A stretch of DNA of 64,000 bases from Patescibacteria group bacterium (GTDB taxonomy: Bacteria > Patescibacteriota > Saccharimonadia > Saccharimonadales > JAZKJC01). Every line of letters starts with the position of its first letter. The stretch's first letter is position 1. This document shows, one piece after another, positions 1 through 64,000 of the stretch. The notes under the pieces are model-generated. The model ran no database searches. It had not been told where the DNA came from and was given only the letters and a program-made list of their open reading frames with translations. Position numbers and translations under genes: made by a program. Location of the stretch: positions 7,113-71,112 of the forward strand of contig JAZKJC010000010.1 in the NCBI GenBank assembly GCA_040384565.1, written 5' to 3'.

Positions 1-331
1 TTGGCTCAGAAATATCGTTTTTGGAATACACGAGAAGCACCTTAACAGACCGCATATCCTCATCAATTACCAATATACATCTATTGCCAGAGCTTTTGGG
101 AGATATTCGCGTACCTTCAACGGCAAAATCCAGCTTAACTAATTTATATTGACCAACAGAAGATATAAGGTCGGCTCTCTTATACTCGAGCATTCCGTCA
201 ATACGGCGACATACTTCTTCGATGTCGTCGTAGGTTTTATCCCAAGCGGCTTTATATTTTTTTAAAAAAGACTTTATAAAGTGACGCTCGCAAAATGGAT
301 CAAAATCAACACTATAGTTTTGTGCTTCCAT
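1..331 (-). CDS. Putative toxin partner of the upstream Panacea-type antitoxin; 3' end cut by window edge
   Basis: Not in the supplied ORF track because it runs off the window. My translation of the minus strand from ATG at 331..329: MEAQNYSVDFDPFCERHFIKSFLKKYKAAWDKTYDDIEEVCRRIDGMLEYKRADLISSVGQYKLVKLDFAVEGTRISPKSSGNRCILVIDEDMRSVKVLLVYSKNDISEP... The ATG lies 20 nt inside the end of 312..1037. The pattern K-x-DF...S-x-K-SGNR-x-I...LLVY-x-K recalls RelE/ParE-superfamily toxins (from memory, unverified). Confidence 0.45.
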   Translation of the reverse strand, partial: MEAQNYSVDFDPFCERHFIKSFLKKYKAAWDKTYDDIEEVCRRIDGMLEYKRADLISSVGQYKLVKLDFAVEGTRISPKSSGNRCILVIDEDMRSVKVLLVYSKNDISEP

Positions 332-1037
332 GGTATATGCGCTCTGGATCTTCCTGAGTAATAAGGCCGTACGGTATCACTTCACCCTCGCGACAGATCT
401 GCCACGGTAACTGAGCATGCGTAAAGTCCACAATCTCCTGTGTTTGCTGACCCTGCCATGCCTTCCCGATTTTTTTAATCAATACTTTTTCTTCGCTGTT
501 TAATCGATTGGACGGGGCCTCTCCGGATTCTGCCAGCTCCAACATGATAGACCGGCCTTTTTCCTCTCGGTTTATAATTCCATCTTCTTCAAGCTCATCA
601 AGAGCTCGGAAATATATATCTGGTACTGGTCCTCGCGGCAACTTACGATAACTCATGCCAGACATAGGTGTTAGCTTCTCGTAATACCAAGTGAAATCTG
701 CCAAATATACTAGTTTCGCAAGCTTTGTCTTGGTAATTTTGCCATCTGCTTTATCTGCACCAGCCTGTAAGGCATTCAATATGATCTGCTTATATTTTTC
801 CAGTGATGTTTGAGGATCACTGAGTGTCGACACACCATCCGGTGCTCCGCGTAGTTCATCAATACTCACGCGAAACATAGCCGCCAGAGCTTCTGCCTGT
901 GACAGAGTGATATCTCTCTTCCCTGCCTCAACCTGTGCGTAGGTTGGACGGCTCAGGCCGATGGCTGTTGCTACTTGTTCTTGTGTATGGCCACGCGCAA
1001 GGCGGGCCTTTTCTAGGTTGTGTGCAAGATTGCTCAT
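312..1037 (-). CDS. XRE-type HTH fused to Panacea/DUF4065 (SocA-like) antitoxin domain
   Basis: 241 aa. N-terminal HTH: LARGHTQEQVATAIGLSRPTYAQVEAGKRDITLSQAEALAAMF. The C-terminal half fits the DUF4065 pattern: KLAKLVYLADFTWYYEKLTPMSGMSYRKLPRGPVPDIY. Confidence 0.7.
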   Translation of the reverse strand: MSNLAHNLEKARLARGHTQEQVATAIGLSRPTYAQVEAGKRDITLSQAEALAAMFRVSIDELRGAPDGVSTLSDPQTSLEKYKQIILNALQAGADKADGKITKTKLAKLVYLADFTWYYEKLTPMSGMSYRKLPRGPVPDIYFRALDELEEDGIINREEKGRSIMLELAESGEAPSNRLNSEEKVLIKKIGKAWQGQQTQEIVDFTHAQLPWQICREGEVIPYGLITQEDPERIYHGSTKL

Positions 1038-1371
1038 ATTTGCCCTTTCATTTTGATATTTCTATGGTATCATGCTGGCGCTAAAAACACAACACATATT
1101 TGCAAAAATATTTTACACTTCATGTTCAATACGTGCTATAGTAATAATTGTTAGAACGTGTTCGGATCACGGGAAAACAAATATCAGTAAGGCTGCCTGA
1201 ATAATTGCAGCCAGCGAATTAAAAGAGGGTAAAATCAAAGCATATTTCTATCAAAAAGCAGAAACCGCAACGTCCATCTCGCAAAAGCGAACGTCACGGT
1301 TTCGATCAGAGACAACAAAAATGTTGTCTCTCCTACATTATCACAAACAACCTAATTAGGAGAATTCTTAG

Positions 1372-2091
1372 ATGAGTACAATCAATCTAGACTTACCAAT
1401 TCAATATCAAACCTTAAATATCGACATCGAACCAGTAGCCCAAATGCACCAATTTGGTGCCGAGGCATACGATGTTGCAAACTGGACAGGTGTTGTGGCT
1501 GTCAATAGTCCAGCAGAAGACACTTATCGCTTAGTATTGCCGTTTGCTATAGAGAGTGGCACGCGGGCAACTGCTGTAGTTGCATCCGGTACGGACGACG
1601 ACTTCAACAAACCAATCCAGTTTAAGAAACCCGCCGGATCCATTGATCTGTTCGTTGATTACCTGAAAAAGATGGGGCTACTTCCAGCAGAAGCAACAAC
1701 TATACCGGCAGAACTAAGGGAATTTGTAAAAGGCTTCAAAGTAGCTGATATCAAAGTCCCAGCAGGCACGCATATCATTCGTATTCATGCAAGCCAAAAG
1801 CTCCTGTCGCTTACGGAAGATAAGCGGTCATATCAGCTTGTGCTATATGCACCATTGTGCAATTTTGTAGTCGCTGGTGGGCAAACCAACCTGACAGCTT
1901 TAGTAAGTTTTGCGCCAGACTTTCAAGCACCCGTTACGGTTGAAACGCCCGTAGTGGAACCACTTCCGGGTCAGTCCATGCCTGGGGACGGTTCACCGGC
2001 TGCTTTACCAGCACAAGTAGCCAACCAAAAGGTTTACGGCTGGCACTGGAAAAACGATCCCAAAGTAACGATCAAGTATCGTTATAATTAA
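1372..2091 (+). CDS. Hypothetical protein
   Basis: 239-aa ORF with AGGAG-type RBS (aggagaattcttagATG). No motif recognised. Confidence 0.5.
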   Translation: MSTINLDLPIQYQTLNIDIEPVAQMHQFGAEAYDVANWTGVVAVNSPAEDTYRLVLPFAIESGTRATAVVASGTDDDFNKPIQFKKPAGSIDLFVDYLKKMGLLPAEATTIPAELREFVKGFKVADIKVPAGTHIIRIHASQKLLSLTEDKRSYQLVLYAPLCNFVVAGGQTNLTALVSFAPDFQAPVTVETPVVEPLPGQSMPGDGSPAALPAQVANQKVYGWHWKNDPKVTIKYRYN

Positions 2092-2106
2092 CAGTTAGGG
2101 CTGATA

Positions 2107-2138
2107 AAGTAGGGCGCCTTTGCAAAAACGCCCTACTT
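2107..2138. terminator. Bidirectional hairpin between convergent genes
   Basis: aagtagggcg-cctttgcaaaaa-cgccctactt is a 10-bp perfect stem with T/A runs on both sides. It lies between the 1372..2091 (+) and hsdS (-) stops. Confidence 0.5.
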
Positions 2139-3251
2139 TTATACTTTTAGCTTTCCGGAGATTAGGCGGGGGAGGAGGGAATCTCGAAGTTCCGCAAGAG
2201 CAGTCATCTGTTCTTTATTCTTTTCAACATTCATGGTGATTTGATTAAGGGGCTCCTCTATCTGAATTAGATGCTGATCTGATGGTGCGATAATTTTGTA
2301 ATTTTCAATCATTCCTTTAGTAATGAATTTGATTACAGAGCCCCTCGAGCCGCTAGTAATCTCGTCCAGAAATCGACTCATCAGAAAATATAGATAACCT
2401 ACTAGTCTTTCATCTGCGGGGATCAATACATAAGTCCTTTGGTAGGCTTCAAATTTGCCCCTGTATAATTTAAGGCTAAAATCTCCATTACCCGCGAGCA
2501 ATAATGCAGATCCTTCGAAAGAGTAATCAGGAGCCTTTGATGCGGTTTGTGCACATGTAAAGAATGGGTACTCGCCGTCCAGGGTGCCGAAATTCGCGTC
2601 CTTCTTCCCTGTTTTTACGGGAAAGAACTCCCCCAGCCTTCTTTCTGGCCAGGTTTGTGCTTCGGGGTTGTCTATGAAGTAATGCTTGAAAAGGGCTTGG
2701 CCAATCTGCTCCAGCGTCTCATTCATCCCCCGATTGAGCTCAATTTTTCTTTCAATCTCATCTAAAACTTCTGCCGCAAAATCTTGTTGTTCTCTTGCAG
2801 GAATTGTTACAGGTGCTGTTGCTAACAGCTTTGTATTGATCGACGGCATTGTCGCACCAACAGCAATTGATTTAATGTAGTTGGTAAAATGATCGCTTCG
2901 TAATAAAAAAGATAGAAAACGAGAGTTTACTTTTTCTTTGTTCGGGCTAACGCGCAAACAACGCCCTGAAAATAACCAACCATCTTCTTCTTTGTGTACA
3001 TATGATGCACGATCAACAGATCCAACACGGCTAAATACCGTATCGCCTTCTTTGAGCCAATATCTATTGAGCCTTTGTTTATCTAAATCTGTTACTCTCG
3101 GCAAACCATTTCTATCAATACGATCTTGTCCTAAATGTTCAACGGTAATAATAGGAGTGCCATCTGTGACATAGTCTTTTTGATGCAACTGACTCCCAAA
3201 AGGCCCAGTTTGGATGGTGGCAATATCGCCAAGTAAAACTGTCTGAGTCAT
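2139..3251 (-). CDS. hsdS: Type I restriction-modification specificity subunit
   Basis: 370 aa. N-terminal LGDIATIQTGPFGSQL, and a two-TRD layout with conserved spacer helices (ELNRGMNETLEQIGQALF ... ELRDSLLPRLISGKL). Overlaps the upstream ORF by 4 nt. Confidence 0.85.
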   Translation of the reverse strand: MTQTVLLGDIATIQTGPFGSQLHQKDYVTDGTPIITVEHLGQDRIDRNGLPRVTDLDKQRLNRYWLKEGDTVFSRVGSVDRASYVHKEEDGWLFSGRCLRVSPNKEKVNSRFLSFLLRSDHFTNYIKSIAVGATMPSINTKLLATAPVTIPAREQQDFAAEVLDEIERKIELNRGMNETLEQIGQALFKHYFIDNPEAQTWPERRLGEFFPVKTGKKDANFGTLDGEYPFFTCAQTASKAPDYSFEGSALLLAGNGDFSLKLYRGKFEAYQRTYVLIPADERLVGYLYFLMSRFLDEITSGSRGSVIKFITKGMIENYKIIAPSDQHLIQIEEPLNQITMNVEKNKEQMTALAELRDSLLPRLISGKLKV

Positions 3252-4333
3252 TTTTTATCACTCCTAGAAATCAGATCATAGGATAGGCTTGCTAATGAAA
3301 TATAATGAATAGCTAAGTTTTTATCTATTTGCGTTGCAAGACTGTGAGATTTTTCGTTTCTTAAAAATTGTATTGCCAAATTCAAATAGCCAACCCCACG
3401 AAAAAAATCACTTTTGGGAGTTCCAACTTCTGCTGTTTCTCCAAATATATTCTCGTGGTGTTTATTATTTTCCGCATTCATATTGAATATATCGCTCGCT
3501 TTTTCTTTGCCACTAATTTCTCGAAGTTTTTCTTTAACTACTTTGTAGGCTTCTTCAACAGCATGGAAGTAATCCTCATTATTTAAGTAATTACTGATGT
3601 GATCGTAGACTTCTTTTCGGATCTCGATAGTAATTGAGTCGCCTGTCGCAGTTGCGAATGTGAACTGAGATTCAGACTGCTTTGGGTCAGTCTTTTTTGC
3701 TCCTAATATTGGACGGCCAGAAACATATTTCTTTTCATAAAGATGTATGCCATCATACGATAGATTTTTATTAATTTTGTCCAAAACGCGTTTTGTATTC
3801 CAGTCTGGTTCTCGAACTTCTGGATGAAAAAACTCAGCTATAAATTTCAGAAACACACTATCTTCAATATCCAACAAATCAAATTTTTCGATATACCACT
3901 TATCATCCCAGTCATCATTATTAATTCTATGTTGGTGTATATCACCTCTCATGGTGTCAAATCTCGCATCTGATGAGGGCAAATTATCTAGTTCAAAAAT
4001 TCTTTCCCAAAACTGAACTTCGTCAAGTCTCCCGTAGAACCCATCGGAGAAGTAGGTATAAAGCAATTCAAGGATCGACCTTCGCGTGATTCTGCTGATA
4101 TTTTTTTGCATGTGCCCCGCAGATATCGGATTATTAGTTATCTGATCAATGTTTGATGAACCAATGGAAATGTTAGAACTATGGATGTTATCAAATCTTT
4201 GCGGTGTTGAGGTGCGAAATTCTAGTTCTTGCTTTGCTTTATGGTAGATGGACGAAGGAACATATTGGTTGTCAATGCTGGCTCGCATAATATCCTGTAG
4301 CTCTTGATCTGATTTTTGTTTTAAGTCATCCAT
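3248..4333 (-). CDS. HEPN-motif protein (TIGR02391/Ymh-like C-terminus, AbiJ-like N-terminal region) embedded in the type I R-M operon
   Basis: 361 aa. The C-terminus ...GYLNLAIQFLRNEKSHSLATQ... contains an Rx4H motif (R325..H330). The family resemblance is from memory only. Confidence 0.5.
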   Translation of the reverse strand: MDDLKQKSDQELQDIMRASIDNQYVPSSIYHKAKQELEFRTSTPQRFDNIHSSNISIGSSNIDQITNNPISAGHMQKNISRITRRSILELLYTYFSDGFYGRLDEVQFWERIFELDNLPSSDARFDTMRGDIHQHRINNDDWDDKWYIEKFDLLDIEDSVFLKFIAEFFHPEVREPDWNTKRVLDKINKNLSYDGIHLYEKKYVSGRPILGAKKTDPKQSESQFTFATATGDSITIEIRKEVYDHISNYLNNEDYFHAVEEAYKVVKEKLREISGKEKASDIFNMNAENNKHHENIFGETAEVGTPKSDFFRGVGYLNLAIQFLRNEKSHSLATQIDKNLAIHYISLASLSYDLISRSDKK

Positions 4334-4857
4334 TATAGCTTTACTCCGCCAGCAATAATTGCGATTAACAAATCTAAGGACTTGTCACCGATATAGCCAA
4401 GGGTTTTTAAGATTGCTGATTTATCTTTTTTTTCTGTAACTTCCAGTAATTGCCTTAGTAACTCTTTTGTTTCGTCTTCTTGCTTATCAATAATCTGGCT
4501 AACGTATTGGCTACTTATTGATATATTGCTTCCGTAAATATTGCCGAAGTGATTTTGCCGAGCATCTATGTGCATTGCTGATTGTTGAGATAAATAATTC
4601 TTGCCTAAAGCTGTTATTTGATAGGCCTTGTATTCGAGTTTATTTTTATGAATTTCTTCAAACCTATCATTTATCTTGCGAATGTATTTCATCGGCAGCA
4701 AAAAACTATTGAGAACGCTTAGGGTGTCTTGCTTGTCACCAATTTCATTTATGATGTCATCGAGTTTGGCAAAATGTCCTGTTGCATCTGTACCTAAATT
4801 GCCATCAGCAATTATTTGTAAAATCGTAGCTGCCAGCTCTTTTGCCCTAGGTGTCAT
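4333..4857 (-). CDS. Hypothetical protein embedded in the type I R-M operon
   Basis: 174 aa. Overlaps hsdM by 11 nt and the next ORF by 1 nt. Shares the peptide NI-x-x-SNISI-x-S with 3248..4333. No family recognised. Confidence 0.5.
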
Positions 4858-6340
4858 AGCCGATCCTCTTCAAATTGTCTTTGATTTTGGCTTCTAGATC
4901 GTGGCTTTGGGCGAATTGATCTTTTAGGTCGGTGGTTAGGCGTTGCATTTTTTCTTCAAAGGCTTCGTCGTCGTCCTCTATGGCTTCACTGCCGACATAA
5001 CGCCCTGGAGTGAGCACGTAATCATGCTCTTTTATTTCGTTGAACGTAGCAACTTTGCAGAAGCCAGCTATATCTTCGTACTTATCATCTCTTGTTTTCC
5101 AGTGATGATATGCATCGGCAACTTTGGTGATATCATCTGCCCCTAGCTCTTTATTGCGGCGATTGATCATCGTTCCAAGGTTTCGTGCATCTACAAACAA
5201 GGTTTCACCTGTGCGGTTTGACTTATCACGGGAGATAAACCACAAACATGCTGGGATACCAGTATTAAAAAAGAGTTGAGCCGGGAGGGTTACGATGCAA
5301 TCTATAAGGTCTGCCTCTACAATTTTTTTACGAATATCACCCTCGCCCGAGCTTTGGCTGCTCATACTGCCATTTGCCAATACAAAACCAGCTGTGCCCT
5401 TAGGGCTGAGGTGATGGATAAAGTGCTGCACCCATGCAAAGTTAGCATTGCCTGTTGGTGGAGTGCCGTATTTCCAACGCACGTCGTTTCTTAACGTTTC
5501 GCCACCCCAGTCTGACACATTGAATGGAGGATTTGCTATCACAAAATCTGCTTTAAGATCAGGCAACTTATCATTATGCAAAGTATCGCCGTACTCTATC
5601 TGTGCACCAATGCCTCGAATTGCCATGTTCATCTTAGCCAGTCGCCAGGTGGTCTGATTTGACTCTTGGCCATACACGGCAATATCGCCTATGCGCCCAG
5701 CATGCTCACTCACAAAGTTTTCTGACTGCACAAACATGCCGCCACTACCGCAGCAAGGGTCATAAATACGTGACCCTGGGGCTGGTGCAAGTATGTTTAC
5801 TAACAACCCAACAATACTTCGTGGTGTATAAAATTGCCCACCACGCTTGCCCTCGGCATCTGCAAACATACCCATAAAATATTCATAAATACGCCCCAGC
5901 AGATCTTTGCTTTTATGGTCCTTGTCAAAAATGATGTTGCTGAATTGGTCTATTAACTCACCTAGCCGACGTTTATCAAGCCGTTCTTTGGCATATTCTT
6001 TTGGCAACACACCTTTTAGGCTGAGGTTGTCGCGTTCAATTGCATCCATGGCATCATCTATCAAAACCCCAATGTTTGGCTGTTTTGCATTGTCTTTTAG
6101 GAATGACCAACGGGCTTCTTTGGGCACCCAAAAAATGTTCTCGCCCGAATATTCGTCTTTATCCTCAGGGTCAGCATGAGCAACTTTGCTAAGTTCTGCA
6201 TGCTTTTCCTCAAATGCATCAGAAATATACTTTAGAAATATAAGCCCAAGCACCACATGCTTATACTCCGCCGCATCCATATTATTCCGCAATTTATCCG
6301 CCGCTGCCCAAAGCTTTTGCTCAATATCCCGAATATCCAA
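4847..6340 (-). CDS. hsdM: Type I restriction-modification N6-adenine DNA methyltransferase subunit
   Basis: 497 aa. Motif [11 protein letters not shown] and motif IV NPPF ([12 protein letters not shown]). TTG start with AGGAG about 9 nt upstream. Confidence 0.9.
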
Positions 6341-6549
6341 AATTGCACTCCTACTTAGTGCTAATTATACTCCTTTTACATCTGTTTTTGAAGTTAATAT
6401 CAAGTGCTAGTCAGGGTAGATAATTATTTATACATAGCAAGGAAGGATGTTCACATCTTCAAGCTTTCTCTAAGTAGACTCCTGCGAGAGCTCTTGATGA
6501 TCATGCCTTTGGCTTTACGCCGCTGGCGAAAATCCTTTCCGATTACTTT

Positions 6550-6564
6550 TGGCTGGGGAGGAGG
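6550..6564 (-). repeat. Exact 15-nt copy of the tRNA-Gln 3' end (including CCA)
   Basis: Plus-strand tggctggggaggagg at 6550..6564 is identical to 6756..6770. The two copies are separated by 191 nt. Confidence 0.8.
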
Positions 6565-6707
6565 CCCGGCCTGTCTGGCCGATAGGACGGACAGGGATTC
6601 GCCTTGTCAGCAAAAGAAAACATTACTTTTGCCAAGACAACCCTGCTCCCATGGTCGCAGGACAAGGTTCGGGGAGTGCCTTTCATGGCACTCCCGTTCG
6701 AACCCTA

Positions 6708-6755
6708 ATCAACAAACAGGGTTGTTACAACACCAAAAAGGTGTCATAACAACCC
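6708..6755 (-). terminator. Hairpin abutting the tRNA-Gln 3' end
   Basis: Minus strand: GGGTTGTTAtgACACCtttttGGTGTtgTAACAACCC, followed by tgtttgttgatt. Confidence 0.45.
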
Positions 6756-6830
6756 TGGCTGGGGAGGAGGGATTCGAACCCCCGAATGCCAGTACCAAAA
6801 ACTGGTGCCTTACCACTTGGCCACTCCCCA
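6756..6830 (-). tRNA. tRNA-Gln (anticodon UUG), CCA encoded
   Basis: Minus strand: TGGGGAGTGGCCAAGTGGTAAGGCACCAGTTTTTGGTACTGGCATTCGGGGGTTCGAATCCCTCCTCCCCAGCCA. It has a 7-bp acceptor stem, anticodon stem CCAGT/ACTGG with loop TTTTGGT, and T-loop TTCGAAT. It is close to the E. coli tRNA-Gln layout. Confidence 0.9.
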
Positions 6831-6874
6831 TCGTCGCTTTATTTTACCCTAAAGTGGGTTCGAATTATTAAAAT

Positions 6875-7026
6875 GAGGGATTTCGACTCACAAATATTTT
6901 TCTGCTGAAAAATTTCGCGAGCCCGCCTCGCGCCGTCGCGCTCCGGCCTTGCAGATTGCTTTCGAGCAATCTTCACCCCGAATGCCAGTACCAAAAACTG
7001 GTGCCTTACCACTTGGCCACTCCCCA
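6875..7026 (-). pseudogene. Disrupted second copy of tRNA-Gln
   Basis: 6976..7026 is identical to the 5' 51 nt of the intact gene (6780..6830). An 88-nt GC-rich insert follows, then a degenerate T-arm (GTCGAAATCCCTC at 6887..6875). The 3' acceptor strand is lost. A similar upstream TAAAAT box precedes both copies. Confidence 0.7.
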
Positions 7027-7110
7027 TCATCCAACCTATTTTACCTTAATAGTTAGGAAGTTTGTAAATTTATCCTGACAGTTTTAACGCTCTGCATGGA
7101 TAGTTACATA

Positions 7111-7674
7111 CTATTTTGATGCGACTAAATTTAACCCATGGACACTTATTCTATCAAGTGGTCTTAGAGTTCCCGGCAAAACTATTTTGACCCTTTCGCT
7201 GTGAGGTAAGTTTGATTCACGCCATTTCATTGCTCTGCCTGGGTAAGCATGCTTAAAGCCTAAAAGGATGCTTTCATCCGGTAATTCCAAGGTGCTATAG
7301 GCTCTTCCGTGATTCTGACCTCTTACAACATGGGGTGGCGTTACAGTAATTACACGATATTCCATCGCAGTTAAGTATGTGGCAACCAAAACTCCATATT
7401 TAGTTACCTGATCTTGCATAGGTTGAGTGGCGATTTCACCTAAACGCTTTAAGACTTCTTCTTCATGTGGCATGATTTCTGCACATAAAACGTAATTCGG
7501 AGCTTCTTCAGCAGAAATAGGTCCTAATGGTGTGACAATTTTAATTAAAAAGTCTTCCAATTCAGGTCGGCTTTCTATCAAAGCTGAAGGATTGTCTGGC
7601 AGCACCAATCCACTCACTGATTCAATTGTATCACTTGCCATGAAGTCCCTTTTAGAAATATAAACATATTGCAA
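7111..7674 (-). CDS. Hypothetical protein
   Basis: 187-aa ORF (the alternative start MASDT at about 7641 is possible). No motif recognised. Confidence 0.45.
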   Translation of the reverse strand: MQYVYISKRDFMASDTIESVSGLVLPDNPSALIESRPELEDFLIKIVTPLGPISAEEAPNYVLCAEIMPHEEEVLKRLGEIATQPMQDQVTKYGVLVATYLTAMEYRVITVTPPHVVRGQNHGRAYSTLELPDESILLGFKHAYPGRAMKWRESNLPHSERVKIVLPGTLRPLDRISVHGLNLVASK

Positions 7675-7777
7675 CCTTAAAAGTAAGTGTACTCCAAATT
7701 AGTTGATTTTAATACATATTCTTGAAGATGTTTCTTAGTTACATGAAATATGACAAGTTGGTATACTCATTAGCAGT

Positions 7778-9040
7778 ATGAAAGTGTTGGATCCTAAGGA
7801 ACTTGAGGCGCGACGCCAGAATCGTGTAACCAAGCATAAAAATAAACGCCGCAGGCATTTGGTAGTGCCATTTTTGTTGGTTATTACGGCTATTTATGTT
7901 GCTGGATCACTTATTATACCTTTGCCCCCTCTCCAGTTGGACGTGGAAGATGTTAAATTGAGTGAAAGGGTGCCTGTAAGCATTGCATGGCCAAAATACG
8001 GCCAGGCAGCGGTTGGCGCAGTTGGTTACGGGCTACTCCAAGAATCAGGCGAACAAAAACCACTACCTATGGCTAGCATTGCTAAAGTTGTTACAGCGGT
8101 AGCAATTCTTAAAACCCGGCCTATGAATCCTGGTGATAAACCGGAAATAATTACTTTAACCTCATTAGATGTGGGTGTTTATAACAGGTTTTTGTCCGAG
8201 GGACAATCTGTTGTAGCGGTTGAAGACGGCGAGCAGCTTACCCAGTATCAAGCCCTGCAGGCATTATTGCTGCCATCGGCTAATAATATGGCAGATACTC
8301 TTACGCGCTGGGCATTTGGATCAAACGAAGAATATCTGGCATTTGTGAACCCTTTTGTCGCAACCTTAGGCATGACACACACTAAAATAGCAGACTCCAG
8401 TGGATTCTCTTCCCAGACAGTAAGCACGGCGGCAGACTTAACTAAGCTTGCGGAAATAGCAATGAATAACCCAGTTATCGCGGAAATTGTGGGCCAGCAA
8501 CAAGCTGACTTGCCCGTAGCTGGAGTAGTACAGAATTATAATAATTTGCTTGGGCAAAATGGCATTAATGGCATAAAAACTGGGAATACTGACGAAGCTG
8601 GTGGTTGCTATCTTTTTTCCGCAACGCGGAAGATAGAGGGAGACCAAAGCGTTACGGTGGTTGGGGCAATTATGGGCGCACCTAATCGAGCCGGGGCAAT
8701 TGCAGACGCCTTACCTCTAATAGACGAGGCATTCAAAAATTTCAAAGTAATGACTCCTATCCAAACTAACCAGATTGTAGGAAAGATCTCAGATCCTGGC
8801 GGTGCTAATGTTCCTGTGAAAGTTAAACAAGGCGTAACAAGTCTTGAATGGACAGCGCAGGAGCCAAAAATTGAGGTCGTAGAAAATGCGCTTAGTTACC
8901 AAATTTCCCAAGGGTCAGATGTGGGGAAGCTAAAGGTTCATATAGGTAACATGGTGCACGAAGCCACCCTAGTAGCTGACGGAACAATCAAACCCAAATC
9001 TATGCTTTGGAGGATCAGGCACGCCGGCGGCTACTTGTAA
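7778..9040 (+). CDS. D-alanyl-D-alanine carboxypeptidase (peptidase S11, PBP5/6-like)
   Basis: 420 aa with an N-terminal TM segment. SxxK (ASIAK), SxN (PSANN) and KTG (IKTGNT) motifs occur in the correct order. Confidence 0.85.
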   Translation: MKVLDPKELEARRQNRVTKHKNKRRRHLVVPFLLVITAIYVAGSLIIPLPPLQLDVEDVKLSERVPVSIAWPKYGQAAVGAVGYGLLQESGEQKPLPMASIAKVVTAVAILKTRPMNPGDKPEIITLTSLDVGVYNRFLSEGQSVVAVEDGEQLTQYQALQALLLPSANNMADTLTRWAFGSNEEYLAFVNPFVATLGMTHTKIADSSGFSSQTVSTAADLTKLAEIAMNNPVIAEIVGQQQADLPVAGVVQNYNNLLGQNGINGIKTGNTDEAGGCYLFSATRKIEGDQSVTVVGAIMGAPNRAGAIADALPLIDEAFKNFKVMTPIQTNQIVGKISDPGGANVPVKVKQGVTSLEWTAQEPKIEVVENALSYQISQGSDVGKLKVHIGNMVHEATLVADGTIKPKSMLWRIRHAGGYL

Positions 9041-9091
9041 AATCTGGTTCTAGCTTGCCTAAACCCATCTAAACCAGTTAAAGTGTTCGGA

Positions 9092-9250
9092 AGACTACTT
9101 CAGAAGTAACTCCCCAGCCAAAAAATGCCCTTTTTGCCCCAAACTTCCCAAAATTTTAAAACCGTACCCTTGGTACGCTTTGAAAATTTTAGAAACTTTG
9201 GAACAAAAATCTTCATTTTTTCATCTGGGTTCTTATTTCTGAAGTAGTCT
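9092..9250. repeat. About 160-nt imperfect palindrome (long hairpin or MITE-like)
   Basis: Ends: agactacttcagaa (9092..9105) and ttctgaagtagtct (9237..9250). The arms stay largely complementary down to the centre gtacccttggtac at about 9171. Confidence 0.6.
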
Positions 9251-9271
9251 ATAATAGATTTTAAGGATATT

Positions 9272-10204
9272 ATGGTAAAACCTCACAATAAGCCAGTTAG
9301 CGATTTTATTATGCCGCTGCACATCAATGGGCTCCAGGGCCGGATGTTGCATATGCCTGCCCCGGCTGGCAAAAAGCGAGAAATATTATTGATTTATGGG
9401 CACCATGCCAGTTTGGAACGGCTGCAAGGGCTGGCAGAAATACTGAATGATTACGGTGCAGTAACCATGCCTGATTTGCCAGGGTTTGGCGGAATGGATA
9501 GCTTCTATAAAATCGGCCAGAAAGCCACCCTGGACAATTTTGCCGACTACCTGGCTACATTTATAAAGATGAAATACCGTCGTAAGCACGTAACTATCCT
9601 TGGTGTAAGTCTGGGCTTTGTCATTGCAACCAGGATGTTGCAACGATTCCCTGACCTCACCAAGAAAGTAGATCTGCTAGTAAGTGCGGTAGGGTTTACG
9701 CATCATGATGATTTTAACTTTACCCCCAGCCGCCACCGTTTTTATCTGAATAGCGCGCGCGTATTTTCACATACTTTACCGGCGACGTTTTTTAAGAATC
9801 TCTGCCTAAACCCGATTGTTTTACGTCTGGCCTATAGCAAAACTAAAAATGCCAAAAAAAGATTCGAGGGACTTTCAAAATCAGAGAAGCGCATATCTAT
9901 GAATTTTGAAATTCATCTCTGGCAGTGCAATGATGTCCGTACCTACATGGCTATGGGAAAATCTTTTCTAAAACTTGATAATTGCAAAACAAAAATTGGG
10001 TTACCGGTATGGCACATCAACAGCGATAATGACCAGTATTTTGATAGCCACCGGATAGAGCAGCATATGAGGATTGTCTTTACAGATTTCCACGCTGTAC
10101 GTTCTAGGCTGAGAAACCATGGCCCGAGCATTATCCTAGATAAAGCCGAAGCCAGACAGATGTTACCACCAAAGATCCGGCAGCTACTAGCCGAACCCAC
10201 GTAG
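9272..10204 (+). CDS. Alpha/beta-fold hydrolase
   Basis: 310 aa. Nucleophile elbow GVSLG, and LLIYGHHASLERL...PDLPGFG, typical of the fold. Confidence 0.7.
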   Translation: MVKPHNKPVSDFIMPLHINGLQGRMLHMPAPAGKKREILLIYGHHASLERLQGLAEILNDYGAVTMPDLPGFGGMDSFYKIGQKATLDNFADYLATFIKMKYRRKHVTILGVSLGFVIATRMLQRFPDLTKKVDLLVSAVGFTHHDDFNFTPSRHRFYLNSARVFSHTLPATFFKNLCLNPIVLRLAYSKTKNAKKRFEGLSKSEKRISMNFEIHLWQCNDVRTYMAMGKSFLKLDNCKTKIGLPVWHINSDNDQYFDSHRIEQHMRIVFTDFHAVRSRLRNHGPSIILDKAEARQMLPPKIRQLLAEPT

Positions 10205-10390
10205 GAGACATCCCTTATATCACAAAACTAGCACAGAATAACACCTCTAGAGGCAACCACTAGTTTACTGGAGTTCAAACAGTGTTCTTGCTGGTTATAG
10301 TACAATTCGAGATGTAATGTAGAGTCAGGTAGTAGACAATAGTGCGAACAAGGTGTAATATATGTTAATTATAATTCTAATATATTTGGA

Positions 10391-10690
10391 GTGATCATGA
10401 GTGAAACAGGTGAAAGATTTTTTAAAGGTGGTGTTTACGGTACTGAGAATGAAATCAATCGCGAACTAAATGGTGGTAGGTTACATGAACAGTGGGAATA
10501 TGCTGTGGGAAATAATTTGTTAGGTCGTACTCTTAAACATCTAGCAGTCGATGAACCGCACGATGCAGACGGTGTATATGAGTCGCTAGCGGCAGCGCTT
10601 GAGCCTGAAGAGACAGCTGTTTTGATAGGGTTCACACAAGGTATTACGGGGGGCTTTGATATGAAGAAGATAGATAGCGCAGAGCATTAG
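10391..10690 (+). CDS. Hypothetical protein, possibly frameshifted (continues in another frame to 10827)
   Basis: 99-aa ORF. A coding-looking ORF without a start codon (10678..10827) follows in a different frame. Confidence 0.35.
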   Translation: MIMSETGERFFKGGVYGTENEINRELNGGRLHEQWEYAVGNNLLGRTLKHLAVDEPHDADGVYESLAAALEPEETAVLIGFTQGITGGFDMKKIDSAEH

Positions 10691-10878
10691 ATCATTACCG
10701 CAATGGTTCTGGGAATCTGCATGCCTACGCAGTGCCCACCCAGGACTATACGGACTTTGCAGAACAAACTGGTCTCTGGGAAGACCCTGTGGCAGTACGT
10801 GAGCGCTTTTGGCCCGACGTTGCATAGTATATTTAGAATGTAATACATCCTTGGTGCATCTGTTTGTTGCCACGAACT

Positions 10879-12009
10879 TTACGCGGCATATCGAGATGTT
10901 TGGGTAACAGCATTTAGAATGTGTCCATGGATCCAGGCTCCGACTGGCGCTCTTAGCAAGTACCCCTCTTCATCGTACATGCTAACACCAGGGTTATCTT
11001 TACTTAACCCAATAACAGTTTGTAGTGGGGGCTGGTTATGTCCATTGTGGTCACCATAGTTATAATAATGCGGCCTTGCATGATCTTCAATATTTCTTCT
11101 TTTGGAAAAATACATTGCGTAAGAGTCGTATAGATTACGCCAGCCAATAACTTCGTTAATGAACGGACGTATATCATCTTTTGGGCCTATCCCCGGGTCA
11201 TTACCTCTTAGCCTTGTATGTACAAAGTGGGCTCTATCACGTTCGGGTGCCAGACGAGCCCTCCGTGGTGATGATGGCGGTTCGTGAACGACTTCCCAAT
11301 AAGACTGGGCACTATTTAAATCACGGGCACGTAGAGTCTCCAAAATGCTCCATTTTGTGTCCACCCATACCGGCGATGGGCTACCGCCAAAATGTGGCAT
11401 GCCATACACTGCATAACGAGAGACAAAAGTTATTGGAATGCCAGCTGTTTGCAAGAAATTAAACGTATACCTCGCAGCTTCACGGTTGCACGTATAATTG
11501 AACGAGCTGTCGGGTTGCAATAAGCCATCTTTGAGCTCGGGTTGACCCCAAGCGGTTTTAATGCCACCCATCATTGTTACCCGATTTATTTTTTGGGCAC
11601 AAAGGTCTGGATGATTCTCAAAAAGTATTTTTGCGTCCGTGTGAGAACTCGTTAATGCTAAGACAACCGAATCGTCCTCTTCTTTCTCGATTATTTTTGG
11701 CAAGTGCTCTGTGGCCGATAACAAGGGTTTTGTTGATTGTCTATAGGTGGTCTCAAACTCGTACGGCTGGAAATCAGATGGATCGGGATCTTCTCCAACT
11801 AACACAGGTAGATTGTGCCGGCCAATAACTTCGAATAGGCTGCTCATTAGCTTAGCGCGACGCGGTGCTGCAGTATCATTTGCCACGTAAGCTTTCATAA
11901 CAAACTCACCGAAGTTCTCCATCCCTACAGCTGTTAGAGCAGCGTGCTCGCCATCGCTATCACGACCTGGATCGTCGATTATTATTAGTGGTTCCGGGCC
12001 TTTTCTCAT
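10879..12009 (-). CDS. Nucleoside hydrolase-like protein (IUNH-fold), tentative
   Basis: 376 aa. The N-terminal LIIIDDPGRDSDGEHAAL resembles the DxDxxxDD Ca-binding motif. A later ...VTMMGG... is as in IU-nucleoside hydrolases. Confidence 0.45.
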   Translation of the reverse strand: MRKGPEPLIIIDDPGRDSDGEHAALTAVGMENFGEFVMKAYVANDTAAPRRAKLMSSLFEVIGRHNLPVLVGEDPDPSDFQPYEFETTYRQSTKPLLSATEHLPKIIEKEEDDSVVLALTSSHTDAKILFENHPDLCAQKINRVTMMGGIKTAWGQPELKDGLLQPDSSFNYTCNREAARYTFNFLQTAGIPITFVSRYAVYGMPHFGGSPSPVWVDTKWSILETLRARDLNSAQSYWEVVHEPPSSPRRARLAPERDRAHFVHTRLRGNDPGIGPKDDIRPFINEVIGWRNLYDSYAMYFSKRRNIEDHARPHYYNYGDHNGHNQPPLQTVIGLSKDNPGVSMYDEEGYLLRAPVGAWIHGHILNAVTQTSRYAA

Positions 12010-12320
12010 AATTACGTAATTCTAATCCTCTCAGTACCACCCAAACGCTAACGGTGCCGTAGGCGCTTCTTAGACACCTGCACTACCCTGTATATGACTT
12101 ATTATACCATAATTATTAATATATACGGAATTTGTTACAATTTAGTTCATCGGAGAGCTCTTTCCTCTTATACTCATAGTCCTGACAGCGTAGGGCTAGA
12201 GGTAACATTTCGGAAACATTATTCATGAGCTAACGAATACTATTTGGAAAAGATTAGATGAGCTAAGTCGAGGTTAGGATTTTTAGGCACTGTTCACGGC
12301 TGGAGTATAATGATACTGAA

Positions 12321-13424
12321 ATGAAGATTGGGTTAGTGTGTCCTTATAACTTGTTTAAGGGTGGTGGTGTTCAGGAGTGCGTCTTTGCTATGCAGACAGA
12401 ACTTTCCGTGCGTGGCCACGAAGCCTTAATAATTACCCCACAACCACGAGACTACTCTGGGGATGTTGACACTTTTGTGCGCTTGCTGGGTAGATCGACA
12501 GATATGAGGTCACCATTCCATACGACTGCCCAAATTTCCGTGAGTGTTGACACAAAAGCAGTAGATGCCTTGCTTGACGCAGAAGATTTTGATATTTTGC
12601 ACTTTCACGAGCCGTGGGTCCCTTTGCTATCTTGGCAAATATTACCTAGAAGCAAAGCCCTAAACATTGCGACTTTCCACGCCAAGCTGCCTGATACGGT
12701 GATGTCTAAGACCATAGAACGAGTCATCACCCCCTATACCAAGTCTGTCCTAAAATATCTAGATACTTTAACAGCGGTTTCTGAGCCAGCCGCCAGCTAT
12801 GTAAGGTCACTAACTGACAGAGAAATCACAATTATACCCAACGGCATAGATCTAAAAAGATATAAAGGACCCGGCGATGAAGCATCACGTGATAAAAACA
12901 TGATTCTATATATCGGCAGATTAGAACGCCGTAAAGGCATCAAGAATCTTATAGAAGCCGTTGATGTTTTGGCAGCCAGCAAGCCAGATATAAGACTAAT
13001 TATCGCCGGCGCAGGTCCCGACCTTAAAAAGTTGGAAAACTACGTGGAAGAACTTGACGCGCCGGTTGAGTTTTTGGGCAGAGTAGACGAAGCAACTAAA
13101 ACAAAACTGCTAAATACCGCGCAGGTGTTTTGTTCCCCGGCCAAGTTTGGCGAAAGTTTTGGAATTGTGCTACTGGAAGCAATGGCCAGTAATTTGCCAG
13201 TAGTTGCCGGGGATAACCCTGGGTATCGGACTGTAATGCAGGGTGCTGGCCGACTATCTTTGGTTGACCCCTCAGATACGAATGAACTAGCTAGGCAGCT
13301 TGATATCATGATGAGCGAAAAAGCGGTGAGGAAAATTTGGCAGGATTGGGCCCAAAAGAACGTTAAAAAATATAGCTATACTAAAATTGTTGACCAATAC
13401 GAGGCAATCTATCAACAAGCTTAA
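12321..13424 (+). CDS. Glycosyltransferase family 4
   Basis: 367 aa. GT-B/GT4 C-terminal signature FCSPAKFGESFGIVLLEAMASNLPVVA. TATAAT lies 9 nt upstream of the ATG. Confidence 0.85.
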   Translation: MKIGLVCPYNLFKGGGVQECVFAMQTELSVRGHEALIITPQPRDYSGDVDTFVRLLGRSTDMRSPFHTTAQISVSVDTKAVDALLDAEDFDILHFHEPWVPLLSWQILPRSKALNIATFHAKLPDTVMSKTIERVITPYTKSVLKYLDTLTAVSEPAASYVRSLTDREITIIPNGIDLKRYKGPGDEASRDKNMILYIGRLERRKGIKNLIEAVDVLAASKPDIRLIIAGAGPDLKKLENYVEELDAPVEFLGRVDEATKTKLLNTAQVFCSPAKFGESFGIVLLEAMASNLPVVAGDNPGYRTVMQGAGRLSLVDPSDTNELARQLDIMMSEKAVRKIWQDWAQKNVKKYSYTKIVDQYEAIYQQA

Positions 13425-14529
13425 AATAGGGTTAGTGCTGGACGATAGCCTTGACCGAAATGACGGCGTACAACAGTATGTGCGTGCCCTTGGGGGCTGG
13501 TTAACTAAGCAAGGCCATACCGTGCATTACCTGGCGGGCCAAAGCAAGCCAAACCATGAAGCTGTATACAGTTTAAGCCGTAATGTGAACATTAGGTTTA
13601 ATGGCAATCGCCTTACGGTTCCCTTGCCTGCAAATTCATCAGACATTAAAGTCCTATTAGCTAACGAAAAATATGATGTGCTACATGTCCAGATGCCTTA
13701 TAGTCCAATGATGGCGGGGAAAGTGATTAAGTCGGCTGCACCGGAAACGGCGGTAGTCGGCACATTTCATATTTTGCCATTTGGTCGTTTGCAAAAATAT
13801 GGCAGCAGGGCGCTAGGGTTGGTGCAAAAGCGCCAATTAAAGCGTCTTGACGCTATATGTAGCGTATCACCAGCTGCTCAGCAATTTGCAAAATCACATT
13901 TTGGGCTTGTTAGCAGCGTTATTCCAAACATGATTGACACTGCCGCCTGGCAGACCAACATTCAGCCCGTTCCTGGCCGAATAGTGTTCTTGGGTCGTCT
14001 GGTTCCCCGAAAAGGCTGCAAGCAGCTGTTAAAGGCGCTTGCTAGCTTGCCGGAGCCACTAGGGAACACTATTGAAGTGTTAATTGCCGGTGATGGGCCA
14101 GAACGCCAAAAGCTACAAGAGTTTGCCAACAGCCATAATCTGACACAAGTAAAGTTTATGGGTTACGTTGATGAGCACGCTAAAGCCGATCTATTAGCAT
14201 CCGCCGTGGTAGCGGTTTTCCCATCGCTGGGAGGAGAAAGTTTCGGCATCGTACTGATAGAGGCGATGGCGGCAGGTGCCGGTGTAGTGCTTGGCGGCGA
14301 CAACCCAGGCTATAAAAGTGTTCTGGGGGAGGATTCTGGCGCCTTGATACAGCCCACTCACACTGGTAGCTTTGCCCAAAAGCTAGAATTATTTCTGACA
14401 GATAATTTACTCAATGAAAAAATACATAATCAGCAAAAACAATTAGTTCAGCAATACGATATTGACACGGTGGGGCCACAAATACTAAACATGTACCAAA
14501 CTGCCAAACCCCAGATTAACACTAACTAG
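13387..14529 (+). CDS. Glycosyltransferase family 4 (paralogue of the preceding gene)
   Basis: 380 aa with TTG start. Signature FPSLGGESFGIVLIEAMAAGAGVV. Confidence 0.85.
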   Translation: MLTNTRQSINKLKIGLVLDDSLDRNDGVQQYVRALGGWLTKQGHTVHYLAGQSKPNHEAVYSLSRNVNIRFNGNRLTVPLPANSSDIKVLLANEKYDVLHVQMPYSPMMAGKVIKSAAPETAVVGTFHILPFGRLQKYGSRALGLVQKRQLKRLDAICSVSPAAQQFAKSHFGLVSSVIPNMIDTAAWQTNIQPVPGRIVFLGRLVPRKGCKQLLKALASLPEPLGNTIEVLIAGDGPERQKLQEFANSHNLTQVKFMGYVDEHAKADLLASAVVAVFPSLGGESFGIVLIEAMAAGAGVVLGGDNPGYKSVLGEDSGALIQPTHTGSFAQKLELFLTDNLLNEKIHNQQKQLVQQYDIDTVGPQILNMYQTAKPQINTN

Positions 14530-14565
14530 GGTTGACGGCGTATTAGAAAGTGAGACAATAGATTC

Positions 14566-15675
14566 ATGTTAGGTTTCGGAAGAAAAAACAAAGATAACAG
14601 CGTTGAGATAACTATATCTAACCATACGGTTATTCGTATCCTGCTGCTAGTGATTCTGTCGTTCATGATGTTTGGCGCTATTCAGCGGGCTTCACATGCT
14701 TTAATACTCATTTTTACAGCCTTTTTCTTGGCACTTGCTCTCAACGCTCCGGTACACTGGCTATCCAATAATCTACCCGGCAAACGCCGTGGCAACCGTA
14801 CGCTAGCCACCGGTATTTCGTTTTTTATTATAATCGCGGTTTTACTCGGCTTCCTGGCGAGTATAGTCCCGCCGCTGGTAAGGCAAACTAGTAATTTTAT
14901 AGCTGAAGTTCCAAGCTTAATAGAAGATGTTAGAACTGAAGACAGCGGCTTAGGACGGTTTGTGCGCAAATATAACTTACAGGATCAATCGGATAAGTTT
15001 TCTAGCCAATTGTCTGAACGACTGCAAAACGTCAGTGGATCGGCTGTCTCGGCGTTCACGCGTATTACCAGTAGTATATTCTCTACTCTTACAATTCTTG
15101 TATTGACCTTTATGATGCTAATTGAGGGTCCGCGCTGGATAGCTTTTGCCAGACGCCTGATACCTGACAACAAAGAAGGTCACGCCGAAGTAATGGCGCA
15201 TGACATGTACAGGGTTATCACAGGATTTGTAAACGGCCAGGTAACATTAGCCGCCTTAGCTGCGGCCTTAATACTTGTTCCTTTAATACTGTTTGATGTT
15301 AGTTACCCGATTGCACTGATGGTTGTTGTGTTTATTTGTGGGCTTATACCACTTGTTGGCCATACCATAGGAGCCATTATTGTCAGTACAGTCGCACTGT
15401 TTACCTCACCGGTGTCTGCCCTTGGTATACTTATTTATTACATTCTTTACCAACAGATTGAAAACTATGTTTTACAGCCCAAAATTCAATCAAACTCTAC
15501 TAATATGTCGCCACTGTTAGTATTTACTTCAGTAATAATCGGTGTCAACTTTGGCGGCTTGCTAGGCGGTCTTGTCGCAATACCGGTTGCTGGCTGTTTG
15601 CGGATTGTAGTGCTAGATTATCTTACTTCAAGGCGCCTACTTAGTAAGGCTGAAGTCAGAGAAGAGCTGACTTAA
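14566..15675 (+). CDS. AI-2E family transporter (PerM/UPF0118)
   Basis: 369 aa, multi-TM. C-terminal YQQIENYVLQPKIQ...PLLVFTSVIIG...GGLVAIPVAG is typical of the family. Confidence 0.85.
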   Translation: MLGFGRKNKDNSVEITISNHTVIRILLLVILSFMMFGAIQRASHALILIFTAFFLALALNAPVHWLSNNLPGKRRGNRTLATGISFFIIIAVLLGFLASIVPPLVRQTSNFIAEVPSLIEDVRTEDSGLGRFVRKYNLQDQSDKFSSQLSERLQNVSGSAVSAFTRITSSIFSTLTILVLTFMMLIEGPRWIAFARRLIPDNKEGHAEVMAHDMYRVITGFVNGQVTLAALAAALILVPLILFDVSYPIALMVVVFICGLIPLVGHTIGAIIVSTVALFTSPVSALGILIYYILYQQIENYVLQPKIQSNSTNMSPLLVFTSVIIGVNFGGLLGGLVAIPVAGCLRIVVLDYLTSRRLLSKAEVREELT

Positions 15676-15682
15676 AACCTGG

Positions 15683-17047
15683 CTATAGTCGAAACCAAAT
15701 TTGCCCGTGTCCGGTATCACGAACACCAATTCCTTGTTGACCCAGCTCATCTCGTAGCTCATCTGATTTGCTCCAATCTTTAGCTCTACGAGCAGCTTCA
15801 CGAGTCTTAATCAATTGTTTTTCTTTCTCGGTAATGTCGATACTACTACCCAAACGCAAACCTAAGATACTGTCTATCCAGTCTATGAATGTATTGAAAG
15901 CTTCTTGAGCAGACAAGCTAATGCCACTGTTATCAATAGCGACTTCTAGTTCACTTAATACTGCTAGTGCTTGGGGTGTGTTTAAGTCATCTGCTAGTGC
16001 TTCACGGATAGCTTTTTGAGTTTTTTGTAGCTCTTGACGTATATCTTTAATCCCTGTTGACTGAAACCGCCTGTCTGCCATAGTTTGATAGCTTTGCAAT
16101 CGAATTTTTGCTGCCTCAAGCAAATCCCATGAAAAGTTTATGGTGGCCCGATAATGGCTTTGTAGCGTCAACATGCGTACCGACATCGGGTCATGGCCTT
16201 TTTCTAAAACTTCACGTATGGTAAAAAAATTACCCTTGCTCTTAGACATTTTGGCATCATCAATATTTAGAAAGCCGGTGTGAACCCAGTGCCTGACAAA
16301 TGGAACCTTGCCTGATGCTGATTCCATTTGGGTAATTTCGGCTTCGTGGTGTGGAAAAATCAAGTCAACTGCACCGCCATGGATGTCATACTGCGGTCCA
16401 AAAAAGTGTTCTGTAATAGCGGTGTCTTCTATGTGCCAGCCGGGCCGGCCATCGCCAAAAGATGCGTCCCAAACAGGCTCGCCGGGCTTTGAAAACTTCC
16501 ATAAACAAAAATCATTCCAGCCTTTCTTTTCCTCAGAATGATCTATTCGTGTCTGAGCGTCGTTTTGCGTCACTTTCGTGCGGCCGGATAGCTTACCGTA
16601 ACCCGGAAACGTTGCAACTTCAAAGTAAATGCCGTCAGCAATTTTGTAGGCGTGCCCTTTATCCAAAAGTACTTTAACTTGACGAATAATATCCTCGATG
16701 TAGTCGGTAGCTCGGGCATATTGCGTGACTGAGGTGTTGCCGAGGCTCGTCATATCTTTTAAGTATTCAGACTCAAATTTTTCCCGCAGTTGCTCCCAAC
16801 TTATGCCGTTTTCTTTTGCGCGGTTGATAATTTTATCGTCTATATCAGTAATGTTCTGCAAATAAAATACATCGAAGCCTTGGTCTTTCAGCACTCTCGC
16901 CAGTACGTCCAGTTGAATATAGGTTTTCGCATGACCAAGGTGCGAAAAGTCGTAAACTGTCGGTCCGCAAACAAATAACTTGACCTTGTCAGCTTCAATT
17001 GGCTCGAAATTCTCAACTTTGCGGATTAGACTGTTATATAGCTTCAT
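15683..17047 (-). CDS. cysS: Cysteine--tRNA ligase
   Basis: 454 aa. CGPTVYDFSHLGHAKTY (HIGH region) and KMSKSKGN. Confidence 0.95.
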   Translation of the reverse strand: MKLYNSLIRKVENFEPIEADKVKLFVCGPTVYDFSHLGHAKTYIQLDVLARVLKDQGFDVFYLQNITDIDDKIINRAKENGISWEQLREKFESEYLKDMTSLGNTSVTQYARATDYIEDIIRQVKVLLDKGHAYKIADGIYFEVATFPGYGKLSGRTKVTQNDAQTRIDHSEEKKGWNDFCLWKFSKPGEPVWDASFGDGRPGWHIEDTAITEHFFGPQYDIHGGAVDLIFPHHEAEITQMESASGKVPFVRHWVHTGFLNIDDAKMSKSKGNFFTIREVLEKGHDPMSVRMLTLQSHYRATINFSWDLLEAAKIRLQSYQTMADRRFQSTGIKDIRQELQKTQKAIREALADDLNTPQALAVLSELEVAIDNSGISLSAQEAFNTFIDWIDSILGLRLGSSIDITEKEKQLIKTREAARRAKDWSKSDELRDELGQQGIGVRDTGHGQIWFRL

Positions 17048-17058
17048 GGTGATTTCTT

Positions 17059-17292
17059 CTATTGTATCCTAGATGGCAGTAATCTTGAGTAAATTTTATA
17101 CAGGGCTAGTCCAGCCATTTCTTCAGCGGTTACAACTCTGCCTGGATTGTCTATAATACTGACAGTATCAGATAGATCATTGCCCACTATTGATGGCAGG
17201 GTTTCCTCAAACAGCTGATAGTCGTTAATTTCCCTGGCACCAGGCACCCTTACTGGAGCTTCATTCCTGCTTATTTCTGCTATAGTCATCAT
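17059..17292 (-). CDS. Small hypothetical protein
   Basis: 77-aa ORF with a weak RBS (aggaaataaATG). No motif recognised. Confidence 0.3.
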   Translation of the reverse strand: MMTIAEISRNEAPVRVPGAREINDYQLFEETLPSIVGNDLSDTVSIIDNPGRVVTAEEMAGLALYKIYSRLLPSRIQ

Positions 17293-17307
17293 TTATTTCC
17301 TGTTTTA

Positions 17308-17333
17308 TTAAAAAACCTCGGTTGCCCGAGGTT
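17308..17333 (-). terminator. Rho-independent terminator after the DHH phosphoesterase gene
   Basis: Minus strand: AACCTCGGgcaaCCGAGGTT followed by TTTTTTAA. Confidence 0.6.
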
Positions 17334-17428
17334 AAGTTTTAATTACTAAATTATTACGAGCAACAGTTAATAGTAGCGCTGCAGCAACAAGTTTGGATTT
17401 GAGTTTTGGATTTCATTATGACTATATG

Positions 17429-18433
17429 CTATTGCGGTTCGCTTGTTTTGTCAAGTAGCTCTGCGGCCTTAGCTATGCAGCCAGACTTAATTTCGTTAAA
17501 TGTACGGCCGTCAGTTACTTTGAAGCCAGCGGCGTACGAATGGCCTCCACCGCCAAAGTGAGCAGCCAAGTCCCCGGCAATATTACCGCCACTGTTGCAG
17601 CGGATGGAGCCAGTTACTTTGCCGTCTTTGTAATGTTTGAGCACAATGGCCAGTAAGACGCCCTCAATTTGAAGCATGTCAGTCTGGATTAACGGTGCCG
17701 GGTTATAGAGTGGGCTAAACTCCATTAGCTCGTCGTGCGGAACATTTACTAAGGCCAGCTTGCCGTCTATATGCAATTCCGTTCGCTGGATAAGCTTGGC
17801 TTTATAGCGGAAGATTGCTTCTGGCATTTTGCCAAAAGCACGCCGCGCTTCTTCTAGGGCTGGGCGGCTAACGCCAGATTCTATCAGATCGGCCATAATA
17901 CGGTAGGTTTGGGCAGTCGTGCCGTCACTGGTTAAACCAAGCGAATCAGACAAAATTGAGCTTGCAATGTGAGTTTTGGCCTGTAAATTCATTGTCCATC
18001 CCAGCCCACTGGCCAGTCCATAGATAACTTCACCGGTAGCAATGGCCTCTTTGTCATTCATGACCACAGTGGCGTATGCTATGTCACAGGCAACATCTGC
18101 ATGGTGGTCCAGCACTATCACCGGTTTTGAGGCCACTGGCGCACGATAAGGGCTGTTTTCGAGCTTTTCCAGTAAAACACTGGCGCTGGTATCAACAATA
18201 ATGCTTAGATCAAACTGATTTGGTATGTCCTTGCTTACCCGATCCCAGCCAGACAGATGTTTCAGGTAGTCTGGTATATCCACACCGCAGTACAGGAAAG
18301 TTTTCTTACCCAAATCTCCAAAAATTTCTTCTAATGCCAAGGCGCTGCCTAAACTATCACCATCGGGATTATCTGCCTGAATTATAACAATTGCTTGGCT
18401 ACTAGACACCAGGTCATTGATTTGGTCTTTCAT
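17429..18433 (-). CDS. DHH/DHHA1 family phosphoesterase (NrnA-like)
   Basis: 334 aa. DNPDGDSLGS, VLDHH and GGGGHSYAAGF motifs. Confidence 0.85.
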   Translation of the reverse strand: MKDQINDLVSSSQAIVIIQADNPDGDSLGSALALEEIFGDLGKKTFLYCGVDIPDYLKHLSGWDRVSKDIPNQFDLSIIVDTSASVLLEKLENSPYRAPVASKPVIVLDHHADVACDIAYATVVMNDKEAIATGEVIYGLASGLGWTMNLQAKTHIASSILSDSLGLTSDGTTAQTYRIMADLIESGVSRPALEEARRAFGKMPEAIFRYKAKLIQRTELHIDGKLALVNVPHDELMEFSPLYNPAPLIQTDMLQIEGVLLAIVLKHYKDGKVTGSIRCNSGGNIAGDLAAHFGGGGHSYAAGFKVTDGRTFNEIKSGCIAKAAELLDKTSEPQ

Positions 18434-19035
18434 AGTACTGTACGGCCTTCTAGGGCACGTCCCAGTGTGATCTGATCGGCGTATTCCAAGTCAACGCCTA
18501 CAGGCAAACCACGGGCTAGGCGGGTTATTTTAACCTTACGGCCAGCTATTTGTTGCTGGATATATAAGGCAGTCGACTCGCCCTCAACACTGGCGTTTGT
18601 GCCTAAGATAATTTCTTCTACCTTGTCATCATCGATTCGTTGCAGCAATTCTTTTACATGCAACTGATCCGGAGTGATGCCATCAATTGGTGACACTAGT
18701 CCCCCTAATACATGATAAGTTCCGTGATATTGACTGGTTTTTTCTAACGCGAGGATATCAAAGGGTTCAGCCACTACCATAATTACCTGTTTGTCTCGCT
18801 TTGGGTCAGTATAAAGATCCGATAAATCCTGGCCCTTAGGTACTAATGCAAAAGTTTTTTGGCATATTCCCACTCCGCCGTGCAGGCTTGAAAGTGCATT
18901 TGATATTTGAACTGCCGTTCGGGAATCTCCTTTCAACAGATAGTAGGCATATCTTTCCGCCGTCCTAGAACCAACACCAGGTAGTGTCTCTAGTGCCTCA
19001 ATAACATCTTCAAGTGCGCGGGGTAAGACACTCAC
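18430..19035 (-). CDS. recR: Recombination protein RecR
   Basis: 201 aa. LPGVGSRTAERYAYYLL HhH motif and a Toprim segment VVAEPFDILALEKT. The usual C4 zinc-finger cysteines are missing (only one Cys in that region). Confidence 0.9.
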   Translation of the reverse strand: MSVLPRALEDVIEALETLPGVGSRTAERYAYYLLKGDSRTAVQISNALSSLHGGVGICQKTFALVPKGQDLSDLYTDPKRDKQVIMVVAEPFDILALEKTSQYHGTYHVLGGLVSPIDGITPDQLHVKELLQRIDDDKVEEIILGTNASVEGESTALYIQQQIAGRKVKITRLARGLPVGVDLEYADQITLGRALEGRTVL

Positions 19036-19040
19036 CCTAA

Positions 19041-19129
19041 GTTTTCCGTTTTCCGTTTACTATTTACCATACATTTTCCTTTTTCTGTTTTCCATGGACA
19101 ACGGCTAATGGTTTATGCATGGTAAACAG
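19041..19129. repeat. Intergenic inverted-repeat element, copy A
   Basis: Ends ccgtttac...ggtaaacag. Shares ctgttttccat with copy B. Internal heptamers gttttcc gttttcc gtttac. Confidence 0.55.
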
Positions 19130-19159
19130 ATAATTGTGAACTGTGAAAGAGGAGGTTGG

Positions 19160-19456
19160 CTATAAGCCTAGGTCTCCTAATGCTCCCATCATGGGTTGCA
19201 TTTTTTCGGCAGCAATTTTTTGGCTTTGCTGTATGGCGTCTTTGACGGCGTCTTCTACCCAGCGTTCTAGCTGGCCTATGTCATCTAGATCCACATACTC
19301 AGGGTCAATATGGATTTTTTTAAGTTTTTGTTCGCCGGTAATCTCCACGCTGACAGCGCCATCACCCTGCTCTGTAGTAATAATCATTTTTTGTAATTCT
19401 TTTTGTAGCTTCTTAACTTTCAATAGCATTTTAGCTTGGTCGAATTTACTCATCAC
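19160..19456 (-). CDS. ybaB: YbaB/EbfC family nucleoid-associated protein
   Basis: 98 aa. The family pattern (MLKVKKLQKELQKM...VSVEITGEQKLKKIHIDPE) and recR synteny both fit. Confidence 0.9.
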   Translation of the reverse strand: MMSKFDQAKMLLKVKKLQKELQKMIITTEQGDGAVSVEITGEQKLKKIHIDPEYVDLDDIGQLERWVEDAVKDAIQQSQKIAAEKMQPMMGALGDLGL

Positions 19457-19690
19457 AAATCTCCTTATTCACAATACATTTTAACACGAGTTCCACACCT
19501 AGCCATTGATTCCAGGTTGCTCCAGGATAATTGCAGTTGTTCAATCCGAGGAAAACGCAACCATAGTTACGTTGAGTGAGGATTGGGCGACTGCGGCTGT
19601 TCTGTGTGATCTAGGACGGTGTAAAAATCCGAAACACGTCAGCTCAGGCTCTCGTCTAACCAAGTGTAACTACCCCATTAAATCCTACAA

Positions 19691-19716
19691 CTTTTCAATG
19701 CGATCGCATTGAAAAG
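19691..19716. terminator. Perfect 26-nt palindrome downstream of the membrane protein gene
   Basis: cttttcaatgcgatcgcattgaaaag. There is only a weak U-tract, so terminator function is tentative. Confidence 0.35.
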
Positions 19717-19763
19717 CTGTAATTTGGGTGTTTAAGGCTAAAAATCGGGGCTACAAGCAAGTT

Positions 19764-20957
19764 TTACCTGGGGGCAGGTAGCTTATGACTAAATGTCTGT
19801 TTTGTGAGAGGAGATTCGGGCCATGCGATAAAGTAGTGGCTAAGGTGGTAAAAAGAAACTAACAGTATGCTCAGTGAAAGCAGTGTAGTAGCTATGGCCC
19901 GGGCGATTGGGTTATGCGGGAATACAGCATACCATTGTTGCAGCATGAATGTCAGGCCAAGTGCTATGAATATGTATGCTATGGGTACAAGGACAGTGAT
20001 GGCAACCGGGCCACCAAGTCCAATTAGTATGCCAAAATAGATACAGCCAACAATTAGCATCTGGCTTCTTATGAGCCGCCAATAGTTTCTTAAACTATAA
20101 AATCCAACGATCATCATAACGGTGGAGAATGCGTCAAATAACGGCAATCTACCTAACCACTTGGTGGCGTCGTCTGGGCCTCTGAGGAGGAAATATTCAG
20201 GTATGTTTAGAAGATTATTGCCTATTGTTTTTAGCTTGGGCATTCCGGTAGGTAACCCAACTGCACGGAGCAATTCCCTGGTGCTATCAATGCTCGCCAA
20301 AATCAGCGGTAACAAGAGTATGCAGATTATCAATCCGCACAACAAACGAAACCACCAAGGTACTTGACGCAGCTCACTCCATATTTTCTTGTATTGCCAT
20401 ACAGCTATCCCAACCAATAAAACACCAAAACCAGGTATATAAAAAGCCATACCGCTTAGCAAACTTAAGACTATAAGCGCTGTTTTGCGAAGGGTCGTGT
20501 TATAAAGCCAAATTGCTGCCCATACCAATGGCAGAATTAGCAAATATGATGCCTCTGGGCTTGCTAGCCGTCCTATGTGCAATAGCCAAGCAGAGGTTAA
20601 GAAGAGCCAGGTTCCTAATATGGCTATGCGGTCAGTTGACCATTCGCGCAATATAAAAAAACAACTTACAACGGAAAGCGCGGCAAATATTACGCTTACG
20701 AGTCGGTAGAAAGCTATGCGCTGAATGTCCAACTTGAACAGCAAATATGTTGGAATTTTATGTAGCGCGTACGTCGGGTTTTGTAAAAGCTCCCTGCCAG
20801 AGTCTACGGATGCTATATAGTCACGTTCTGATAGGCTTACTCCCCCGGTAAGGCTTCCAAGCCTAAACCCCAAAATACCGCAAACAATTACAGCAACAAC
20901 CAAAAAAGCCAATATTGGCTTCCACATTAACACCACCCACTCTCTAAACTTTTTCAT
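19764..20957 (-). CDS. Polytopic membrane protein, GT-C (ArnT/PMT)-like, tentative
   Basis: 397 aa with about 10 predicted TM helices. Its general resemblance to CPR ArnT-like glycosyltransferases is my impression only. Confidence 0.45.
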   Translation of the reverse strand: MKKFREWVVLMWKPILAFLVVAVIVCGILGFRLGSLTGGVSLSERDYIASVDSGRELLQNPTYALHKIPTYLLFKLDIQRIAFYRLVSVIFAALSVVSCFFILREWSTDRIAILGTWLFLTSAWLLHIGRLASPEASYLLILPLVWAAIWLYNTTLRKTALIVLSLLSGMAFYIPGFGVLLVGIAVWQYKKIWSELRQVPWWFRLLCGLIICILLLPLILASIDSTRELLRAVGLPTGMPKLKTIGNNLLNIPEYFLLRGPDDATKWLGRLPLFDAFSTVMMIVGFYSLRNYWRLIRSQMLIVGCIYFGILIGLGGPVAITVLVPIAYIFIALGLTFMLQQWYAVFPHNPIARAIATTLLSLSILLVSFYHLSHYFIAWPESPLTKQTFSHKLPAPR

Positions 20958-20980
20958 TTGCTAATTGATAGTATACAGGA

Positions 20981-21064
20981 AACCCGTTACCGTTTACCGT
21001 TCTCTGTTTTCCATACAGTAACCATCGCCTGTTTACCATGAAAACGAAGAATGGTAAACGGTTT
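20981..21064. repeat. Intergenic inverted-repeat element, copy B
   Basis: Perfect 10-bp terminal inverted repeat accgtttacc (20989..20998) / ggtaaacggt (21053..21062). Shares the 15-mer taccgttctctgttt with copy C. Confidence 0.6.
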
Positions 21065-22423
21065 CTAAGATTCAAATGGTTGGGTGTGTTTGGTGTCGAG
21101 CGTGCGGAAGCGCTGTTTGTCCTTGTCGAAGTAGAGTTCTATGCCGCCAGTTTTGCCGTTACGATGCTTTTTAATTAATATGTCAGTTATGTTTCTGCGG
21201 TCAGTTTCCGGGTTATAGTACTCTTCGCGGTAAATGAAAGCGACCACATCTGCATCCTGCTCGATTGAGCCTGATTCTCTAAGATCGGCTAACTGGGGTA
21301 TTTGGGGGCTACGGCTTTCTACCGAACGGCTTAGCTGGCTTAGTGCTAGTACAGGCACATTTAGCTCACGTGCGATTGCCTTTAACCCACGGGATATCTC
21401 GCTAATTTCTTGGACCCGGTTGCCTTCACCGCCAAATTTGTGGCCGCCACTCATTAATTGGAGGTAATCTACTATAATCAGTCCCAGCTCATGGGTATGA
21501 GCCTCGCGGCGGGACTTTGTGCGGAGTTCGCTGACCGTGATGCTAGGGCTATCATCAATATATATCGGTGCCTCGCTAAGAGTCCCCATTGCCTGTCCAA
21601 TTTTCTCAAAGTCAGTGTCTGTTAAATTACCTGTCCTGAGCGCCCAGGCGTCAACCCCTGATTCCATTGCCAGCATTCTGTCGACCAGCTGCTCTTTGCT
21701 CATTTCTAAAGAAAAGATTAGTACTGGTTGCTTAGACTGCAGAGCAACATTATGTCCCAAATTAAGCGCCAAAGCAGTTTTACCCATTGATGGTCTTGCT
21801 GCCAGGACGATAAGATCGGATTTTTGGAAACCGGCTAGCATATCGTCCAAATCTTTAAATCCTGTTGGAACACCACGGATTTTGCCCTTATCCTTGTGCA
21901 ATTCATCGAGCCTATCAAAACTCTCGCTCAGAATGGTTTCCAGGCTGGTTACGTCCTGCTTGATGTGTGTCTGGCTGACCTCAAATAGACGAGTCTCTGC
22001 GTTTTCAATCAATTCCTGCAGCTCATTAGTTTCGTTAAAGCCCATAGTGGTGATGTCCTGGGAGGCTTTAATGAGACGGCGTCTCAAAGCTTTCTGGGCA
22101 ACTATTTCAGCGTATTGTTCGACATGCGCAGTTGTTGGCACAAAATTTGATAGTTCGGCAAGGTACGGTGTGCCCCCAACCGTGTCGAGTGTTGAGTTGG
22201 CTTTAAGTTTATCGGCAAGTGTTAAAACGTCAATCGGGCTGTGTTGATCATAAAGCTGGGTAATGGCCTCGTAAATGTAACGATGCTTTTCGTCATAAAA
22301 ATCCCCAACATCAATTTTATCGGCAATTTTAATCAGCGCATCGGTGTCGATTAAAATAGCGCCCAGTAGCGATGCTTCAGCATCTAAGTTTTGTGGTGGC
22401 ACTAGAGCAGTCTTTGGGTCCAT
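21065..22423 (-). CDS. dnaB: Replicative DNA helicase
   Basis: 452 aa. N-terminal PPQNLDAEASLLGAIL, Walker A ARPSMGKTALAL and IIVDYLQLM. Confidence 0.95.
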   Translation of the reverse strand: MDPKTALVPPQNLDAEASLLGAILIDTDALIKIADKIDVGDFYDEKHRYIYEAITQLYDQHSPIDVLTLADKLKANSTLDTVGGTPYLAELSNFVPTTAHVEQYAEIVAQKALRRRLIKASQDITTMGFNETNELQELIENAETRLFEVSQTHIKQDVTSLETILSESFDRLDELHKDKGKIRGVPTGFKDLDDMLAGFQKSDLIVLAARPSMGKTALALNLGHNVALQSKQPVLIFSLEMSKEQLVDRMLAMESGVDAWALRTGNLTDTDFEKIGQAMGTLSEAPIYIDDSPSITVSELRTKSRREAHTHELGLIIVDYLQLMSGGHKFGGEGNRVQEISEISRGLKAIARELNVPVLALSQLSRSVESRSPQIPQLADLRESGSIEQDADVVAFIYREEYYNPETDRRNITDILIKKHRNGKTGGIELYFDKDKQRFRTLDTKHTQPFES

Positions 22424-22427
22424 AGAC

Positions 22428-23915
22428 CTACTCTACTATTTCTGCGCTGCCAAAGATATTGCTTATGGCTTCCAGATTATTTTTTGTATCAGGCTGTGGT
22501 TCTGGCTTACTGATAGCCATGCTAGTATCAGATTTCTTCTCCAGAATACATACGAGCGTAACGTCCCTGCCAGTAACTTCTTTGATAATGCCCAGCAGAA
22601 TCTGTTTGTTCTTGGTATCATCAAGTCTTTTTTGATGAAACGCGAAAGCGAAAGTCAGTGTAATAATTTTAGGCTCAAATTCCGGCTGAGCCATCCGTAC
22701 TACACTATAAAGGGTATTGTGTTTTGCCTTAATGGCAGCAAGTATGTCTTGCCAAGTTTCCCCGTCAAAGGCGTCACCTTTCCTAGGCTGGGTAGTTTTG
22801 ACGCTTTCAGAGCTGTGGGGCTTGGTAGTATCACTTGTGATTGGTATTTCAGGAGCATCCAGCGTTTTTGGCCGCATAACTGGTTTTTGATGATTAGAAA
22901 CTAGTGTGGGGGTTGGGGTTGAGTGCTTGGAAGTGTTTCTTGATTCTGAAGTTGGGGCATCTAGAGCAGATCTATAAAGGGCTAGCTCCAGCGCAACTTC
23001 GGCATCTGAACTGGCTGGGACCTGCAATAGGTCCTTCAATAGATCTAATGTTACTGGTGCATCCAATGAAGCATTATTGTTGACAATATAGAAGCGAAGT
23101 AACTGGGATAACTGATGGGCTACCAAAGCTGCTTGCACACCGTGATTCCTTAGATCTGATAGGCTTGATGCAATAGCTTTAAAGTCATGCTTCTCAATGG
23201 CGCCGAGTATATTCTCTAAAATCTCTTCCGGGGCTTGTCCAAGGGTTCGCTGGACGTTTTCTAAAGTTACATTTTCACTCATGTGGCGGACTTGATCAAG
23301 CAAGCTGATACTATCTCTAAAACTACCTTCTCCATGTGCCGCAATGAGTTCTAGCGCGGCGTCTTCTATGACGATGTTTTCTAGTTTGGCAATTTGCCTA
23401 AGATGAGCTGTGACTTTGGCCATGCTAACAGGCTTGAAGCTAAAGCGTTGGGTGCGGCTTATTATAGTTTCTGGAACTTTATGTGCCTCTGTAGTAGCAA
23501 GTATAAATATGGCATGTTCAGGCGGCTCTTCAAGTGTTTTTAACAAAGCATTAAACGCTTCTTTAGTGAGCATATGAACCTCATCAATGATGTAAACTTT
23601 GTATTTTGCACTCGTTGGCGCAATGTTCACGCGTTCTTTAAGCTCCCTTATCTCGTCTATTCTACGATTACTGGCGGCATCAATTTCTATAATGTCTAAA
23701 TGAGTGGCTTCTTCGTCGTAAGGCAAGCTATTAACTTCATATGCTATGATCCGCGCAATACTGGTCTTGCCAACCCCTTTTGGGCCAGTCAGCAAATAAG
23801 CGTGGCTTATCATGCTTTTTTTGAACGCCCGGCTGAGAGTATTGGTTACGTGTTCTTGGCCAACAACCTCAGATAGCTTTTTTGGCCGGTATTTCCGGTA
23901 AAATGCTTTCCCCAT
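22428..23915 (-). CDS. dnaX: DNA polymerase III subunit gamma/tau
   Basis: The ORF runs to 23969, but the conserved N-terminus starts at MGKAFYRKYRPKKL (ATG at 23915, with TATACT 9 nt upstream). Walker A GPKGVGKTS, plus IIDEVHMLT. Confidence 0.9.
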   Translation of the reverse strand: MGKAFYRKYRPKKLSEVVGQEHVTNTLSRAFKKSMISHAYLLTGPKGVGKTSIARIIAYEVNSLPYDEEATHLDIIEIDAASNRRIDEIRELKERVNIAPTSAKYKVYIIDEVHMLTKEAFNALLKTLEEPPEHAIFILATTEAHKVPETIISRTQRFSFKPVSMAKVTAHLRQIAKLENIVIEDAALELIAAHGEGSFRDSISLLDQVRHMSENVTLENVQRTLGQAPEEILENILGAIEKHDFKAIASSLSDLRNHGVQAALVAHQLSQLLRFYIVNNNASLDAPVTLDLLKDLLQVPASSDAEVALELALYRSALDAPTSESRNTSKHSTPTPTLVSNHQKPVMRPKTLDAPEIPITSDTTKPHSSESVKTTQPRKGDAFDGETWQDILAAIKAKHNTLYSVVRMAQPEFEPKIITLTFAFAFHQKRLDDTKNKQILLGIIKEVTGRDVTLVCILEKKSDTSMAISKPEPQPDTKNNLEAISNIFGSAEIVE

Positions 23916-24015
23916 AGTCAATAAAGTATACAGTAGACAGCAAACAGACGACAGTTGTGATATTGACAAAAATTTATCTCAACCTGTCTGCTGTAAGCTG
24001 TGTACTGTCAGCTAT

Positions 24016-24525
24016 TTAGAGTGCGGCTTCGAGAGCGGCCCATTCGGAATGGGTATCATCTTCTGGGACGTTAACGCTGACTTGATCGCCTGGCTTGGCT
24101 TTAAAGTATGTAACACTAGCTAATAGCACTCGTAACTGTTTGCCGCTAACATCTACAAAATAATGGCCGTTTTCAAGCTTAAGCATGCCAACAACTTGCT
24201 TGCGTGGCACGGGTCCAATTTGCTTATAAAGGAAAGAACCGTCATCGGCAATGGTAAGTTTTAGTATGTCGCCTTGGACGAGCTTGGATTTGCTTGCATA
24301 GTTTGCAGGTACCGGATAGTTCTTGCCATCTGATCCAACCATAGTCTGACCGTCAAAAACACCCTCGATTATCTTGCCAAGTGGTTCTTCTTTGATGGCT
24401 GCTGCTACCAAAGGATCTTCCCCGACGAGACTCATGAGCAATTCCTTGGCAGCTGCCAAGCTTGTCTCTGCCTCCGTAATCAAGGACTTCAGTCTTTTGA
24501 TTTGTTTTTCTGGTACTTCTGCCAT
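24016..24525 (-). CDS. Hypothetical protein
   Basis: 169-aa ORF. No motif recognised. Confidence 0.5.
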   Translation of the reverse strand: MAEVPEKQIKRLKSLITEAETSLAAAKELLMSLVGEDPLVAAAIKEEPLGKIIEGVFDGQTMVGSDGKNYPVPANYASKSKLVQGDILKLTIADDGSFLYKQIGPVPRKQVVGMLKLENGHYFVDVSGKQLRVLLASVTYFKAKPGDQVSVNVPEDDTHSEWAALEAAL

Positions 24526-24865
24526 CTCTTTTATCTCTCATGCATAAGTGTTTATTTGTACACTTGTAGCCTTACCGTACCACGTGTGTCAACTGAAGTC
24601 AAAAACAATTTCCAAAACTGTGGATAAACGAGGAGTGTGTACTCAAGACAACCAGACATATAAAGTATCGAAAACATTGGCTTAAAAGGCTCATTACATG
24701 TAACAACCTTTACTCTGTTATCCCAAACTCTTCGAGCGTAAAGAGTTTACTTTTTCACGCTTTCAATACTTTTAAGCCAATCCTCCCAGGCTGCCGGATC
24801 GTTTGTCATACCGCCAGTCTGAACTTCCATATCTGCAACTTTGCTTCAATATTTCCTTAACCTCT

Positions 24866-25093
24866 TTAAGGTTGTGGATCCGAATCATTACCAGGTTTCT
24901 GAAATATATCGAGGCTCGACCTATTTACTCTTAGGGTTAGGCCGCCTTCGTCATAAAAGTAACGATCATCTCCAAGTTCCTCAACGGTAGTAAGACCTAA
25001 AACAATTCCGACTAAATTCCTTGTAACTAGTTGTCCTTCTTCCCCCATCAAAGAAAGCCCTGGGCGACTGGCTCCACTTAATTCTTCTGCCAT
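24866..25093 (-). CDS. Passenger gene, hypothetical
   Basis: 75 aa with GAGGAG RBS. No motif recognised. Confidence 0.4.
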   Translation of the reverse strand: MAEELSGASRPGLSLMGEEGQLVTRNLVGIVLGLTTVEELGDDRYFYDEGGLTLRVNRSSLDIFQKPGNDSDPQP

Positions 25094-25110
25094 AAAAGTT
25101 TCTCCTCTTC

Positions 25111-25413
25111 TTAAACAGAACTGTCTATTAGCGCATCTAAAACCGGCTCAAGTAAATCCGGAGTATTTTGAAGCACGTGGTTTACTAATGCGTCTACCAC
25201 GAATCCACGAGCACTGTTTCTTTGGCGTTCTGCTTCAGGATCGTCCAACACCTCGCCATCAACGCTCACGCCTGAAAGGTTTCCACCAATTTCTATTACG
25301 CGAACTTGCGTATTACCATCGTTAAACACGTATTGCTTTACATCAAATGAAGGGTGCCCATCTGTTCTATCTATATGCTGTACCTCGGTTGTTGGAAGGA
25401 GTATTTCTGCCAT
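25111..25413 (-). CDS. Passenger gene, hypothetical
   Basis: Start chosen at MAEILLP (TACAAT 6 nt upstream). About 100 aa. No motif recognised. Confidence 0.4.
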   Translation of the reverse strand: MAEILLPTTEVQHIDRTDGHPSFDVKQYVFNDGNTQVRVIEIGGNLSGVSVDGEVLDDPEAERQRNSARGFVVDALVNHVLQNTPDLLEPVLDALIDSSV

Positions 25414-25571
25414 AACAAAATTGTACCACTTCTGTAGATAATGAGAAGTGGAAGCTATAGAGCCCAAAGTTTATAAGTCAGGATTTTGCAACTGCAGAAT
25501 GAGCGTTACGTATGGTTAAATGTGAGAAGTTCAACCATACAAAAGGAGTATGTACATAAATTATTTTTAGT

Positions 25572-26276
25572 CTACTCACCCACAAATGTATCGTCAGGGG
25601 CTTTTATGAACGTACTACTAAGTGGATGGAATGCACTGACATCACCGCCATCAATATTGCCCCAGAATCGTATTGTTTTTAATTTTTTGTTGTCCCAGGT
25701 GGTAAAAAAATCAAGCTGATAGTCAATGCCTGAATTACCTTTTAGTGTGTAGTGCTCCTTTTTCTTCTTTTCTATCCATCTACACAATGTGTTGTAAGTG
25801 AGGTCACGTCTTTTGCTTAATTCACTTTCTAGCAGTTCAATGGCTTCATTTTTATTGTTTAATCGAACGTTCTTTAGCTTTTGTCTTTGTTTTATATAGC
25901 CAAATCCACTGTCACGCGTTAAAGTACAATGCCATACATTGTCAACTTTAAAACAAACCTCTTTTATGTGAAGAATAGGAGAACGGCTATACGTTACGTC
26001 ACCCTTTAACGCAGCCGCGGCTAATTTGATGTGATAATCCAGGTTCTCTTCCTCGGCTGTATTCCAGTATGCGCAGTTTGTACCTTGGATGGTTAAAAAA
26101 ATAGCTGTAGTTCTGCCGTAACCGCTTAATTCAACATCTAATGAGTTTGAATTACTTGATGTGAAGCTATAAACCGTACTGTCTTCTTTTTCTTGAAATT
26201 TTGAGGCAACACCAGGAATTGCTTTCAGCATATCGGCGTATTGCTGAAACATTGTGTTTACATTACTAAGGCTCAT
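25572..26276 (-). CDS. Passenger gene, hypothetical
   Basis: 234 aa. Overlaps the upstream ORF by 11 nt. No motif recognised. Confidence 0.5.
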   Translation of the reverse strand: MSLSNVNTMFQQYADMLKAIPGVASKFQEKEDSTVYSFTSSNSNSLDVELSGYGRTTAIFLTIQGTNCAYWNTAEEENLDYHIKLAAAALKGDVTYSRSPILHIKEVCFKVDNVWHCTLTRDSGFGYIKQRQKLKNVRLNNKNEAIELLESELSKRRDLTYNTLCRWIEKKKKEHYTLKGNSGIDYQLDFFTTWDNKKLKTIRFWGNIDGGDVSAFHPLSSTFIKAPDDTFVGE

Positions 26277-26574
26277 TTTTTAGGTTTTCTTTAAGGTAAT
26301 CTGCCCAGTCAAAGATTATCTCAACCGCCCTATGCGTTCTTTTAGCATAATCGTCAGTCATGGTTAGTTCCATGGAATCCGCGGCAATTTTATTTAGTAT
26401 ATCTACAACACTTTCCTTGCTGGCACCACCGAGTATCGCGTTCAGCAATTCTGGTAGGTAGTGGTCATATTCATCCCGAGCCGCCGGTTCGCCTGCTACG
26501 CCTATCGGATCCCAAATATATTGCAAGACCTCATCTATGCGTTGCAAAAGAACCCTGTCATAATTGTGACTCAT
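26266..26574 (-). CDS. Passenger gene, small helical protein
   Basis: 102 aa. The WDPIGV...DEYDHY pattern reminds me of small immunity-type proteins. This is a weak impression only. Confidence 0.4.
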   Translation of the reverse strand: MSHNYDRVLLQRIDEVLQYIWDPIGVAGEPAARDEYDHYLPELLNAILGGASKESVVDILNKIAADSMELTMTDDYAKRTHRAVEIIFDWADYLKENLKNEP

Positions 26575-26996
26575 GGCATATAGTCCTTTCTATCCGGAGG
26601 CATTAAAATCTTCTTCAGTTTCGTATCTTTGTTTATAACCTCTCCCCGAGCTTCAGCAATAAGCATTGTTATTTCCATGGGTTTCATATTCTCAAGCCAC
26701 CACGTATATGCTGCAAGTTTACCATCCTTTAGCTTCTCTTTGGGTGCATACAGATTTATATCTGCATTGACAAACATTTTTGCTATAGATTCATACCCAT
26801 AATATTCTTTCAGGAATACCTTGCCTGCAGGAGTAATGTCACATACGGCTTCGTTAATCTCGATTATAATATCAATTAGCGACTGCTGGTCAATAAAATC
26901 ATCAATAGTGAATTCCTCTTTATCGGCTTGGTAATTTCGGACAGCAAGGATTTTGGATCTGTAACTCTTTTTAATGCGTTCTAACTTGGCACTCAT
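26571..26996 (-). CDS. Passenger gene, hypothetical
   Basis: 141 aa. Overlaps the next ORF by 4 nt. No motif recognised. Confidence 0.45.
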   Translation of the reverse strand: MSAKLERIKKSYRSKILAVRNYQADKEEFTIDDFIDQQSLIDIIIEINEAVCDITPAGKVFLKEYYGYESIAKMFVNADINLYAPKEKLKDGKLAAYTWWLENMKPMEITMLIAEARGEVINKDTKLKKILMPPDRKDYMP

Positions 26997-27071
26997 CTTG
27001 ATGAAAGTATAGCAAAAGAGAAGCTATGATTGAATCTTGCTACTTTTTTCGAGCCTAATTTGCCTAAATTG

Positions 27072-27890
27072 CTAGGCCTCCTCCCAAATCTCTCCTCTTA
27101 CTCCCTGTGCTTTTAGCTTATCTACGGTTGCAAACCGTATCTGTGGCCTATCATCATCGTCTGATTCCCATATTTCTGTCATTAAGCTTCTGGTACGACG
27201 CTTGGCATAGATCAGATCAGTCGTTCGAGGACACACGAGTAGGATTATTGGCAATGCCGTGTCTGTTTCGCTTTCCCAATCGCCCTCATCCAGGTACTCT
27301 GCATAGTTCTTAAGCCGTTTCTTAATACGGTAGCGTGGCAGCGTTGGGTCAAATACTTCCAGTAGGTAACTATAGGTGGTGATTTCCTCGTTACCTGCGC
27401 CATCGTATTCTTCCTTAGAAAAGCAAAGATGAGGGTGTACTAGTTCATTATCACTTAGGAAGTGGTAGTAGCTATCTTCAAGATAGTCAGCTTCAGTTTC
27501 GAAATAGTAATGGGCTTTATCAGTTCGTGCCTTTTCTAACGTAATACAACAGTCGGCAATTAGCATACATCGATCTATATATGTCTGGCTGCGTGATGGT
27601 TCACGGTAACGCTTGCGGAGTTCATGGATAGGGTGTTGCTCAAACGTCTTCAGGAAACGTATCCCGTTTATACCAAGATAATAGACAGCTGGCTTGGTTT
27701 TCTCGGCAAAGTCAGTGGAATAGATCCAGGCTACGTACTGTTTTTCTCTGAGATCTTTTAGCCAGACATTGATTCTTTTGTAATCACTATGGTTCATAAG
27801 TGTTTGTATTTGGATCCTGTTTAGGAATCTATGGGTATAGAGAAGTTCTAGTATTGTTTGTTGCTTCTTGGTTATGTTAGGTAGTTTCAT
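27072..27890 (-). CDS. Replication-relaxation family protein
   Basis: 272 aa. The N-terminal wHTH LPNITKKQQTILELLYTHRFLNRIQIQTLM... is typical of the Replic_Relax family. Confidence 0.65.
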   Translation of the reverse strand: MKLPNITKKQQTILELLYTHRFLNRIQIQTLMNHSDYKRINVWLKDLREKQYVAWIYSTDFAEKTKPAVYYLGINGIRFLKTFEQHPIHELRKRYREPSRSQTYIDRCMLIADCCITLEKARTDKAHYYFETEADYLEDSYYHFLSDNELVHPHLCFSKEEYDGAGNEEITTYSYLLEVFDPTLPRYRIKKRLKNYAEYLDEGDWESETDTALPIILLVCPRTTDLIYAKRRTRSLMTEIWESDDDDRPQIRFATVDKLKAQGVRGEIWEEA

Positions 27891-28154
27891 TGTATGTATA
27901 GTTAGTTGATGATGGTTTGTTTAGTTTCTGTCTTGGAGTTGCTTTCATTTGCCAAACCCTCCTACACCGTATATTTACAAGGATAGAAAACACAATAAGT
28001 TTACAATAACTCTTTGGATATATCTATAATTTGTCCTAGCCCATTAGGACAATATGAAACAAGCTACTTTAGCAATCCTAACCACTTCTAGGCATGCCAG
28101 CGACATCTGATGTTATTATAAGGAACATGGGTAAGAAGAAATTTCTAGAACTTA

Positions 28155-29008
28155 TTAAGCTCGCTTCCCAGCCTTTGCCAAAAGGAGCGGAAAAATCGTT
28201 TGATGACGGTGATTATAACGAAAGGCAAATTCTGCGACGTATGAACCAAGATAGTAAGGCGAAACTGCGTGGTAAGTCCCGTCCAAAGAACGTTTCAGCT
28301 GACCGAAAAAGCCCTCGACGTGGTTCGTCGTAACCCCATCTTTTACAAATTCTTGGGCGATATGTCTAACTGATTTGTGATTATAAAATTGTTTAACCTG
28401 TAAGTGTTTATAGATTTTACTTTCATCAGTATGGAGCATTGAGCCATCGTCTACATTCTCCCGCAGAAACGGGAGTGTGTGTTCTGAATTGGCTCTAGGT
28501 ACAACTTGTGTCCTGATTTCTCCACCAACTTCTAAAGCAGCCATAACTGGTGTCTTGTGATCTTTGAGGGTCTGTTTGCGTTTACCTCCGATATAAGCTT
28601 CGTCAACTTCAATCGGCGTGCCTAAAAAACCAAGTTTACCGCTTTCATACATAAGTACGCGTATCATCTTTGCCATTCTATGCGCTGTTTTATAGGAAAC
28701 GCCAACTTGCCTTTGTATTTCTAGAGCCGCAACACCGTTCTTAGACACGGAGAATAGATATAATGCGTGAAACCATAGTGACAGTGGTGTCGTAGACTTT
28801 TCAAAGATTGTGCCCACTAGCGGATAGATCTGTTGCCTGCAAGCGGCACACTTAAACGACATACGGTTTTTAACACGCCAAAACTTTGTACCGACAACCC
28901 CACACTTTGGACATGTTTTTAAGTCACCGTAACGATAATCAAAAACAAGTTGCAAGCAAGCCTCATCGTCTGGAAAGTCTTCCCTCAAGTCCGATATGGT
29001 GTATCTCA
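28155..29008 (-). CDS. IS1595-family (ISXO2-like) transposase
   Basis: Zinc ribbon CPKCG...CAAC, then an HTH region, then DDE-domain hallmarks IEVDEAYIGGKRK...LHTDESKIY...NHVEGFFGQLKR. Start set at MRYTISDL (TATAAT 7 nt upstream). Confidence 0.85.
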
Positions 29009-29368
29009 TACATATAATTATACGCTTGAAATGGTTGTCGTCAAGCAAATAGTTACAGGTAACGTCACGTACTATTACATGTAAAACTATCAACATCAAA
29101 TTTCTGTGGAAATGTGTAGTAAATAAGTAAAAGCTCTACGCTGTTAGGTTGTCTTGACTACATACTCCTCGGATAAACCAGTCATTATATTCGCTCAGGG
29201 TAGCACTTTGCTCGGACAAGCATAGAACATTACGAGCGGCGTTCCGCATAACTACCCTGAGCAAAAACAATTCGTTAAATAAATTGAAGATTAGTCTAGA
29301 GGCTGTCCCTGCGATTTATATAGAAAACAAATTGTAGCTCTAGGAAGAAAGTTGTATGATGTTGCCAT

Positions 29369-30151
29369 ATGTCAGAATCAACTCTTGGGCAACAGGGTGG
29401 TGGTCTATCGCGCCGAACGCTGTTGAGATGGATTGTAGCTGCACCCCTCATTGGAGTGGTGGGGACGGCTGGAGTAGAAGCAAAACAATTTCACGATCGT
29501 CAACGGGATGTGCAGAGTCGTGAACGGCAGGTGGGCGAGACCTATGCTTACAGAGTCCGGCAAGGGATGAAAGAAAGCTGGATAACTGCTTCTGTCTGGC
29601 CAGGTCTAGCGATCTTGCCGTCTAGCGTAAGGCTGTTCGCCACTCCGACACTTCACCATGACACTGAAGTGGAATGGCCCCAAGATAAAAGAGATCAACA
29701 TCTTACTCTGCAGCGACCATTTATGGTGCGCGCAAGTTTAGAGCAAAATAATTATGACCACGAGGACGAGACTGTGCCAGTCGGCGATGAGGTTATGGGT
29801 TTCTGGTTACCTGGTACAAACACTGTCGCTTTTATAGATAGAGAACACTATAGCCATCAAATTTTGCTGCCAAGTCATTCGGGCAAACCCGTTTATACCG
29901 ACAACTTCGCAGGAATTGTGGGGGAAAGCATCTTGCTGGAGGCTCCTGTCACCCGTCAGGGACTGACCTGGCGCTACCTAAAAAGCGAAAGAGTCTATCA
30001 AGAGGGTGATGCTAACTTCGCACGCCGTGCGGTAAGTGTTAATAAGGTAGTTGGTTGCTCTGTATGGAGTGATACGCCGGAAGCATTAGGCGCCTATAAC
30101 GCTTTCGAAACCGAGGGTGCCTTTAATATAATCAGATTGCCGGAGCCGTAA
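29369..30151 (+). CDS. Secreted protein with Tat-like signal, unknown function
   Basis: 260 aa. LSRRTLLRWIVAAPLIGVVGTAGVEA at the N-terminus. Paralogous to the next gene (GFWLPGTNTVAFIDREHYSH vs FWLPGQADLTYYDLDAHSNR). Confidence 0.55.
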   Translation: MSESTLGQQGGGLSRRTLLRWIVAAPLIGVVGTAGVEAKQFHDRQRDVQSRERQVGETYAYRVRQGMKESWITASVWPGLAILPSSVRLFATPTLHHDTEVEWPQDKRDQHLTLQRPFMVRASLEQNNYDHEDETVPVGDEVMGFWLPGTNTVAFIDREHYSHQILLPSHSGKPVYTDNFAGIVGESILLEAPVTRQGLTWRYLKSERVYQEGDANFARRAVSVNKVVGCSVWSDTPEALGAYNAFETEGAFNIIRLPEP

Positions 30152-31036
30152 ATGTCTGAAATTGAATCTCTTGATCCAGAAGCAGCACTACCAAATGCCG
30201 ATCCAGCAAGAAGAGACTTTTTGCTTGGAGCAGCTCGAGCTGGTTTTGCTGTGCTGGTAGCTGGTCAAGCAGGCTGGGCTGGCAGTAGACTTGCGAGATG
30301 GACGTTTGATGCCTATGCGACTCGTGAGGGCCAATCAAAAATACGTGAGATTTTTGAGCCTGGCATACAAAGTCAGTGGCACAAACTTGCTATTTTTGAT
30401 GGCCTGATGCAACTCGATCCAAGTACACTAGTAGCTGACAGCATTTTTGCTGACGAAGGAAATTCTGTCGCACTGCCAACTGACAAATTCTCGGCAGTTG
30501 TTCGCCCAATTTCGGTGCGAGAAACGTTGCTCAGAAATATTGCTGATTACTCTCAGGCTACGCAGGACAATGTTAACCGAGTATTGCCCAATATGCCTCG
30601 GCAACTATTTGCCTTTTGGCTGCCTGGTCAGGCCGACCTAACCTATTATGACCTTGACGCTCATAGCAATAGGGGCTCAGTCATTCCCTTGAGCGAAACT
30701 GGTAGAGGTACGGTTTATGAACATGTTGGTGTTCGGGACGTAAATATTGGTGGCAGAGAATTACGAGACAATCAAGTATTTCCCTACTTAAGCCACCTCA
30801 AGTTAGAGTTTAAGCCACCTCAGTTTCTACAGGCACATATGGATGATCTACCTGAGGACGACCCTATGCGCCGGGACATGTTAGACAGAGCTCGTGATGA
30901 TCCCTATAACTACATGCCGGTTCAGGCGCATAGGCTGATTGGACAAGTCGCCTCAGTGGATAACGCTTTTGCTTTTAATGCTATGGTCACTGATTTCTAT
31001 GCAGGAAAAGAAGCGCTAGCCATCCCCGCCCCTTAA
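30152..31036 (+). CDS. Secreted protein with Tat-like signal, paralogue of 29369..30151
   Basis: 294 aa. PARRDFLLGAARAGFAVLVAGQAGWA. The start abuts the previous stop. Confidence 0.55.
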   Translation: MSEIESLDPEAALPNADPARRDFLLGAARAGFAVLVAGQAGWAGSRLARWTFDAYATREGQSKIREIFEPGIQSQWHKLAIFDGLMQLDPSTLVADSIFADEGNSVALPTDKFSAVVRPISVRETLLRNIADYSQATQDNVNRVLPNMPRQLFAFWLPGQADLTYYDLDAHSNRGSVIPLSETGRGTVYEHVGVRDVNIGGRELRDNQVFPYLSHLKLEFKPPQFLQAHMDDLPEDDPMRRDMLDRARDDPYNYMPVQAHRLIGQVASVDNAFAFNAMVTDFYAGKEALAIPAP

Positions 31037-31084
31037 CTGGACTTACGCAAATCGCTCGTTCTCAGGGTGTCTCAGCGGTCTTGC

Positions 31085-31501
31085 TTACGCAAGCTCTACT
31101 GTTGCGCCGGCGGCTTCGAGAGTTTTCTTGGCTGCTTCTGCGTCGTCTTTCTTTGCCTTTTCAAGAATGGTCTTTGGAGCACCATCAACTAAGGCTTTTG
31201 CTTCACCTAGACCTAGGCCGGATATGTCCTTGACAGCCTTAATGACAGCGACTTTCTGAGCGCCGGCGTCTTTTAGGATTACGTCGTATTCGGCTTTGGC
31301 TTCTTCTGCAGGAGCGGCGTCACCTGCTGGAGCAGCTGCAACAGCGGCTGCAGGAGCGGCGGCACTTACGCCCCAGTATTCTTCTAGAAACTTAACAAAT
31401 TTACTTATTTCAAGTGCTGACATTTTGTCCAGCTCTTTAACAATAGCCGTGAACTCTTTTGGAACTTCTACCGCTTCGGTTTTCTTATCTTCATCTGCCA
31501 T
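31085..31501 (-). CDS. rplL: 50S ribosomal protein L7/L12
   Basis: 138 aa. Ala/Pro hinge and C-terminal [27 protein letters not shown]. Confidence 0.95.
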
Positions 31502-31538
31502 TTCATTCTCCTTAAATATTATTTATCAATTTGTACAT

Positions 31539-32072
31539 TTACTGTCCTATGGCTTCGGCGCGCGCACTCAAAACGTTCAGTACGCCCCTAACATTGCCGG
31601 CCATAACGTTCATAAAGCCACTTAGTGGCGCTGCGATAGTCCCAACCAACATGCCACGTAGCTGTTCTTTGCTTGGCAAACTTGCCAGAGCTTTTACATC
31701 ATCGGCACCAATGAAGCTACCATCTGCCGTAATTGCGCCAACAAACTGAATTGTTGGCTGCGTCTTGGCAAAAGTTGCCAAAATTTGTGCCGGAGCAACT
31801 TCGTCCTCGGTGTTAAAGGCATATAAAAGCATGCCCTCTAGTGCGCTAGTATCAGTTGTTTTGGTTAATTCATTAGCCTGCAAAGCCTTGATTACCAGAC
31901 GGTTTTTAACAACTTGTACTTTTGTACCGTTGTCTCTAGCCTGTCTGCGCAGTGCTTGCATAGCTTTGACGGGTGTACCTTGATAAGCTGCCACAACAGT
32001 CAGCTTGGAGCTGGCCAATAGTCCTGCCGTTTGGGCGACAACCTCGTCTTTTTTCTGCTTAGTTAATGCCAT
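31539..32072 (-). CDS. rplJ: 50S ribosomal protein L10
   Basis: 177 aa. Family-typical N-terminus (KKDEVVAQTAGLLASSKLTVVAAYQGTPVKAMQALRRQAR) and position upstream of rplL. Confidence 0.9.
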   Translation of the reverse strand: MALTKQKKDEVVAQTAGLLASSKLTVVAAYQGTPVKAMQALRRQARDNGTKVQVVKNRLVIKALQANELTKTTDTSALEGMLLYAFNTEDEVAPAQILATFAKTQPTIQFVGAITADGSFIGADDVKALASLPSKEQLRGMLVGTIAAPLSGFMNVMAGNVRGVLNVLSARAEAIGQ

Positions 32073-32373
32073 GTGTCTCCTTCCAGTCGAATTTTCAGTT
32101 TTCAGTTATCAATTTTCATTACTGAAGATCAAAAACAAATCTCTGAATTCGACACATTGTCTTGCAACCTCGACCTGGGTTGATTGTCGTTACCAATAAA
32201 AAAGCCCTTGGTTTTATCCAAAGACCAGTGAAGTTTACAAATTTTTAGTTAACAGCTATAAGCTAACTGCTAACCGCTAAATTGCTGCCTCGGCGACATT
32301 ATCAAGCCTTTTTACAGACCGTCGCTGTCTTTGGTAACAAATATATGCTACCAAAGTAGTCTGTGACTGTCAA
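32073..32373 (-). promoter_or_regulatory. rplJ promoter and long structured leader (possible L10-leader-type attenuator)
   Basis: Minus strand: TTGACA (32373..32368), 17 nt, TAGCAT (32350..32345). The roughly 265-nt leader contains the hairpin CTTTGGataaaaCCAAGG followed by GCTTTTTTATT (about 32196..32226). It also contains two blocks of 7-nt tandem motifs (32250..32285 and 32093..32120). Confidence 0.4.
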
Positions 32374-32400
32374 TCTGTTATTGATTACCTGAATCTCGAA

Positions 32401-32829
32401 TTACCACTCCATCTGTAACAACTGGTAGCCGAACAATATCCGCAGGTAATGCAGGGCGTAGTTCGGCATGCTCCTTGGGAAACTGCTTTGCGGATGTAAA
32501 TACTGTTTGAGGTAGTCAAACACTGTCTCAATCTTCGGTCTGCGTCTCAGTAGTTTAAGACGGCTTTTGGTAAGTAGTTGTTTTTTGTTGTTTGTAGTGT
32601 GGCGGAACCACAAAGACAGTACCCCATAAGTGGTTTAGCTTCTTGTGTAAGGCGCTGCGGTAACCACTGTTACCAACCGCCACCTTGAAGCCGTAATGTT
32701 CACCCTGGTGGTTGTAGCCCCCCTAGCGACTTTATGCCAACGCCTGCGGACAAGTCGGCAGACTTCTAGTATGGTCGAGTCCATAAAACAAAGCCATGCT
32801 TCACTGGCGAGCAGGCTGTTTAATACCAA
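32401..32829 (-). pseudogene. IS982-like transposase remnant (frameshifted, N-terminally truncated)
   Basis: Two ORF fragments: ...FMDSTILEVCRLVRRRWHKVARG... and ...RRRPKIETVFDYLKQ...FPRS...LFGYQLL. They match the middle and C-terminal patterns of IS982-type transposases as I remember them. No intact ORF and no inverted repeats were identified. Confidence 0.5.
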
Positions 32830-32850
32830 TTCTTTCAGGCCTAAGGCAGT

Positions 32851-33309
32851 TTATGATATGGCTGCCGGTAGATTAACGACTTTTTGTTGTATTCCGAACT
32901 CATTTGTAATGACTTGCATGCATCCGAGCGTCACAGAGACTTCGCCAAGTTGAGGCGCTACGAGTGCTAAGGCTGCAGTTTGATCCTGCTTGAAAAGGCC
33001 AAAATGTTCGGGAAGCCGTGGAACAAATAGCCGATAATTTCCGTCAGATGTTTGAGCGATTTCACCAGGATGCAACGCAGTTTCATTTCCTATGCCCGGT
33101 GGTCGATATTTAACAGCAATTTTGCCCAGTGGATAGCTACTTACTAAAATTCTGCGACCATCCTTGTCGTGAGTTTCGCATGGCGTGTTCGCTACTCTAC
33201 TGTTATCAGATGTAATACTAATTGGTGAACTGCCGCAAGCTGTTAGCAAGCTTAATCCCGCGATTATAGTCGCACCCTTTTCTAAAGCAAAACCTTTTCT
33301 CATACTCAT
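32851..33309 (-). CDS. Lipoprotein, unknown function
   Basis: 152 aa. Lipobox LSLLTAC-G after a hydrophobic signal. Confidence 0.6.
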   Translation of the reverse strand: MSMRKGFALEKGATIIAGLSLLTACGSSPISITSDNSRVANTPCETHDKDGRRILVSSYPLGKIAVKYRPPGIGNETALHPGEIAQTSDGNYRLFVPRLPEHFGLFKQDQTAALALVAPQLGEVSVTLGCMQVITNEFGIQQKVVNLPAAIS

Positions 33310-33512
33310 AAACTCCGATTAACCTAAGTATTAACTACATAAATAATACAAACACTAAATTGTATAAAAGTCAATCGTATTTTTTACATAATATTCTCAC
33401 GCGCTTCAATAGAGATAACTGAAACCACGATGCTATTTTTCTTATCAGAGATGAGTATTTAATAAAACTATGCTATATCAGGGAAAGGGCTTCGAGATTC
33501 TGGTGTTATTGA

Positions 33513-34121
33513 TTACTTTGTAGATAGCTGGCTTAACTGGTCACGATGATGCCCATTGGTAGAATTATGCGGTAAGTTATATCGACCCATATAGTCACTG
33601 AGTCGTATCGCTTGTTCTCTACTAGCAAAAAGACCCTCAACAACCTCATCACTTGCTTGCGACCCCAGAGCCAAAAAAACCTCACGGAATAGTGGATCAA
33701 ATCGTCGCATACCACCTGTTACCCGAGAGTAGATAACTAACAATTGCTCATATGCCGCATGTGGGTCATCCCATACACGCTCAACCATGCGATCTGGATG
33801 AGTCAAAAGATTTGCGAGACTACTGGGATCGGAATAGACAGAGTCGGAATCTGCACAATGCTGCTCTTCTTGATGCGCTGTTTTACGTTTGTTTGCTTTC
33901 ATGACTCTTTTGGCAACGTCAACGTCAATGGCTCCGTAAACGCTTCCGGCAAACATAGCTTTAGCAATTTCTGCTTCGTTGCTTTCGTCGACTAATCCAT
34001 CCATTGCTCTAGGATAAATAGCTAAAGATCCCAGAGCTTGCGGATAGTCAATTGGAGTAGTCGAAAGTTTTTTCAGAAAACCACTTTCTGGTTGTATGGG
34101 GTAAGTGGTCATCTCTGCCAT
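33513..34121 (-). CDS. Hypothetical protein
   Basis: 202-aa ORF with RBS aggaaagag. No motif recognised. Confidence 0.5.
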   Translation of the reverse strand: MAEMTTYPIQPESGFLKKLSTTPIDYPQALGSLAIYPRAMDGLVDESNEAEIAKAMFAGSVYGAIDVDVAKRVMKANKRKTAHQEEQHCADSDSVYSDPSSLANLLTHPDRMVERVWDDPHAAYEQLLVIYSRVTGGMRRFDPLFREVFLALGSQASDEVVEGLFASREQAIRLSDYMGRYNLPHNSTNGHHRDQLSQLSTK

Positions 34122-34142
34122 GATCTCTTTCCTTTCTAATTA

Positions 34143-34170
34143 AAACGCCCCGCTGGTGCGGGGTCGTTTG
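34143..34170 (-). terminator. Hairpin terminator/attenuator between 34271..34504 and 33513..34121
   Basis: Minus strand: ACGACCCCGCaccaGCGGGGCGT followed by TTTAATT. It lies only about 20 nt before the next start codon. Confidence 0.5.
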
Positions 34171-34270
34171 TGTAACAAAAGTAAACTACCCGCGTCTCAG
34201 AGAGTAAGAATAATCACTTCTGTTACAGTTTTGTACATAATTTATATAGTGATCCCAGGGCTAGCTTTTG

Positions 34271-34504
34271 TCAAGCGGGCAGTGATGCCATCCATTCATT
34301 CACTTCGGGTGCTTTATCAGGCTCGGTTCCGCTTTCAGCAGCAGAACCCACATAATCTACGCCGCTTCTTCTAGAAATAACTACAGCTTTAACTACAAAG
34401 TTCGGACTCGGCTCGTCATGGACTGGGATAACATCTGCTACCAGTTTGCCTGGCTCGTTACTAATATCAATTAATGCTCCTACCTGTCTACCTAATTCTG
34501 CCAT
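34271..34504 (-). CDS. Small hypothetical protein downstream of a riboswitch-like leader
   Basis: 77 aa with AAGGAG RBS. No motif recognised. Confidence 0.5.
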   Translation of the reverse strand: MAELGRQVGALIDISNEPGKLVADVIPVHDEPSPNFVVKAVVISRRSGVDYVGSAAESGTEPDKAPEVNEWMASLPA

Positions 34505-34705
34505 TTCAACTCCTTAAATATTAAAAAATAATCAGGTGGTGAAGCCTGATTGGTTATCTGTTAGCTGTGCTGATGTCCGCTGCAAACGGATCAGGCTTCA
34601 ATCATAGTGAAGCACAGCCCTGATAGGCTGAGTAGGAGCAAGTCCAAGTTGCGCTTCAAAATTCTCATTAAGACTGAATGTACTCCACTCTTGTATCTAT
34701 GTCAA
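34505..34705 (-). promoter_or_regulatory. Promoter plus about 165-nt leader with mutually exclusive terminator/antiterminator helices
   Basis: Minus strand: TTGACA (34705..34700), 17 nt, TACATT (34682..34677). Terminator: AATCAGGcttcaccaCCTGATT + ATTTTTT (34523..34552), directly before the RBS. Its right arm, tgaagcctgat on the plus strand (34540..34550), is also perfectly complementary over 11 nt to 34590..34600. That partner can in turn pair with 34607..34612. Confidence 0.55.
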
Positions 34706-34731
34706 TGATTTTTACTGGGATTTGGGATTTG

Positions 34732-35046
34732 CTATGCGAATATTTCCTGTAAAATCCCAATGAGATTATTTTTTTCGGGTTGGCTTAAAGAGCCAATTTT
34801 ACTCGTCAATCTCTGTTTGGCTACTGATCGCATCTGGTCGCATGCTGCCGAAGATAATTTTCCGGTTGATTTAATAGTTAAACGAAATGGCCAATCAATT
34901 ATGGTAGATGTTAGCGGAACTACTATTACCGTATTAACTGTACTATTCATTATGTCTGGCGAAACTACTATGCAGGGTCGTGTCTTTTTCATTTCGCTGC
35001 CTTTTGTAGGGTTTAGATCAGTCCAGTAAATATCGAACTGCTTCAT
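34732..35046 (-). CDS. mazF: MazF/PemK family toxin (endoribonuclease)
   Basis: 104 aa. MKQFDIYWTDLNPTKGSEMKKTRPCIVVSPD is a family hallmark. Confidence 0.85.
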   Translation of the reverse strand: MKQFDIYWTDLNPTKGSEMKKTRPCIVVSPDIMNSTVNTVIVVPLTSTIIDWPFRLTIKSTGKLSSAACDQMRSVAKQRLTSKIGSLSQPEKNNLIGILQEIFA

Positions 35047-35303
35047 ATGCCGTCATCTAGCGTAATATCCCATTCATCAAGTTCGGGATCAGGCTTGGTG
35101 GCTTTAGGGTTTCCCCGCAATACTTTAGCAATTTGTTTAGCCCAACCTGAGCGTGGCTGTTTGGTACCGTGTAAAATTATTTTGCCCTGTTTAGCCTCAA
35201 TCTCGACAGTGTCCGTCAAGCCACTCATAGCGAGCATGGTTTTTGGCAAGCGAACGGCAGTGCTGTTTCCGTCTTTGATCAGTTTGGCTGTGATAGTTGC
35301 CAT
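35043..35303 (-). CDS. mazE: AbrB/MazE/SpoVT-type antitoxin
   Basis: 86 aa. The swapped-hairpin motif KDGNSTAVRLPKTML. Overlaps mazF by 4 nt. TACAAT lies 9 nt upstream of the ATG. Confidence 0.8.
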   Translation of the reverse strand: MATITAKLIKDGNSTAVRLPKTMLAMSGLTDTVEIEAKQGKIILHGTKQPRSGWAKQIAKVLRGNPKATKPDPELDEWDITLDDGI

Positions 35304-35349
35304 AGTGGTTACATTGTACCCACTTGAGCAATGATTGTCAATAAATCGA

Positions 35350-37740
35350 TCATCTGGGATTTGGGTGCTTCGCTACGGCATCTTTATCCAATTTTTCCAG
35401 CTTGTATTGAGTAGCTCTCTCGGCAGCTAGACGGGAGAGTTCCGGGTCTTCACCCTGATTTACGAATTTCATGGCTTCAGCCATCATGGGGTGGACTTCG
35501 CCCAACTTTTCGTGCATTTGTTGTACTAATTTGCGATAACCGGGGTGCCCCTGCGGGCTGGTCCGTAGTTCATGCAGGTGGAAAGCTTCTCTGGCATTGT
35601 AGGTAACTTTCCAGCGCATTTTGTGGCCTAAAAGCGTGGCGTATTGTGCTTCTAACTCAAAACCAGCCTCTTGCAACTGGCTGTGAAGCGCCAGGCTGAT
35701 GTCAAAGCATTTTTCGAACTGCTCGCTTAATCCAGCTTCTTCTACTAATTTGGACATTTCATAGCCGTAGCGAGGGGTCAACAGCTGCCACTGCATATCA
35801 TCTACCATCCTGTGGCGTTGAAGATCACGAAAGATGCCGTAATCACACATCAAATCCCAGCTGTAGTGGGCTTTTTCAATAGCTCTGCCTGGCCGGTGCC
35901 TGCGATTGAGACGTTCGCCAATGTATGCCGTAAATACTTCCTCTTTTTTGCTGATCGGCCACTTGGCTACTTGTGTCTGCACGCCTTTTAGTGGCAAATT
36001 GCTGTGTTCGTAGAGCATATCAGGAACAAGATCTAGCTCATTACGTGGCCAGTAAGACACAAGCTGGACTGCTTCGCTAGCATCAGCGTGTTTATCGCTT
36101 AAGTGCTTTTCTGCTAAATCACGGACCGTCTGCCGTGTATTGGCGTTATAGGCAATTGTCGCTCCGCCACGATCGGGCTTGTCGGCTCGTTCCAAAAATG
36201 TTGGCACTACTTTGCGTGCTTCAGCGAGCATTTGTTGCCCAGTAGCACGAGCTTCCAGCATATCGTCACTCAATAGATGCATAATAAGGCTTTCAAGTGC
36301 TTGACCGGAGGCAAAAATGCCAACGGTAGACTTTGTAGCTACAGGCAGCACTGGCCGGATCGCATCACATGCTTGAGCACGAGTAGCACCCTGCCAGGCA
36401 ATGTCTTGCTCTTCCTTTGGTACATCTGCTTTCTCACGTACATATTTGGTAAGTTTATGTACCATATCGGAATACAAGTTAAATATTTCATCTATAGAAT
36501 GTTCGTACAAAACTTTAGTCTTTTGGTCAAAATTGGTAGGGGTATAGTATTTGTACTTGCCGTCCTCATCTTTCTGGTCATAAAAAATATAGCGGGTGGA
36601 TTGTTCTAAGTAGGCTGCCAAACGTCCCCATTCTAACTTTTTAGTTAATAAGTTACTGGCGGCTTCTACGACTATATATTCGCCAACCAACTGTTGGACT
36701 GAATCGTCGCCGTAGGCTGTTATGACGCGTTGCAGCAATTTTTCGTCTTTGCCCAGTGCCCCCGCAAACTCGTCCAAAAGAGTCACCCGCATATCATCGC
36801 CGCGTCTAGATAACCTCGCCATGGCGGCAGCAATGGTTATTGGGCTCAACTTTTCGTAAAATCCATAAACATTTCCGGTGGTGTTGGTGACGCTTTCCTC
36901 TAAAAATTTCTGGCCAACAGCAGTAATTTTGTAGCCATCTTCCGTTTTCTGAATATATGGATTGTTGGCTTTGGTAACCGATGGTGCCTGCGTTGTCTTA
37001 AGCTCACTGCTCACCGCTCTTTGCTCATGGCTGCTAGTCTTATCAGGCAATAGCGGCTCCACGGCTTGCCACAGTAAACTATGAACAGTGTCTGCATCCA
37101 AGAGCTTACCGGCTCTTATGCAGTCAATGATGGCAAAGTCTTTTGGAAATAGTTGGCACATAGTTTCATAAACTTCAACCGAACGTTTCATGTGCTCAAT
37201 ATCGGCTTCGTGAATATCGCGCTTATTGTCCGTATATTCGCGTTTTTCTTTCTTATCAACCAACCCCTGAGCAATTTCGGCTGGCACACGTAAAACAATC
37301 GAGCGGTCAGGCCGTGGTATTTTAAGAACTTCAAATTCCAGGTTTTCATTCCAAAGGAAATAACCGCGACGATGTTCAGCGTGGTTAAACTTGGCCCCTT
37401 GATGGGCCATATTGCTGCCGGTATAACGGTTAGTGATAACAATTTTACCTGACTCTAGTGCCTCGCGTATTGCGGGAGCTGCCTGGTACCTGTCAAGAGC
37501 GTAAAATAACGAAGCCGTGTAAGGCCCAACCTGCTCGGCGGTTCCGTACGCCCCGTTCAAATACTCTTTGACGAAATATGAGGACGGTAGGTCGTACTGC
37601 GGAAAGTCAAACACGGCGACATCGTAGCCGTCGTTCTTGAGCCGTTCAACGAGTTTTTTGAACTGCGTGGTTTTGCCTGAACCGTCTGTTCCTTCGATGG
37701 CTATAAGCGTACCTTGGGCTCTTGGCGCTTGCTTGCTCAT
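35350..37740 (-). CDS. tmk-thyX: Fusion: thymidylate kinase (N-terminal) + long-form FAD-dependent thymidylate synthase ThyX (C-terminal)
   Basis: 796 aa. The N-terminal roughly 235 aa carry IAIEGTDGSGKTTQ and a Tmk-like body. The C-terminal roughly 530 aa carry ThyX hallmarks (LEQSTRYI...; FRDLQRHRM). Confidence 0.8.
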   Translation of the reverse strand: MSKQAPRAQGTLIAIEGTDGSGKTTQFKKLVERLKNDGYDVAVFDFPQYDLPSSYFVKEYLNGAYGTAEQVGPYTASLFYALDRYQAAPAIREALESGKIVITNRYTGSNMAHQGAKFNHAEHRRGYFLWNENLEFEVLKIPRPDRSIVLRVPAEIAQGLVDKKEKREYTDNKRDIHEADIEHMKRSVEVYETMCQLFPKDFAIIDCIRAGKLLDADTVHSLLWQAVEPLLPDKTSSHEQRAVSSELKTTQAPSVTKANNPYIQKTEDGYKITAVGQKFLEESVTNTTGNVYGFYEKLSPITIAAAMARLSRRGDDMRVTLLDEFAGALGKDEKLLQRVITAYGDDSVQQLVGEYIVVEAASNLLTKKLEWGRLAAYLEQSTRYIFYDQKDEDGKYKYYTPTNFDQKTKVLYEHSIDEIFNLYSDMVHKLTKYVREKADVPKEEQDIAWQGATRAQACDAIRPVLPVATKSTVGIFASGQALESLIMHLLSDDMLEARATGQQMLAEARKVVPTFLERADKPDRGGATIAYNANTRQTVRDLAEKHLSDKHADASEAVQLVSYWPRNELDLVPDMLYEHSNLPLKGVQTQVAKWPISKKEEVFTAYIGERLNRRHRPGRAIEKAHYSWDLMCDYGIFRDLQRHRMVDDMQWQLLTPRYGYEMSKLVEEAGLSEQFEKCFDISLALHSQLQEAGFELEAQYATLLGHKMRWKVTYNAREAFHLHELRTSPQGHPGYRKLVQQMHEKLGEVHPMMAEAMKFVNQGEDPELSRLAAERATQYKLEKLDKDAVAKHPNPR

Positions 37741-38441
37741 AGTGCTTTTAAACCTTTGATCTCCTCCGGTAACTTTCTGCTGTCTTTATATGCTCGCGGC
37801 AGCATCTGTTCTGGCGTCCAGTTGGCAATAATAGAATCCAAATCATCACTAGCATTAGGCTGGTACTTACCACTTAGCTTCTTGTACTCGCTATCTACCG
37901 GCCCAGTCTCATAGAACACCATTTGGGCAACTCGTTCGCCGACAGGCAAAACAACACTTTCGTGCTGGTTCATATTGTAAATTTCCATTGTCCAACGGTT
38001 AATATAGCCAGGATCTCCCCAGCCAGCATCTAAACAAACAGCAACGCCGTTCCTGCCCCAAGTACTCCTGGCTTGCATGGTGCTAGTGCCAGGCGCCTTA
38101 ATTCCTATAAATTCGTGCGTATGCCCCAGGATACGTTCTTGGGGGCGCAAGACAATAATAGGATAGTCCGGTGGAATGTTGGCGAACAGTTTACGTCCAT
38201 GCTTTTCTGCCCATTCCTGATGAACCTCTGCTTTCATGGCGCCACTAAAGTATTGATTCACTGAAGCCTTGTCAAAGGGATTATAGAAGCCACCCTGACT
38301 AGGTCTTTCTGTGCGATAGAACCATTCTCCGAGCGTCACATCTATACTGCTACCCGCAATGTGTTCTTCCACATAGGGGTGATATACGATGTGACCTGCC
38401 TTAATGGCGGCCTTGATTTGAATATTGCTATAGACTCCCAT
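37737..38441 (-). CDS. dcd: dCTP deaminase / dUTPase-superfamily protein
   Basis: 234 aa. The N-terminal IKAAIKAGHIVYHPYVEEHIAGSSIDVTLGEWFY fits the Dcd pattern. ATGA overlap with tmk-thyX. Confidence 0.7.
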   Translation of the reverse strand: MGVYSNIQIKAAIKAGHIVYHPYVEEHIAGSSIDVTLGEWFYRTERPSQGGFYNPFDKASVNQYFSGAMKAEVHQEWAEKHGRKLFANIPPDYPIIVLRPQERILGHTHEFIGIKAPGTSTMQARSTWGRNGVAVCLDAGWGDPGYINRWTMEIYNMNQHESVVLPVGERVAQMVFYETGPVDSEYKKLSGKYQPNASDDLDSIIANWTPEQMLPRAYKDSRKLPEEIKGLKAL

Positions 38442-38556
38442 CTCCTCCTATTGTACGAAATATTTTGTGGTCTTTACAATGATATGCGGAAATATTACAA
38501 CTAAATTTTGAGTATAAACCTACGACGCGTGTAATCTATTGACTAAAGAATCTAAC

Positions 38557-39312
38557 TTATAGAGACGCAGTATGGTAAGTGCTCTGAAGTTTATTTTGTT
38601 TTAAGTCCTCGTAGAATATAGCCGTGAACTTACGTACGTCAGCTACCGTGCCATTGCTCATGATAGTGCAATCAACCTGAATATTTTGTCTTTCACGTTC
38701 GGTTGGATCCAGCATGTCGCTTTGCAGATGTCCTGGGCGATATACCTTAACAATAATCGCGCCGGCGCCACGCAAAATCGCGGCATCGCTGGGGTATCGT
38801 AAACCTCCTACAATGCATAACTCGCAACCTGCCGCGGCTGCTTGCCTGATACGACGTACAATTTCGTTATACCAGATGCCACTGTCTATGCGTTGTACAA
38901 GATAACCCCCAAGCCACTGCAGAAGCGGCCTAAAGCTTTCTTTATTATCCTTGGTGATTGGTTGATTAATAAGTTCTGGTCTGCGTTGTAAGTTCTCTAC
39001 ATGGAGTATTAGCTTTTGGTATTCCACAGGGTGTTCTTCCATAGCTATTTGGTCAAGTTTAATTTGCTCAAAGTTAGCGCGGGCATGGACAATATCCATA
39101 AGAATAGGCGGTAACGCTCGTAACCAGTTGTTTAATCGTTCCACATTGTACGGGTCGGGTATATCATTAAGCGCTGATTGAAACGCGTTAGCCACCTCTG
39201 CGATTATTAATGATGTTTCAAGGTGAACTGTCGAAGGCACAAGCTCCTTAAGGCCATCAGCAAAAGTGCTCTTGCCGTGTCCAATGGGCCCGGTCATTCC
39301 GATTATTATCAT
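38557..39312 (-). CDS. P-loop kinase (CoaE / dNMP-kinase-like), tentative
   Basis: 251 aa. GMTGPIGHGKST P-loop, and IVGGLRYPSDAAILR reminiscent of dNMP kinases. Confidence 0.4.
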   Translation of the reverse strand: MIIIGMTGPIGHGKSTFADGLKELVPSTVHLETSLIIAEVANAFQSALNDIPDPYNVERLNNWLRALPPILMDIVHARANFEQIKLDQIAMEEHPVEYQKLILHVENLQRRPELINQPITKDNKESFRPLLQWLGGYLVQRIDSGIWYNEIVRRIRQAAAAGCELCIVGGLRYPSDAAILRGAGAIIVKVYRPGHLQSDMLDPTERERQNIQVDCTIMSNGTVADVRKFTAIFYEDLKQNKLQSTYHTASL

Positions 39313-39350
39313 AACCTTATTGTACTAAAATACTGCCACTTGTAGAAAGT

Positions 39351-39788
39351 TTATTTAATTACGATGCGCAGATGAGGTTTCTCGAAGTATATTAAGCCTC
39401 TAACCTTGCGCCTGGCTAGCTTAATAAGATGGGTATGTTGGTGCGTGACAGATTTCATGACAGATCCAGGCGCGCGGGCATAAATGTCATAGCCTTTTTG
39501 TTCATATTTACTGATTGTCCTGACAAATTCACTAGCTGCCTCTGGGGTAATATCGGCTAGCGTATCAGTGTGTTGTTTTGGTATAAGCATCAGGTGATCC
39601 AGGACTGGCTGATTATCCCATAGCGAATACGGAAATATATTGTGAACCACCATAAAAGAGCTTGTTTCACTCACAAACTGTTTATGGGACCTATCTATTG
39701 CGCAAAAATCACATTTATTGCTGTTATTTTTGGCCTTAGACAAATGTTTATCATAAGCTTTAGTCTGTTTGTTGGATCGGTAAGACAT
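39351..39788 (-). CDS. HIT family protein
   Basis: 145 aa. Histidine triad HQHTHLI. Confidence 0.75.
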   Translation of the reverse strand: MSYRSNKQTKAYDKHLSKAKNNSNKCDFCAIDRSHKQFVSETSSFMVVHNIFPYSLWDNQPVLDHLMLIPKQHTDTLADITPEAASEFVRTISKYEQKGYDIYARAPGSVMKSVTHQHTHLIKLARRKVRGLIYFEKPHLRIVIK

Positions 39789-39805
39789 AATTGATCTCCG
39801 ATTGG

Positions 39806-40792
39806 CTATACTTCGGATATCTCTACAGGAATACTTGGTCCCATGCTTGTGGTAACAAATATAGATTTGACATATGTGCCTTTAAGGCTAGCCGGTTTGT
39901 TAGATTTTATGTTGTCCATAAGAGCTAAGCCATTTTTGAGTAAGTTGTCACCGCCAAAGCTTACCTTGCCTATGCCAGCATGCACTATACCCGTACTATC
40001 TACTCGGTATTCAACCCGGCCTGCTTTGGCTTCAGTAACTGCTTTTGCAACATCGGTGGTTACTGTACCGCTTTTGGGGTTTGGCATAAGGCCTTTTGGC
40101 CCTAATAAACGAGCATACTTGCCTAGTTTTGACATAGATTGTGGTGTGGCGATCAGAACATCAAAATCTATTTTACCTTTTTCTAACTGTTGCAAAAATT
40201 CATCACTTGCTGCGATATCAGCGCCAGCTTTTTTGGCCTTTTCTACGTTATCACCCTCAGCGAATACGGCTATTCGCAATGTTTTCCCTGTTCCAGCGGG
40301 CAATACTATGGTGTCACGAAGATTCTGGTCGGCCTGTCTGGGGTCTATGCCCAAGCGTATATGCAGCTCTACTGTAGCGTCAAACTTAACCGGACTTGTC
40401 TTTGTAGCAAGCTCCAGGGCGTCTTTAAGGCTATAAATTTTATGCTTTTCGATCTGCTCAGCCAGTTTGCGGAAATTCTTGCCCTTACGTTCTAGCAATG
40501 AACGTGATGGCTTTTGGAGAACCTTTGGCTTCTCTTGTTCAGTAGTTTTAGATTTTAAGACTTCTGCCTTTCGGGCTTCCTTGGCTTTTAAGGCTTCAGC
40601 TTCTTTATGTGCTTTCTCGCTGCGCTTACCAGCCTTGGCAGTAGCCTTCGGCTCTTGAGCAATGAGCTCTGAGCTTTGAGCAATGACGACTTCGTCGACT
40701 ATAGACTCTGCTTTTGCTGCTGGTTTTTTAGGTACAGCTTTCTTTGTTACTTTTTTATTTTCATTGCTCGGTGCTAGTTCTTCTTTGCTCAT
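39806..40792 (-). CDS. rplA: 50S ribosomal protein L1 with about 100-aa Lys/Ala/Glu-rich N-terminal extension
   Basis: The L1 body starts near GKNFRKLAEQIEKHKIYSLKDALEL...FDATVELHIRLGIDPRQADQNLR. Start set at MSKEEL (GAAAGGA RBS); the ORF track extends to 40843. Confidence 0.85.
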   Translation of the reverse strand: MSKEELAPSNENKKVTKKAVPKKPAAKAESIVDEVVIAQSSELIAQEPKATAKAGKRSEKAHKEAEALKAKEARKAEVLKSKTTEQEKPKVLQKPSRSLLERKGKNFRKLAEQIEKHKIYSLKDALELATKTSPVKFDATVELHIRLGIDPRQADQNLRDTIVLPAGTGKTLRIAVFAEGDNVEKAKKAGADIAASDEFLQQLEKGKIDFDVLIATPQSMSKLGKYARLLGPKGLMPNPKSGTVTTDVAKAVTEAKAGRVEYRVDSTGIVHAGIGKVSFGGDNLLKNGLALMDNIKSNKPASLKGTYVKSIFVTTSMGPSIPVEISEV

Positions 40793-40911
40793 CTTTTGTC
40801 CTTTCGTGGTATTAACATACTGGCACTCCCAGCACTCCCACAAATTAATTACTCATTTAAGGATAGCATATACGCTCATAATTAGTAAATACAGCTCATA
40901 AATGTTATTAT

Positions 40912-43200
40912 ATGCATATGATCCCTGTAGGTGACGGCATACTTAAATCTTCCATATCTGAGATATACCCTGGTGATCAAAACAGGGGGTTTCTTGATAT
41001 ACATGCCGAAGCCTTGGAAGATCCCTTGGCGAGTAAGGTGATTAAGATTTTATATGAAACCGGTTTATTAACGCCAGGTATGAGTGACGCGATTGGTGTA
41101 CTTGGCCTTGTCAGGCAAACCGAAGAAGAAATAACTAGAAACGAGCCAGATAACCCTTTAGGACTCGACTCTGTTGACAAGCTAAGAGGCTTACTCCCAG
41201 AATATGACGAACGATGGGGATATGCATTTGGAGTGGCCTTGTCCGTAACTGAAAACGAGAGATATGAACTAAGCCACCTTAACCAAACAGCCGACGAAGT
41301 GCTTGAGCTACTGTTAGCAAGCCCACATAGTGAGCTTTCTGATTCAGAAATTATGGCTGTCGTTAGCGCATTAGCTGGCTACACCCACGATGCCATACCA
41401 CTTAAGTCAGCCGCTAAGCTTATTCCCAAATCGTCCCTTGAAAAAGTAAAGTCAATGAGAAAGCTAATATTACAAACCGACATAGAGGGTTTTCTTATAA
41501 ATACTGCCCATAATATGGCAATTGTCGAGGATCAATTAGCTGCATCCGGGTTAAGACTACGTGCCGCCCTGAATATAATTGAAACTCTTAATCCTGTGCT
41601 CAGAATGTTTGGGGATGGCTTTGAACCATTTAGGATTCGCGCACGTGATGGTGCCGGTAATTTTTTGGCCCAAAATGATCCTGAAATGCACGATAGAATC
41701 CAAAAAGTTCGGGATTTGGCAGCACGCGCCAGTGAACCTGCATTAAATATATTCCAGCAAATGGCAAATGGATATGGCCAAGTTGTTGCTGGGCGCCCAA
41801 AAAGCGAGGTCTCGTTTATGATGAAATCGACTCGAAAAAACATCGAAATAGAAGATGTCGCTGATCCGCTTGGCTATAGGGTAGAAGCTCAAACACATGC
41901 CCAAATGATCCAGCTGGTAAAGAGTATACTGGATTTATTTAAGACCAGTAAGCATGCAAAAGTTGAAACGCCGAAATATACTTTGAGTATTGGCAGAACC
42001 GACGGTGAGCCTGCTATAGAATTGGACATTGCTAATTCTAAAGAGTTTTGGGAAAAGCTTGGGCAACCTGAAAATGTTCAGGCGCTAAGTCCAACAGCCA
42101 GAGGGTATCAGATAGTACACATCAATTTTATTATGAAACTTAAAGACGGCAGCGATCCTTTGAACATTGAACTACAGATTGGCACAGCTAAAATGCACAA
42201 AAGGAATGAACAAGGCGAATCTATAGTTGCAATATATAAACTTGGGTATGATGAGGATGATGATATTAGCCCAATCATAAGCATGCGTGACCATATTCAA
42301 AGACGAGCAAGTGGTTATATAGAGGGGAAGAGACAACTAAGCATGAGTACACAGTTAAAGTTAATTGAACTTATGCCTGAGTGGGAAACGTCGCTATCAA
42401 AGCTGTACAGTGTTTTAAGCTACCAAAATAAAGTTATTGCGTATTCCAAAAAGCTTCGGAATTGCATAGATTTAGCTACTTTTAGCGACGAGCTTATGGC
42501 TACTGAAGCCTCTGTGTTAGTGGCACCGATAGGTTATATGGATAAAGACACTTTTATAGGTATAGTTGGCTCAATTGAACCTACATTTGTTGGTGACAGA
42601 TCAAAGCTACGCCAAACACTTACGCTTCTTGAGGACTGGCATAAAGATGATAATCTGAGGCGTGACGGCAATAGACATTTTGAAGGGCATATATTACCAG
42701 TAGCACTTTCCTACTTTATTAACCGTACAGCCCAAGGCATAAAAATTGACGTGGACGAATTGGTGGCAATTATTGCACACGATGGCATTGAAGATGAAGA
42801 GGATCTCTCAAAGCGTGAAGCAAAAAGAAAAATTGTTAAACAACGTCTTGGGAAAACGGTATACACACTAGTTGACTTACTAACAAAAGACCCCAGTCTC
42901 GCTGGTGACGATGCTGACGCCGAACAGGCCAAAAGATTGGCGCATGCTGATCCAAAACTCCGAGACTTGGTTTTATACATGAAAGTTGTGGATCGGTTCT
43001 GCAGCCACACTACTGACATGGAAGCAGCAGTAGCTGCACCAGAAGAGGAAGCATGGCAGCCACGTTATTCAGAATACTTTAATAATTCAGCGAAGCATTT
43101 TGCTGAAATGTTTCTGGAAAATGATCAAACTCGCCCACTATGGCTGTTATGCTGGGATATTTTTAAGGCTGTTGAGAAAAAATATAATAAGGGGACGTAA
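40912..43200 (+). CDS. RelA/SpoT homologue with synthetase domain preceding the HD hydrolase-type domain
   Basis: 762 aa. Synthetase motifs: GRPKSEVSFMMKSTRK, DPLGYRV and RGYQIVHINF...LNIELQIGTAKMH...IYKL. Then the HD domain: HFEGHILPVA...AIIAHDGIEDE...LGKTVYTLVDLLTKD. The roughly 290-aa N-terminal region is unassigned. Confidence 0.75.
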   Translation: MHMIPVGDGILKSSISEIYPGDQNRGFLDIHAEALEDPLASKVIKILYETGLLTPGMSDAIGVLGLVRQTEEEITRNEPDNPLGLDSVDKLRGLLPEYDERWGYAFGVALSVTENERYELSHLNQTADEVLELLLASPHSELSDSEIMAVVSALAGYTHDAIPLKSAAKLIPKSSLEKVKSMRKLILQTDIEGFLINTAHNMAIVEDQLAASGLRLRAALNIIETLNPVLRMFGDGFEPFRIRARDGAGNFLAQNDPEMHDRIQKVRDLAARASEPALNIFQQMANGYGQVVAGRPKSEVSFMMKSTRKNIEIEDVADPLGYRVEAQTHAQMIQLVKSILDLFKTSKHAKVETPKYTLSIGRTDGEPAIELDIANSKEFWEKLGQPENVQALSPTARGYQIVHINFIMKLKDGSDPLNIELQIGTAKMHKRNEQGESIVAIYKLGYDEDDDISPIISMRDHIQRRASGYIEGKRQLSMSTQLKLIELMPEWETSLSKLYSVLSYQNKVIAYSKKLRNCIDLATFSDELMATEASVLVAPIGYMDKDTFIGIVGSIEPTFVGDRSKLRQTLTLLEDWHKDDNLRRDGNRHFEGHILPVALSYFINRTAQGIKIDVDELVAIIAHDGIEDEEDLSKREAKRKIVKQRLGKTVYTLVDLLTKDPSLAGDDADAEQAKRLAHADPKLRDLVLYMKVVDRFCSHTTDMEAAVAAPEEEAWQPRYSEYFNNSAKHFAEMFLENDQTRPLWLLCWDIFKAVEKKYNKGT

Positions 43201-43202
43201 AC

Positions 43203-43628
43203 CTACTCGACTTCCACGCCCATGCTGCGGGCTGTACCGGCTACCATTTTTTTAACGGCTGGAATGTCGTCGGTGTTCATGTCGCCAGCTTTTGTAGTGG
43301 CAATCTCTGTAAGTTGATTGTCATTAAGCTTTTTTGCTATTTTTTCGCTGTTAGGTTTGCCTGAACCTTTTTGAATACTCAGAGCCTTACGTATAAGGTC
43401 ATCTGTTGGTGTTCCAACAACCCGGAAATCCATTGTCCGGTCTTCAAATATGGTAATATGCACTGTCAGATCCTGACCCATGCGGTCTTTGGTGGCATCA
43501 TTAAATGGAGTAATAAAATCCATCATATTCACACCATATTGGCCCAAAGTACTACCCACTGGAGGTGCGGCATTAGCCTGGCCGCCCTTTAATTTCATCT
43601 TCAAATTTGCTTTAACTGCTTTAGCCAT
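43203..43628 (-). CDS. rplK: 50S ribosomal protein L11
   Basis: Start at MAKAVKANLKM (AGGGAG RBS). PPVGSTLGQYGVNMMDF hallmark. Confidence 0.9.
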   Translation of the reverse strand: MAKAVKANLKMKLKGGQANAAPPVGSTLGQYGVNMMDFITPFNDATKDRMGQDLTVHITIFEDRTMDFRVVGTPTDDLIRKALSIQKGSGKPNSEKIAKKLNDNQLTEIATTKAGDMNTDDIPAVKKMVAGTARSMGVEVE

Positions 43629-43818
43629 AATTAACTCCCTTATCGTAGTAAGTAGAACGTAGCACGTATAACGGGATTGAAACAATCCGGTTGAAGCTGA
43701 CCGTAATACTTTCTACGTACTACGTTATACGCGCTCATGTAACTGATAAAGTCTACTACAACTTACCCCTGTTGTCCATTATTTGTAGTGCTCAGGAGGG
43801 GCTACTTGACACCTATTC

Positions 43819-44136
43819 CTACTTTATGCTCAAGCCTCTATCGTATGCCTGCTCTGCTTGACAAACCAAAGATTGATAGTCAAGTCTCTCTTCAAGTGCT
43901 GAGCTACCGCTATCTAATAATACTTGGGATACCGCACTAGCAACTTCAGTTGCTTCGTGTCGCAAGAGTCCTATAGCTGAGGGATTTATCCCCGGTTCAT
44001 CCTCTAGACCTGAACTAAAATCATGCAATTCTCGGCATAATCTCCCAAGCTCATTAGTTAACCCATTGAGCACTTCCCAGTTTCGTGTAACTCTTTCTTG
44101 TGCACTTAAATCTTCGTATTTTGGCATGGTCAGCAT
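43819..44136 (-). CDS. Hypothetical protein inserted between nusG and rplK
   Basis: About 105 aa from MLTMPKYED. No motif recognised. Confidence 0.35.
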   Translation of the reverse strand: MLTMPKYEDLSAQERVTRNWEVLNGLTNELGRLCRELHDFSSGLEDEPGINPSAIGLLRHEATEVASAVSQVLLDSGSSALEERLDYQSLVCQAEQAYDRGLSIK

Positions 44137-44152
44137 CCCGTAACTATAAATA

Positions 44153-44695
44153 TTATACCCTTTTAACTTGCAAGCTGTCAAGCTCTACTGGGGTTTCACG
44201 GCCAAACATGTTTACTAGGACTTTTAGTTTGCCCTTGGTCTGATCTACTTCGCTGATGCTGCCATCAAAGCTTTTGAATGGGCCATCAATGATGTTAACG
44301 ACTTCACCAACCTTGTAATCTATCTTGTGTTTAGGCTCGCCTTGCCCCATACGCTTCATGATTTTGTCAATCTCGTCCAGGCTAATGGGTGTCGGTTCGC
44401 TACCGCTACCTACGAATCCAGTAACGGATGGGGTATTACGGACAATGTACCAGGCGTCTTCTGTCATTTTAATTTGGACTAACACGTAACCCTGGAAAAT
44501 TCGTTTTTCTACTACTTTGCGCTTGCCGTTTTTGACTTCGATCATTTTTTCTTTGGGTACCAATACTTGGATAATCTTGTCCTTCATGTCCAAGCTTTCG
44601 GTACGTTGGCGTATACTTTCTGCTACCTTTTCTTCGTAACCACTATAGGTATGGATGGCATACCATTGTTTCGTTGCGTCGTATCGTTTACTCAT
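44153..44695 (-). CDS. nusG: Transcription termination/antitermination factor NusG
   Basis: 180 aa. NGN domain WYAIHTYSGYEEKV and KOW domain GEVVNIIDGPFKSFDGSISEV. Confidence 0.95.
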   Translation of the reverse strand: MSKRYDATKQWYAIHTYSGYEEKVAESIRQRTESLDMKDKIIQVLVPKEKMIEVKNGKRKVVEKRIFQGYVLVQIKMTEDAWYIVRNTPSVTGFVGSGSEPTPISLDEIDKIMKRMGQGEPKHKIDYKVGEVVNIIDGPFKSFDGSISEVDQTKGKLKVLVNMFGRETPVELDSLQVKRV

Positions 44696-44708
44696 TAGTT
44701 ATATTCTC

Positions 44709-45131
44709 CTAGTTCAATATAAGTTTCTTAAATAATTTATCTAGTCCATAGTCGACAGAGCTAATAAGTAGGGTGAAAAATATAGCAAACAGAAAAACTG
44801 CAAAAGTTAATTTAATTGTAGTTTTCCAGTTTGGCCAAACAACTTGACGCAGCTCAATCCAACTGTTTATAAAATATCTGGGGAAAAACTTACGTGGTTT
44901 GTTGAGTAATCTACCGGCCCTATTATCAGGTAACGGCAAGTAATACTCTTTGCGGCCAACCCGGGCTACTGCTTTAAAGGGCTTAACGGCAGAAGATCGC
45001 GCCTGCTTTAGCCGTCTGGGCTTTTTATCCGCACTAGATTTTTCTGCCCTTTCACGTACAGTCTGTGGTTTCTTTAGCTTAAGCTGCCGCTTTTTGGAAC
45101 TGTCTTTTCCGTCACTCTTCTTAACTGCCAT
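44709..45131 (-). CDS. secE: Preprotein translocase subunit SecE with basic N-terminal extension
   Basis: 140 aa. C-terminal ELRQVVWPNWKTTIKLTFAVFLFAIFFTLLISSVDYGL, and position upstream of nusG. Confidence 0.85.
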   Translation of the reverse strand: MAVKKSDGKDSSKKRQLKLKKPQTVRERAEKSSADKKPRRLKQARSSAVKPFKAVARVGRKEYYLPLPDNRAGRLLNKPRKFFPRYFINSWIELRQVVWPNWKTTIKLTFAVFLFAIFFTLLISSVDYGLDKLFKKLILN

Positions 45132-45255
45132 CCGTTGCTCCCTAGCCTTTCTAATAAAAAAACTACCTTAAAAAGATAGTCTTGTTCGGGTGTCAATATA
45201 CCACCCGCTTAATAATTAGTAAATAGCAATTAGAAAATAGGAAGAAGAAGCGAAA

Positions 45256-45276
45256 CTATTTCCTATTTCCTATTTC
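45256..45276. repeat. Perfect tandem heptamer CTATTTC x3 in the divergent secE / GT2 intergenic region
   Basis: ctatttcctatttcctatttc followed by ctag. The upstream aaataggaa is its inverted complement. Confidence 0.7.
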
Positions 45277-45293
45277 CTAGTTACTATTAGCAT

Positions 45294-46766
45294 ATGCTTA
45301 CATTTTGGATTGGTTCTTTTGTAGCCGAGGGACTATTGTTCTTGATTAGTCCGCTTTGGGCAAAAAGGCGATTGTTAGCGGGCATTATTGCTATATACAT
45401 TAGCTGTGCAATGCTAGTTATCTGGATAAATCTTGGCTTTTGGCTTGGGCTTCTTCTAGGGGTCATTGCTTTGTTTAGAATTTTCAATTTGTCCCGGATT
45501 ATTAAAGGCCGCATGCATACAAATTATTTGCGGCGCGTTACCAGGCGTACCAGCTTATCGCTATATTTAATCCACGTTTTGGCATTAATAGTACTGCTGC
45601 CTTTTATTTTCATACCTGAGCGCGCAGTAAATTTTTTGATGATTATCCAGCTTTTGGCCGGGGTCACAGCTTTTGTTATAACGGCTAAAACTATTAATAA
45701 ATTAAGGTTTAAGCAACCAGATCACTACATGTCAGATGCTGAGCTACCAACTGTCACTGTAGCTATTCCCGCCCGCAATGAAACAACCGATCTAGAAGAA
45801 TGTTTACGAGCGGTCATAGCAAATAACTATCCTAAGCTTGAAATAATTGTCTTAGATGACTGTTCGCAAGGCAAAACAGCCGATATTATTCGTAGCTTCG
45901 CGCATGACGGCGTACGTTTTGTGCCTGGGGATGCCCCGGCAGTTCGATGGTTAGCCAAAAACCAGGCGTATCAGAAACTTTACGAGGAATCCAGCGGTGA
46001 CTTAATCCTATTTATTGGCGTAGACGCAAGGCTTGGTCAGAACACAATACGAAGTATGGTGAATTTACTTAACGCTCGTAAAAAATCAATGTTAAGTGTT
46101 TTGCCTATTCGTCGCCAAAGTTCGCCCGCCGCCGCTCTTATTCAGCCTATGCGTTATTGGTGGGAGCTTGCTCTGCCCCGCCGGCTGTTTAACAAGCCGC
46201 CGGTGCTAAGTACGTGCTGGATGATAGGCAGGTCAGATCTAGAGAAGTTAGGTGGCTTTAAGGCCGTCAGCCACGCCATACTGCCCGAGGTTTATTTTGC
46301 TCGTGAAATGGTAAAGACAGATCAATATAGTTTTATAAGAAGCACTAACGACCTAGATGTTTCGACAGTCAAGTCTTTTCATGAGCAATATGAAACGGCC
46401 ATTCGAACTAGATATCCTCAGATCCGCCGCCGTCCTGAATGGGCCTTGTTTCTAACTTTTATAAACCTGCTATTACTTTTGTCGCCTTTCATTTTTTTAG
46501 CTCTAAGCTTTTGGCTGCCCCAGATTAATTTCTGGATTGCGCTGATCACTTGCGTGATTTTGACGGCAACTCATGTGCTAATTGTTCATACTACTGACCC
46601 AGCGAATAGCTTGCTAGCCGCTTTTACATTTCCGGTGGACGCATTTATTGAGATGCTAATAGGCTATGTCTCAATGATCCAGTACGAGTTTTATACTGTG
46701 GAATGGAAGGGCCGCAATATTTGCATTCCCGTCATGCACGTAGTGCCAAAACTGCCTAAATTGTAG
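45294..46766 (+). CDS. Membrane-embedded glycosyltransferase family 2
   Basis: 490 aa. N- and C-terminal TM helices flank a GT2 core: VTVAIPARNETTDLEECLRAVIANNYPKLEIIVLDDCS. Confidence 0.8.
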   Translation: MLTFWIGSFVAEGLLFLISPLWAKRRLLAGIIAIYISCAMLVIWINLGFWLGLLLGVIALFRIFNLSRIIKGRMHTNYLRRVTRRTSLSLYLIHVLALIVLLPFIFIPERAVNFLMIIQLLAGVTAFVITAKTINKLRFKQPDHYMSDAELPTVTVAIPARNETTDLEECLRAVIANNYPKLEIIVLDDCSQGKTADIIRSFAHDGVRFVPGDAPAVRWLAKNQAYQKLYEESSGDLILFIGVDARLGQNTIRSMVNLLNARKKSMLSVLPIRRQSSPAAALIQPMRYWWELALPRRLFNKPPVLSTCWMIGRSDLEKLGGFKAVSHAILPEVYFAREMVKTDQYSFIRSTNDLDVSTVKSFHEQYETAIRTRYPQIRRRPEWALFLTFINLLLLLSPFIFLALSFWLPQINFWIALITCVILTATHVLIVHTTDPANSLLAAFTFPVDAFIEMLIGYVSMIQYEFYTVEWKGRNICIPVMHVVPKLPKL

Positions 46767-46774
46767 GTTTCAAC

Positions 46775-47938
46775 TTACTGGAGGTTTGGGATGAAGATCT
46801 TGAAAGTAGAGCCCTTGTTTAGCTCACTTTCTACGTCTATTTCAGCATGTATTAACCTGGCTAATTTCATAGTTACATAAAGACCTAACCCAGTGCCGTT
46901 GTTTTGGCGAGTTCTATAATCTTCTGACCTAAAGAATTTATCAAAAACTTTTTCTTGGTCCGATTTACTAATACCAATGCCCGTATCTGAAACACGGAAC
47001 TCAATCCCATTATTTTTGGCTTTAGCGCTCAAGGACACATTTCCATGCTCAGTATATTTGATTGCATTGGTAATAAAGTTTTGCAGTATTTCACGCACAT
47101 ATAACTTAGAAGATTGTAAAAGCTCAAGCCGGGGGTCATTGTCGTATTTAAGGGTTAGTCCTTTGTCCTCAGCTTGCTTACCATAGGCTTTGGCCAGGTC
47201 TACGACCAAATCGTGTATGTTAATCGATTCAATATCTAGTGTCAGCCTATCTCGTTCGGCACGCGAAAGTGTCGCTAGATCATTTATCATGCCGCTCAAG
47301 AATTCAACTTGTTCGTGTGCCTCCTGGAGTGCCGCGTTAACTGCGCTTAAATCACCAGACTTCTCTACTATAAACTGCGCGTTGCTGATATTACCCTCTG
47401 TTATAGCAATTGGAGTGCGTAGTTCGTGGCTTATTACACTTATAAACTCATCACGTTCTTCCTCTAGGGACTTTTCGCGGGTTATGTCTCTAAGCAAAAT
47501 TACGTAGCCCTTTTTGCCCTCTTGCCCATAGCCCAAGCGTACTGGTGCAATGCTCAAATATAGGTTAATAGTACTGCCGTCTTTATAAGCTAATCGCCAA
47601 TCCCTATTTGTAAACTGTGTCTTTATGTCCTGGACAATACGTTTGATATCCACAGGCTGGTTATTTTTATCAATGAGCCTCAGGACGCTTTTAAGCTGCT
47701 TGCCCTCAAGAGTGGTATTTACATCCAGTACGTTTAGGGCAGCGCCATTAGACAATACAATTTTGGTATCTTCATCGGCTGCTATTACGCCGTCCGCCAT
47801 ACTGTTAATTAGGCTTATAAGCCGCTCGCGTTCTAGCTCCGCGCTGGGTGTTATATTTTTTCTAATAGCATTTGCCATGCTCTTAGCAGAAGAGATTAAT
47901 TTGGACTTGCTTTTTGGTTTATGCGCGGGCATAAGCAT
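46775..47938 (-). CDS. Cytoplasmic PAS sensor histidine kinase (no adjacent response regulator)
   Basis: 387 aa. H-box SHELRTP, N-box, and G1/G2 boxes DTGIGI / GTGLGL. No TM segment seen. Confidence 0.85.
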   Translation of the reverse strand: MLMPAHKPKSKSKLISSAKSMANAIRKNITPSAELERERLISLINSMADGVIAADEDTKIVLSNGAALNVLDVNTTLEGKQLKSVLRLIDKNNQPVDIKRIVQDIKTQFTNRDWRLAYKDGSTINLYLSIAPVRLGYGQEGKKGYVILLRDITREKSLEEERDEFISVISHELRTPIAITEGNISNAQFIVEKSGDLSAVNAALQEAHEQVEFLSGMINDLATLSRAERDRLTLDIESINIHDLVVDLAKAYGKQAEDKGLTLKYDNDPRLELLQSSKLYVREILQNFITNAIKYTEHGNVSLSAKAKNNGIEFRVSDTGIGISKSDQEKVFDKFFRSEDYRTRQNNGTGLGLYVTMKLARLIHAEIDVESELNKGSTFKIFIPNLQ

Positions 47939-47953
47939 ATTGTAGCAAAATCA

Positions 47954-48057
47954 AACCGATTACCGTTCTCTGTTTGCTCCGTTTTCCAAATGTTTTCCGT
48001 TTTATGTTCTCCATAGCTAATAGTTCAAGTCAAACTTGTGGTAAATAGTAAACGGTT
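47954..48057. repeat. Intergenic inverted-repeat element, copy C
   Basis: Ends aaccgattac...gtaaacggtt. The 15-mer taccgttctctgttt (47961..47975) is identical to 20995..21009. Confidence 0.55.
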
Positions 48058-48766
48058 ACGCCTGGCTTAAGAGGATTGGCTGATAAGTTTTCATAAGTTT
48101 CCGCTTAGCCGGTAAATCGTATACATATTGGTTGAGCTCAGTCCAAAATTTACTACCATGCGCCATGACTCGCGTATGCAATAGTTCATGCATAATTACG
48201 TAGTCTATGAGTTCCCACGGCAGCTGCATCAAAAAACAGCTAAGCGCAATATTTTTTTGGCTGCTGCAGCTTCCCCATCGACTCTTTAGTTGCTTAATAC
48301 TTACTGACTGATACTCAAAACCATATCGCTTGGCAAGATCCTCAATACGACCAGGCAACAAATTGCGTGCTTCTTGTTTGAGAGCTCGTATGGAGCCTTT
48401 ACTCACATCTTTTTGGACATCGCTGTCCGTCGGCTGTTTGTCTAATGGTAAACGCACAACCAGCTCAGTGGCTGTCACACGGCAGGTTATTGTGGAACGG
48501 TGCTCGTGGATAAACCGGATACGATGAGCCTTGCCGATACGTTGATCCGGTAAAAGCACTGGCCGGGTTTTTGTTAACTGATGGGTGCGAATCCAATCAC
48601 TTTTACTTATGGCAAAAGCTTCACCAACTTTGTAGGGGGACCAAGGCGGCATGCTTATACGCAGTGTCCCGTCATGACCAACAGTTAATCTTATACTACG
48701 TGTGCCCCGCCTTTTTTGGAGCGTGATTTCGCCTATTTCTGGCAATATAATGATTTTTTGTGACAT
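48056..48766 (-). CDS. DUF45/YgjP-like (M48-type) metal-dependent hydrolase
   Basis: 236 aa. HExxH in VIMHELLHTRVMAHGSKFW. Confidence 0.7.
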   Translation of the reverse strand: MSQKIIILPEIGEITLQKRRGTRSIRLTVGHDGTLRISMPPWSPYKVGEAFAISKSDWIRTHQLTKTRPVLLPDQRIGKAHRIRFIHEHRSTITCRVTATELVVRLPLDKQPTDSDVQKDVSKGSIRALKQEARNLLPGRIEDLAKRYGFEYQSVSIKQLKSRWGSCSSQKNIALSCFLMQLPWELIDYVIMHELLHTRVMAHGSKFWTELNQYVYDLPAKRKLMKTYQPILLSQA

Positions 48767-48898
48767 TTAGCTTTAAATTCCAATCTACAAACTCCAAACA
48801 ATCCCTAATAAGTAAACAACGCCGTTATTTTGTATTATATTTGAAATTTTTGTCATTTGGAATTGTTTATGATTTGATGATTGTAATTTGGAATTTCA

Positions 48899-49561
48899 TT
48901 ACCGTATGGTTATGTTTCGGCGTGAAGAATCTACCCTGCCTCCACTGATATTCGGTACAAGATTTACCAACGCCGGTTTGGCAATGCCTTGGGTAGTTTG
49001 CTGGGACTGCAGAAGCCCCATATCATATAGCTTTTTAATAACGGCGCTTCTTTGTGTATGAAAGGTTCGCTTTCCACTTACTACCATATAATCTTCTGTG
49101 CTACCTGGATTTTGCATTACGCTAGTCACATTATCAAAAGTCGTCCTGTCCATAGGCGCTGTATACTTATCGTCAATTCTACGCCTGTCACGGCTGGCTA
49201 CCCTGTCAAAAGAGCTTTCCAAATCCAGCTGAAACCAAACCAGCACGGTCTGGGCCTTGAGCCTCCGTGCCATATCCCTAAGTTCACGGCGTTGGCTCGA
49301 TCTCATTGCGTTTACATCAAAAACTACACTTATGCCAGCTTGCAGAAACTCCTCTGTCATGTATTCCATGAGGTGAGTGATGATTTCATTTTCCTGACGA
49401 TCATATCGTGGTCTTTCAAACAGTTCATAACGGATACGATCACCTTGAACATGAGCGGCCTGCAGCTCTTCACAAATTTGGCGCGCAAAATAGGTTTTGC
49501 CGGCGCCCGGAAAGCCAAACAACATAAACAAAGTTGGGTGAGTGAGCAGTAGTTTTGCCAT
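48899..49561 (-). CDS. P-loop kinase (AAA_33-like)
   Basis: 220 aa. FGFPGAGKTYFARQI Walker A. Confidence 0.55.
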   Translation of the reverse strand: MAKLLLTHPTLFMLFGFPGAGKTYFARQICEELQAAHVQGDRIRYELFERPRYDRQENEIITHLMEYMTEEFLQAGISVVFDVNAMRSSQRRELRDMARRLKAQTVLVWFQLDLESSFDRVASRDRRRIDDKYTAPMDRTTFDNVTSVMQNPGSTEDYMVVSGKRTFHTQRSAVIKKLYDMGLLQSQQTTQGIAKPALVNLVPNISGGRVDSSRRNITIR

Positions 49562-49858
49562 TTACCCGCCTAAACTTTTCTGAAATTTGTCATAAATCAA
49601 ACTATGCATTATGTGTCCTGAATTCTACACCTTTAGTTACCCCAACGAAAGTTTTGGTGGGTTAATCACTATAGTATAACAATTAACTCTCTGGCGCAAA
49701 GTGAGGACAAGAAGATCTAAACGTGGACTTCCGTAGATTGAAATGGCAGGGGTTCATGGATGAGTTGGAGAAAGAAATTGATAGTTTTGATGAGCTTGAT
49801 TTTGAACTAAAGAGTTTGCTGGGTGGAACAGTGTAAATACTGGCTCTGTTGTCGGAAA

Positions 49859-50122
49859 CTAGTGAGTTTCTATTAATTCTCCTGTAGAATCAAAAACAAA
49901 AACAGTCCCCTTGCTAGCTGTTGCTCGTTTCTCGGCCTCAATTAGCGCCTCTGTTTTACTTGCAAAAGTACCAACAACTTTTTGGTTGCTAACAAGTTCA
50001 ACAGTCCAGCGTGCCCCATGGGGGTTAACAAATATGCTCCTGAATCCCTTTTCCACAGCCGTGGTGTATTCACGAACCTGCTGATTTGAAGATGGTGGTG
50101 TTGGAAGTGTTTTATACGTCAT
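49859..50122 (-). CDS. DUF2188-like small protein
   Basis: Start at MTYKTLP, 11 nt inside the end of the upstream kinase gene. The pattern GARWTVE...GTFASKTEALIEAEKRA...VFVFDSTGELI is as in DUF2188. Confidence 0.5.
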   Translation of the reverse strand: MTYKTLPTPPSSNQQVREYTTAVEKGFRSIFVNPHGARWTVELVSNQKVVGTFASKTEALIEAEKRATASKGTVFVFDSTGELIETH

Positions 50123-50729
50123 GATTAACTCGCATTGCTTGCATGATACCATCTTCAGTATACTGCTCACGGTGTAAAAATTCAATTAGCGAACTGCGGT
50201 CAGGAAAAGTAAGCTCGCGAAAACTCATAGTAGAGCCGTCCCCAACAAAGTCAACATCGCTCATGATAATAGTAACCGCTATATCAGGAAACTTCTCTGC
50301 AACCTCCAGAACGGTTTTCCTCGTAGCGCTATGAGTTCTGAAGAAATGTCTTGTAGAAAACTTACGGTCCCTGTTTAAGAATGCAACATAGGCAACCAAA
50401 AAGCTTTCAGGCAACACGCAATGTACATTTATTTGCTTTTGGGCTTTGCGTGCCTTTTTGATTTTGATTTTGGCACCAGTAGTGGTCGGCAGTGTTCCGT
50501 CAAGTACGATAGCTGCTTCGTTTTGGAGATATGCCGAGACATATTCAGATTTACCCGATGCCGTACCGCCTGCCATTAATATGACGGTCGGTTCGGTACG
50601 CTCTCTCACCGCTTGGGCATATAGCTTATCCGCGAGTTTAGCTGACTCATGATGAAAAGCCTCGGATTTGTCAGGGCTGTAGCCTGGCAAAGTTTTCTTG
50701 AGTTCATCTGCAGAAATGATGTAAGCCAT
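50112..50729 (-). CDS. Zeta-toxin-family P-loop kinase
   Basis: Start set at MAYIISADELKK. LPGYSPDKSEAFHHESAKLADKL...VILMAGGTASGKSEYV fits zeta-toxin/AAA kinase N-termini. Confidence 0.6.
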   Translation of the reverse strand: MAYIISADELKKTLPGYSPDKSEAFHHESAKLADKLYAQAVRERTEPTVILMAGGTASGKSEYVSAYLQNEAAIVLDGTLPTTTGAKIKIKKARKAQKQINVHCVLPESFLVAYVAFLNRDRKFSTRHFFRTHSATRKTVLEVAEKFPDIAVTIIMSDVDFVGDGSTMSFRELTFPDRSSLIEFLHREQYTEDGIMQAMRVNHDV

Positions 50730-50913
50730 ACTTTTTAATAATAACAGAGCGACGAGTGATGCGCATGTCTTCAGAACCTGACTTTGAAAGATCAAAAACT
50801 TCGGTGGGAATACAAAAAACCGTTCGATATTCTGGCCAAAACGGCCAAAAATGATAACTGGCAGGAGTTCACGTCTGAGTATAGAACTTTTCTAGAGACC
50901 CCAAGCACTGAAA

Positions 50914-51411
50914 GTGACAATCGTAATGTTTAGGTGCTTTCGTAACTCAAAAACCCTGTCCAATGACCTGCTCATTTCAAGTCTATATTGTGACAAAACC
51001 TTCTACAAGGCGTTTGTCAAAGACTTGAAGTACGCTACGCATGAAGTGGTGATTGAAAGTCCGTTTATTGCATGCAAGCGTACAGATGAATTGCTGCCTG
51101 TTTTTAGGAAACTACGCAAACATGGTGTTAAGGTTCGCATCAATACTCGCAATCCTCGACATCATGACAAGGAGCTATGTATACAAGCTTGGGTGGCCAT
51201 GAAACGTCTACGTGCAGTTGGTGTCAAAGTCAAATTTTATGACGACTACAGACATCGTAAACTAGCAGTCATTGATAGTAGAGTTTTATGGGAAGGTAGT
51301 CTGAACATACTGTCGCAGAGCTGCAGCAAAGAGATTATGCGACGTACGGTTTCAGAGACTCTCGCACTACAAATGCTGTGTTTTACTGGCATGAATAAAT
51401 GGAGTTGGTGA
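50914..51411 (+). CDS. PLD-superfamily (Nuc-like) single-HKD nuclease
   Basis: 165 aa (GTG at 50914 or ATG at 50926). HKD motif HRKLAVID followed by GSLNILSQS. Confidence 0.7.
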   Translation: MTIVMFRCFRNSKTLSNDLLISSLYCDKTFYKAFVKDLKYATHEVVIESPFIACKRTDELLPVFRKLRKHGVKVRINTRNPRHHDKELCIQAWVAMKRLRAVGVKVKFYDDYRHRKLAVIDSRVLWEGSLNILSQSCSKEIMRRTVSETLALQMLCFTGMNKWSW

Positions 51412-51412
51412 T

Positions 51413-51898
51413 ATGATGGCAATTATGGATAGTGCGTTAGTTGTGATCGGTGTGTTTGCTGGCCTGTGGCTGATGTGGCGCTGTGCTGATCTTTTGCTTA
51501 TTTTGTATTACCAAAGCAGATATCAGGACAAAGAATCGTATTTAGCGCTCTACGATTTATTGGACGACGAATACAGTTATAAAGTGATGCAACGACAAGA
51601 CCCTATCATTGCAACCTATGACACGTACTTAAAACTTCACCAGCAAGCCCGTAAGGACGCCTATAAATACTTCATACGTTACTATCATAGAGTTTCCCGT
51701 AATGTGGCGTTGCACTGCATCCTGTTCTTGTTCGCGCCAAGTCTCGTTCTGTTCAGTAAGGCGCTTTGGTTTGCAATACCTGCGCTTGTAGTGTTTGTCT
51801 TGGGTGTGTTTTATAAACGATTTGTTAAGAAGATCGATACTGACTTTGCAGGTCGTATGATGCTAGCGGCTGTATTGAAACAATATTTAGCAAAATAG
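51413..51898 (+). CDS. Membrane protein coupled to the PLD nuclease gene
   Basis: 161 aa. One N-terminal TM and two C-terminal TM helices. The start lies 1 nt after the PLD stop. Confidence 0.5.
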   Translation: MMAIMDSALVVIGVFAGLWLMWRCADLLLILYYQSRYQDKESYLALYDLLDDEYSYKVMQRQDPIIATYDTYLKLHQQARKDAYKYFIRYYHRVSRNVALHCILFLFAPSLVLFSKALWFAIPALVVFVLGVFYKRFVKKIDTDFAGRMMLAAVLKQYLAK

Positions 51899-51927
51899 TG
51901 GGTTACTTCCAGGTTATTTGTTGTGGG

Positions 51928-52338
51928 TTAGCCTTGCTGTTTCATGGCTTTAATCTCATGATCAATCATGTTGTGCATGACTTCACCAAGATCAGGGTAC
52001 TTGTCGGCCATGTAACTCATCCAGTATCTACCGGTTCGTAAAGCTTTTCGTTCTATGGTCGTAAACAGCGATAAGGTGGCTTCAGAAACATCGCCGCCAA
52101 AGAACTCCCCTACAGTTGGATAGTTATGTATGATGCTCATAATGTTAACTTCTGCTGCCTTGCAGAGTTTCCGAAGTACTAAAATGCTGACTGCAACATT
52201 GCCCTTTTCAATCTGACGATAGTGATTAACGCTCACACCGGCCTTTCTGGCAAATGCTGCTTGGGTTAAGTCTTGCTGTAGACGGTATTTCTTAAGCTTT
52301 TCGCCGATTTTTATTGAATTATTGTAACGATGTGACAT
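51928..52338 (-). CDS. XRE-family HTH regulator with extra C-terminal domain
   Basis: 136 aa. IGEKLKKYRLQQDLTQAAFARKAGVSVNHYRQIEKGN. Confidence 0.75.
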   Translation of the reverse strand: MSHRYNNSIKIGEKLKKYRLQQDLTQAAFARKAGVSVNHYRQIEKGNVAVSILVLRKLCKAAEVNIMSIIHNYPTVGEFFGGDVSEATLSLFTTIERKALRTGRYWMSYMADKYPDLGEVMHNMIDHEIKAMKQQG

Positions 52339-52379
52339 GTGTTCTCCTATTAGTGTAATTAAGGAAGTAACCCAGTATA

Positions 52380-52922
52380 ATGATACCTATGCCTAACAAA
52401 GCAAAACCACCCGTAGTCTATGCTTTCATTGACAGCCAGAACCTCAATCTTGGCGTTCGTTCTACTGGCTGGCAGATTGATTACAAGAAGTTCAGATTGT
52501 ATCTGAAAAACAAATATAGTGTTGATCAAGCTTTCATGTTTATTGGCCTAGTTGCTAATAACCAAAAGCTTTATACGACTCTACAGGCTGCTGGGTTTAT
52601 TCTCGTCTTTAAACCAACCGTTCGTTATTTTGAAAATGGCAAAGAAACTGTTAAGGGTAATGTCGATGCGGAACTAGTCTTGCATGCTTCGGCCATTGAG
52701 TTTGCAAACTATGACAAGGCCATAATTGTGAGTGGTGATGGTGACTTTGCCTGCTTGCTAGAATTCCTTGATGATAAAGACAAGCTACTCCACGTCTTCA
52801 CACCAAACAAGACTTATTCCAAATTGCTGCGTCCTTACTCTAAGTATATTGTTGAATTAAGTCGGCTGAAAAAGACGTTGGAATACAAAAAGACCGGCAT
52901 CGGCGGTCGGTCGAAACCTTAG
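52380..52922 (+). CDS. NYN-domain (LabA-like) putative ribonuclease
   Basis: 180 aa. VYAFIDSQNL, GNVDAELV and IIVSGDGDFACLLEFL acidic motifs. Confidence 0.75.
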   Translation: MIPMPNKAKPPVVYAFIDSQNLNLGVRSTGWQIDYKKFRLYLKNKYSVDQAFMFIGLVANNQKLYTTLQAAGFILVFKPTVRYFENGKETVKGNVDAELVLHASAIEFANYDKAIIVSGDGDFACLLEFLDDKDKLLHVFTPNKTYSKLLRPYSKYIVELSRLKKTLEYKKTGIGGRSKP

Positions 52923-53105
52923 GCCTATCCGGTTATGGTGATGCTTAAAATATAGCACACGGTAGCTAAAAGGTCAATACCGAAACTGCTTACGCTACCT
53001 CTGTGAATTTGTACTTCTAACGGAGACGAGAAAATACTTATGCTATAAAAAGTATTTGCATTTATTTCAACACCATGATAATTTTCCGTAGTAAGGAGGG
53101 GCAGT

Positions 53106-53447
53106 ATGCGTAATGACACTCGGAACAGGATTGTAGCAAGCGTAATCTCATTCGGACTAACGTTCGTACTGCCAGCCACGACCTTTGCCCAAACAGCCGG
53201 TGTGGGACAAGTAGAGGGATTTATTAGAAACATTATCAAAGTCCTCGCAGGACTTGCCGGTCTTATTGCGACCGGCTTTTTTGTTGCTGGTGGTTTTAGC
53301 TACATCATGAGTTCAGGTAATCCTGAACATCTAGATAAAGCTAAGAAGACCTTGCTATATTCTTCTGTCGGTCTTGCAGTTACGATTGGAGCCTTTGTAC
53401 TCAGTAACATTGTTACGGAGTTAGCAACTAACGCTTTTGGGAGTTAA
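53106..53447 (+). CDS. T4SS pilin-like protein (TrbC/VirB2-type, two TM helices)
   Basis: 113 aa. Signal peptide ending TTFAQ, then two hydrophobic helices separated by SSGNPEHLDKAKK. Strong promoter and AAGGAGG RBS. Confidence 0.65.
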   Translation: MRNDTRNRIVASVISFGLTFVLPATTFAQTAGVGQVEGFIRNIIKVLAGLAGLIATGFFVAGGFSYIMSSGNPEHLDKAKKTLLYSSVGLAVTIGAFVLSNIVTELATNAFGS

Positions 53448-53453
53448 TTAGAG

Positions 53454-54749
53454 ATGCTTGCATCCGTCGCCTTACACTTCGGCGCGACGGATGTGTCCGC
53501 TGCGGGCAATGCCATGAAAGAACTGTTACAGCCCCTGATGTTGGCATTAACAGGATTGGCTTCACTTGTTGCCGTATTCTTCCTGATATTCGGTGGCTAT
53601 CAGTACATGACCAGCAAAGGCAGTCCAGACAAACTGGAACATGCTAAACGGATTGTTAAGAATGCTCTGATCGGCCTTGTAATTGTTATAGCTGCTGGCA
53701 CGCTCACCACTATTCTCACTAGCGCCTACGACAATGGCAACCAACCAGTGATTGATTCGTTGCCGTCACTCCAAGCCATTGAACCGCAAGACGGTGGAGG
53801 TGGAATTGTTGAAGTTTTAGTCAAAGCAATTGTCGGCTTGTTTAAACACATTGTAGTTTCTGCTGCTAAACCGTTTATATCAGCGCTGGAATACTTTACG
53901 ACCGCTACGCCGCTTATGGGAGATAACTCGGCGGTGTTTCGACTGTGGCTGACGGTAGTTGGCATTACCGATGCCTTGTTTGTGTTGGTGTTAGCCTTAC
54001 TCGGCTTCCACGTTATGAGCGCCGCTACTCTTGGGCTTGATGAGTTGGAGTTTAAACATCTCATTCCCAAGCTAGCGCTAACGTTTCTGTTTATCAATAC
54101 GTCAATCTTTGCCATTGATGCTGTCATTAGCGTGTCTAATAGTATGATCAAAGCCTTAGCGGCTACGTTCGGTGATACCTCAGTGTTTAAGGTGCTGACT
54201 GGCATAGCAGATCAGGCAGGCGGTATGGGACTTGTTGCCCTTATGATTTTGATTGTATTCCTGATTCTATCCTTTATCTTACTGGTCTACTACGTCATGC
54301 GCTTAGTGGTGCTTTATCTCGGTGCGATTTTGTCACCAATCATTGCATTATTGCTATTGCTACCGGGTTTCAAAGACTTTGCGATTACCGCTATTAAGAC
54401 TTACCTGACTACTGTCTTTGTGCTGTTTGTCCACGTCATTATTCTACTGCTAGCAGCGTCTATCTTTGCTGGTATGGTGGCGGCTGACACAGACAAAGCG
54501 CTCAATCCACTGATGTCTATCATTGTGGGTATTGCCACCATGATGACACTTCTCAAGACTCAAGGAGTGATGCAGAACATGGCCTATGCCAGCACGGGGC
54601 CACGAGCGATGCGCAAACTCGGCGGGGAGTTTATGCACGGTGTGCACTACATAACGCGGATCAAATCTTCCCGAAGTTCGGCAGCCAATAACAGTGAGCC
54701 GAAAGAATCACGCAAGAAAGGTAAAGATAAGGAGCCTGTGGAAGCATGA
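53454..54749 (+). CDS. Pilin-like N-terminal domain fused to VirB6/TrbL-like polytopic membrane protein
   Basis: 431 aa. Residues about 1-95 repeat the pilin layout (LIFGGYQYMTSKGSPDKLEHAKR...), followed by 5 or more TM helices. Confidence 0.6.
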   Translation: MLASVALHFGATDVSAAGNAMKELLQPLMLALTGLASLVAVFFLIFGGYQYMTSKGSPDKLEHAKRIVKNALIGLVIVIAAGTLTTILTSAYDNGNQPVIDSLPSLQAIEPQDGGGGIVEVLVKAIVGLFKHIVVSAAKPFISALEYFTTATPLMGDNSAVFRLWLTVVGITDALFVLVLALLGFHVMSAATLGLDELEFKHLIPKLALTFLFINTSIFAIDAVISVSNSMIKALAATFGDTSVFKVLTGIADQAGGMGLVALMILIVFLILSFILLVYYVMRLVVLYLGAILSPIIALLLLLPGFKDFAITAIKTYLTTVFVLFVHVIILLLAASIFAGMVAADTDKALNPLMSIIVGIATMMTLLKTQGVMQNMAYASTGPRAMRKLGGEFMHGVHYITRIKSSRSSAANNSEPKESRKKGKDKEPVEA

Positions 54750-55261
54750 AGACAACTGTTGTACCTGCACAAGTCACAACTGTAGAAGATAAGATTGCTG
54801 GAAACCTTAGCTTTACGCAATTATTACTGCTGGTGACACCCGTTTTTTTAGACGGTGCCGTCTTTGTAATACTTCCACCAGTATTTAACTACAGTCTCCT
54901 AAAGCTGGTCATTAGTATAGGGATCGCTCTAGCCTGTATGACACTGGCTATCCGTATAAAAGGCAAAATCCTATTAGCTTGGATCGCCATAATAGCTCGT
55001 TACCGTTTGCGACCAAAGTACTACCTATTTAACAAGAATAATCTGTATCTGCGTGAGCAGAAACCGTTGTTTGATCTTGAACCGGAGCCAGAACAAATAC
55101 TTGAAGATGAAGCAGAAGTATTTCCACCAAACCTTATTCCGACCGCTGAACTAGTGCGTCTTGAAACCGCTGTGCATGACCCTAGAGCAAACTTCCATAT
55201 AAAATTAGGGAAAGGAGGCTTCCGTGTCCATATTCGTGAAGTCAAAGAAGAAACAGTCTAG
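54746..55261 (+). CDS. PrgI/VirB3-like small membrane protein
   Basis: 171 aa. N-terminal ...EDKIAGNLSFTQLLLLV... plus two TM helices. ATGA overlap with the upstream gene. Confidence 0.6.
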   Translation: MKTTVVPAQVTTVEDKIAGNLSFTQLLLLVTPVFLDGAVFVILPPVFNYSLLKLVISIGIALACMTLAIRIKGKILLAWIAIIARYRLRPKYYLFNKNNLYLREQKPLFDLEPEPEQILEDEAEVFPPNLIPTAELVRLETAVHDPRANFHIKLGKGGFRVHIREVKEETV

Positions 55262-55835
55262 TCGTCATCAGATCGCTATAGAGGGCGTGCGGGAGGGTAT
55301 TTTACTGTTACCGAACCACCATTATCGAGCTATTCTTCATATTTCGTCCATAAATTTTGAGCTTAAGAGTGAAGCTGAACAAGACGCCATTATTGATACC
55401 TATCAAAGTTTTCTAAACTCCTTAGCTACTCCGTTGCAGATCGTGGTGCGAGTGCGCGAAATGGACATGGATAAGTACCTCGTGGACTTTGCTGAGCGCG
55501 TAAAAAACGAGCCAGAGGAGATATACCGTGAGCAGATCGAAAACTATACTAACTTTGTCCGTAGCCTAATAAGTACAAATAAAATCCTAACCAGGCACTT
55601 TTACGTGGTTATTCCGTATAACGACAAAGAAAAGGACTTTGAGGTCGTAAAAGAGCAACTCAGTCTCACCCTGGATATTGTCGGCAAAGGCTTGGCACGG
55701 CTGGGTATGCAAAGCCGCCAATTAAATAGTCTTGAAGTTTTAGACATGTTTTATAGCTTTTACGATCCAGGACTAGCTAAGCGCCAACCTTTATCTGCTC
55801 AAACCATGCAATTACTGACGGAGAGCTACTTATGA
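55224..55835 (+). CDS. VirB4-family ATPase, N-terminal part (split gene)
   Basis: 203 aa. GTG start with AGGAGG RBS. AIEGVREGILLLPNHHYRAILHISSINFELKSEAEQDAIIDTYQSFLN is typical of VirB4/TrsE/PrgJ N-termini. Confidence 0.6.
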   Translation: MSIFVKSKKKQSSRHQIAIEGVREGILLLPNHHYRAILHISSINFELKSEAEQDAIIDTYQSFLNSLATPLQIVVRVREMDMDKYLVDFAERVKNEPEEIYREQIENYTNFVRSLISTNKILTRHFYVVIPYNDKEKDFEVVKEQLSLTLDIVGKGLARLGMQSRQLNSLEVLDMFYSFYDPGLAKRQPLSAQTMQLLTESYL

Positions 55836-57622
55836 ACAAAGCAGTCCTAGACAAGCCAAAGGCGCTACTCAAGCGTTCTCGGGTTATAGCAAAGAAACCA
55901 GTCAGTAAGGTTCAAGCTTGGAAGAAACACCGTAATGAGCGACCCAAAAACTTAGCATTATCTTTCGGCGGGCAAGACCCGATGGACATTATCTCTTACG
56001 CTGGATTAGAGGAGAATATAGATCACCTCGTACTTGACGGTCAGTTTGTCCGTTCGCTCTTTATCTCTGGCTACCCTTTTGTAGCCAGTTCTGGTTGGCT
56101 GAATAGTCTCATAAATTTCAACCACAACACTGACATTAGCTATCACTTAAATAGCGTTGATGCTACCCAAGCACTACCCAAGCTACATCGTAAGATTACA
56201 GAACTAGAAAGTACTAAGCGGGCAATGATGCGCTCTGGTAAGATCATTGGCTCAGAACTGACTGATCCGCTTGAGTCAGCAGTCGAATTAAGGGATAAAA
56301 TCCAGCGGGGGCAGGAAAAGTTATTCCAAGTCTCTATCTACGTGACTATTACAGCTGAATCGTTGGTTAAGCTCAACAAAGTAACTAAATTGTTAGAAAC
56401 GGCTCTGTCGGCGCGTCTGTTCTATACCAAGACCGCGAGATATCAGCAGCTTGAGGGGCTACAGTCAATTTTGCCGCGCGGCGAGGACATTCTGAACCAG
56501 AAACGAAACCTGGATAGTTCATCGGTTGCTCTGACGTTTCCGTTCATGAGTTCCGAATTGGTCCAGGAGGCAGGTATTCTCTACGGCGTAAATAAATCGA
56601 ACAACTCCCTCGTTATCCTTGATCGCTTTAGTTTGCATAACGCCAACTCAATAGTTTTTGCGCAGTCGGGTTCGGGAAAAAGCTACGCTACCAAAGTAGA
56701 GATACTGCGCCAACTGATGCAAGGAACGAAGGTCATTGTTATCGATCCTGAACGGGAATACAAACGGCTATCCGAATCTGTAGATGGCACGTATATAAAA
56801 CTGTCTGCTAAATCCAGGGAAAAGATCAACCCCTTTGACCTGTCGGTAACGCATCACAAGAAGTCCGACTTATCTGAACATACCCAAGACCTTATGGAAG
56901 TTATTTCATTGATGGTTGAGGGCTTGAATGCCCGAGAAAAAGCTGCCGTAGATAAGGCCATCCTTAAGCTCTATAAAGGCGCAAAGAAAACACCACTCCT
57001 AGAAGACCTTTTTAAGGAGTTACAGCGACTAAATCATACAAAACTCTGTGAGCGCTTAGAGAAATATATAACTGGATCATTGTCCGGCGTGTTTAATAGC
57101 CAGACCAATATTAAACTGGATAACCGACTAGTCATTTTTGACATAAAAGACTTACCGGAGACTATACGTCAGATCATGATGATGATCATTTCCAACTTTG
57201 TGCAGAACCAAGTTAAGGTTCAGCCTGAAAAGCGTTTACTGGTAATTGACGAAGGCTGGTTACTGCTTGAACACGAAGAATCTGCACGGTTTGTGGCGGG
57301 GCTAGTCCGTAGAGCGCGTAAGTACTACTTGGGTGTCTCAATTATCTCCCAGCAAGCCAATGACTTTTTGAAGTCAGACTATGGCCGAGCAATTGCTTCA
57401 CAAAGTAGCCTGCGTATCCTCATGCGCCAAGATACCACGACTATTAAGAAAGTTGTCAGCGAGTTTCATTTAAGCGAGTACGAAGAAAACTTTCTACTCA
57501 CCTGCGAAAAAGGTGATGCCTTGATCATTGCCGATCAAAACCATGTCGCAATTAAAATCGTAGCTTCTGAGAAAGAACATCCACTGATTACCACTAACCC
57601 AGCGGAGCTATATCATCTATGA
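55832..57622 (+). CDS. VirB4-family ATPase, C-terminal ATPase part
   Basis: 596 aa. Walker A AQSGSGKSYA and Walker B LLVIDEGW. Overlaps the preceding ORF by 4 nt. Confidence 0.85.
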   Translation: MNKAVLDKPKALLKRSRVIAKKPVSKVQAWKKHRNERPKNLALSFGGQDPMDIISYAGLEENIDHLVLDGQFVRSLFISGYPFVASSGWLNSLINFNHNTDISYHLNSVDATQALPKLHRKITELESTKRAMMRSGKIIGSELTDPLESAVELRDKIQRGQEKLFQVSIYVTITAESLVKLNKVTKLLETALSARLFYTKTARYQQLEGLQSILPRGEDILNQKRNLDSSSVALTFPFMSSELVQEAGILYGVNKSNNSLVILDRFSLHNANSIVFAQSGSGKSYATKVEILRQLMQGTKVIVIDPEREYKRLSESVDGTYIKLSAKSREKINPFDLSVTHHKKSDLSEHTQDLMEVISLMVEGLNAREKAAVDKAILKLYKGAKKTPLLEDLFKELQRLNHTKLCERLEKYITGSLSGVFNSQTNIKLDNRLVIFDIKDLPETIRQIMMMIISNFVQNQVKVQPEKRLLVIDEGWLLLEHEESARFVAGLVRRARKYYLGVSIISQQANDFLKSDYGRAIASQSSLRILMRQDTTTIKKVVSEFHLSEYEENFLLTCEKGDALIIADQNHVAIKIVASEKEHPLITTNPAELYHL

Positions 57623-58281
57623 TGTTTCTGCGGTGGATTTTTAGTAAGAAACACTATGAACTCAAAATAGTGCTGGCGACATTGGGCGTGCTATTTGTCC
57701 TACCTATTATCGCTGTCGTGGTCGTAGTATCTACGCCTATTGTTGCCGTTGGGAATGCCTTAGCTGCGGTAAACCCCATAACCCATATAGTTGAAATATT
57801 TAACCCGAACGGAGACAAGGTTGAAGAAATACAGCTTTCAACTACTTGGCCAACACGGGGCTACACCACTGATGAATTTGGTGCATACGGTCAATATCGT
57901 ATGGAACATAACCTGGGTCCACATACGGGCTTAGATATTGCCAACGAATATAACTTAATCGGCGAACCAGTTTCACCTTTTACGGAAGGTAAGGTTATCA
58001 AAGTAAATCCTTTTGACAACGGCACTTGCGGTATCTATGTTAAAGTCCAACATGTCTTTAATGTGACATCACTGTACTGTCACCTAGCTATAGCTTTAGC
58101 GGTGGAACAGCAAGACGTGAAGCCGGGTGACATTATTGGCCTCATGGGTAGTACAGGCGCATCAACAGGGGCACATCTTCACTTTCAGGTTGCCGTTTAC
58201 GACATTCCCGTTAATCCGCGAACATTTATGGTTGGAGAACCAGAGAAAGGAACAATTAAAAGTGTCTTACCATCTTTCTAA
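57619..58281 (+). CDS. M23 family peptidoglycan hydrolase (VirB1 functional analogue)
   Basis: 220 aa. N-terminal TM, HTGLDIA and GAHLHFQV. Confidence 0.85.
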   Translation: MMFLRWIFSKKHYELKIVLATLGVLFVLPIIAVVVVVSTPIVAVGNALAAVNPITHIVEIFNPNGDKVEEIQLSTTWPTRGYTTDEFGAYGQYRMEHNLGPHTGLDIANEYNLIGEPVSPFTEGKVIKVNPFDNGTCGIYVKVQHVFNVTSLYCHLAIALAVEQQDVKPGDIIGLMGSTGASTGAHLHFQVAVYDIPVNPRTFMVGEPEKGTIKSVLPSF

Positions 58282-58303
58282 TATAATCAATGTTCTTAGC
58301 AAC

Positions 58304-60889
58304 GTGCTGCCAATTGTAGCTATTGCGGTTGTTAGCTTAATAGCCCTAACCGTTCTCGTGTGGCTTGGCCTAAAACTATATAACCTGCTGCGACTGTACA
58401 AACAAGATGTAACGTATCTTGAGTTAACACCGCCAGCTTGGACAGACCGTATGCCAGAGTCTACCGGACAATACTTTACGTCCATGCATGGCCTTGGCAC
58501 ACAGCGTTGGCTCGATGAGTTACTTCGGCGAGAATATAGCGTTGCGCTAGAAGTTGTAGCAACTCGGAGTGAGGGCATCCGCTATCTTGCCCGTGTTCCA
58601 GAGGCTACAGTTGAGGAAGTTGAACGTAATATTCGATCTTATCTGCCAGACGTCAAGATAAAACGAACCACCGGTTACTTTAAGGGCAATATCTCTAAAC
58701 GATCGAAAATTTTGAGTTTTAAACAAGCCGCGCATTTTGCCCTACCCCTTAAAAGCTACGAGTTTTTATCTCAGCAAGACCCCATGGGGTACATCACCAA
58801 TGCTATGACGAAACTCAAAGACGGCGAACTGATGGCCATGCAATTAGTGTTTACGCCTTCGTATAACAGTGAGGCAGACAAACTTAATTCCCAAATCTTG
58901 AGCAATGAAGACTTGTTATCCAAGCTGGATAAAAGGCGTGCTCCCTTGCGGCCAAAAATCTTTAACGTTATTAATACTATTATCTTCGGTATTATTGACG
59001 GCCTGGGTAATGCCTACCATGGCTCATCCCAGCAGACCTACTACGGAGCAGAGCACTACTCCCATCAACGTGAGCTAGAACATAGCAAACAAGTTGCCAA
59101 GCATTTGAAGCCAGCTCGAACCCTGAGCTATTTTGAACAGCAACTGGTTGAATCAATCCATGACAAATTGGCACAACCGCTGTTTAAAACTGAAATTCGA
59201 GTACTGATCGACTGCGACACGAAACAAGTGATTAAGCAGCGACGCCGTAGCCTGGTATCAGCTCTTAATCTACTGAGTGTACCTAATTACCAACGGCTCA
59301 AGGTACAGCGGGCTCGCTTCGGATGGCTGAAGCGTTACCAGCAGTTTGCGTTTACCTACCGGCTACCTAGACTGTTTGGGAGCTCTAATCTGTTTGCGGC
59401 GTCAGAATTAGCTAGTCTATTCCATTTTCCACATAGTAAAACCGCCAAGACTGAAAATGTCGTCAAGTCGCTGAGTAAGACATTGCCAGCACCAATCTCG
59501 CTCAAGAATAGTACAAAACTCGATGTTATCTTGGGCGTCAATCAACATCATGGTAGCGTCACACCAATTGGACTAACGGCAGCAGAGCGTGAACGTCATA
59601 TCTACATGATTGGTGGTACAGGCAATGGCAAGACTACCATGCTTATGGGTAGTATTGTCCAAGACATGCACAGTGGCAAAGGGCTGGCAGTGGTTGATCC
59701 GCACGGAGATTTAACTAAAACCCTCCTAGAACACGTACCACCGGAACGGATGCAAGACGTCATCTACTTTGATCCTGATGACGTGGATTTTCCAGTAGTA
59801 GTGAACTTGCTGGAGTTACCAGCTGGACTGAGCGGCAGCGAACTTGAAAAAGAAAAGGATCGAGTTACCGAGTCAGTTATATCTGTCTTTCGTAAAATCT
59901 TCTCAGAAGATGATAGTGGCGGACACCGAATTGAATACGTTCTTCGTAATGCTATTCAAACGGCACTGACATTAGAGAATCCTACAATCTTTACAATCTT
60001 CGAATTACTAACTAATGACGTCTACCGTAAGAGTATTACAGATAACCTGCCAAATGGTACATTGAAAAACTTTTGGAAGAACGAACTTGGCAAAGCCGGT
60101 AATATGCAGCGCGTAAAAATGAGCCAAGGTGTTACCTCCAAGATCGGGCGTTTTGAATTCTCAATTCACACCAAACGAGTCATGGGACAAGCTAAGTCCA
60201 CTATAGACTTTGACGAAATACTGCAAGATAGCAAAATCTTGATCTGTAATTTCTCCAAAGGTCGTCTGGGCGAAGAAGCCTCAGCCCTGTTCGGGACGGC
60301 AATACTGGCTAAACTACAGGTGGCAGCCAACCGGCGAGATATTATACCGCAAACTGAGCGTACGCCGTTCTACTTATACGTTGATGAATTCCAGAACTTT
60401 GCCACCATGCCGTTTGTGCAAATGTTGTCCGAGGCCCGCAAATACCGTCTGTTCCTGACCATGGCTGAGCAATCTACGAGCCAGCAGGAAGAACAACGAA
60501 TGGTAAACATAATCTTAGCCAACGTCGGCACAGTTATTTGCTTTAGAACGGGCAGCCCTTTTGATGAGCGCTTAATGTTACCGCTCTTTAAGCCCTCAGT
60601 TGAGGAAGGAGAAATTGCTAACCTGCCAAGTTTCAACTTCTATATCCGTATTTCTGCCATCCAACCACAAGAACCCTTTTCTGGTGAAACAGTACTGCTG
60701 GATGAAACTGGTAGTCAGCAAACGGCAGAACAAGTCAGGGAGCAATCTAGAGAAAACTATGCGATTGAATACAAAGAAGAAAAGCCAAAACAAGCTAAAC
60801 AACCACCAGCTAAAACGGAGACAAAAGAAGATGACACTACAGATGATGACGAAGGCTATGCTATAGAAACAAAATCTAACCCTGCCTGA
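58304..60889 (+). CDS. VirD4/TraG/TcpA-like type IV coupling protein ATPase
   Basis: The ORF is open from 58127, but the first plausible start after the M23 stop is GTG at 58304, which precedes a TM helix. Walker A GGTGNGKTT and Walker B LYVDEFQNF. Acidic C-terminal tail. Confidence 0.8.
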   Translation: MLPIVAIAVVSLIALTVLVWLGLKLYNLLRLYKQDVTYLELTPPAWTDRMPESTGQYFTSMHGLGTQRWLDELLRREYSVALEVVATRSEGIRYLARVPEATVEEVERNIRSYLPDVKIKRTTGYFKGNISKRSKILSFKQAAHFALPLKSYEFLSQQDPMGYITNAMTKLKDGELMAMQLVFTPSYNSEADKLNSQILSNEDLLSKLDKRRAPLRPKIFNVINTIIFGIIDGLGNAYHGSSQQTYYGAEHYSHQRELEHSKQVAKHLKPARTLSYFEQQLVESIHDKLAQPLFKTEIRVLIDCDTKQVIKQRRRSLVSALNLLSVPNYQRLKVQRARFGWLKRYQQFAFTYRLPRLFGSSNLFAASELASLFHFPHSKTAKTENVVKSLSKTLPAPISLKNSTKLDVILGVNQHHGSVTPIGLTAAERERHIYMIGGTGNGKTTMLMGSIVQDMHSGKGLAVVDPHGDLTKTLLEHVPPERMQDVIYFDPDDVDFPVVVNLLELPAGLSGSELEKEKDRVTESVISVFRKIFSEDDSGGHRIEYVLRNAIQTALTLENPTIFTIFELLTNDVYRKSITDNLPNGTLKNFWKNELGKAGNMQRVKMSQGVTSKIGRFEFSIHTKRVMGQAKSTIDFDEILQDSKILICNFSKGRLGEEASALFGTAILAKLQVAANRRDIIPQTERTPFYLYVDEFQNFATMPFVQMLSEARKYRLFLTMAEQSTSQQEEQRMVNIILANVGTVICFRTGSPFDERLMLPLFKPSVEEGEIANLPSFNFYIRISAIQPQEPFSGETVLLDETGSQQTAEQVREQSRENYAIEYKEEKPKQAKQPPAKTETKEDDTTDDDEGYAIETKSNPA

Positions 60890-60964
60890 GTTTGAATTAC
60901 GCTATAATTTACAGTAGGAAGCAAAAGCAGATGGTGGATAGAATATTTACACGCAAGTTTTATA

Positions 60965-61474
60965 ATGCCAACTACTAGTGAAGTTATAATTTCACCATTT
61001 GACGGTGACCAGGCAACGGCAGATACTATTGCGGCTTTACATTTAGATTTAAGGTTCTGGCAGAGGGAGCATGGGCAAAACCAATTTCGAACAAACATTC
61101 GTGAATCACAAGCTGATTTAACAAACATAGGTTCCTACTATGTTGAGCCAGGTGGAAACTTTTTTATCGCAAGAGACGCTTCTGATAATGTAATAACTGG
61201 TTTCGTTGGTTTAAAAAGGGCTCAAGAGACCGAAGAAATGGAAGCAGTACTAAAGCGCCTTGCCGTACTACCTAAATATCATAGACGCGGTATTGGCACT
61301 TTGCTTGTTGGCGCACTCGTTGAATGGGCAGCAGAGAGTGGATTTAGAAAAATAAGTCTTTCAACTGGTGAAGGTGAGAATGCACGCTCGCTTTACGAGA
61401 AGTTTGGCTTTGTAGTTGTTGGGTTTGATGAGGAGCATCAAGACCACCTAATGGAGCTAGAATTAGTAATATAG
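60965..61474 (+). CDS. GNAT family N-acetyltransferase
   Basis: 169 aa. Acetyl-CoA site RRGIGTLLVGALVEWA. Confidence 0.8.
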   Translation: MPTTSEVIISPFDGDQATADTIAALHLDLRFWQREHGQNQFRTNIRESQADLTNIGSYYVEPGGNFFIARDASDNVITGFVGLKRAQETEEMEAVLKRLAVLPKYHRRGIGTLLVGALVEWAAESGFRKISLSTGEGENARSLYEKFGFVVVGFDEEHQDHLMELELVI

Positions 61475-61491
61475 AGCTGTCATATTGTAAT

Positions 61492-62523
61492 TCAGGCAGG
61501 TGACGGTTGAGCACCAGGGAGTGTTATCCCACCCAAAGCCGTACTCAGTCTACGGACACGTTCGCGTAAAGTCATGGCTTTTTCCTTATGGCCTCCAGAA
61601 GAAGCTGCTATATCTACGCTACTAATATCAACAAGCCTGGTTAATGCTCTTAAGACGGGTCGTTCTTGCTCAGGCAAATGGGTGAGGTAACTACCAGCTC
61701 GATTCTTATCTTCTAAATGGTCACGGTAACTGCCACCACTGGCGTCTTTATCTCCAACCGGATAAGCTACATATCCAGCCCGTGAGGTAACAGCGTATGC
61801 ATGACGTGAAAGTTCCAAGGTAGTTCTATCTCCTTTAGAAATATAGTGCTGCCGAGTAGCAGTACCAAGTTGAATAGGTAGCCTCTCGCCAATTCTTGGT
61901 CTTGTATGAGCCCAAACCCATAAATTAGGGAGTAGCGGGCCTTGATCGTCAAAGCATACTTTTTTAAGCAAGCGTTCCCCATCTGCAGTAGTCGTCAGCA
62001 CGCCCCACTCTAGATATCTCCCGTAACTCATGCCTTGGTCGGGATATAAAGCGAACTCTTGATGACTATCTGCCTCATACTCTGACTCACACCACCATTC
62101 TTCTCCTGTATTCCGCATAATTTTCCAAAATTCACTATATGGTTTGCTGATTGGCGGCGTTTCCTGGTCTGGTTTGGCTATGGGATTGCCGTCCAAATTT
62201 ACTAGCTCTCCTGGTTGACCCTCTGGCGTACTGTTCTTAGTTACATATTCCCTCTGCAATATGACTACTGAACCATCCGGTAGTTCGCTAACTGTCGGGT
62301 CAAACCGTTCATCGCCACTAGCTGCTTGCGTGTCTACAGTACAGTTAAATTGTGCCGCCATTATGACTTCACACAAGGAAGATAAAGCTTGCCTATTAAG
62401 GGAGGGAGTGTTCTGGAGCCACGTTCGTTCAGGGGCACCTTGAAAAGCGTCGACGTCACTAATATCGACACCCCAATAGTCGGGACTTACAAGATGTGGG
62501 CTAGCTTCAATTTGACGGGTCAT
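61492..62523 (-). CDS. Hypothetical protein
   Basis: 343-aa ORF. No motif recognised. Confidence 0.5.
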   Translation of the reverse strand: MTRQIEASPHLVSPDYWGVDISDVDAFQGAPERTWLQNTPSLNRQALSSLCEVIMAAQFNCTVDTQAASGDERFDPTVSELPDGSVVILQREYVTKNSTPEGQPGELVNLDGNPIAKPDQETPPISKPYSEFWKIMRNTGEEWWCESEYEADSHQEFALYPDQGMSYGRYLEWGVLTTTADGERLLKKVCFDDQGPLLPNLWVWAHTRPRIGERLPIQLGTATRQHYISKGDRTTLELSRHAYAVTSRAGYVAYPVGDKDASGGSYRDHLEDKNRAGSYLTHLPEQERPVLRALTRLVDISSVDIAASSGGHKEKAMTLRERVRRLSTALGGITLPGAQPSPA

Positions 62524-62627
62524 TAGCGTAAATTATGCCACATACTGGAGGATTATAAAATAATATAAAGAAAACCTGTGCATCCTAGTACCATATAAAG
62601 ATTATCCGGTGATATAGTATTACCTAT

Positions 62628-63092
62628 ATGAACGTCAAAGATGTGTTTTCTAAAAATAACATCCACATTCAAGAAATCCCGTACGCTTGCGGTCCGAGTA
62701 CGCTCCTGAATGTGCTGCACTTAAAAGGCGACTCTTCACATAGCGAACAAGAATTGGTCGAGTTGTGTAAGGCCAAGCCAGTACTAGGTACTTCAAACGA
62801 AAACCTCATTAAGGCTGCCAAACAAGTAGGTCTAAAGCTTGTCGAAGAAAAGAGTAACGCGCTCGTCCAAGACATTGAACGCAATATAGACGCCGGTGTC
62901 TCAGTGATTGTGAATTACTTTCACGCCTTTGCCGGTGAGGGACACTACGCAGTAGTTACCAATTACGACAATAAAGCGCTGTACTTAGTGGATAGTTCTT
63001 TCGGGCTTTTGAGATTACGCAAAGAGGATTTTGAGAAGTTCTGGTATAACTCAGACAAAACTATCTACGGCTGGTATGCCGCCGTGGTTTAA
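62628..63092 (+). CDS. C39-like (papain-fold) cysteine peptidase domain protein
   Basis: 154 aa. Candidate catalytic Cys in YACGPSTLLNVL and His in GEGHYAVV. Confidence 0.55.
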   Translation: MNVKDVFSKNNIHIQEIPYACGPSTLLNVLHLKGDSSHSEQELVELCKAKPVLGTSNENLIKAAKQVGLKLVEEKSNALVQDIERNIDAGVSVIVNYFHAFAGEGHYAVVTNYDNKALYLVDSSFGLLRLRKEDFEKFWYNSDKTIYGWYAAVV

Positions 63093-63159
63093 GCTGCGCT
63101 CTAAACATTGATAAACAAGTGATTGACTAACGCAGAAATTCTGTTATTCTATTTTTCTA

Positions 63160-63660
63160 ATGATAAATATCTCTGTTCTAGGAAAAGAATCACAGCTGAG
63201 TAAACTTGATGCCCCTATACGAGTACGTGGCAGAGCGAGAATATTTCTCGCAGCTCTGACGGTAGCCAGTGCCCTGGGAGGTTGTAATTCAGGGGGTAGC
63301 GAAGAGGCGGGCTGCGAACCTTTTACGATCTACGCTCAACATAAATGGCCTCCAGATGGTGCCGCTCTACGCAGCGAGCCTAATAAAGATGCGCCCCAAA
63401 TAGCTGGCGTTGAAGGTCCTGATCCGATTCTAGTTGATGGTTTCGTTAAAGCAGCGGAACCGACATATCCGAATAATCCTGATCCTTTCAAGGGTGAATA
63501 TTGGTATCATGCAACAGAACCTGAAGAGGGGTGGGTGAATTCTGCAGCTGTCCGGGCAATTCCCCTTAAACATGAGGAATTTGACCCAACTGGGTTGGAT
63601 CCCAATGGTGGCCCGCCCGCCCCGCTGCCGAAAGAGTGCGAACTCACTAGCGCAGCTTAG
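63160..63660 (+). CDS. Lipoprotein, unknown function
   Basis: 166 aa. Lipobox ASALGGC. Confidence 0.55.
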   Translation: MINISVLGKESQLSKLDAPIRVRGRARIFLAALTVASALGGCNSGGSEEAGCEPFTIYAQHKWPPDGAALRSEPNKDAPQIAGVEGPDPILVDGFVKAAEPTYPNNPDPFKGEYWYHATEPEEGWVNSAAVRAIPLKHEEFDPTGLDPNGGPPAPLPKECELTSAA

Positions 63661-63751
63661 GCAGCATGTCTAAATAGTTGACAAGCGTAAGTAAAAGTAG
63701 TATCATAGAGCTAAATTTCTAGAAATAACTAGAGACAAGGAGTTTATAAGT

Positions 63752-64000
63752 ATGAATGGTCAAAGTGCAGCCGAAGCTATTGAAGCAATAATTGGCACAG
63801 TTCCTGAAGGTGAGCCATTGGTGTTGAGTGAAGCTACGTTAGCTCGTATTGGGCTAGTTGGCGAAGCTACTGGTGTTGTAGTTGCTTCTAACACTGTTGG
63901 AGTAGAAACAGTAGAAGACACGGCTCCTGAGGCTGTTGAAGCTCCAGCTCCTGTTACCAAAGAATCACTTGCTGAACAGCTACCATTCGCCCACAAAGGC
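63752..64000 (+). CDS. Hypothetical protein, 3' end beyond window
   Basis: Not in the ORF track. ATG at 63752 lies 9 nt after AAGGAG and the frame is open to the window end (MNGQSAAEAIEAIIGTVPEGEPLVLSEATLARIG...). I prefer it over the antisense ORF 63760..63996. Confidence 0.55.
   Translation, partial: MNGQSAAEAIEAIIGTVPEGEPLVLSEATLARIGLVGEATGVVVASNTVGVETVEDTAPEAVEAPAPVTKESLAEQLPFAHKG

Follow-up and report, generated by a model that had tools for sequence, protein, structure and literature searches.

The closest parallels to the leader described here are two motifs, ilvB-II of Corynebacterium and ilvB-OMG, each of which was first listed as a structured RNA and later re-read as a uORF attenuator (Narunsky et al. 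2023, PMC10272879). The latter is a metagenome-derived motif, located upstream of ilvB, that has an in-frame start and stop and encodes peptides rich in branched-chain amino acids (BCAAs) (PMC10272879). The leader peptides of actinobacterial ilvB and leuA/leuS are also encoded by BCAA-rich uORFs that overlap terminator-forming structures (Seliverstov et al. 2005, PMC1262725), and attenuator-like leaders of Streptomyces ilvB/leuA did not behave classically when mutated (PMC1262725). For ilv-leu of Staphylococcus aureus, Kaiser et al. (2018, PMC5794164) report a Leu-rich leader peptide that represses the BCAA-synthesis genes by attenuation.

The whole stretch of DNA under analysis, 64,000 nucleotides from a Patescibacteria group bacterium, is referred to here as the window. 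It carries on its minus strand a leader of about 165 nt that a preliminary description had presented as riboswitch-like. Taken together with its relatives, the element is read here, at a probability of roughly 0.8, as a ribosome-mediated (leader-peptide) transcription attenuator, for which sensing of leucine codons is the best reading of the window copy. Confidence in the details of the attenuator is lower than confidence in the class of mechanism.

Organization of the locus and pairing segments of the leader

The order of elements on the minus strand, from 5′ to 3′, is mazE/mazF, promoter, leader, terminator, AAGGAG and a 77-codon ORF (Table 1). The mazE/mazF pair (Pfam PemK_toxin, 2.6e-28) lies directly upstream of the promoter and ends at 34732. 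Both the sigma70-like promoter (TTGACA-17 nt-TACATT, 10 of 12 positions in a consensus scan) and the intrinsic terminator that had been reported for this locus are present. The terminator, a 7-bp stem followed by U6, comes after the leader ORF and precedes the structural gene, with its U-run 18 nt before the 77-aa gene. In relatives, GGAG-like boxes occupy the place equivalent to the Shine-Dalgarno sequence of that gene.

Table 1. Features of the putative attenuator locus in the window, listed in the direction of transcription
Feature	Position	Strand	Sequence	Basis or remark
-35 box of the attenuator promoter	34700..34705	minus	TTGACA	Consensus scan
-10 box	34677..34682	minus	TACATT	17 nt from -35 box
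Putative leader-peptide ORF (uORF)	34591..34668	minus	MRILKRNLDLLLLSLSGLCFTMIEA	ORF list; 25 codons + TGA
Segment 1	34650..34658	minus	UGAAGCGCA	MFE folds; pairs with segment 2 (34616-34608), forming helix 1:2
Segment 2	34608..34620	minus	GGGCUGUGCUUCA	Pivot; alternative partners are segment 1, 3b (helix P1) and 3a (helix P1a)
Segment 3a	34590..34600	minus	UGAAGCCUGAU	5′ arm of antiterminator; holds uORF stop (34593-34591)
Hairpin P2	34572..34593	minus	UGAUCCGUU-UGC-AGCGGACAUCA	Sequence variable, structure conserved
Segment 3b	34564..34571	minus	AGCACAGC	3′ arm of P1, anti-antiterminator; encloses 3a and P2
Segment 4	34540..34550	minus	AUCAGGCUUCA	Common to antiterminator (with 3a) and terminator (with segment 5)
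Intrinsic terminator	34523..34551	minus	AAUCAGG (34551-34545), 8-nt loop, CCUGAUU (34536-34530), A + U6 (34529-34523)	
Shine-Dalgarno sequence of the 77-aa gene	34510..34515	minus	AAGGAG	
77-aa gene, predicted regulated gene	34271..34504	minus	C-terminus ...EWMASLPA	ATG at 34504; no Pfam family

Inspection of the leader reveals that one word and its complement recur five times, as UGAAGCA in segment 1, UGCUUCA in segment 2, UUGAAGCC in segment 3a, GGCUUCAA in segment 4 and GAAGCC in segment 5. The resulting chain of pairings runs from 1:2 through 2:3a (P1a) and 3a:4 (antiterminator) to 4:5 (terminator). The pairings that had been listed in the preliminary description hold exactly: UGAAGCCUGAU (34600-34590) is complementary over 11 nt to AUCAGGCUUCA (34550-34540), the outer helix is formed by GCUGUGCU (34618-34611) with AGCACAGC (34571-34564), and the alternative partner GCUUCA (34613-34608) pairs with UGAAGC (34600-34595). 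Helix P1 (GGGCUGUGC with GCACAGCCC) closes the domain that holds 3a and P2. The 11-bp 3a:4 helix and the terminator are mutually exclusive, and 3a can be sequestered by P1/P1a. The competing terminator/antiterminator logic first suggested for the leader is thus borne out: the leader has a terminator and an antiterminator together with an anti-antiterminator and the enclosing helix, and all of these are conserved in more than 100 relatives.

The energies calculated for the two full-length states of the window copy were -38.2 and -36.5 kcal/mol, which are 1.7 kcal/mol apart and nearly isoenergetic, and the nascent window RNA lacking segment 4 folds with 3a locked in P1a/P2. An inner helix of the MFE fold (CUUGG/UCAGG) was dropped; two substitutions break it in the related locus L002, described below. 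Single-sequence folding statistics were uninformative, with z-scores of -0.94 (MFE) and -0.45, and chance alone should yield roughly one complementary 11-mer with at most one mismatch in each window. A single sequence therefore cannot establish function, and it is conservation that raises the leader above chance.

A family of related leaders and covariation of the helices

No Rfam 15 family matched the window leader, whether the gathering threshold or E ≤ 10 was applied. The Rfam leader-peptide families (Leu_leader, ilvB-OMG and others) and the T-box gave no match, and L10_leader and tRNA were the only families found elsewhere. Searches of 17 family loci at the gathering threshold returned nothing except L10_leader, and a search of an ilvB-linked member (L021) at E ≤ 10 returned nothing relevant. 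For scans of public collections, two distinct words were taken from the conserved core; one retrieved 3 Saccharibacteria genomes and the other at least 120 metagenome contigs. With 6 false matches in high-GC coding sequence removed, 104-106 non-redundant elements were present among the matches listed, drawn from Saccharibacteria genomes and metagenomes.

A covariance model (R1, alignment A5) built from 97 relatives identified the window copy at 34526-34664 on the minus strand with 70.1 bits (E = 3.5e-17), and this is the sole copy in the window; scores of family members ranged from 57 to 123 bits. A filter that required the word GGCTT..A had wrongly dropped L044, L065 and L079, and all three were recovered by the covariance model. 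Rfam 15 contains no entry for this family of more than 100 members, and no account of the element turned up in a search of the literature on attenuators, leader peptides or riboswitches in Saccharibacteria, Patescibacteria or TM7. Comparison with relatives and the scoring of covariation, checks proposed at the outset, showed a leader conserved in more than 100 related loci and a terminator stem that covaries.

Among these loci, L002 occupies a 1.3-kb contig and comprises thyX, leader, small gene, second leader and a homologue of the 202-aa gene, in the order found in the window. The leader is ∼93% identical between the window and L002, compared with 58% for the downstream protein and ∼55-60% for its coding sequence. 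The promoter hexamers are kept in L002 (the -35 box is identical and the aligned -10 box is TAGATT), and the spacer is not conserved. The mazEF genes are absent from the L002 locus, and the leader is retained there. An origin of the leader as a duplicated 3′ end of mazE was also considered, given a shared 11-mer (GGATCAGGCTT) and a similar C-terminal tail (pairwise E = 0.004); the resemblance is probably due to chance, the L002 leader being found without mazEF.

The 77-aa protein had been called an orphan, which is no longer tenable, since an exhaustive HMMER search found one clear homologue, the small protein P0003 encoded at L002 (85 aa, 58% identical). A word-indexed search found no homologues of the 77-aa or 202-aa proteins, and jackhmmer started from the 77-aa protein against 231 downstream ORFs returned L002 only. 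A 5507-aa repeat protein was rejected as a homologue, the match at 31-36% identity being an artefact of twelve near-identical repeats. Indels in the 77-aa ORF relative to L002 are all multiples of three; the ORF is therefore probably a real gene.

To assess the helices, pairs were counted on a MAFFT alignment that was not fitted to any structure. The terminator stem contains four pairs with changes on both sides, amounting to 68 such cells, a level reached by 0 of 500 shuffles; one pair, for example, occurs as AU in 35 sequences, UA in 30 and GC in 5. When the stem pairing was slid as a control, pairing dropped to 30-48%. P1 was paired in 99.3% of cells, with 65 one-sided changes in the 3′ arm, all to G-U or U-G, and 6 unpaired cells. 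Helix 1:2 was paired in only 78% across 96 sequences and is not open to covariation; a G.U pair in the window is replaced by A-U in L002. The register of P2 varies, so that the MAFFT columns are unusable for pair counts, and per-sequence folding was used in its place. This revealed a hairpin of at least 4 bp in 96 of 97 relatives, with 96 distinct sequences and a mean ΔG of -6.0 kcal/mol compared with -1.3 kcal/mol for shuffles; the arms are CCGUU/AGCGG in the window and CCGG/CCGG in L002.

The antiterminator core is invariant, with a few double changes in flanking pairs. Because the search patterns prescribed the sequences of segments 2 and 3a, invariance there reflects the choice of patterns and is no evidence of conservation, and covariation rests on a few pattern-independent copies. 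In one of these (L018:10009-10141), GGGCUGCGCU is paired with AGCGUAGCCC, and a compensatory change from U-A to C-G in P1 turns the peptide sequence GLCF into GLRF. In L079, 3a and segment 4 have changed jointly to GCCCG and CGGGU, and L031 holds two diverged relatives with UGGAGC/GCUCCA in place of the usual word in each of 3a, segment 4 and segment 5. L005 keeps the RNA sequence of 3a but reads through it in another frame. It follows from these variants that the 3′ half of the peptide is constrained mainly as RNA. The hydrophobic run is constrained as codons.

The putative leader-peptide ORF and the genes that follow it

The uORF of the window begins 8 nt after the -10 box and encodes six leucines within the ten codons up to GL. 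Its frame is without a stop in the 14 codons before an invariant GGG in all 106 elements, compared with 20 and 65 of the 106 for the other two frames. An in-frame ATG is located 36-63 nt upstream of GGG in 102 of 106 elements, and the stop is found 7-12 codons past GGG in 100 of 106. A 3-nt periodicity is evident in the ten positions upstream of GGG, where second codon positions are nearly always T (entropy of 0.3-0.9 bits) and third positions vary freely (1.5-1.8 bits), which is typical of coding sequence. The Leu codons vary synonymously among relatives (CTA/CTC/CTT/TTA), and the peptide has the consensus M-[SV]-F-N-x-x-K-Q-x-[ILV]3-L-[GS]-L-x-GLCF-x-M-V-E-A, extended at its end by 0-4 residues.

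In 70 of 101 elements, the best -10 hexamer precedes the ATG by 5-11 nt (mode 7), and TTGACA-like boxes are found 17 ± 1 nt from the -10 box in most of these 101 relatives. Because there is no room for a Shine-Dalgarno sequence between the -10 box and the ATG, the uORF is probably translated from a leaderless mRNA. At the other end, 93 of 97 elements have the stop 0-9 nt past 3a, where P2 begins or within the P2 loop, and a terminating ribosome would therefore cover 3a. Translation of the uORF, the position of the transcription start and the dependence on Leu are inferred.

The first gene after each element was examined by Pfam search. Recognizable biosynthetic genes comprised seven HMGL-like/LeuA-type synthases, four PLP-dependent threonine-dehydratase-like enzymes, two acetolactate synthase large subunits and one RidA; genes for ilvB together with the ACT small subunit, PALP and RidA were also found one or two genes further downstream. 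The codon run was found to follow the pathway. All eight leuA-like-linked elements are of the Leu type, for example LLLLGL (8/50 compared with 0/55, Fisher p = 0.002), and elements with at least four Ile codons, such as IIIIPII, go with threonine-dehydratase-like genes (3/6 compared with 4/99, p = 0.003). Ile/Val runs precede ilvBN, and the four directly ilvB-linked elements contain the Ile/Val/Leu mixtures IVVISIL, IAVIVL, VIIIVL and LIIVL. One RNA scaffold is thus reused with Leu-, Ile- or Ile/Val-type runs, and such a match between codons and pathway is the hallmark of classical attenuation. No single ligand can account for codon types that shift with the pathway on an RNA scaffold that stays constant. 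The window copy is of the Leu type, and its 77-aa gene, which belongs to no Pfam family, is not a leucine-biosynthesis gene.

At most loci, including the window, the first gene encodes a fast-evolving protein of 45-130 aa that belongs to no Pfam family. These small proteins are enriched in Pro, Ala and Glu and depleted in Ile, Leu and Lys. A C-terminus of the form [VI]xY[AGV]G...E...LPA is shared by the 77-aa protein and about 14 small proteins, as a short motif only and with no profile link, and the terminal LPA of the 77-aa protein is common to 13 other small ORFs behind the attenuator. The gene for ribosomal protein L10 lies within two genes downstream in 20 loci, and the cassette is therefore typically situated between rplA and rplJ.

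That most members, the window copy among them, control small proteins outside biosynthesis is also what would be expected of an attenuator that senses translation without reading leucine. In such an arrangement, comparable to those of erm/cat/ABC-F or rli53-type leaders, the nascent peptide or the leaderless start would report translation capacity, a ribosome-targeting antibiotic or the efficiency of leaderless initiation. Leaderless initiation depends on conditions, and the C-terminal half of the peptide is conserved. This conserved half coincides, however, with the RNA pairing segments, no resistance-type gene is found downstream, and the Leu/Ile/Val codon types match the pathway wherever it is recognizable, so that a sensor of this kind is given a small chance as compared with codon sensing.

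The small ORF might alternatively encode a functional hydrophobic micro-protein (a membrane peptide, type I toxin-like or signal-like), or the terminated transcript of ∼145 nt might act as an sRNA, the terminator then being a leaky gene end before the 77-aa gene. The peptide does resemble a signal sequence or transmembrane segment, with a basic N-terminus, a hydrophobic core and a VEA end, and the unit has its own promoter and terminator and lies immediately downstream of a mazEF module. Against this stand the retention of the leader at L002 without mazEF, the switching of the hydrophobic residues among Leu, Ile and Val with the downstream biosynthetic gene, and the variants L018 and L005, in the first of which the change in the peptide accompanies a compensating RNA change, indicative of constraint as RNA and not as peptide, and in the second of which the frame across 3a differs over a preserved RNA. 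The conserved antiterminator would, moreover, be left with no role, and we regard this possibility as improbable.

Least probable of all is the metabolite-binding riboswitch of the preliminary description, in which the P1/P1a/P2 three-way domain would be an aptamer stabilized by a ligand in favour of the terminator and the small ORF would be incidental: P1 does enclose a junction in which nucleotides are conserved and beyond which the distal hairpin varies, as is typical of aptamers, and terminator and antiterminator do form a standard expression platform, but no Rfam family is matched even at E ≤ 10, the conserved positions are explained by four mutually exclusive helices that reuse UGAAGC/GCUUCA together with coding constraint, the ORF is intact in 106 of 106 copies with start and stop at fixed positions, the stop falling on the antiterminator arm, codon identity follows the downstream pathway while the RNA scaffold stays constant, and the supposedly TPP-like CCUGAUCCG is the end of the antiterminator arm and the start of the sequence-variable hairpin. 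A short leader peptide as the explanation of the attenuation had been named beforehand as the finding that would count against a riboswitch, and a conserved 25-codon ORF whose Leu/Ile/Val content tracks the downstream gene is what was found.

Predicted attenuation mechanism and comparison with known systems

The behaviour expected of a leader-peptide attenuator at the window locus can be explained by the following scheme. Transcription would start at ∼34669/34668, essentially on the AUG of the uORF, to yield a leaderless mRNA. With no ribosome on the leader, or with a ribosome that proceeds unhindered to the stop, arm 3a would be unavailable, being either locked in the P1/P1a/P2 domain or covered by the terminating ribosome. 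Segment 4 would then pair with segment 5, and RNA polymerase would terminate at the U-run. When charged Leu-tRNA is scarce, the ribosome would be expected to stall on the Leu codons of the run CUA CUC (AGC) CUA (UCA GGG) CUG and to cover segment 2, so that neither P1 nor P1a could form. The 3a arm, now free, would capture segment 4 in the 11-bp antiterminator and permit readthrough into the gene.

Both the direction of the response and the place of the stall in this scheme are predictions from a footprint model, in which the region from -15 to +12 nt relative to the A site was masked and partition functions were computed. When the A site occupied any of codons -5 to +2 of the window copy (CUA CUC AGC CUA UCA GGG CUG UGC), which include four Leu codons, the calculated probability of the antiterminator was 0.93-0.99. 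The value was at most 0.2 with the A site past codon +2 or on the stop, and at most 0.43, usually at most 0.2, with the A site on earlier codons. Averaged over the family, the probability of the terminator was 0.83 without a ribosome and 0.95 with a ribosome at the stop, and that of the antiterminator was modest, reaching only 0.36-0.41 at the best codons (-1 to +1). For a stall on more upstream hydrophobic codons, the model predicts that termination is favoured.

A wider proposal, which is tentative and on balance unlikely, is that the cassette serves as a re-codable sensor that, beside its use at the few BCAA genes that some Saccharibacteria retain, switches on arrays of small fast-evolving proteins when charging of Leu, Ile or Val tRNA is low, a state that in an episymbiont would signify failing supply from the host. 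The proteins concerned, among them the [VI]xY[AG]GxE...LPA group with the 77-aa protein, encoded at the rplKA-rplJL junction, would then be starvation-induced effectors, either ribosome-associated or host-directed. If correct, this would add to the candidate phyla radiation a regulon not seen before. More generally, transcription-translation-coupled attenuation appears to be widespread in Saccharibacteria/Patescibacteria, lineages in which regulation is almost unstudied, and the element would mark genes whose expression in these uncultured episymbionts probably rises under a shortage of branched-chain amino acids, including many small proteins beside the ribosomal L10 operon.

The S. aureus ilv-leu attenuator, as reported (PMC5794164), resembles the window element in having a Leu-rich leader peptide; it belongs to another organism, bears no sequence relation to the element and controls a biosynthetic operon. 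The actinobacterial ilvB and leuA/leuS leaders and Corynebacterium ilvB-II are alike in that BCAA-rich uORFs overlap terminator structures and in that, as here, candidates for structured RNAs or riboswitches have been re-read as uORF attenuators. The window leader, riboswitch-like in appearance, may serve motif hunters as a worked example. Unlike the actinobacterial ilvB/leuA leaders, the present elements belong to another sequence family and lineage (Saccharibacteria/Patescibacteria), and their family has many more members, most of them without a link to ilv/leu genes. The Rfam model of ilvB-OMG matches the ilvB-linked members neither at the gathering threshold nor at E ≤ 10, and the two families are therefore distinct.

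With the enterobacterial leu, ilvGMEDA and ilvBN attenuators (Rfam Leu_leader, RF00512, and relatives), the family shares a short leader ORF with many codons for the cognate amino acid, overlapping alternative hairpins that end in an intrinsic terminator and among which ribosome position would select, and a leader-peptide stop close to the antiterminator arm. In contrast to those attenuators, with which it has no sequence or covariance-model similarity, its leader ORF is apparently leaderless and without a Shine-Dalgarno sequence, it has five pairing segments plus the extra enclosing helix P1 and the variable hairpin P2, one scaffold is recoded for Leu, Ile or Ile/Val codon runs, and the window element precedes a small-protein gene. 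In its mode of action the scaffold appears to resemble the leu/ilv attenuators of enterobacteria and the BCAA-rich uORF leaders of actinobacteria, in a different sequence family.

A second attenuator-like unit downstream of the 77-aa gene

Directly 3' of the 77-aa gene, a second attenuator-like unit was present at 34122-34274 (-) of the window, and its components are listed in the table together with two Rfam features found elsewhere in the window. The unit (fold z = -5.2) is kept in L002, the 1.3-kb contig encoding a 58%-identical homologue of the 77-aa protein. The terminator arm CCCGC is complementary to a GCGGG located 3' of the 13-codon ORF, such that the two could pair.

Components of the second attenuator-like unit and Rfam features of the window
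Feature	Position	Strand	Remark
-35 box TTGACA	34274-34269	-	77-aa stop codon inside box
CACTAT	34251-34246	-	17-nt spacer from TTGACA
13-codon ORF MYKTVTEVIILTL	34238-34197	-	starts 7 nt past CACTAT
Long hairpin	between 13-codon ORF and terminator	-	
GC-rich terminator	34163-34148	-	immediately 5' of 202-aa gene RBS
L10_leader	32189-32352	-	Rfam, 48.6 bits; 5' of rplJ (31539-32072)
tRNA	6759-6830	-	Rfam, 64 bits

Sequence comparisons of the small proteins

Comparison of the first ORFs 3' of the attenuator element that precedes the 77-aa gene in the window, at 69 loci (e.g. L004, L022, L058, L105 and L114), revealed that in 17 of the 69 small ORFs the TGA stop lay inside TTGAC(A), which is also the -35 box for the promoter that follows. 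The C-terminus LPA was found in 14 small ORFs of this set. Because three of these 14 have other stop contexts, LPA is a protein-level motif and more than a by-product of the promoter.

An exhaustive protein search with the 77-aa protein returned P0002, a giant repeat protein of 5507 aa encoded outside the window (E = 1.5e-16). This match is most likely spurious, as the score is summed over 12 repeats that are nearly identical to one another and that individually reach only 31-36% identity across ~40 residues.

Genes surrounding the attenuator

In the window, a mazE/mazF (PemK) pair (34732-35303, -) is situated between thyX and the attenuator promoter. By contrast, L002 lacks mazE/mazF, and TTGACA directly follows the thyX stop (600-630); the toxin-antitoxin module has been either inserted or lost. 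The 77-aa protein has a C-terminus (TEPDKAPEVNEWMASL; 34271-34330, -) similar to the tail of the neighboring MazE-like antitoxin (TKPDPELDEWDITL; 35043-35100, -), with a pairwise E of 0.004, and the 11-mer GGATCAGGCTT occurs both in the leader (34588-98) and at the 3' end of mazE (35086-96). Both likenesses are probably due to chance.

A thymidylate kinase-ThyX fusion of 796 aa (35350-37740, -; locus L001) forms part of a nucleotide-metabolism block (HIT, DNMK, DCD) inserted between rplA and rplJ, and a RelA/SpoT gene is positioned between rplK and rplA. Between the L10 leader and the orphan genes, at 32401-32829 (-), two colinear ORF fragments show weak, sub-threshold similarity to the DDE_Tnp_1_3 transposase, one to its N-terminal part (E = 0.016) and the other to its C-terminal part (E = 0.007). 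Together they have the appearance of a decayed insertion sequence.

Tandem arrays of attenuator units

Units consisting of an attenuator and a small gene were observed in tandem arrays on several contigs (L018, 10009-10561; L031, 5255-6696; L081, 7592-7688; and L003, 2990-3084). Some array units are diverged relatives, carrying either UGGAGC/GCUCCA words or unrelated GC-rich terminators, and each of these has its own Ile/Leu/Val-rich mini-ORF. The attenuator design therefore appears to be in repeated use in the genomes that carry such arrays.

Follow-up and report, generated by a model that had tools for sequence, protein, structure and literature searches.

A mazEF cassette between 12-nt direct repeats in the variable thyX-rplJ islet of a Saccharibacterium

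MazF toxins are endoribonucleases that cut mRNA at specific sequences and are kept inactive by the labile antitoxin MazE. Type II toxin-antitoxin (TA) systems of the mazEF/pemIK (chpA) type combine a PemK/MazF toxin with a small, overlapping antitoxin gene upstream and a palindrome over the -10 of the promoter, the latter suggesting autoregulation, and the locus described here shares all three traits. Plasmids often carry homologues (787 PLSDB records, with at most ~47% identity among the records listed). The present system differs from characterised ones in its low identity to them, in an antitoxin that scores under the Pfam cut-off, in being known from sequence alone and in its host, a Saccharibacterium with a reduced genome.

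With integron TA cassettes (e.g. those of Vibrio superintegrons) the locus shares a compact unit of ~0.6-0.8 kb with its own promoter and direct repeats on either side, and distant homologues of its MazF (40-50% identity, from metagenomes: L085, L104 and L097) lie in cassettes between attC-like repeats; unlike integron cassettes, it has no attC or core sites and no array, and its repeats consist of local sequence, 12 nt long. Transposons also leave short perfect direct repeats at the edges of the insert, with target-site duplications of 9-12 bp in the IS4 family and long, variable ones in IS1634, whereas the unit studied here is without terminal inverted repeats or transposase, and repeat length is not fixed among related cassettes. 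The minimal mobile elements of Neisseria resemble it in having variable content between conserved anchors and no dedicated recombinase, but transformation and homologous recombination alone would not yield flanking duplications. Campbell-type insertion-duplication and homology-facilitated illegitimate recombination leave an insert between target copies whose length varies and whose outer and inner flanks are unrelated, and can give the target gene an intact 3' end again, as in the window and at two homologous loci (L036 and L127); they are known mainly from laboratory transformation, and a homology of 12 nt is at the low end for them. To our knowledge, the movement of TA cassettes between chromosomal sites without a recombinase of their own is poorly documented, and our literature search on TA cassettes flanked by direct repeats and on TA systems of Saccharibacteria returned nothing directly relevant.

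The features of the locus are collected in Table 1, with positions counted along the window, that is, the whole stretch of 64,000 nucleotides that was analysed.

Table 1. Position, strand and description of the features at the thyX-mazEF-p77 locus
Feature	Position	Strand	Description
Variable islet	32389..35349		from tmk-thyX to the L10-leader promoter; holds mazEF, p77, p202, p152 and an IS982-like remnant
IS982-like transposase remnant	32401..32829		degraded
p77 transcription unit	34271..34676	-	leader of ~170 nt and 77-aa ORFan (34271-34504)
p77 leader promoter	34677..34705	-	TTGACA-17-TACATT
Repeat copy A, CTGGGATTTGGG	34715..34726		follows the mazF stop by 5 nt and precedes the p77 promoter -35 by 9 nt
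mazF	34732..35046	-	PemK/MazF-family endoribonuclease toxin (predicted), 104 aa
mazE	35043..35303	-	antitoxin (predicted), 86 aa; weak AbrB/MazE/SpoVT-like N-terminal domain
19-bp near-palindrome, GTGGGTACAATGTAACCAC	35305..35323	-	overlaps the -10 hexamer of the mazE promoter
mazE promoter	35313..35341	-	TTGACA-17-TACAAT; sigma-70, 11/12 consensus positions
tmk-thyX	35350..37740	-	thymidylate kinase and ThyX fusion; stop at 35350-35352; conserved left anchor of the islet
tmk-thyX C-terminal tail, DKDAVAKHPNPR	35353..35388	-	12 codons; lineage-specific
Repeat copy B, CTGGGATTTGGG	35354..35365		within the last five tmk-thyX codons (H-P-N-P-R), 12 nt upstream of the mazE -35

The toxin was assigned from a strong Pfam match (PF02452, 98.8 bits, E=2.6e-28, cut-off 23.1); among solved structures, E. 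coli MazF comes closest (PDB 1ub4_A, E=1.3e-11), and alignment with homologues shows a complete C-terminus. Matches of the antitoxin are weaker: PF04014 at 21.7 bits (under the cut-off of 24.7), PDB 7d2n_E (E=0.0037), MazE 1ub4_C (E=0.027) and weak NCBIfam VapB/MazE hits. mazE lies immediately upstream of mazF in the same orientation, an arrangement shared with the homologous loci, and the end of its reading frame shares 4 nt with the beginning of mazF; the two genes appear to be translationally coupled. The promoter and near-palindrome together read TTGACA-N12-GTGGGTACAATGTAACCAC, and are kept in six homologous cassettes from unrelated contexts (L036, L041, L038, L127, L123 and L130), with GTGGGTAC(A/T)ATGTAA invariant in 7 cassettes and its symmetry read off the sequence. 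Because both elements are retained in the six cassettes, they belong to the cassette and move along with it. We infer that the near-palindrome is a putative operator of MazE or MazEF, at which MazE or the MazE-MazF complex would presumably repress its own transcription.

The 610-bp unit at 35341-34732 (minus strand), from promoter to mazF stop, is best read as a type II mazEF addiction cassette that is autonomous, with its own near-consensus sigma-70 promoter. It is a standard mazEF module, and the case is in this respect largely ordinary. The preliminary description was right that no transposase accompanies it: terminal inverted repeats, attC and transposase are all absent from the cassette. 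GC content dips mildly and uninformatively (0.39-0.42, against 0.48-0.50 in thyX). An exact-protein look-up of MazF returned one Logan contig only, identical to the window, and no close relative of the protein was found in the viral contigs searched. Of the 85 Pfam families matched by the 56 window ORFs, the 25 listed include no integrase.

The cassette stands in an interval of variable content. The gene order L1-dcd-tmk/thyX-[variable]-L10-L12 is conserved in 26 Saccharibacteria relatives, across which the thyX-rplJ interval ranges from 229 to 4298 nt and contains ilvA, RidA, GGDEF, HMGL and unknown genes; on these comparisons it behaves as a general accessory-gene hotspot in Saccharibacteria. 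None of the 26 intervals holds mazEF, p77, p202 or p152, and no enrichment in TA systems was found there. None of the 120 closest homologues has the tail of tmk-thyX in which copy B lies. Both the mazEF-free intervals and the unique tail support the earlier proposal of an insertion at the 3' end of thyX, with mazEF as an accessory cassette. The preliminary description suggested looking in related genomes for an empty site with a single repeat; the interval is variable and mazEF-free, but a single-repeat empty site was not found in the databases searched. The closest tmk-thyX shares 72% amino-acid identity in the genome scan and 76% in a search of 5.8 billion proteins, so no relative is close enough for an empty site at the nucleotide level. 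Searches with p77 returned p77 itself only, which leaves no thyX-p77 empty site to be found in the protein collection.

The perfect 12-nt repeat of the preliminary description was confirmed at both places, bracketing mazE-mazF, and each copy does precede a near-consensus sigma-70 promoter on the minus strand. The copies are 639 nt apart from start to start, and the 627 nt between them hold mazE with its promoter and mazF. On the minus strand copy A is part of a tandem heptamer (CAAATCC-CAAATCC-CAG); copy B spans the last base of a His codon, then Pro-Asn-Pro, then two bases of an Arg codon. CTGGGATTTGGG has two matches in the window even when 1 mismatch is allowed (expected 0.24; 1/100 shuffles reaches 2). 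We rejected a DNA uptake sequence, a motif that occurs only twice in 64 kb being too rare for one. The preliminary description had suggested a search for the same repeat around other TA cassettes: it is absent from the 132 other loci that were fetched, and the 12-mer is not a recombination site borne by the cassette.

We then compared the flanks of related cassettes, defining close homologues as those whose MazF has at least 60% amino-acid identity. These occur in at least 8 other genomic contexts. Direct repeats specific to the locus flank the cassette in 4 of 8 independent contexts, with best scores of 56-94, against a maximum of 31 among 437 gene-boundary control units; the other 4 show no flanking repeat. 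The repeats measure 115 nt at 76% and 28 nt at 93% (L036/L041), 83 nt (L038), 62 nt at ~85% (L127) and 37 nt at ~95% (L125). What is duplicated is often the 3' end of the neighbouring gene; at L127 the upstream copy forms the 3' end of a gene that lies upstream and runs in the same direction, the same architecture as at thyX. With the window included, length and sequence of the repeat vary by context from 12 to 115 nt, so that the duplication has no fixed length among related cassettes, and beyond the conserved unit from promoter to stop the cassettes have ragged ends. Since the repeats are long and diverged elsewhere and short and perfect here, that one process produced both is assumed rather than demonstrated.

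We think it rather likely that the unit is an addiction cassette with its own promoter that arrived by horizontal transfer and integrated by short-homology insertion-duplication, the 12-mer being duplicated target sequence and thus probably an insertion scar. The cassette would have entered the hypervariable islet between tmk-thyX and the rplJ leader, and the repeat would most likely be local sequence doubled at integration. We infer two routes by which this could happen, a single crossover at short homology by a circular cassette or a staggered break that was filled in. With the cassette and one repeat removed in silico, the predicted ancestral site reads ...CAC CCA AAT CCC AGT AAA AAT CAT TGA, so that thyX would have ended on a TGA inside the -35 hexamer of the p77 promoter; the predicted empty junction is GCGAAGCACCCAAATCCCAGTAAAAATCATTGACATAGATAC, and the predicted junction of the circle TTCGCATAGCAAATCCCAAATCCCAGATGATCGATTTATTGACAATC.

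The reading of the 12-mer as a footprint of mobility, already advanced in the preliminary description, is plausible but unproven: flanking repeats are enriched around close homologues, and no empty site was found. The alternative that survives best, which we consider unlikely though far from negligible, is that the two copies are a coincidence, mazEF having been inserted without target duplication or swapped in by homologous recombination in the flanking genes. Exact direct repeats of at least 12 nt at a spacing of 300-1500 nt are not enriched in the window (6, against 5.3 +/- 2.4 expected), copy A belongs to a slippage-prone tandem heptamer, the flanks share no similarity past the 12 nt, and half of the homologous contexts are without repeats. 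A score of at least 24 between 300-nt flanks is reached by ~6-7% of random or gene-boundary controls (93rd-94th percentile; P = 0.06-0.07). Against coincidence, neither copy is more than 12 nt from a functional end of the cassette: with flanks limited to 40-60 nt, the same score is reached by 0.07-0.1% of controls before multiple testing, and this tight-flank P of ~0.001 becomes ~0.05-0.07 when the ~70 genes of the window are allowed for. Against it stand also the strong enrichment of flanking repeats in the cassette family and a second pair running from junction to junction in the same islet, a 13-mer; the 12-mer and 13-mer pairs lie wholly in gene-junction zones, which make up 15% of the window and receive 2 of the 6 pairs. 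The 12-mer was selected post hoc. It is real, and its position is unusual yet, taken alone, not compelling.

It is very improbable that the 12-mer is instead a shared cis-regulatory box, bound by an activator or repressor ~10 nt upstream of each -35 and co-regulating mazEF and p77. In each case a strong -35 does follow on the same strand after 9-12 nt, but there are only two copies in 64 kb, one of them is coding sequence, the box is not conserved upstream of homologous mazE promoters, and no regulator was identified.

We give even less credence to a dedicated mobility system that works in trans, be it site-specific or transpositional (integron attC x attI, Xer/pdif-type modules or an IS-mobilised MITE-like element), with the 12-mer as its site or target-site duplication. 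The attC-like flanks of the distant MazF homologues speak for such a system, as do the IS982-like remnant and an IS1595-family transposase also present in the window, and 12 bp falls within the range of IS4-family target-site duplications. Nevertheless, the 26 nt from the mazF stop to the next -35 contain no inverted repeat, palindromic attC or RYYYAAC/GTTRRRY core, and no inverted-repeat pair links the ends at 35353 and 34727 inside the direct repeats. The repeat moreover differs in length and sequence in every context, the 12-mer itself is absent from all other loci, and the cassette ends are ragged.

Just as improbable is a duplication spanning both repeat and promoter, whether the TA pair copied the p77 promoter, as the preliminary description had it, or the p77 promoter derives from that of mazE: the two share TTGACA, a 17-nt spacer, TACA(A/T)T and a GTGG(A)G just 5' of the -10, and match in register at 11/12 hexamer positions but only ~6/26 others (counted from the sequences), while the mazE promoter is conserved with its cassette in six other contexts, the spacers are unrelated, as are the linkers from repeat to -35 (12 nt and 9 nt), and TTGACA-N16-18-TAnnnT occurs eight times in the window. 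In the formal alignment that had been set beforehand as decisive for this claim, the similarity vanishes, Smith-Waterman scores of the flanks being at chance (P=0.18 and P=0.49). Together with the conservation of the mazE promoter, this in essence refutes the claim. Neither does the p77 leader align significantly with the cassette, as a decayed second copy might (P=0.12). The p77 promoter is independent of the mazE promoter, their likeness arising only because both match the consensus. In the p77 leader itself, a stem further upstream competes with a terminator-like hairpin (34551-34530); the fold energy of the leader is ordinary (z = -1.1), and Rfam, in gathering and E-value modes, matched nothing in it, the window matches being one tRNA and the L10 leader.

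Returning to short-homology insertion-duplication, a broader form of it is possible but doubtful: that this mazEF subfamily spreads in Saccharibacteria and related bacteria by recombinase-independent insertion-duplication that copies 12-115 nt of target. A cassette circle or fragment would integrate at short homology, the copied target would often come from the 3' end of an essential neighbouring gene, which would stay intact, and each insertion would be marked by a locus-specific direct repeat, of which the 12-mer would be the minimal example. For the window, our result is mostly corrective, namely a standard mazEF, a promoter that resembles another through the consensus and a hotspot interval. 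If the flanking duplications are true insertion scars, they would provide a sequence signature for the recombinase-free movement of TA cassettes, one that would be open to systematic survey.

In this Saccharibacteria/Patescibacteria metagenome-assembled genome (window GC content 43.6%), the 12-mer CTGGGATTTGGG occurs only twice in 64 kb with one mismatch tolerated. The two copies, separated by 627 nt (639 nt start to start), bracket mazEF, and the preliminary description of the repeat, the enclosed genes and the two promoters proved accurate. Copy B covers the final codons, (H)PNP(R), of the 796-aa tmk-thyX fusion. The cassette is autonomous: its two genes are coupled and are preceded by a promoter that belongs to it, with a candidate operator. 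Neither a recombinase nor attC nor terminal inverted repeats occur in it, and the 26 nt from the mazF stop to the next -35 hold no inverted repeat.

Features of the mazEF region, in window coordinates
Feature	Position	Strand	Description
Islet	32389-35349		variable interval with mazEF, ORFan p77 (77 aa), p202, lipoprotein-like p152 and a degraded IS982-type transposase remnant
12-mer copy A	34715-34726		past the mazF stop
12-mer copy B	35354-35365		tmk-thyX 3' end
mazE	35043-35303	minus	between the 12-mer copies; weak AbrB/MazE-type match
mazF	34732-35046	minus	between the 12-mer copies; PemK_toxin E=2.6e-28, E. coli MazF 1ub4_A E=1.3e-11
mazE promoter	35341-35313	minus	TTGACA-17-TACAAT, near-consensus, after copy B
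p77 promoter	34705-34677	minus	TTGACA-17-TACATT, near-consensus, after copy A

A genome scan with tmk-thyX yielded 34 loci (at most 72% amino acid identity), 26 of which kept the order L1-(HIT/DNMK)-dcd-tmk/thyX-(variable)-L10-L12. Across these 26 loci the thyX-rplJ interval spans 229 to 4298 nt and holds ilvA, RidA, GGDEF, HMGL-like or unknown genes; mazEF, p77, p202 and p152 occur in none of them. The absence of mazEF from the variable islet of these relatives supports the proposed insertion: mazEF belongs to the accessory content of this locus, which is a hotspot of gene exchange in the genome. In 100 of 120 ThyX homologues the protein ends 6-8 residues from the start of the conserved [FY][KR]L motif, and the window tail (YKLEKLDKDAVAKHPNPR, 18 residues) is the longest of those compared and the sole one with PNP, which places copy B outside conserved thyX sequence, in a lineage-specific and probably remodelled 3' end.

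Saccharibacteria have a split ribosomal L11/L1-L10-L12 cluster (window 31085-40843; loci L001-L033), L1 (39806-40843) and L10 (31539-32072, Rfam L10 leader at 32189-32352) being parted by HIT, DNMK, dcd, tmk-thyX and the variable islet, an arrangement conserved in the 26 relatives. The IS982-type remnant (32401-32829, minus strand), frameshifted into two ORF fragments that match DDE_Tnp_1_3 (E=0.007 and 0.016), sits between p152 and the L10-leader promoter.

We compared the closest MazF homologues (60-73% identical) by context. Six cassettes in differing surroundings (L036, L041, L038, L127, L123 and L130) align with the window 5' of mazE, sharing TTGACA-N12-GTGGGTAC(A/T)ATGTAAC(C)... as far as the start codon. 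The invariant block is a 19-bp near-palindrome, GTGGGTACAATGTAACCAC, over the -10 (window 35323-35305), a putative MazE/MazEF operator; as is known for the MazEF family, MazF would be an RNase toxin and MazE would autoregulate. Homology between cassettes runs from about the -35 to the mazF stop, which makes the mobile unit a promoter-to-stop segment of about 610 bp. The preliminary description held that the cassette had copied the resident promoter, a claim that is refuted: the mazE promoter is conserved in the six other cassettes, and the promoter similarity vanishes in formal alignment, where neither flank of the 12-mer extends the match (P=0.18 and P=0.49 by Smith-Waterman against dinucleotide shuffles). 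The p77 and mazE promoters have in common the two consensus hexamers and GTGG(A)G just 5' of the -10, nothing more, and the window contains eight TTGACA-N16-18-TAnnnT sites, including the L10-leader promoter; what was taken for a duplicated promoter resembles the mazE promoter by matching the consensus. In the aminoacyl-tRNA synthetase-associated cassettes (L036 4597-4718, L041 2456-2545), the upstream repeat is separated from the mazE -35 by about 90-120 nt that include a conserved pair of hairpins (…CAAGGAGGCTCCTTG…, …TTCAGGGCTNAGCCCTGAA…); the hairpins are missing from the window cassette and may be insulating terminators.

The p77 leader (about 170 nt, 34505-34676, minus strand) has a terminator-like hairpin and T-run (34551-34530) just ahead of the Shine-Dalgarno, and a stretch further upstream (34600-34585) is able to base-pair with the 5' arm of this hairpin in an attenuator-like layout; it has no Rfam match and a fold z-score of only -1.1. 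The p77 ribosome-binding site and first codons (TAATATTTAAGGAGTTGAAATGGCAGA, 34497-34523) match rplL (L7/L12) at 31494-31521, 3 kb off, at 26 of 28 positions, the top of 282 junction-zone pairs in the window, with similarity ending sharply on both sides. The second-best junction pair is an imperfect 70-nt direct repeat (19043-19112 and 20987-21055), rich in TTTCCGTTT/TTTACCAT motifs, which encloses about 1.9 kb including a 397-aa ORF (19764-20957). Many further genes of defence and mobility lie in the window: an HTH-SocA/Panacea antitoxin (312-1037), two zeta-toxin-domain proteins, AbiJ, type I R-M (HsdM/HsdS), an IS1595-family transposase, T4SS pilins, and TraG and HerA-like ATPases.

A bracket test of mazE-upstream against mazF-downstream flanks was applied alike to all contexts; the top score in 437 real gene units (window and Saccharibacteria loci) was 31.

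Repeats flanking related mazEF cassettes
Locus	Repeat	Score	Description
L036	115 nt, 76%	94	upstream, pseudo-copy of the convergent aminoacyl-tRNA synthetase gene's 3' end; downstream, that 3' end itself
L041	28 nt, 93%	48	same insertion as L036, repeat shortened
L038/L039	83 nt	56	copies resemble fragments of one coding sequence
L127	62 nt, ~85%	82	upstream copy is the co-directional upstream gene's 3' end, as thyX in the window
L125	37 nt, ~95%	60	intergenic sequence

By this test L123, L130, L131 and L132 have no flanking repeat. Repeat sequence varies from context to context, and none of the 132 other loci contains the window 12-mer; the repeats therefore represent local sequence rather than a site carried by the element. 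They stand at irregular distances from the promoter-to-stop unit, 8-122 nt on its upstream side and -4 to 100 nt on its downstream side. More distant MazF homologues from metagenomes (40-50% identity) have flanking repeats of 100-255 nt, several of which resemble attC sites in being imperfect palindromes of the TAACG...GCGTTA type (L085, L104, L097), as in integron cassettes; the window has no such site. In L085, L104, L097 and L049 (39-49% identity) mazF lies between repeats of 30-140 nt with attC-like TAACG…GCGTTA ends, and L054 has 255-nt flanking repeats at 89% identity. Among the plasmid records listed, identity to MazF reached about 47% at most, and viral contigs gave no close relative. 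L125 and L126 encode an identical MazF (P0029) in two samples, with the neighbouring AAA_33-NUDIX-Crp-PAS block flipped relative to mazF; L126 leaves no space for mazE, and the difference reflects either inversion through the cassette or a chimeric assembly.

Exact direct repeats of at least 12 nt spaced by 300-1500 nt are no more frequent in the window than chance predicts (6, where third-order Markov simulations give 5.3 +/- 2.4), and the score of 24 from local alignment of 300 nt on each side of mazEF is reached by about 6-7% of controls, whether random pseudo-cassettes or real gene units, as would be expected if the 12-mer pair were a coincidence. With flanks cut to 40-60 nt, however, just 0.07-0.1% of controls reach it (a chance of about 0.05-0.07 once some 70 genes are allowed for); the unusual feature is the tightness of the bracketing. 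Both copies fall in gene-junction zones (15% of window sequence) in two of the six repeat pairs, both within one 3.3-kb islet. Given also the flanking repeats in the family, we consider coincidence rather unlikely and favour, with moderate confidence, a mobility footprint; other explanations share the small remainder. A 13-nt exact direct repeat, TGTTATTGATTAC (32376-32388 and 33504-33516), brackets p152 and the IS remnant with the same gene-end/promoter-front geometry, one copy overlapping the p202 stop codon and the other 2 nt upstream of the L10-leader promoter -35.

If the 12-mer is such a footprint, sequence at the site would have been duplicated when the cassette integrated. One crossover joining a circular cassette to the chromosome at short homology would leave a perfect repeat whose inner and outer flanks are unrelated, as would staggered-break fill-in. 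With the cassette and one repeat deleted in silico, the thyX frame stays open for another four codons, and the predicted empty site has thyX ending …HPNPSKNH at a TGA within the p77 -35. Searches found no empty site: a search of 5.8 billion proteins gave no p77 homologue, thyX matches were at most 76% identical and the only contig with this MazF was identical to the window. By analogy, the short perfect repeat may correspond to the long diverged repeats of a neighbour gene's 3' end (L036, L127), which fit Campbell-type insertion-duplication and also homology-facilitated illegitimate recombination with donor DNA in which that 3' end was present in a different version. Either process would spare the target gene, an outcome that selection would keep in compact genomes. 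Flanking repeats recur in this cassette family, and this enrichment lends support to the proposed mobility footprint, which is plausible as an insertion but not as a copied promoter.
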